DNA from: Nitrospirota bacterium
Lineage (GTDB): Bacteria > Nitrospirota > UBA9217
Direction of reading: 5' to 3'
NCBI GenBank assembly: GCA_963741205.1
Contig: CAVUHW010000049.1
Span: 1-15,540, forward strand
Length of the DNA: 15,540 nucleotides
Numbering within the stretch: position 1 is the stretch's first letter; every line of letters starts with the position of its first letter. Under the pieces are notes generated by a model, which worked only from the letters and a program-made list of their open reading frames with translations, did not search any database and was not told the DNA's origin. Of this stretch, positions 1 through 15,540 are shown piece after piece. Made by a program: the position numbers and the translations under genes.

Positions 1-21
1 AGTGTATGCTGGTACACTTGA

Positions 22-402
22 CGGTTTCGTATTGCTGATGATTTTCTGTCATTGAGGGAGTACGCGTCATTCTACCGTGTTCTGTACAACGCGTCCTATC
101 TTTCAGAAGAGATGTCTGAAAAAGCCCTTCGCTATTCTTTCGAAAGCTACCTGGACAGCATGGAGGCGGGCATCCCGCCGAACATAGAGATCGCCTCCAA
201 ATGGGGCAGACAGACAAGCTTAATTGCCGAGGAAGGGGAAAAACAGGAACTGCGGCAACTCCACGAATTCGGAATCATTTATCATCCGAACCGTCCATTT
301 CTTCTCGGCATCGTGACACGCGGCACCAGTGTTGCCCGGATGGCAAGAGTGATTCGCGATATCAACCATCTCGTATTTCAGGAAGTGGATAAACAATCAT
401 AG
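22..402 (+). CDS. Class A beta-lactamase-like serine hydrolase, C-terminal part (5' end outside window or frameshifted)
   Basis: Frame reads DFLSLREYASFYRVLYNASYLSEEMSEKAL...IASKWG (KTG-like)...LHEFGIIYHPNRPFLLGIVTRG, typical of the C-terminal half of Beta-lactamase2-family hydrolases. Confidence 0.65.
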   Translation, partial: RFRIADDFLSLREYASFYRVLYNASYLSEEMSEKALRYSFESYLDSMEAGIPPNIEIASKWGRQTSLIAEEGEKQELRQLHEFGIIYHPNRPFLLGIVTRGTSVARMARVIRDINHLVFQEVDKQS

Positions 403-515
403 CCCCTTTATTGCTGATGGCTTTCCCTACGAAAAATCACAGGACCCAGGACTCCCAAATATCAACATGCAGGCCTGCAGCAAACGTCAATGCCGGCAGG
501 CGTGTAATTTGTCGT

Positions 516-607
516 TGTGAGATTAACAAATTCGACATGTATTTTTCGTTTCTGAGAACTGAAGCTGACGTTCAGGATAGTTGTGACTAAATGTTTCGAC
601 CAGAATA
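516..607. repeat. Diverged ~90-100 bp repeat, copy 1 (copy 2 at 2586-2689)
   Basis: TTAACAAATTCGACATG (523-539), ACGTTCAGGAT (568-578) and TTGTGACTAAATGTTTCGACCAGAATA (581-607) are collinear with matching blocks at 2597-2689. Confidence 0.6.
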
Positions 608-958
608 GATCGGATTCCTTTTATTCGTCCGGCATCGACGCCACCTACGGGTTTACGTCAGCGCTCGTTTTAAAAACTGCGAACATCCGCTTGAAAGTGG
701 TGCTTCATCAATTCTGATTTGTCATCATCACAAACTCATGTCATGCACAATCTGATGATACTCCATTCGATTACTTGATTTGGAGTTTATCCTATTTGTT
801 AGAACCCTTGGTATCATTAACTGGTTGCTTACTAGGACAATCTTTTCCGTGACGAACTCTTTACCCTCCCGTGACCTTGCCGTGACCTTCAAGTGGTATC
901 CTTCAATCAGGAAAAAGAGAACCGCAACAAGCAAAGAACTCGTTCAGGAGGCGGCACA

Positions 959-1323
959 ATGATGAAAACAGCATTCTTTACGATATCCGGCGCGATACTT
1001 CTCCTCGCGCTCTTCCCGCAGTTCCGGTATTCGGGCGGAGTGATCGGCATGTGAAGCCGGTCCTCGATTCAGGATATGGGACGGCTTTTGCACAGGAGAC
1101 GGGTACCTCGAAGGTCGTCTTCAAGGTCAAGTGTTATGACGAAGGCAAAGCGGCGCTCCAGGGGCTTAACGGCATCCGGAAGGTCGAGACCGGTTTTCAT
1201 TACCTTCATGAGACCGATACTGTCTATTACGACCCGAAAGTCATCACGATCAATGAAATGGAGGCCGCCTTGAAAAAGGCGGGAACATATGTGGAAACAA
1301 TCACAGAGAAAGAGAGGAACTGA
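959..1323 (+). CDS. Small exported HMA/ferredoxin-fold-like protein with a single Cys (one frameshift before ~1051)
   Basis: RBS AGGAGG at 946-951; ATG 959 gives signal-like [19 protein letters not shown]; continues in another frame as ...[36 protein letters not shown]...[21 protein letters not shown], resembling HMA-domain motifs; abuts msrAB. Confidence 0.55.
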
Positions 1324-1325
1324 CC

Positions 1326-2408
1326 ATGTTTGAGAAATTATTATTAGGAACATTGCTGCTTCTGTTGCTCACGACTGCTCAAACCAGCGCAGGCGCCATG
1401 CCGCGCCTTGAAAAAGCGACCTTCGCGGGAGGCTGCTTCTGGTGCATGACGCCGCCTTTTGAAAAATTAAACGGCGTTAATGAGGTGTTATCAGGATATA
1501 CCGGCGGCAGCGGCCCGAACCCCACGTACGAGGACTATGCGGCCAAAGGCCACATAGAAGCAGTTCAGATCACCTATGATCCTTCCAGAATAAGTTACCC
1601 GGAATTGCTGGACGTTTTCTGGCGGCAGATCGACCCAACGGATCCGGGCGGTCAATTCTGCGACAGAGGCCCGCAGTATCGGTCGGCGATATTTTATGAA
1701 AATGCCGAACAGAAGCGATTGGCTGAAAAATCCAAAGAGGCGCTCGAAAAATCCGGCAGGTATCAGAAACCGATCGTGACCGAACTGATCAAAGCCTCTC
1801 TATTTTACAAGGCTGAGGAGTACCACCAGGATTATCATAAAAAGAACCCTATCAGGTACAAGTTCTACAGGTCGAGTTGCGGCCGCGATAAGTATCTGGA
1901 AAAGGTCTGGGGAAAGGAGGGCGCCATGCATTCGGAGAAAGCCGAAAACAATGACTCGAACGTTTATGTGAAGCCATCAAAGGAAGAGTTGAAAAAAAGA
2001 CTCACTCCGATGCAGTACAAGGTTACTCAACAGGAAGGCACGGAGCCTTCCTTCAACAACGAATACTGGGACAACCACCGGCCGGGCATCTATGTCGACG
2101 TCGTGTCCGGGGAGCCCCTGTTCAGCTCCGTGGACAAATACGAGTCGGGAACGGGATGGCCGAGCTTCACCAGGCCGCTCGAACCCGGCAATATCGTGAC
2201 GAAGGAGGACCGGAGCTTCTTCTCGGTCAGGACCGAGGTGAGGAGCAAACATGCGGATTCGCACCTGGGCCATGTGTTCGATGACGGCCCGGCTCCGACA
2301 CACCTGCGCTACTGCATGAATTCAGCCGCCATGAAGTTCATTCCGGCGGAGGATCTCATGAAAACGGGGTACGGAAAGTACGCCAAGCTCTTCGGCAAGC
2401 TGAAATAG
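1326..2408 (+). CDS. msrAB: Bifunctional methionine sulfoxide reductase MsrA/MsrB with N-terminal signal peptide
   Basis: MsrA motifs [10 protein letters not shown] and AEEYHQDY; MsrB motifs [18 protein letters not shown] and RYCMNSAA; hydrophobic leader. Confidence 0.95.
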
Positions 2409-2460
2409 CCTTCGCTGTAGAGGATAAGGGAATCATCAATCGACCAGATTGTCAGCAGCT

Positions 2461-2545
2461 CCCTCCTTAACCGAATCCTCCCCTCGAAGGGGCGAAAGCC
2501 ATGTAAACCTCTCTCCCCACCAGGGGTGGGAGAGGGATGGGGCAA
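2461..2545. repeat. REP-like GC-rich palindromes downstream of msrAB
   Basis: CCCCTCGAAGGGG and CCTCTCTCCCCAC-CAGG-GGTGGGAGAGGG imperfect hairpins of the CCCTCTCCC...GGGAGAGGG extragenic type. Confidence 0.5.
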
Positions 2546-2585
2546 TCCACTGTCCCATTAACGGGGAAACGGGGAGCGGTATTTC

Positions 2586-2689
2586 GTGAGAATTCGTTAA
2601 CAAATACGACATGGAGTGTTGATTTTGAGGGGGATTTGGCATTTCACACGTTCAGGATGACCTTGTTGCCGAACACTTCGGTCGGAATA
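2586..2689. repeat. Diverged ~90-100 bp repeat, copy 2
   Basis: TTAACAAATACGACATG (2597-2613), ACGTTCAGGAT (2648-2658), TTGTTGCCGAACACTTCGGTCGGAATA (2663-2689). Confidence 0.6.
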
Positions 2690-2836
2690 AGTCAGTCTGT
2701 CTCAGAACATCAAAAACAAATGATCATCGCCATTACAGCGACACAATAAGATGAGCGGCGAATAATCGTCTATTGCTTCGTGTTATACTGTAACCATTAG
2801 CATGACGCCGAATATCGTAAAAAAGGAGAAATTACC

Positions 2837-3613
2837 GTGAACAGTCCTCTATCATCAAAAGCACCGGCAGCGTTCTATTTGCTCACAATGCTCCTGACAG
2901 GCTCGCTCGTGTTCCTTGCCATGAACGGCCGCGCCGACGCACAGCAGCAGACGCCCAAGGTCGCGAAGGCCGATGCGGGCGCGGTCTTAATCGATCCTGC
3001 GGACACGCTGCTGCTCCTGCTCGATCACCAGACTGGCCTGTTCCAGACGGTAAAGGACATCCCCGTGGCGGAACTCAGGACCAATGTGATCGTCCTGGTG
3101 AAGGCGGCTAAGTTGATGAAGATACCTATCATTACGACGGCGTCGGTCCCGGATGGTCCGAACGGCCCATTGATGCCGGAACTCCAGCAATATGCGCCTG
3201 ACGCGACTTACGTGCCGCGCAAGGGCGAGATCAGCGCATGGGACAACGAGGATTTCGTGAAGACGGTGCGCAAGACCGGCAAAAAGACCCTGATCATCGC
3301 CGGGGTATGGACAAGCGTCTGCGTCACCTTCCCGGCGCTTCAGGCGAAAGCGGAAGGCTACAAGGTGTATACCGTGATGGATGCCTCGGGCGATCCGAGC
3401 GAGATGGCGTCGCGGATCACGCTCACCCGTCTCGCGCAGGCAGGGGTCATTCCGATGAGCACTAATATGGTGTTTTGCGAGCTACAGCGCACATGGAACC
3501 GGCCGGATGCCGCTGATTGGGGTGCCCTTTATGGGGCCTACGCTCCGAATTACCAGGCGGTGATGGAGAGCTACCAGAAAGCACAGGACGTTCTCAAACG
3601 GGATAAAAAGTAG
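2837..3613 (+). CDS. YcaC-like isochorismatase-family cysteine hydrolase with predicted signal peptide
   Basis: LLLLDHQ, GPNGP, RKGEISAWDN and AGVWTSVCVTFPAL (catalytic Cys); N-terminal hydrophobic segment ending ADA-QQ; RBS AAGGAG. Confidence 0.9.
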   Translation: MNSPLSSKAPAAFYLLTMLLTGSLVFLAMNGRADAQQQTPKVAKADAGAVLIDPADTLLLLLDHQTGLFQTVKDIPVAELRTNVIVLVKAAKLMKIPIITTASVPDGPNGPLMPELQQYAPDATYVPRKGEISAWDNEDFVKTVRKTGKKTLIIAGVWTSVCVTFPALQAKAEGYKVYTVMDASGDPSEMASRITLTRLAQAGVIPMSTNMVFCELQRTWNRPDAADWGALYGAYAPNYQAVMESYQKAQDVLKRDKK

Positions 3614-3648
3614 GTGTACAGTCAGTGCGCATGGGTAGGATGTGAACC

Positions 3649-5622
3649 ATGAACGAAACCACGAGAAGGAACTTTTTGAAGCTGGCTGCCGGGGCAACTG
3701 CCTACACGTTGGGAGGAGGGATTATGGCCGCCGATGCGAAGGAAAAGAACAGTTCTGCCGATCTGATCATCACGAACGGGCGCATAGCAACGATGGACCC
3801 TCGAAAGCCGGCGGCAACGGCGGTCGCTATAAAGGACGGCGTCTTTCTGGCCGTAGGCGCTTATGACGAGGCAATAGCTCATAAGGGAGCACAGACGCGG
3901 GTGATCGATGCCGGCGGACGGACGATCATTCCCGGTCTCAACGATTCGCATATGCATGTGATCCGCGGCGGTCTCAGTTACAATGCTGAGCTGCGTTGGG
4001 ACGGCGTTCCCTCCCTCGCCGACGGCTTGCGGATGCTGAAAGAGCAGGCGCAACGCACTCCTCCCGGCCAATGGGTCCGGGTCATCGGCGGCTGGAGCGA
4101 ATTTCAGTTCGCCGAGCGCCGCATGCCCACGCTCGAGGAAATTAACGCCGTCTCCCCCGATACGCCGGTTTTTGTCCTGCACCTCTATTGCCGCGGAATG
4201 TTGAACAAGGCCGCGCTGCGGGCCTGCGGCTATACGAAAGACACGCCGAATCCGCCCTGCCGGTGAAATCCAGCGCGACGCAAACGGCAACCCCACCGGG
4301 CTTCTCATCGCCCGTCCCAATGCCGGCATTCTTTACGCCACCGTCGGCAAGCAGCCGAAGCTGCCGCCCGAACATCAGATGAATTCTTCGCGCCACTTCA
4401 TGCGCGAGTTGAATCGCCTTGGCCTCACCAGCCTGGTGGATGCGGGCGGCGGATCGCAAATCTACCCGGATGACTACGCGATCATTGAGGAACTGCACAA
4501 GCGGGGTGAAATGACCGTGCGCATGGCCTACAACATTTTCACGCAAAAACCCAAAGAGGAGAAAGAGGATTTCCTGCGCTGCATGAAGCTGACCGCGCCC
4601 GGCAAGGGTGACGATTTCTATCGCTGCAACGGCGCTGGAGAAATGCTGGTTTATTCGGCGGCGGATTTCGAAGATTTCCTGGAACCCCGGCCCGACCTCC
4701 CGTCCAACCTGGAGAAGGACCTGAAAGAGGTCGTTTCGCTGTTGGCCGCCAATAAATGGCCGTTCCGCATTCACGCGACCTATGACGAAAGCATCTCCCG
4801 CATGTTGAACGTGTTCGAAGAGGTGAACCGCGAAATCCCCTTCAAAGGAACAAATTGGTTCTTCGATCATTGCGAAACCATCTCCGACCGCAGCCTCGAA
4901 CGCGTCAAAGCGTTGGGAGGCGGCATTGCCATCCAGGACCGCATGGCCTTCCAGGGCGAGTATTTCCTGGACCGTTATGGGAAGCAGGCGGCGGAGCGGA
5001 CTCCTCCGGTCCGAAAAATGCTCGAGCTTGGCATTCCCGTGGGGGCGGGCACCGATGCAACCCGCGTGTCCAGCTATAACCCCTGGCTTTCCCTTTACTG
5101 GCTGGTTGCCGGGAAAACCATCGGCGGCGCCACGTTGTATTCCGAAGCAAACCGTCTGAGCCGGGAGGAGGCATTGAAGCTCTATACCCAGGGCAGCAGT
5201 TGGTTTTCGGGTGAAAGCGGCAAGAAAGGGGCAATCGCCGTCGGCCAACTGGCGGATGTCACCGCGCTCACCGAAGATTACTTCTCCGTGCCGGAAGAGA
5301 AAATCAAGGGAATCGAGTCCGTCCTTACCATTGTTGGCGGGAAGATTGTTTACGGTGCCAGGAATTTCAGGGCCTTGACCCGGCTCCGCTGCCCGTGCTG
5401 CCGGAATGGTCACCCATAAAGGTTTATGGCGGGTATGGGGCGCCATTGGACATTCGCAAAGCCGCTCGCGCCGGCGTCCCGGTCCCCCAGCACCAGCATT
5501 CCGCCGAGTGCCACTCGCACGGCTGTCTCCATGCTGCCCACCAGCTCCAGGCCGGCATCAAAGCCGCGGCTCCCCGTTACAGCGACTTCTGGGGCTTGGG
5601 CTGCGACTGCTTCGCCTTCTAA
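3649..5622 (+). CDS. YtcJ-like amidohydrolase (Amidohydro_3) with Tat signal; frameshifts near 4258 and ~5380
   Basis: TTRRNFLK twin-arginine motif; IIPGLNDSHMH, FRIHATYDESI, FFDHCETI and GTDATRV; C-terminal FWGLGCDCFAF; ORFs 3649-4266, 4379-5419 and 5395-5622 join into one protein. Confidence 0.88.
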
Positions 5623-5686
5623 GAGAAAACTGCAACGGACACCTGTAGAACGGGGGGCTTTAGTTTTATTTGAGGGAGGAACCCAG

Positions 5687-6598
5687 ATGTCAGAAAACAG
5701 AAAGATCAGGAAAGTGTTCAAAAGCAAGCCGACGATCGAAGGAGCAGGCGTTCATCTCAGACGGGTTTTCGGAAACAGCGAGGTCCCACTCTTCGACCCG
5801 TTCCTGATGCTCGACGATTTTCGCAACACCGATCCCTATCAATACATCAAGGGTTTCCCCTGGCACCCCCACCGCGGCATCGAGACGATCACCTACGTCT
5901 TCAGGGCGACGTCGAGCACGGAGACAGCATGGGGAACAAGGGCGTCATCACCTCGGGCGACATGCAGTGGATGACCGCGGGGAGCGGCATCATCCACCAG
6001 GAAATGCCCAAGGGAGACGACGAAGGCGTCATGGAAGGTTTTCAGCTCTGGGCCAACCTTCCGCGGTCGCGCAAGATGATGGACCCCCGCTACCGCGATA
6101 TCAAAAGCTCGCAGGTGCCGGAGGTGGTGACGAAGAGCGGCGCGAAGGTCAAGGTCATCTGCGGGACCGTGGAGGGAAAGAACGGGCCCGGTCACGGACA
6201 TCGTCATCGATCCCGAATATCTCGACGTCACGGTCCCGGCCCTCTCCGAGTTCGTCCACAAGACGACGCGCGGCCACACGGTCTTCGCCTACGTGATCGG
6301 GGGAAAAGGCGTCTTCTGCAACGAAAAGAACCCCTTTGCCTACGACGCCCTGGGCGAGAACTATTTCGACATGGAGCGCGATCCCTACATCCACAACGGG
6401 ACGGCGGTCCTCTTCGGCGACGGCGACCAGGTGACGGTCTCGGCGCAGGGCGAACCGGTGCGCTTCCTGCTCATATCAGGCAAGCCCATAGGCGAGCCCG
6501 TGGCCTGGTACGGCCCGATCGTGATGAACACCGAGGAAGAGCTGCATCATGCGTTCGAAGAGTATCGGGACGGGACCTTTATAAAGGCCCCACGATGA
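5687..6598 (+). CDS. Pirin family protein; frameshifts near 5900 and 6185
   Basis: EGAGV, DPFLMLDDF, GFPWHPHRGIETITY, QWMTAGSGIIHQEMP, FQLWANLP and PIGEPVAWYGPIVMNT spread over three frames; RBS GGAGG. Confidence 0.92.
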
Positions 6599-6753
6599 AA
6601 ACCGGACCTTCCCACAGCCGCCGCATTCTTGTCGTTTATTCTTCTGTTCTTGATATGTGTTTTAACGGCAAATAATCCAGTTCCTGTGGAGCACGATATA
6701 CAACCGGTCCGATTAAACAAAATCAGCTCAGGTGTGCTCATATCGTGTCTCCT

Positions 6754-7329
6754 TTAGGAGCCTCGTTGCAACCACGGCCTCAGAATCCGAGCCAGAACCG
6801 GCATGATCACCCAGGTAAGCAGAATCACTATGCCTACAGCAATAATAAGCGCTCTCAGCGGCGAGGACAGGCTGCTCACAAGAGGATTTAGCAGCCACGG
6901 GACCAGCATGCTGGCCGGCCAGACACCCACGACGGTCACAAGGGCCATCTTCCAGCGCGGCGGCGGAATCACTGCCCGGTGACCCGGAAGAGTGAACCAT
7001 GTTTCCAAACCGGACAGGTCCTGGCGTTTTGACTCCCCTTCCGTCAACGAAGCGACTGTCGGTTCCCATTCCCGAAAAAGGGCTGATTCGTAAAACCGGT
7101 CACGGCACGCCGAGTCTCTAAATCGGCGAAGAATGCCGTATTCACGCGACCCGCTCCCCGGAGTCGGGCGCATGATGCTTACTCCCAGTTGACCCTCCGT
7201 CTGAAGCGATCTGGCGATAAAATCACGCAACTCTGCCTCAAATTTTTCTTCAAATCCTGGCTTGACGGTCCGCAAAACTAAAACGGCGACAGGCTCCGTA
7301 GCGTTCTTTGGTGTATCGTGGCTGTCCAT
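6754..7329 (-). CDS. Antibiotic biosynthesis monooxygenase (ABM)-domain membrane protein
   Basis: VKPGFEEKFE, GLETWF and PPRWKMALVT, followed by two TM helices; typical partner of ycaC/amidohydrolase clusters. Confidence 0.85.
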   Translation of the reverse strand: MDSHDTPKNATEPVAVLVLRTVKPGFEEKFEAELRDFIARSLQTEGQLGVSIMRPTPGSGSREYGILRRFRDSACRDRFYESALFREWEPTVASLTEGESKRQDLSGLETWFTLPGHRAVIPPPRWKMALVTVVGVWPASMLVPWLLNPLVSSLSSPLRALIIAVGIVILLTWVIMPVLARILRPWLQRGS

Positions 7330-7407
7330 GACCTCATCCCGGCAACGAAATTGTCATCTTGATCTCGACTACTTGGGGCTTGATCCCTAAATCCGTCGAC
7401 CGATCCT

Positions 7408-8047
7408 TCACCCGCCATGGCCTCCGAGGAACTCCTTTACAAACCGCACCTCAATGCCATAGGGGGAGTGCGCCTTCAGGATCTCCATGCACCCTTCATA
7501 GGTTTCGGAACGCGCCCAGTCCTGCTGGAGTTCAAAGAGAAACTGGAGAGATGTCAGAGGGACAGCACCAGCCTGAACTAAGCGCTGCACTGCCCGCTCA
7601 TGGGCCTCTTCAGTGATGTCCCCGCAGGCGTCAGTGGGTACATAGATCTCGTAGCCTGCCTGCGAGCATGTTGAGAGCCGGGAACATTACGCAGGCTTCC
7701 GTCCAGAGGCCGGCGATTACGATTTTCTTGCGTCCGGTCTTCACTACTGCATTCCGGAAGTTCTGGTCGAGCCAGGAGTTGATGGAGGTCCGGTCGATCG
7801 GCTGCTGGCCCGGGAAGATGGCAGTAACCTCTGGGATCATCGTCCCGCTGAAACTTTTGGCGGCGACAGTAGACAAAATCGTCGGCACCTTGAAAAGTTT
7901 TGCAGCCTTGCCCATGATCTGGACATTCTGTACGATTGTGGTGCGGTCGTGGGAGTGGATTCCCGAGAACATCGCCGGCTGGAAGTCGATCAGCGCCACT
8001 GCGCAGTCTTCGGCGCTGAGCATGCCATGAATAGTTGGAGCAGCCAT
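7408..8047 (-). CDS. Second YcaC-like isochorismatase-family hydrolase (no signal peptide); frameshift near 7655
   Basis: ALIDFQP, DRTSINSW, AGLWTEACVMFPAL, then CGDITEEAHERAVQRLVQAGAVP and ELQQDWAR in a second frame. Confidence 0.88.
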
Positions 8048-8584
8048 GATATGTTTCTCCTTAGATAAAACTATATTTTCGTTTCATCGTTTATACTTCT
8101 TCAACCGGTTCTTCTACAACCAGTATATCAGATTCAATAATGGCCTTTTCCGGTCCTTGATAGTTGTTTCATTCCACGTCATATTCATATTATTCATCAT
8201 TGAGTGCCCTAAGTATTCGATCGGGAAAATATTCTCCGCGGGTGCGGCTACTGTCCCGTTTTTACAAACCGTTGGAATAAACGATCGGGGCGGGTCTTCA
8301 GATAGGGACCTTTTAAGTGGCAAAAGATCTCAAAATTGGTTGTTTCAGACAAGGGGAGGTCTTGTTCCGTTGTTCTCTAGGTGTTCTAACAACTTCCTAA
8401 TGAACTGCGCAATTTTGGCTGCCGGTTTGTTTGCGAAGGATGCAGGCTTGAAATAATACTTCAACTGGAAAGCGTCACGTCGGTCACGGGCATCTGACAT
8501 AATTTTTCTCGGTCCTTGCTTGTATTTCCATTTGTACGAAGTAAACTGATAGTAACTCAAGCATTTCACCTAAGGAGGTACCAC

Positions 8585-9199
8585 ATGAACTTTACAACCG
8601 CTTCATCTTTTTTGTCTCGTGATTTTTGCAAGATGTCCCTATTCTTTATTACCGCAACTGTTACACTTGCCGCGTTGACGATGTCAGCTGTCGGTGCCCC
8701 GAAGGAAGGGGCTGGCCCTATGTTCACCAAAGATGGGGAACTGCTTATGCCGAAGAATTTCCGGCAGTGGGTCTTTGTCGGAGCCCCTGTGACCCCCAAC
8801 GATATGAACAATGGAAGTGCGGCGTTCCCTGAATTCCACGATGTCTACATAGACCCGATCAGTTTTAACGCATACCGCAAGACCGGCAAATTCCCCGACG
8901 GTACCATTTTCGTTAAGGAGCTTGCATCGGTCGGCGCAAAGAGCGCCGCCAGCGGAAACGGTTATTTCCCGGGAGAATTCATCGGCGTTGCGGCGGCGGT
9001 GAAGGACTCGAAGAGATTTGCCAAAGAACACGGCAATTGGGCCTATTTCAAATTCATAGGGGCTGACGGCAAAGCGCTAGCCGAGGCCAAGATGCAGCCG
9101 ACCGAAAACTGCAACGAGTGTCAGCAGAAGAATGCCGCTGAGGACTGGGTTTTCACCCAATTCTATCCTGTCCTCCGCGCAGAAAAAGCAACCAAGTAA
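8585..9199 (+). CDS. cytL: Cytochrome P460 family protein (heme motif reads CxxCQ)
   Basis: RBS AAGGAGG then ATG 8585; signal peptide; GELLMPKNFRQWVFVG, KTGKFPDGTIFVKEL, SGNGYF, VKDSKRF, GNWAYF and VFTQFYPVLRA closely resemble Nitrosomonas P460 as I recall it. Confidence 0.85.
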   Translation: MNFTTASSFLSRDFCKMSLFFITATVTLAALTMSAVGAPKEGAGPMFTKDGELLMPKNFRQWVFVGAPVTPNDMNNGSAAFPEFHDVYIDPISFNAYRKTGKFPDGTIFVKELASVGAKSAASGNGYFPGEFIGVAAAVKDSKRFAKEHGNWAYFKFIGADGKALAEAKMQPTENCNECQQKNAAEDWVFTQFYPVLRAEKATK

Positions 9200-9500
9200 T
9201 TTACCTTAACATTTCTAAGATCAGCATCTCGGGAAACCTTCTCTCTCGATGCAGCTTGTTTGAAAAACTGGTTCTGAGAAATCGAGATATCTAATAAGAC
9301 CTTCAATGAATTGAAGCCCATCATGACTGGTGGATGGGGGGACTCGTTCGATAAGCTTGAAACTTTGCTCAAGTTAAAAAAATAAGCCAGAACTAGTAGA
9401 TGAGGCAGATCGAGGTTGAGACGGCCAACGGGAAGAACGTGGCCTAGGCCTGTCGAGCTGCCAGCATCACCGATCAAACTCTCTAAAGAAAGGAAACCCC

Positions 9501-10155
9501 ATGCCTAAACTCGTCGTTCGCAGTTTCGCCATCTCCTTGGACGGCTTCAGCGCCGCTCCCGGGCAGAGCCAGGAAGCGCCTTTCGGCAAGGACGGCCTCA
9601 AACTCATGAACTGGGTCTTTGCCACCAAGTTCTTCAACGCCATGTTCGGCCAGCCCGGAGGCGTCGAGGGCATCGACAACGACTTCATGGCCAAGTCGGA
9701 TGACAACATCGGCGCCAGCATCATGGGCCGGCATATGTTCGGCCCTCCGCCCGATGCCATAGGACAAAGCCGCCTGGAAGGGCTGGTGGGGCGAGAACCC
9801 GCCTTACCATCATCCCGTCTTCGTGCTGACCCATCGAAAAGAAGGCCCCCTTCGACATGGAAGGCGGCACCAGCTTCACGTTCGTGACTGACGGCATCGA
9901 GTCGGCCCTGAAGCAGGCCTTTGCCGCGGCCAAGGGCAAGGACGTGCGCCTCGGCCGGCGGCGCGGCCACGGTGCGCCAGTACCTGAAGGCGGGCCTGAT
10001 CGACGAACTGCATCTGGTGCAGGTGCCCCTCTTGATGGGCCAAGGCGAGCGCATCTTCGAAGGACCTGGGCGGCGTGGAAAGCATCTACGAATGCGTCGA
10101 ATTCACGCCTTCCAAGGCGGTGTCCCACCTCCGCATCGTCAAGAAAGCCAAGTAG
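9501..10155 (+). CDS. Dihydrofolate reductase-like / RibD C-terminal domain protein; several frameshifts
   Basis: ISLDGF, IMGRHMFGP, GWWGENPPYHHPVFVLTH, FTFVTDGIESAL, GGAATVRQYLKAGLIDELHL; TAG at 10153-10155. Confidence 0.88.
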
Positions 10156-10172
10156 GTCGCCAGCCCGGGAGC

Positions 10173-10200
10173 GGCCCTGGATTCAGGGGCCATTGTTATT
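10173..10200 (+). terminator. Possible intrinsic terminator after the DHFR-like gene
   Basis: GGCCCTG-GATT-CAGGGGCC hairpin followed by a weakly T-rich tail (ATTGTTATT). Confidence 0.3.
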
Positions 10201-10441
10201 CATACCTTTCAGTATCCTGATCAATGGACATACGAAGCTCACTATCGTCGCTAAAAAGTACTTTGAAAGATACGGTGAAAGGGACGAACAAAAAAGTATT
10301 TTCGTGCGGCTTGTGGCATTCATAGCAGTTGAACTGCATGGGCCCGTTCTCCGGCCTGTCGATCTTTATCGCACGCCGGATCGTTTTTTCGTCTGGCTGG
10401 AAATGGGTGACGTCGATGGTCTCGCAATAGATAATAAGCAA
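10196..10441 (-). pseudogene. Possible remnant of a c-type cytochrome gene (single CxxCH)
   Basis: Short ORF containing ENGPMQFNCYECHKPH; no signal peptide or clear RBS. Confidence 0.3.
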
Positions 10442-10728
10442 TTGATATACCGAGTAATAATTTATCTGATGATGACATCGGGTCCGAGAGGTTATCAGGG
10501 GCTTCGCGGGATTCGTCCATGATCCCGGAGGTTGCTATATTCAAAAGTACAGAAACGATATCCCCTAAGAAGTCGGAGAATCATCCTGTCAACAAAGTAG
10601 CTATCACTAACAGTTAGCGTTGGGATTTGATGAATGAAAAGTCTTGAATGGCATAAACAGCACGAGTAATAGAACTACGGAACGCATCATTTTCAATTCC
10701 CCTTGACATAAGTTTATTCATCGATTCA

Positions 10729-11937
10729 TTATTCTTCCAGAAGGCTGCCCATCAACTCCATGATATCGGTGATTCGTATCTGTTTATCATGACCCAGCAT
10801 CGCTTCATTAACCTGGGCATAACAGGCGGGACAGCTCAAAATAAGCCTGTCCGCTTTCTTTGCGACGGCCTCATCGATCGTCAGCCTTCCCATCGCATTT
10901 GCGTTCTCGGCAAAGACCTTTCTTGCAGCGCCGCCCGCTCCGCAGCACCGGGAAGAGACGCCGTGGCTCGCGAACTCAAGCAGCTTGACCCCGGGAATGC
11001 TCCTGAGTACGGCCCTCGGCTCTTCGATCACGCCCACGCCCCTGCTCAGGTAGCAGGGATCATGATAAATCAGACGTTCCTGCAATTGCTTTTTGATCTT
11101 CAGTTTCCCGTTCTTCAGCGCCTCGACAACGAACTGCGTGATGTGCCTTATCTTGAACGGGAGTTCCTTGCCGTAAAACAGCGGCCAGTCGTGCGACATG
11201 ATGTTAACGCAGCAGGGACAGGAGCAGAGAAGCACCTTTACATGCTTTGCCTTGTAGGCGCTGACTAGCCTCTTGGTCAAGTCTTCGAGCATATCGTGTT
11301 GTCCCGTGATAAAAAGAGGGAATCCGCAGCATACCTCCTCCTCGGCGGAAAGCATCGTGAAAGGCTCGCCGATCGCGTTCAGAACCTGGACGTCTCCTCT
11401 CACCATGGGCTGAGCGGAGTAGGCGCCGGTACACCCTGCATAGTAGGCGATATCCGCGGTTTCGGCGAGCTTCGTTTTTTCCGGAAGCCACAGGCTGAAA
11501 CGCTCAGCAGCGGGTTTGTCATAGGGGTTTCCCGTTTCCCCGATCATGCCCGGTGTTTTGGCCTGCCCGCCGATGGGACCCAGCCCACGTTTGACCATTT
11601 CCTTTCTCATCATGGGCCAGAGCCTCTGCGTAAAGATGCCGACGGTGCAGTTTTGACCGCAGGCCCCGCACGTGGTGCATTCGAAGACAGCCTTGGTGAA
11701 CTCTTCGAGCAGCTTACGGTCGATTGCCCGCGGCCCGAAAAGCTTCGCTTTGAGTCCTTCGGTTGCGCGAATGAACTCCTTGAAGGTCCGTATCTTCTCC
11801 GGCGGTGAAATCGCGGGCCTTCCGGTAACGTCCTGTACGGGACAATGCTTGAGACACTCGCCACATTGTGTGCACGCATCCAGCTCAAGGAGCTGTTGCG
11901 ATGAGAGATTTCCGGTAAAACAATCCTTATTTTTCAT
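10729..11937 (-). CDS. HdrD/GlpC-like Fe-S oxidoreductase (two 4Fe-4S motifs plus two CCG domains)
   Basis: CTQCGECLKHCP and CTTCGACGQNC; YYAGCT..VCCGFP..CPCC; YHDPCYL..RCCGAGG..CPAC. Confidence 0.9.
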   Translation of the reverse strand: MKNKDCFTGNLSSQQLLELDACTQCGECLKHCPVQDVTGRPAISPPEKIRTFKEFIRATEGLKAKLFGPRAIDRKLLEEFTKAVFECTTCGACGQNCTVGIFTQRLWPMMRKEMVKRGLGPIGGQAKTPGMIGETGNPYDKPAAERFSLWLPEKTKLAETADIAYYAGCTGAYSAQPMVRGDVQVLNAIGEPFTMLSAEEEVCCGFPLFITGQHDMLEDLTKRLVSAYKAKHVKVLLCSCPCCVNIMSHDWPLFYGKELPFKIRHITQFVVEALKNGKLKIKKQLQERLIYHDPCYLSRGVGVIEEPRAVLRSIPGVKLLEFASHGVSSRCCGAGGAARKVFAENANAMGRLTIDEAVAKKADRLILSCPACYAQVNEAMLGHDKQIRITDIMELMGSLLEE

Positions 11938-12008
11938 GCCTCATCCATTTCAATACTTTCGCTGTCCCCCCCGGCCGGTACAATTAGGTCACGGCTACAC
12001 GTCTCACC

Positions 12009-12278
12009 TCACGTTCTCCTTCGAACAACCAGCCCTGAAGCAAGGTCGTTGGCTATTCCATAATAAACATTCGAGCCTTCTCTTCTCGTCCTGAGAATAC
12101 GCTCCATGCGCATGAGAGTCAGATGCTGGGACGCATTCGCCTTTGGAACTCCGAGCTTCTCGGTAATCTCGCCCGAGGTAAGTTCGCCCGATCTCAGCAG
12201 GCAGAGTATCTCAAGCCGTTTGGGGTTGGAAAATATCTTGCAAAAATCGACGTGCAGCTTCAGTATCTCTTTTTTCAT
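12009..12278 (-). CDS. ArsR/SmtB-family regulator (HlyU/BigR-like), atypical C-terminus
   Basis: ATG overlaps the sqr stop (ATGA); FCKIFSNPKRLEILCLL, KANASQHLTLMR and RREGSNVYY. Confidence 0.85.
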   Translation of the reverse strand: MKKEILKLHVDFCKIFSNPKRLEILCLLRSGELTSGEITEKLGVPKANASQHLTLMRMERILRTRREGSNVYYGIANDLASGLVVRRRT

Positions 12279-13465
12279 GGCAGATTGCTGAGCCCCCTTT
12301 TCATCTTCCACAAGAAATATTTTTCGAACCCGACCTTCATCCATTTCGCCCAGACTGCCTTCTTCATGTAGGAGCTCTGCCTCGGCGGAAGCACGGGATA
12401 GGCCTTCATCAAGGCGGCCGTATTCCCCATGTCCATGAGGCAGACCACACCGAGCTCGTCCGCAGAGGGCGGGGTCTTGCCGGTAATATCCGAGGCGATG
12501 GTCGCGGCAGCGGTCTTCGCCATCTTGACCGTCATGAATCCGGTCTTGGGCACTCCCGTCGGCACCGGCGTCGGCTCCGGCGGCGCTATCGCCATCGCGA
12601 CACCGATCGCAAAAATATTTTTATGTTTCGTGTGGCGGTAATTTTTATCCACGGGATGAAGCCTCTCGGATTTCCGAGCGGCATGACGGCGGGCACGCCC
12701 TTAAAGGGCGGGGCGATCATGGCGAGCTTGAAGGGGATTTTATTCCCGTCCTTGAGCCGTATCTCTCCGGGAGCAACCTCCTGAATGGCCTGGCTCACGA
12801 GCGGCTTGATGTCCCTTTCAGCGAACTCATGCTCCATGAAGGTCTTGGAATTGCCGAGTCCGCCCACACCCATGTGACCGAGATAGGGCTCCGAAGTGAG
12901 ATAAAAGATGGGGACTTTATGCCGCATCTTCCGCCGCCGAAGTTCCGCGTCCATCTCGAAAGCAAGCTCATAGGAGGGGCCAAAGCAGCTCACCATCTGT
13001 GATGATCCGATGACTATCGGACCTGGATTTTCGAGAACTTGCTTCCATGTTTCCCCGGTCTTCATCGCATGGTCGAGCGTGAAGGTGCAGGACGTGTATC
13101 CTTTGTCCGGTCCGAGGCCGGGGATTTCGTCAAAGGAAAGATGAGGGCCGGTCGATATGACAAGATAATCATAGGGAAGTTCCCTCCCACGTGGAAGTGA
13201 TGACCTTCGATCCGGCGGCATCGATCTGCTTTGCAGCATCGTGGACAAATTCGATTCCCTTTCGGCCTCAGGATCTCGCTTACCTTAAGCGTGATGTCCT
13301 CAGGTTTGCGCCAGCCCATAATGAGCCATGGCAGGGACGGAAGGAACACGAACCGGTCGTCGTCACTCACGACAGTCACGTCGCCCTTGCCCCGAGCAGC
13401 CGTTTTAGCTCAAAAGCCGCCGTCAACCCTCCGAACGAACCCCCCAATACCACGATCCTTGACAT
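12275..13465 (-). CDS. sqr: Sulfide:quinone oxidoreductase (Aquifex-like, type I/IV); about four frameshifts (~13388, ~13255, ~13190, ~12652)
   Basis: RBS GGAGG; MSRIVVLGGSFGG FAD motif, FLPSLPW, YDYLVISTG, VSCFGPSYE, TSEPYLGHMGVGG, VPTGVPKTG, VCLMDMG and FEKYFLWK. Confidence 0.9.
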
Positions 13466-13515
13466 ATGTATCCTCCCCAGGATATTGCTACGCATGACTG
13501 ACTTCCAAGGAACGA

Positions 13516-13797
13516 CTAAAACATCCCTGCCACCTTCTCGCCGCCCGTGATAATATCCGTCAGTTTGTCATAGTCGATGACCTTGACCCGTTCATCCAGC
13601 TCGGAATCCTTGAGGCCCCGGAGCTTCTTGTCGTCATCGAGCACATACACCGCGCCGGGGAAAGCACCCAGCCGTTCCTTCTGCGAGAACAAGACCCCGT
13701 TTTGCAGCAGGACAAGATCGGCCCCGCCTTCCTTTGCGAGGGACAACCCGATTGATCCATCAGTCGTATCAGGTGCGCTCTTTATGATCACCACCAT
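13516..13797 (-). CDS. dsrH: DsrH/TusB-family sulfur relay subunit
   Basis: 93 aa; LVLLQNGV, YVLDDDKKLRGL and IDYDKLTD; third gene of a dsrEFH-like triplet. Confidence 0.8.
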   Translation of the reverse strand: MVVIIKSAPDTTDGSIGLSLAKEGGADLVLLQNGVLFSQKERLGAFPGAVYVLDDDKKLRGLKDSELDERVKVIDYDKLTDIITGGEKVAGMF

Positions 13798-13808
13798 GGT
13801 TATCTCCT

Positions 13809-14162
13809 TTAAAAGATCATCGTCGTATCGGTTTTGGCGATAATATCAGCGATCTCCGCTCCGCTTGAAATCGTTACACCCTCGATAAGACTGTCCTTGC
13901 TGACCTGTTCCCGTTTTAATGACGCGTCATCGGCATACACCGTCACGCCCATATCGATGCAGTCCTGAATACCCTCTGCTGCATTCAGATATTCGGTCTG
14001 TGACGCGTCCTGTCCCTTTCTGGCCGCATGCACTCCGCCGCCTAAGAGCAGCAGCTTGACCTCCATCTCGTCGGTCACCCCTCCGAGCGCATGGCGGAGC
14101 GCTTCCGAGGCATCGACCGTGCCGTAGGGAGGCCTTCGTAAGATTATGCTTATGCTTCCCAT
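13809..14162 (-). CDS. dsrF: DsrF/TusC-family sulfur relay subunit
   Basis: ILRRPPYGT, EALRHAL, GGVHAARKGQ and VYADDASLK (no Cys at the DsrE active position). Confidence 0.8.
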   Translation of the reverse strand: MGSISIILRRPPYGTVDASEALRHALGGVTDEMEVKLLLLGGGVHAARKGQDASQTEYLNAAEGIQDCIDMGVTVYADDASLKREQVSKDSLIEGVTISSGAEIADIIAKTDTTMIF

Positions 14163-14172
14163 GGTAGCCCCC

Positions 14173-14517
14173 TTATATGCCGAAATTGAGAAACACGGGT
14201 TTCGTCTTCACGACATTGTACAGTCCCTTGAGCGAACTCATCTCGCCACCCTCAATTGAATCGTCAGCCGCAAGACCGCGGCTTTTCATGCACCCTGTTC
14301 AGATGTCAACCTTGAGGCCTTTACCCACAAGATCCACCAGCATGGAGAGCGCCTGCGGGACCTGTCCCTTTACAATGGAGAAAACACCGTCACCCGAGGC
14401 AATAAGTCTCGCCTTGTGCCCTTTCTTCAAAGCAGATTCCGCCATCTTGAAGATCGTATGCGTATTCTCAAAGCTGTAAGGAGTCGTGGAAAGAAACATC
14501 ACAATCTCTTTTTGCAT
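14173..14517 (-). CDS. dsrE: DsrE/TusD-family selenoprotein, 114 aa, Sec73 in a UTGC (UxxC) motif
   Basis: RBS AAGGAGG (14529-14523); TTPYSFEN and SGDGV; in-frame TGA at 14301-14299 reads through as KVDI-U-TGCMKSRGLAADDSIEGGEMSSLKGLYNVVKTKPVFLNFGI to TAA 14175-14173, completing the DsrE fold; SECIS-like hairpin follows. Confidence 0.88.
14266..14283 (-). promoter_or_regulatory. Bacterial SECIS-like hairpin of dsrE
   Basis: mRNA AGCCGC-GGUCUU-GCGGCU; G-initiated loop begins 21 nt after the UGA. Confidence 0.8.
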
Positions 14518-14642
14518 ATCTGCCTCCTTTCTTTGATCGGCGAAGTGCCGGTTTCAGGAACGCTCATGAAACGTCAGTTCGGGATGGCAAGCAGTATCTG
14601 TTCGTGATAGATCGGGGAAGCGATCGGATCGATATTGTTTCC

Positions 14643-14720
14643 CTATAGATCGCTGTCACTCATGATCGCCGTCTTGAGCGCCTGCTGAGAAACCGTATCA
14701 TTCATGGCGATATGATACGG
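14643..14720 (-). pseudogene. Diverged duplicate of the 3' end of the upstream thioredoxin-like gene (or an in-frame read-through extension)
   Basis: IAMNDTVSQQALKTAIMSDSDL* versus IATKCNITYEALKAAIQSDSQ* immediately upstream. Confidence 0.55.
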
Positions 14721-14980
14721 TCATTGGCTGTCGCTCTGGATCGCTGCTTTCAATGCCTCATAAGTAATGTTGCATTTTGTCGCTATACACTTACCATTCA
14801 CGAACAACCGAGGGACAGGGCAGTTTGTCTTTAGGGCTGCCATATTCCTGAGAGGTTTTTTTGATCACGACAAGTTCAGCGTTGAATTCCTTTTCCGCCC
14901 ACCGGGCGGCTTCAAGAATTGGACATTCACCACTTTCCCATGGGATCATTGATATACAGAGTAATTATAGGTTTTTTCAT
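14721..14980 (-). CDS. Uncalled small thioredoxin-fold-like putative selenoprotein (~85 aa, Sec18); two single-base frameshifts
   Basis: RBS AAGGAG; ATG 14980 overlaps the ArsR stop (TGATG); MKKPIITLYINDPMGKW-TGA(14929-14927)-MS/LEAARWAEKEFNAELVVIKKTSQEYGSPKDKLPCPSVV/VNGKCIATKCNITYEALKAAIQSDSQ*; SECIS-like hairpin follows. Confidence 0.65.
14885..14920 (-). promoter_or_regulatory. Bacterial SECIS-like hairpin of the thioredoxin-like gene
   Basis: Upper stem CCGCCC-GGU-GGGCGG (14909-14895); lower stem AAUUCUU/AGGAAUU; loop starts 23 nt after the UGA. Confidence 0.62.
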
Positions 14981-15324
14981 CAGTCTGTCTCCTTTCGCCC
15001 GGATAGGATTCCTTTTTTCGTCACCGGACAGCAGGCCGGCGCGGGAATATCTTCTTCATATTCTTTTTTAAAAAGTTCGAGCAGGTCGGGGATCAGGGGT
15101 TCTTTAAGGAAGTAGCATTTGAGTCGTGCCATCAACGAAGAAGTCGATGATCTGGTCGACCGGAGAAGCGTCAAATGCTGGGAAACGTTCGGCTGGCTGA
15201 TGTCGAGTGTATCCTCGAAGTCGCTTACGCATTTAACACCCTGAGTAAGGTCTTCGAGAATCTTGATGCGTATTGGGTGGGCGATGATTCTTAGAAGATC
15301 GACTCTCTTCTCTAAGGGGATCAT
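14980..15324 (-). CDS. ArsR/SmtB-family regulator with C-terminal PACCP motif (compensating indels ~15160-15128)
   Basis: RBS GGAG before ATG 15324; LRIIAHPIRIKIL, CVSDF and ISQPNVSQHLTLLR; an alternative frame gives QIIDFFVDG before RLKCYFL. Confidence 0.88.
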   Translation of the reverse strand: MIPLEKRVDLLRIIAHPIRIKILEDLTQGVKCVSDFEDTLDISQPNVSQHLTLLRSTRSSTSSLMARLKCYFLKEPLIPDLLELFKKEYEEDIPAPACCPVTKKGILSGRKETD

Positions 15325-15360
15325 GATTGAGGTTTCTCCTTGTTTGAGCCGGCGAATCAA

Positions 15361-15408
15361 AACATATAAATATATGCGAATGTTATTATATTATTTTGTT
15401 AATGTCAA
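15361..15408 (-). promoter_or_regulatory. Sigma70 promoter with overlapping ArsR-type operator
   Basis: TTGACA (15408-15403), 17-nt spacer, TAACAT (15385-15380); palindromes AACAT-N14-ATGTT (15361-15384) and CATATA-AA-TATATG (15363-15376). Confidence 0.6.
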
Positions 15409-15540
15409 GCTATTTGATTAGGACGGAAATATTCCAGGGAGTGTTATGAGGGGAAGTGTCATGAAAACAACGGTATCAACATAAACAGGTTGATAATTGC
15501 ATCGTTGCTGAAAATGGAAGCTCGTTTGCTACAGGATGAT

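Follow-up and report, generated by a model that had tools for sequence, protein, structure and literature searches.

Organization of the locus

The window, the whole stretch of 15,540 nucleotides that we analyzed, carries eight co-oriented genes on its minus strand between positions 15324 and 10729, in the order ArsR1, Trx-fold protein, DsrE, DsrF, DsrH, sulfide:quinone reductase (SQR), ArsR2 and HdrD-like protein. As an earlier note on this DNA had claimed, the genes overlap or are closely spaced and stand behind a promoter/operator region. The stop codon of ArsR1 overlaps the start of the Trx-fold gene (TGATG at 14982-14978) and that of SQR overlaps the start of ArsR2 (ATGA at 12278-12275); gaps of 10, 11, 50, and 71 nt separate DsrE from DsrF, DsrF from DsrH, DsrH from SQR, and ArsR2 from the HdrD-like gene, respectively. 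A motif scan placed the control region at 15363..15408 (minus strand). It consists of a sigma-70-like promoter 5' of ArsR1 (TTGACA-17-TAACAT, 15408-15380, with TTGACA at 15408-15403 and TAACAT at 15385-15380) and a perfect 6-2-6 palindrome, CATATA-TT-TATATG, at 15376-15363, which is likely an ArsR operator. A TTGA[CT]A box followed by an AT-rich block was kept in 13 of 15 aligned upstream regions.

The gene order ArsR-(Trx)-DsrEFH-SQR-(ArsR2), for which the earlier note had proposed a synteny search, is conserved in relatives. Of the 23 loci examined, 21 have SQR no more than 3 kb away from DsrE(Sec)FH, and a fragment was present in one more. The operon is real and conserved across the phylum, and it couples the membrane enzyme SQR to small sulfur-carrier proteins with selenocysteine as the reactive residue.

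Two selenoproteins of published families

The DsrE-like protein (14173..14517, minus strand; 114 aa; Pfam DsrE, E 3.7e-13) is read through an in-frame TGA at 14301-14299, which places Sec73 in the motif VDI-U-TGC (UxxC). This TGA was kept in all 18 loci, and in a sample of 401 genomes of the phylum 117 of the 122 strongest DsrE matches had exactly one TGA by hand count. Downstream lies the SECIS-like hairpin AGCCGC-GGUCUU-GCGGCU (14266..14283, minus strand), and the consensus fold over 18 sequences showed that two-sided changes preserve the pairing in four of its seven pairs. Forms with cysteine (CGTC) were found in G034, G044, and a G018 paralogue; Cys-form orthologues occupy the same operon type in another family.

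The Trx-fold gene (14723..14980, minus strand) has its in-frame TGA at 14929-14927 within the motif NDPMGKW-U, and this TGA was kept in 12 of 12 copies examined. Its motif and the scores of its relatives, whose copies reach 45.2 and 78 bits on NF045708 (cut-off 45), assign it to the TsoC (NEPxGxxU) family. A model of the G003 orthologue adopts a Trx fold, and its U marks the beginning of helix 1. A SECIS-like hairpin, CCGCCC-GGU-GGGCGG (14895..14909, minus strand), begins 20 nt 3' of the UGA, and single-sequence folds place a hairpin at the same position in relatives; an alignment fold gave no covariation support for it.

The two in-frame UGAs, each with a hairpin 3' of it, had already been pointed out in the earlier note, and the host check that it had suggested returned selA, selB, selD, and two tRNA-Sec genes. 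Because the TGAs are kept, the DsrE hairpin covaries, Cys forms occur in the same operon type and the host has Sec machinery, both UGAs are, from sequence comparison, very likely Sec codons.

TsoC is the NEPxGxxU selenoprotein of the Tso 'three selenoprotein operon' (NF045708; Haft and Tolstoy 2025, as cited in PMC13188914). The protein found here resembles TsoC, as characterized in that account, in having N-D/E-P-x-G-x-x-U where helix 1 of a small Trx fold begins. In contrast to the Tso operon described there, it is part of a DsrEFH-SQR operon, the host yielded no TsoB match above the cut-off, and both ArsR1 (24.8 bits) and ArsR2 (27.4 bits) fall short of the TsoR model's cut-off of 115.

DsrE is followed by a DsrF/TusC-like subunit (13809..14162, minus strand; 117 aa, intact; Pfam DsrE, E 6e-16) and a DsrH/TusB-like subunit (13516..13797, minus strand; 93 aa, intact; Pfam DsrH, E 1.2e-9). 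Because DsrE matched no NCBIfam model, and DsrF (35.7 bits on TIGR03010, cut-off 94) and DsrH (36.8 bits on TIGR03011, cut-off 49.2) remain below the TusC and TusB cut-offs, this is not a canonical DsrEFH. The arrangement of three adjacent DsrE/DsrF and DsrH family genes resembles DsrEFH of Allochromatium vinosum (2hy5) and TusBCD of E. coli (2d1p), and the fold is shared: the DsrE model matches 3mc3, 1jx7, 2hy5_A, and 2d1p_A with TM scores of 0.81-0.83, and in the alignment its Sec falls on Cys78 of Allochromatium DsrE (2hy5_A) and on the CxxC of YchN. Unlike in 2hy5 and 2d1p, the reactive residue is a selenocysteine in UxxC, the sequence identity is 17-18%, and the neighbors are SQR and ArsR regulators rather than dsrAB or tRNA-thiolation genes. 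Among solved structures, E. coli YchN (1jx7, titled a hypothetical protein in its PDB entry) matches best by sequence (profile E 5.5e-8), with its CxxC exactly at the UxxC and thus Cys in the place of Sec; it presumably stands without DsrF and DsrH partners.

By description, DsrE fits the DsrE-like UxxC selenoprotein family of Zhang, Fomenko and Gladyshev 2005 (PMC1088965; also in the review PMC13188914), which combines PF02635 with a UxxC redox motif and a downstream bacterial SECIS. The entries for this family in both sources name neither function nor partners, whereas here it occurs with DsrF, DsrH, and SQR in a conserved operon. Another non-canonical DsrEFH of dsrAB-bearing organisms is type II from cable bacteria and sulfate reducers, proposed to connect the sulfane sulfur that SQR makes with DsrC (Plum-Jensen et al. 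2026, PMC13293266). Going by its description there, type II is set apart by having Cys67 instead of Sec and by adjoining tusA and yeeE. The word selenocysteine is absent from the main text of PMC13293266, and its account of type II reports no synteny with SQR or ArsR.

The earlier note had not recognized the combination as a described system. That statement is weakened, since both selenoproteins belong to published families (UxxC DsrE-like, 2005; TsoC, 2025); on the operon itself, which couples UxxC DsrE-like and TsoC-type selenoproteins to SQR, we found no paper in the literature searched.

SQR and two ArsR-type regulators

SQR (12275..13465, minus strand; orthologue versus 3hyv, E 4e-99) is closest to the Aquifex and Acidithiobacillus type and keeps the cysteines of VSCFGP and CLMDMG. 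The physiology of such enzymes is sulfide oxidation.

The two regulators differ in their cysteines. ArsR1, an ArsR/SmtB repressor (14980..15324, minus strand; Pfam HTH_5, E 2e-9; 54.8 bits on NCBIfam HTH_metalloreg, cut-off 55), has Cys32 in helix alpha-3 and a Cys-Cys pair at the C-terminus and has no counterpart of the alpha-2 Cys found in the persulfide sensors BigR and SqrR; judged from these residues its site looks more like a metalloid site. ArsR2 (12009..12278, minus strand; Pfam HTH_5, E 1e-11; HTH_metalloreg, 75.2 bits) is nearest to HlyU, BigR, and SqrR (G003 orthologue versus HlyU, E 1.6e-12) and keeps the alpha-2 Cys. Its 3' end is out of frame compared with relatives, affecting the C-terminal helix that bears their conserved Cys, which is located earlier in helix 5 than that of HlyU. 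In relatives, the module downstream of ArsR2 encodes DrsE_2, an MMPL transporter, and a LolA-like protein.

The operon is like the sulfide-detoxification operons of SqrR, BigR, CstR, and HlyU in that it combines a regulator of the ArsR family with SQR and a sulfurtransferase, to which relatives add a membrane protein of the TauE type; the likeness presumably extends to the cst and bigR operons. It differs from them in the absence of a persulfide dioxygenase, in having selenoproteins as carriers and in an ArsR1 without the sensor Cys pair. The alpha-3 Cys and C-terminal Cys-Cys of ArsR1, together with its missing alpha-2 Cys, would suit a response to or handling of metalloids or selenium (arsenite, thioarsenic species, selenide, tellurite) rather than sulfide as such, in which ArsR1 would be the metalloid sensor and Sec would bind the soft metal or metalloid. 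In line with this, the review PMC13188914 places TsoC among selenoprotein neighborhoods whose Sec may bind metals, a methyltransferase gene follows a second ArsR-TsoC pair in G009, and a MerB-like gene adjoins SQR in G011. We nevertheless consider such a role improbable: the conserved core consists of SQR and a sulfur-carrier fold and has no ars, arsM-equivalog, or mer genes, ArsR2 is nearest to HlyU, BigR, and SqrR, and the TauE and DrsE_2 neighbors indicate sulfur.

An HdrD-like gene next to the SQR module

The last gene (10729..11937, minus strand; 402 aa, intact) encodes an HdrD/GlpC-like iron-sulfur protein with two [4Fe-4S] motifs and two CCG domains (Pfam CCG, E 2e-22; Fer4_8, E 1e-11), which scores below all NCBIfam cut-offs. 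The earlier note had counted it as a member of the operon. It lies outside the conserved core, as it occurred in none of the 20 relatives' loci fetched first, but it adjoins the SQR module in G179, G185, and G385 (three genomes from two other families). In two of these (G179 and G385) it is itself a selenoprotein, and the copy in the window has Cys at their Sec position (CP-U-C). In a tree, the window's protein groups with the G179 and G385 copies and not with the resident copy of its own genus (support 93/90).

CCG-domain proteins reduce disulfides and trisulfides, as is established for HdrD and DsrK. This general property, the Sec-containing HdrD-like gene inside the module in some relatives, the dsrAB and dsrC genes of the host and the nature of UxxC/CxxC as redox motifs rather than plain carrier sites would all agree with operation in the reductive direction, that is, quinol- or HdrD-driven reduction of polysulfide or protein-bound sulfane sulfur to sulfide. 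In that case Sec-UxxC DsrE and TsoC would serve as selenol reductants, whether for sulfur respiration, for disproportionation, or for detoxification. We regard this direction as unlikely, given that SQRs of this type are known as sulfide oxidizers (PDB entry titles) and that a cross-check placed HdrD in the module in only 3 of about 50 genomes with both strong HdrD-like and DsrE(Sec) matches.

State of the copy in the window

Four of the eight genes (ArsR1, Trx-like, SQR, and ArsR2) are not intact open frames in the assembly, a point that the earlier note had not raised. Together they carry at least 10 window-specific one-base indels, whereas the 2.2 kb of DsrE, DsrF, DsrH, and HdrD have none. 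ArsR1 has three (~15157, 15127, 15008; two compensate each other), SQR has four (~13383, 13262, 13191, 12653) and two insertions (~14918, ~14804) break the Trx-like frame 3' of its Sec codon. The slot between ArsR1 and DsrE, whose content varies among relatives, contains gene remnants. Located between Trx and DsrE, these are a piece of the 3' end of a second Trx-like gene (14641..14684, minus strand; blastn to Trx 3' ends, 86% for G019 and 78% for G003) and the 3'-terminal portion of a multihaem cytochrome c gene (14575..14639, end approximate, minus strand; blastn). The stretch 14639-14500 matches the cytochrome 3' end and DsrE start of G024 (86%) and G003 (80%), in both of which the gene is complete and has CxxCH motifs; the window has lost all of it but this end. 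Near-identical environmental contigs diverge beyond 14636 and 14711, with loose ends also at 14550. The stub of the cytochrome gene and the fragment of the Trx gene have the look of genuine deletions. The deletion mosaic that the earlier note had named as a possible objection applies in part, to this slot.

Genuine decay, with both regulators, the Trx-like gene and SQR inactivated by frameshifts, the cytochrome deleted and only DsrEFH and HdrD still intact, would account for the concentration of indels in four genes, for the remnants and for the loose ends; single defects in relatives (a frameshifted Trx in G010, a TAG codon in G012 SQR) offer a precedent. It is a serious but less probable explanation, and it concerns the state of this copy, not the function of the operon. 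Essential rpoC, and also selA and dsrA, are broken or split in the same assembly, as are pirin and RibD_C-like genes on the same contig, and a check of 24 conserved query proteins outside the contig revealed 7 frame changes. Contigs 95-99% alike lacked both of the two SQR indels that they covered. The frame-corrected SQR has no stops, a dN of 0.072 (median between orthologue pairs, 0.084) and a dN/dS of 0.046 (orthologue median, 0.041). Because rpoC, selA, and dsrA are broken too and purifying selection on frame-corrected SQR is unchanged, we somewhat favor assembly error over real decay. The indel density in the window is about eightfold that of a genome-wide sample and the indels spare DsrE, DsrF, DsrH, and HdrD, where uniform random error predicts otherwise. 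Most frame breaks here are probably consensus errors, and the organism therefore probably has a working operon.

A proposed sulfur relay

The best reading of these genes is a repressor-controlled relay that would pass SQR-derived sulfane sulfur to TusA/DsrC-type chemistry encoded elsewhere. The host has dsrAB, two dsrC-like genes, and six TusA genes outside the locus, which speaks against the 'self-contained' module of the earlier note. The relay is supported by the alignment of Sec with DsrE Cys78, the DsrE-like fold, DsrF and DsrH directly after it, the retained catalytic cysteines of SQR, the proximity of SQR, the host genes just listed and TauE in relatives' operons; the missing alpha-2 Cys of ArsR1 and the non-canonical DsrEFH count against it.

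In the proposed relay, SQR would oxidize sulfide and deliver the electrons to quinone, and the sulfane sulfur would be loaded onto Sec73 of DsrE, with Cys76 of the UxxC as the resolving residue. From DsrE the sulfur could move to the TusA/DsrC-type acceptors or be reduced. Where present, the TsoC-like protein and the HdrD-like CCG protein may act as redox partners that reopen Se-S/S-S bonds. ArsR1 would bind the palindrome over the promoter, and ArsR2 would head the downstream module seen in relatives. In the usual description, the SQR structures nearest to this one face the periplasm, and DsrEFH is cytoplasmic, so a direct hand-off from SQR to DsrEFH is not assured.

Taken together, we infer, with a probability of roughly 0.6, that the window holds a copy of a widely conserved ArsR-controlled operon in which SQR is genetically coupled to a DsrEFH-like carrier with selenocysteine as its active residue, that it would serve as a sulfur relay, and that the operon is probably working in the organism.

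Layout and conservation of the operon

All genes of the operon are encoded on the minus strand, and their families were confirmed by Pfam. The first element 5' of the operon is a sigma-70-like promoter (TTGACA-17-TAACAT, 15408-15380), with a perfect 6-2-6 palindrome (15376-15363) next to it on the 3' side. The genes then run from ArsR1 (15324-14980; Pfam family match) and a small thioredoxin-fold (Trx-like) gene (14980 to ~14723) to dsrE (14517-14173) and dsrF (14162-13809), which score 50.1 and 59.1 bits on PF02635 (gathering score 22.7), and dsrH (13797-13516; PF04077, 38.6 bits, gathering score 24.4). SQR (13465-12275) and ArsR2 (12278-12009) come next, and the last gene encodes an HdrD-like CCG protein (11937-10729; Pfam CCG in two stretches, 79.3 bits; Fer4_8, 45.5 bits). 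We rejected a start of ArsR1 at TTG 15360, as the ATG at 15324 is preceded by AAGGAG and is where all relatives align. The TTGA[CT]A box, together with an AT-rich block 3' of it, is conserved in 13 of 15 aligned upstream regions.

A DNA search with the operon matched 22 of the 24 genomes of the same family. The constant core is ArsR1-DsrE(Sec)-DsrF-DsrH-SQR, and its gene order is unchanged in relatives, which bears out the conserved synteny looked for as a check on the earlier note. The slot between ArsR1 and DsrE varies among the sampled genomes (G numbers): it is empty in G001, G004, G016, G022 and G036, and elsewhere holds the Trx-like gene alone (5 genomes), with TauE (2) or with a cytochrome gene (2), or, in G018, an extra DsrE paralogue. 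Downstream of ArsR2, many relatives carry genes for a DrsE_2 protein, an MMPL/RND-type transporter and a LolA-like protein or domain (fetched loci L030, L038, L042, L043, L045, L072 and L093), perhaps an export module linked to the operon.

In-frame UGA codons and the selenocysteine machinery

The earlier note had read two in-frame UGAs as selenocysteine (Sec). In DsrE, the TGA at 14301-14299 gives VDI-U-TGC. Among 21 sources (the window and 20 relatives' loci), all 18 DsrE-bearing loci have TGA at this site, within one or the other of two motif subtypes, U-T-G-C and U-G-G-C, whose proteins are about 45% identical. The sequence of a hairpin 18 nt 3' of the UGA differs by subtype while its pairing is kept, 4 of 7 pairs being changed on both sides. 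In the window, its loop GGUCUU appears similar to the one at the apex of the E. coli fdhF SECIS. Across a sample of 401 genomes of the phylum, 184 gave a DsrE-like match at E <= 1e-10, and a hand count of the 122 strongest matches (E <= 4e-36) found exactly one TGA in 117 and none in 5, four of which belong to one other family. The two TGA-less matches that were fetched, from G034 and G044, read L-C-G-T-C and lie within an ArsR-DsrE-DsrF-DsrH-SQR-like operon. These Cys-form operons (L066, G034:C304, 2772-5928; L067, G044:C276) comprise ArsR, DsrE(CGTC), DsrF, one or two DsrH-like genes and an SQR-like gene with merely 29% identity to the window-type SQR. In G018, a Cys paralogue (CGTC) adjoins the Sec DsrE gene.

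The TGA of the Trx-like gene (14929-14927) closes the motif NDPMGKW-U and is present in 12 of 12 copies from 10 loci. A GC-rich hairpin lies at +20 of this UGA; its alignment fold offered 3 pairs only and contained no compensatory change. When the whole window was scanned against Rfam (E <= 1), nothing matched, so that no curated SECIS family covers either hairpin.

The host genome (G000) encodes SelA (453 bits, split), a SelB wing domain (78 bits) and SelD (352 bits), whose own gene contains one TGA, and has two tRNA genes with anticodon TCA. It thus has the bacterial Sec-decoding trait (selA, selB, selD and tRNA-Sec), as the earlier reading of the UGAs needed. One of the two tRNA-Sec genes (G000:C30, 27060-27152) has as neighbours a gene of the TusA family (26676-26876) and a weak match to the DsrE family (26301-26507). 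Given the TGA in all 18 DsrE loci and all 12 Trx-like copies, the covariation of the DsrE hairpin and the existence of Cys forms, both UGAs are very probably Sec codons.

DsrEFH is related to, and distinct from, the canonical complexes

A profile search of the PDB with DsrE matched E. coli YchN (E 5.5e-8), placing the first Cys of its CxxC on the Sec of UxxC, and, weakly, Allochromatium DsrE (2hy5_A, E 0.028), whose Cys78 aligned with Sec73. The profile was used in place of a single-sequence search, in which designer PPR repeat proteins came top, matches that we judged to be spurious repeat hits. The AlphaFold model of DsrE (pLDDT 83; TM 0.81-0.83 to DsrE-family structures) puts Sec at a strand-to-helix turn, at the end of strand 69-73 and before helix 74-79. 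The protein thus resembles canonical (type I) DsrEFH/TusBCD in having its reactive residue at the DsrE Cys78 position, here as Sec. The trio differs from that type in failing the NCBIfam equivalog scores: no NCBIfam family matched DsrE, DsrF scored 35.7 bits on TIGR03010 (TusC/DsrF; cut-off 94.15) and DsrH 36.8 bits on TIGR03011 (TusB/DsrH; cut-off 49.2). It also differs from DsrEFH type II, described as a Cys protein adjoining tusA and yeeE (PMC13293266). We conclude that the trio, whose genes are adjacent, is predicted to be DsrEFH-like in its working, with a putative heterohexamer and sulfur transfer to DsrC/TusE, and yet is no canonical member.

The family of DsrE-like selenoproteins with UxxC appears in published lists from 2005 onwards (PMC1088965), also for Desulfovibrio vulgaris (PMC1794560); the window protein shares with that family a UxxC motif in a PF02635 protein and a hairpin 3' of the UGA. 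Public-database entries of DsrE are cut at the UGA: the best 120 of 282 matches all measure 71-98 residues and span 61-63% of the query. DsrE(Sec) may therefore escape surveys in which DsrEFH serves as the marker of sulfur oxidation.

The Trx-like protein probably belongs to the TsoC family

Relatives of the Trx-like protein scored 45.2 and 78 bits on NF045708 ('NEPxGxxU motif selenoprotein TsoC'; cut-off 45), and the N-E/D-P-x-G-x-x-U motif is present in the window as NDPMGKWU, in a copy that is itself frameshifted. By its sequence the protein is probably a member of this family. The TsoC HMM found no match in the host genome; its controls were silent too, so this blank says little. In a structural model (pLDDT 90) with a thioredoxin fold, helix 1 bears Sec at its first turn. 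A 2026 review (PMC13188914) lists both TsoC and the Tso operon. The present operon differs from the Tso operon in its TsoB and TsoR partners: the best host match to TsoB reached 111 bits (cut-off 805), and on TsoR (cut-off 115) ArsR1 reached 24.8 bits and ArsR2 27.4 bits. A second ArsR-TsoC(Sec) pair, followed by a methyltransferase gene, was seen in G009 (L034, G009:C227, 9585-10867).

SQR and the two ArsR regulators

The SQR orthologue of G024 matched 3hyv over residues 4-391 (E 4e-99), and both catalytic cysteines, in VSCFGP and VVCLMDMG, are conserved there as well as in the window sequence once its frame is corrected. Judged from these alignments, the enzyme is close to those of Aquifex and Acidithiobacillus. 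Two further loci are of note on their own account: an SQR orthologue in which TAG replaces a conserved Glu at residue 145 (L037, G012:C363, 6548-7735), and a lone SQR adjoining a MerB-like gene and a gene for a small Cys-rich domain (L036, G011:C4, 7368-8653).

ArsR1 has an alpha-3 Cys and a C-terminal Cys-Cys; it differs from the persulfide sensors SqrR, BigR and HlyU, which use an alpha-2/alpha-5 Cys pair, in lacking the alpha-2 Cys of BigR/SqrR. We considered Cys32/Cys97 of ArsR1 as a mimic of the Cys42-Cys108 pair and rejected this, because the alignment sets the BigR cysteines elsewhere. ArsR2 is nearest to HlyU, BigR and SqrR. Of the 9 relatives compared, 4 share the alpha-2 Cys that ArsR2 has in the window, and 8 have an alpha-5 Cys, which aligns about 7-10 residues ahead of the HlyU position; in the window alpha-5 is out of frame.

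The HdrD-like gene is a recurrent neighbour

The earlier note had made the HdrD-like protein the end point of a self-contained SQR-DsrEFH-HdrD relay. The protein has two CCG domains and a ferredoxin-type dicluster domain, the architecture of HdrD, DsrK and GlpC, and differs from TfrB, DsrK, GlpC and LdhH in staying below every one of these NCBIfam equivalog cut-offs (best TfrB, 178 bits against 385; DsrK, 93.7 against 400). The gene was found in 0 of the 20 relatives' loci fetched first. The same-genus homologue, 72-78% identical, lies in an unrelated cluster. This resident cluster is conserved (L053, G014:C22, 2706-9730; L050, G003:C91; L095, G293:C33), in the order RACo, DUF6951, an unknown protein of 265-281 aa, HdrD-like, PLP enzyme and TPP enzyme; the resident copy in the host (G000, C12:85540-86739) is frameshifted.

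A phylum search matched the HdrD-like protein in 68 of 401 genomes at E <= 1e-120, and three further genomes (G179, G185 and G385) have the gene beside the SQR module. In G179 (L072, G179:C21, 8846-10048) and G185 it lies between the MMPL and LolA-like genes, and in G385, a genome with no DsrE match, directly 3' of SQR (L094, G385:C5, 7515-8717). The G179 and G385 copies have an in-frame TGA, read as Sec, in the CCG-domain motif C-P-U-C, where the window protein has Cys, and may be a Sec form of the GlpC/HdrD-like protein. In a tree the window protein grouped with G397, G179 and G385 (support 93/90, below the star threshold) and outside the 100/100 clade of its own family. Its absence from the first 20 loci followed by recurrence in three genomes indicates that the HdrD-like gene is not part of the core, and yet that its place in the operon is more than chance adjacency.

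Frame breaks in the window copy

Compared with intact orthologues, the window has one-base indels common to no relative: three in ArsR1, two in the Trx-like gene and four in SQR, whose open frame they break up into three frames. ArsR2 is likewise out of frame in its C-terminal helix, and DsrE, DsrF, DsrH and the HdrD-like gene have no indel. These breaks could reflect real decay of the operon, as their density is about eightfold that of the genome sample and spares four genes. Furthermore, the interval between the Trx-like gene and DsrE contains remnants of two genes, a second Trx gene (a 3' fragment) and a multihaem cytochrome gene, complete in G003 and G024, of which only the last part is left here. 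These remnants look like true deletions, and in the case of the cytochrome gene the loss is probably genuine.

Against decay, frame breaks also occur elsewhere in the host. Essential or central genes are among those affected: rpoC is split over three frames (G000, C13:85702-89702), and selA (C26:85393-86485) and dsrA (C8:197604-198750) over two each. Queries with 24 conserved proteins of relatives (8,680 aa in total, where several may hit one gene) revealed 7 frame changes in other parts of the genome, or roughly one every 3.7 kb. On the same contig, a Pirin gene (5426-6675) is split into two overlapping frames and a RibD_C-like gene (9501-10522) is broken; the contig also holds an intact MsrA-MsrB fusion (1326-2408), a cytochrome P460 gene (8516-9199) and a beta-lactamase-family fragment (52-402). 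Frame-corrected SQR contains no stop codon, its dN is not raised, and its dN/dS is 0.046 against a median of 0.041 for 17 orthologues. Near-identical environmental contigs (X1-X4, 95-99% alike) span part of the stretch and cover two of the SQR indels, those at 13262 and 12653 lying outside; they lack the extra base at 13192 and have an extra base near 13394, differing from the window at both. A search of sequencing runs by window words gave a best share of 0.11 and no run with half, and a per-contig ORF-coverage statistic was set aside as too blunt a measure of assembly errors. On balance we lean towards assembly error as the source of the one-base indels.

A possible selenium-dependent sulfane-sulfur relay

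The observations of the earlier note were thus confirmed in part, and part of its interpretation has support. A bolder proposal, at a probability of roughly 0.3, is that dsrAB carriers of this phylum possess a selenium-dependent cytoplasmic sulfane-sulfur relay from SQR to the Dsr machinery, made up of a TsoC-like(Sec) protein, DsrE(Sec)FH and, in certain lineages, an HdrD-like reductase with Sec. In the broader mechanism, which we hold to be likelier, SQR would make sulfane sulfur, which the Sec-UxxC site of DsrE would take up or resolve; TusA/DsrC, encoded elsewhere in the host, or the TsoC-like and HdrD-like proteins would complete the cycle, and the ArsR proteins would gate expression. This mechanism might run as an oxidative relay or as reductive detoxification, and its inducer might be sulfane sulfur or a metalloid. 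Surveys would have overlooked a selenium-dependent relay of the proposed kind because DsrE is truncated by gene callers at the UGA and the complex then seems incomplete.

Both selenoprotein families, DsrE-like UxxC and TsoC, are already known. New in the present analysis are the TsoC-like partner, operons of the Cys form, the count across the phylum, and an HdrD-like neighbour that recurs and in some genomes contains Sec. Our literature search, in which the listed papers on DsrE, SQR and ArsR together were judged by title or abstract, found none on a Sec-DsrEFH-SQR operon, and the main text of the 985-genome study that describes DsrEFH type II does not contain the word selenocysteine (PMC13293266).

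The window copy adds one more instance, poorly assembled, of the operon, whose DsrE-like gene is common across the phylum (matches in 184 of 401 genomes). A selenol replacing the persulfide-carrying thiol, with a resolving Cys adjacent, would be unusual chemistry for a sulfur relay. The finding bears on the question whether dsrAB organisms filed as sulfate reducers also oxidise sulfide (PMC13293266): if the proposal is true, the relay would be a hidden route of sulfide oxidation or disproportionation in such organisms.

Follow-up and report, generated by a model that had tools for sequence, protein, structure and literature searches.

Background

The sulfur carriers TusBCD of E. coli (PDB 2D1P) and DsrEFH of Allochromatium vinosum (PDB 2HY5) are heteromeric sulfur relays with an established mechanism, and NifS-like desulfurases are the normal sulfur donors of Tus-type relays. 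We take Cys78 to be the active residue of TusD/DsrE. Outside these complexes the same fold is found in YchN of E. coli (PDB 1JX7), a protein that presumably stands alone, lacks F and H partners and has no assigned function. The selenoproteins TsoC and TsoY, which come up among the neighbours below, were reportedly defined by Haft and Tolstoy in 2025 (mSystems 10:e0141724).

Selenoproteins with a DsrE-like domain are not new, as the original prediction had noted: a family listed as 'DsrE-like, PF02635, UxxC' has been catalogued since 2005 (Zhang, Fomenko, Gladyshev; PMC1088965). The first genome example named for it is Desulfovibrio vulgaris (PMC1794560), whose DsrE-like selenoprotein is WP_014524487.1, and the family appears again in PMC9312934 and in a 2026 review (PMC13188914). 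The catalogue passages of these four sources give neither function nor gene context for the DsrE-like selenoprotein. What the catalogued family shares with the Nitrospirota gene described here is the PF02635 domain and a UxxC motif with selenocysteine (Sec) first; the comparison covers domain and motif. Searching for literature that combines selenocysteine, DsrE and DsrH gave no paper, though work on Tso selenoproteins outside this search may bear on it, and in the selenoprotein literature on Thermodesulfovibrio none was on the dsrE(Sec) gene by title or abstract. The family of DsrE-like selenoproteins is known; the searchable literature yielded no Sec-containing DsrEFH-like trio beside sulfide:quinone reductase (SQR).

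Here we describe such a trio. The window is one contig of 15,540 bp (C49), taken whole, from a draft genome of 4.27 Mb in 50 contigs that is 84% complete.

Results and discussion

A DsrEFH-like operon with an in-frame TGA

On the minus strand of the window an ORF runs from ATG 14517 through 72 codons to an in-frame TGA at 14301-14299. Past this TGA the same frame holds 41 further sense codons and ends in TAA at 14175-14173, so that the read-through product has 114 aa, and 10 nt separate the TAA from the ATG (14162) of a dsrF-like gene. The 72-aa ORF, its 41-codon extension and the 10-nt gap are all present in the sequence as first described, and the read-through translation contains the proposed motif VDI-U-TGC-MKSRG (U73-T-G-C76, UxxC). 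The features of the window discussed in the text are the following, all on the minus strand.

14980..15360, minus strand: ArsR/BigR-like regulator heading the operon (Pfam HTH_5)
14721..14980, minus strand: TsoC-like small gene, a predicted selenoprotein with TGA at 14929-14927 (NDPMGKW-U) and two frame breaks (three-frame translations)
14173..14517, minus strand: predicted dsrE/tusD-like selenoprotein gene, 114 codons plus TAA (read-through translation, Pfam DsrE, orthologues)
14299..14301, minus strand: UGA codon 73, predicted to be read as selenocysteine in U-T-G-C (column conservation; aligned with TusD Cys78)
14266..14283, minus strand: SECIS-like hairpin, 6-bp stem AGCCGC/GCGGCU, loop GGUCUU (sequence and centroid fold)
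13809..14162, minus strand: dsrF/tusC-like gene, 117 aa (Pfam DsrE, 59.1 bits; no Cys at the active-site column)
13516..13797, minus strand: dsrH/tusB-like gene, 93 aa (Pfam DsrH, 38.6 bits, cut-off 24.4; no Cys)
12275..13465, minus strand: sulfide:quinone reductase-like flavoprotein gene (sqr), broken (three-frame translation; DNA alignment to orthologues)
12009..12344, minus strand: a further ArsR-family regulator that overlaps sqr at its end (Pfam HTH_5, 44.9 bits)

Searched against Pfam, the read-through product hits DsrE (PF02635) with 50.2 bits (cut-off 22.7) over residues 5-106 and hence on both sides of the TGA. NCBIfam release 20 includes TsoC, TsoY and Sec-type SQR models, but none of its models matched this protein at E <= 0.01. 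When a 16-member profile of the family was aligned by hhalign with E. coli TusD, U73 fell on Cys78 and R80-G81 on R85-G86; the placement of the TGA agrees with what had been proposed, in an alignment that is weak overall (E 0.038, probability 1.4%). Column C76 is invariant in 16 family sequences. In a profile search the closest solved chain was YchN (E 1.9e-7), with its C-K-T-C aligned with U-T-G-C, which shows a shared fold family and motif only, and the same profile reached DsrE 2hy5_A at E 0.0038, DsrF 2hy5_B at E 0.099 and TusC 2d1p_B at E 0.23. Designer pentatricopeptide repeat proteins came out on top of a single-sequence structure search and were rejected as spurious, being matches to 'KGLKVDI'-like repeats. 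The AlphaFold2 model (pLDDT 82.8) has the alternating order of strands and helices expected of the fold, and places residue 73 where strand 69-73 ends and helix 74-79 starts. As the DsrF-like protein has no Cys at the active-site column and the DsrH-like protein has no Cys at all, Sec73/Cys76 is the sole candidate reactive site of the trio. With good confidence we suggest that the gene encodes a DsrE/TusD-like subunit of a DsrEFH/TusBCD-like carrier, in which Sec replaces the persulfide-carrying cysteine.

Like TusBCD and DsrEFH, the trio consists of adjacent genes for two DsrE proteins and a DsrH protein in the order E-F-H, and its predicted reactive residue lies in the column of TusD Cys78 as far as the weak alignment goes. 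Unlike them, it has Sec for Cys, a second Cys three residues on, a DsrH-like protein devoid of Cys, and scores below the equivalog level. The DsrF-like protein reached 35.7 bits with TIGR03010 (cut-off 94.15) and the DsrH-like protein 36.8 bits with TIGR03011 (cut-off 49.2); since both stay under the NCBIfam equivalog cut-offs for TusC/DsrF and TusB/DsrH, we call the trio DsrEFH-like and not DsrEFH proper. The operon partners differ as well, being SQR and ArsR-type regulators and not dsrAB or ribosomal genes, and the host itself presents a reductive-lineage context with DsrAB and DsrC.

To see the usual setting of the gene we refer to 80 loci from a collection of species-representative genomes. 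DsrF comes after dsrE in 78 of them and DsrH is found in 74, four loci with dsrF and without dsrH stopping at contig ends. An ArsR-family gene lies upstream of dsrE in 67 loci and an SQR-like flavoprotein follows dsrH in 55; the other 25 have no SQR within the flanking DNA examined, some of them ending at contig ends. Rarer neighbours are DsrE2-like proteins (PF13686; 11 loci), TsoC-like proteins (7), NifS-like desulfurases (6), SelD (5, within 3.5 kb), TauE (2) and TsoY (1). Judged by these gene orders, ArsR, dsrE(Sec), dsrF, dsrH and usually sqr form a conserved operon of the Thermodesulfovibrionia. The original prediction had regarded Sec within a full DsrEFH-like triplet beside sqr as the unusual part. 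Trio and sqr are indeed there, but the Sec-trio next to sqr is the usual arrangement of the lineage and no oddity of one window.

The regulator heading the operon scored 54.6 bits with NCBIfam HTH_metalloreg and 40.8 bits with BigR, both below the cut-offs, and the second ArsR regulator occupies the same place in the relatives L027 and L031. DsrH and SQR are 75-93% identical in comparisons of loci where the identity of DsrE and DsrF is just ~45%, so that two versions of DsrE-DsrF share one operon frame. With respect to Tso neighbourhoods, the window has a TsoC-like Sec gene immediately upstream of dsrE, and in locus L083 the trio is followed by TsoY (449.5 bits). Moorella naiadis has the gene order NifS-like, SelD (326.9 bits, cut-off 125), DsrE(Cys), F and H.

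Sulfur or selenium as the cargo of the trio

We infer the following steps, those of assembly and sulfur transfer from the established TusBCD/DsrEFH mechanism. SelB and Sec-tRNA(Sec) would decode the UGA at 14301-14299, helped by the hairpin, and the E, F and H proteins would assemble as a TusBCD-like heteromer. Sec73, with Cys76 three residues on, would then take up sulfane sulfur, forming a selenosulfide. This sulfur would come from the SQR of the same operon, by way of persulfide or polysulfide, or from a NifS-like desulfurase where sqr is absent. From there the sulfur would move onward to a thiol acceptor, e.g. DsrC or a TusA-type protein, with Cys76 or an external thiol resolving the selenosulfide; the genome has DsrC (164.6 bits) along with DsrAB, and DsrC is a possible acceptor. 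ArsR/BigR-type repressors would control the operon, which fits persulfide-responsive control, the BigR match being sub-threshold. Such an SQR-linked sulfane-sulfur relay is the function towards which we lean, with modest confidence.

We further speculate that the trio might be the 'missing' DsrEFH of those Thermodesulfovibrionia that have reductive-type DsrAB. SQR-derived sulfur would then be handed to DsrC, Dsr would operate partly in the oxidative direction or in sulfur disproportionation in organisms taken for sulfate reducers, and the whole would depend on selenium, with a selC*-type tRNA-Cys as fallback under selenium shortage. We regard this extension as rather doubtful.

The chief alternative function is traffic of selenium to SelD. 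The trio would here be a selenium carrier that receives selenium from a NifS-like lyase, or selenide, and delivers it to SelD or to other selenoproteins encoded nearby, with the SQR link of secondary importance. The DsrE-like domain does occur in YedF, which the relevant passage of PMC5322559 links to selenium use. Further, in Moorella naiadis the Cys form is immediately preceded by a NifS-like gene and selD, SelD is found within 3.5 kb in 5/80 loci and NifS-like genes in 6/80, and the TsoC-like selenoprotein gene just upstream in the window and TsoY after the trio in L083 likewise point partly to the handling of selenium. It should be noted that neighbour genes alone cannot tell sulfur from selenium, and that NifS-like desulfurases are also the normal sulfur donors in Tus-type relays. 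SQR (55/80) and ArsR/BigR-like regulators (67/80) are by far the commonest neighbours, and selD lies on another contig in the source genome. Hence we consider a selenium carrier unlikely, and keep the SQR-linked sulfur relay as the working model.

Conservation of the TGA and the SECIS-like hairpin

Homologues were expected to carry Cys or TGA at the column of codon 73, with conservation on both flanks, and this is what we found. In a six-frame search of 61 related genomes the gene was present in 51. All 7 orthologues at 73-95% identity have exactly one TGA, and so has every full-length match (query residues 1-113 or 1-114) to a sister form at 40-47% identity; a stop-free form was seen in 2 genomes. 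An alignment of 20 loci of relatives has the TGA in a single column in 18, and the other two have Cys in a C-G-T-C motif. Over the 80 loci the column is TGA in 78 and TGC (Cys) in 2, the latter from Moorella naiadis and a Chloroflexi MAG. A sample of the phylum gave a match (E <= 1e-15) in 124 of 401 genomes, and nearly all full-length matches have one TGA; those that are full-length and stop-free come only from G046, G054, G062 and G078, which belong to one family. The relatives carrying the gene are Nitrospirota, mostly Thermodesulfovibrionales, Candidatus Sulfobium and Dissulfurispiraceae.

Conservation extends past the TGA, with orthologues 68-95% identical over residues 1-114. Among 57 distinct orthologues of 114 codons the minor-allele fractions at codon positions 1/2/3 are 0.108/0.05/0.357 downstream of the TGA, compared with 0.08/0.048/0.471 upstream. 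Variation after the TGA is thus biased to the third position, and the codons there evolve as coding sequence.

The SECIS-like hairpin begins 15 nt past the UGA. Its stem pairs 14283-14278 with 14271-14266 and its loop (14277-14272) starts at 21 nt, so the 6-bp stem with a GGUC-type loop was found where it had been predicted. For comparison, the E. coli fdhF element (K-12 record) has its GGUC loop 18 nt past the UGA, against GGUCUU at 21 nt here. We compared the hairpin over 57 orthologues, comprising 52 distinct sequences. Pairing was seen in 91% of cells, against 83.6% in shuffled alignments, and the covariation score was 0.193 against 0.076; neither value was reached by any of 500 shuffles (0/500 each). 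Sliding the stem partners by 1-3 columns lowered the pairing to 29-46%.

Of the 52 distinct sequences, 21 have GC at pair 20-35, 18 CG, 3 UA and 1 GU, and 9 are unpaired there; the closing pair 24-31 is CG in 48, UA in 2, AU in 1 and UG in 1. The three core stem pairs are invariant and the bottom pair is unpaired in 19/52. Changes in the stem swap amino acids, Ser/Thr/Leu on one side and Ala/Gly/Asp on the other, and as the compensatory changes alter the encoded protein, the pairing is maintained at the RNA level. Third positions in the loop codons GGU CUU hardly vary either. By folding energy the hairpin region does not stand out (z -0.16 and -0.10), and the support for the hairpin is conservation and covariation, not energy. 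An Rfam scan of the region gave no family match and two sub-threshold chance matches. In a 118-aa sister form another hairpin (UUUCGCC-GUGC-GGCGAAA) stands equally far from the UGA, and no hairpin was found in the two Cys forms L015 and L016.

The proposal of Sec at the catalytic column is therefore backed by the Sec/Cys pairing in homologues, conservation on both sides of the codon, a covarying hairpin, the Sec machinery described below and the profile alignment to TusD (weak, E 0.038). On the comparative sequence evidence, the TGA is almost certainly a true Sec codon within a gene of the DsrE family.

Selenocysteine machinery and a second tRNA(UCA)

By its matches the genome has a complete set of selA, selB, selC and selD. 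The selA (531.1 bits) and selB (371.6 bits) genes adjoin each other, selA having a frame break near the 3' end that is consistent with an assembly indel, and selD (352.4 bits) has an in-frame TGA of its own and lies on another contig than dsrE. Two tRNA genes with a UCA anticodon exceed the Rfam tRNA-Sec cut-off of 47. The one on contig C45 is a canonical tRNA-Sec with G73 (63.5 bits); the other, at C30:27057-27151, has a long variable arm and U73 (57.8 bits), and is flanked by genes for a LysR-type regulator and a TusA+DsrE-domain (YedF-like) protein.

This second tRNA(UCA), of selC* type, raises the question of whether the UGA is read as Cys, wholly or under selenium shortage, which would make residue 73 a cysteine at least part-time. 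Its UCA anticodon, long variable arm and U73, the discriminator of cysteine tRNAs, speak for this, along with its place beside LysR-type and YedF-like genes. Mukai et al. (PMC5389517) report tRNA-Cys genes of the selC* class, to which U73 belongs, from Thermodesulfovibrio and Nitrospirae, and for one such tRNA of a deltaproteobacterium they show that UGA is decoded as Cys. The canonical G73 tRNA-Sec and full-length selA, selB and selD matches are present too, however, and TGA and hairpin are kept near-universally where a cheap TGC would serve, from which we argue that Sec is the selected residue. Decoding as Cys seems to us very improbable as an account of the gene, and Sec remains the preferred reading; a U73 tRNA(UCA) of the selC* class could occasionally insert Cys at the dsrE UGA.

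Frame breaks in the assembly and the status of the TGA

Several genes of this assembly are broken. Relative to four intact 396-aa orthologues, sqr has four single-base indels near 13383, 13262, 13192 and 12653. An intact sqr orthologue scored 101 bits with NF049943, below the cut-off of 525. The TsoC-like gene, with its two frame breaks, is found also in L028, L031 and L034 and not in L029, while L027 has another small gene there; the L031 copy scored 42.3 bits with NF045708 (seleno_TsoC), the cut-off being 45. Frame breaks occur in rpoC, selA and dsrA as well, while rpoB is intact and so are dsrE, dsrF and dsrH. No public sequencing run contained more than 0.15 of the sampled words, and none of those listed was an RNA run. 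For contigs of relatives (90-99% alike, from four other runs), the differences listed (40 of 111) concern two of the sqr indel sites: the extra base at 13192 is missing there, and an extra C is present near 13394. We read these breaks as probable consensus errors of the assembly, with real decay of sqr in the strain as a possible alternative.

That the TGA is a true stop, arisen by nonsense mutation, sequencing error or decay of the operon and leaving a 72-aa stub, could appeal to an assembly with broken frames in sqr (four), the TsoC-like gene (two), rpoC, selA and dsrA and to orthologues annotated as 72-aa proteins in public databases, yet it is extremely improbable given the identical TGA in 78/80 independent assemblies, 68-95% identity after it with coding-type third-position bias, a Pfam DsrE match that crosses it (residues 5-106), and the nature of the faults seen in the assembly, which are indels and no substitutions.

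Two related readings were rejected. A pseudogene reading of the whole operon, prompted by the sqr frameshifts, is ruled out for dsrE by the TGA column and the coding signature. A non-standard code with TGA as a sense codon is ruled out as well; TGA ends sqr here, in L028 and in most relatives, and serves as terminator in 8 of the 10 sister-form dsrE genes of the 20-locus alignment. From the TGA column, the coding signature and the use of TGA as stop, we regard sequencing error, nonsense mutation and variant code as excluded for practical purposes.

Consequences for annotation

The orthologues of the gene are poorly visible in public databases. Among the protein-database matches listed (120 of 282), all cover only 61-63% of the query and nearly all are entries of 72 aa, which where named are called 'DsrE family protein' or 'TusD component'. 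As the reactive Cys is replaced by Sec, encoded by UGA, gene callers shorten dsrE and the carrier looks incomplete in these sulfur-cycling Nitrospirota. A survey of the Nitrospirota from 2024 (PMC11033732) says of the Thermodesulfovibrionia that have reductive-type dsrAB that most 'possess dsrFH, but no dsrE'. Orthologues deposited as 72-aa stubs probably explain that statement, and the simplest explanation of the published 'no dsrE' (PMC11033732) is probably a dsrE cut at its Sec codon.

Conclusions

The gene is almost certainly a genuine and conserved member of a known selenoprotein family; its context has been under-described, and it is systematically mis-annotated. Because dsrEFH is a marker widely used for oxidative sulfur metabolism, correcting the annotation would alter metabolic reconstructions for a widespread group of anaerobes. 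The hitherto uncharacterised 'DsrE-like selenoprotein' would gain a concrete context that is open to biochemistry, an E-F-H trio with SQR under ArsR/BigR-type control, and the gene family would offer a natural Sec/Cys pair at the site of a persulfide carrier.

Two versions of the DsrE-DsrF pair

Among the compared loci from other genomes the DsrE-DsrF pair was found in two versions, with a DsrE of 114 aa in loci L008-L014 and of 118 aa in L017-L026, which are about 45% identical and carry a separate hairpin each. As the DsrH and SQR genes behind both versions are 75-93% identical to those of the window, the sequences suggest that the E-F pair has been swapped out inside one shared operon frame.

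Other genes of the window

Further features of the window are listed below.

Features of the window
14721-14980, minus strand: second candidate selenoprotein gene (TsoC-like), TGA at 14927-14929, ahead of dsrE and following the upstream ArsR gene
12275-13465, minus strand: sqr-like gene with four single-base indels
10729-11937, minus strand: HdrD/GlpC-like CCG-domain iron-sulfur protein gene, after the second ArsR gene
8516-9199, plus strand: cytochrome P460 gene, beyond the HdrD/GlpC-like gene

The TsoC-like candidate gene encodes a product of about 85 aa with the motif NDPMGKW-U, and the window's copy has two frame breaks. Its in-frame TGA is common to three of the four examined relatives with this gene slot (L028, L031 and L034) and absent in L029, while L027 has another small gene at this position. 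The L031 copy scored 42.3 bits against the NCBIfam model 'NEPxGxxU motif selenoprotein TsoC', which is under the cut-off of 45.

The indels of the sqr-like gene were located by reference to four intact orthologues of 396 aa, and at least three of them lie in short homopolymer runs. Since rpoC, selA and dsrA also show frame breaks elsewhere in the genome, the sqr indels are likely an assembly error; that the gene is truly decaying in the window's strain is the less probable explanation for the same breaks. The HdrD/GlpC-like and cytochrome P460 genes did not adjoin the operon in any of the relatives examined.

A second tRNA(UCA), and neighbours of the trio in other genomes

Features outside the window
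C30 (another contig of the same genome, locus L117) 27057-27151: second tRNA with anticodon UCA, Rfam tRNA-Sec 57.8 bits
L083 (Thermodesulfovibrio yellowstonii MAG) 4602-6218: TsoY and DsrE2-like protein after the trio
L105 (Moorella naiadis) 1245-4575: NifS-like desulfurase gene, selD and the trio in its Cys form

The C30 tRNA combines a U73 discriminator with a long variable arm. Its neighbours are a LysR-type regulator on one side and a TusA+DsrE-domain (YedF-like) gene on the other. The tRNA fits the selC* tRNA-Cys class described in PMC5389517.

In L083 the place of SQR behind the trio is taken by the selenoprotein TsoY (449.5 bits against a cut-off of 250) and the DsrE2-like protein; upstream, the opposite strand carries a NifS-like gene. 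In L105 the NifS-like gene and selD (326.9 bits; the first ~50 codons are missing from the ORF as listed, judged by the model) are followed at once by the Cys-form trio, and from this arrangement the trio may possibly be tied to selenium activation.
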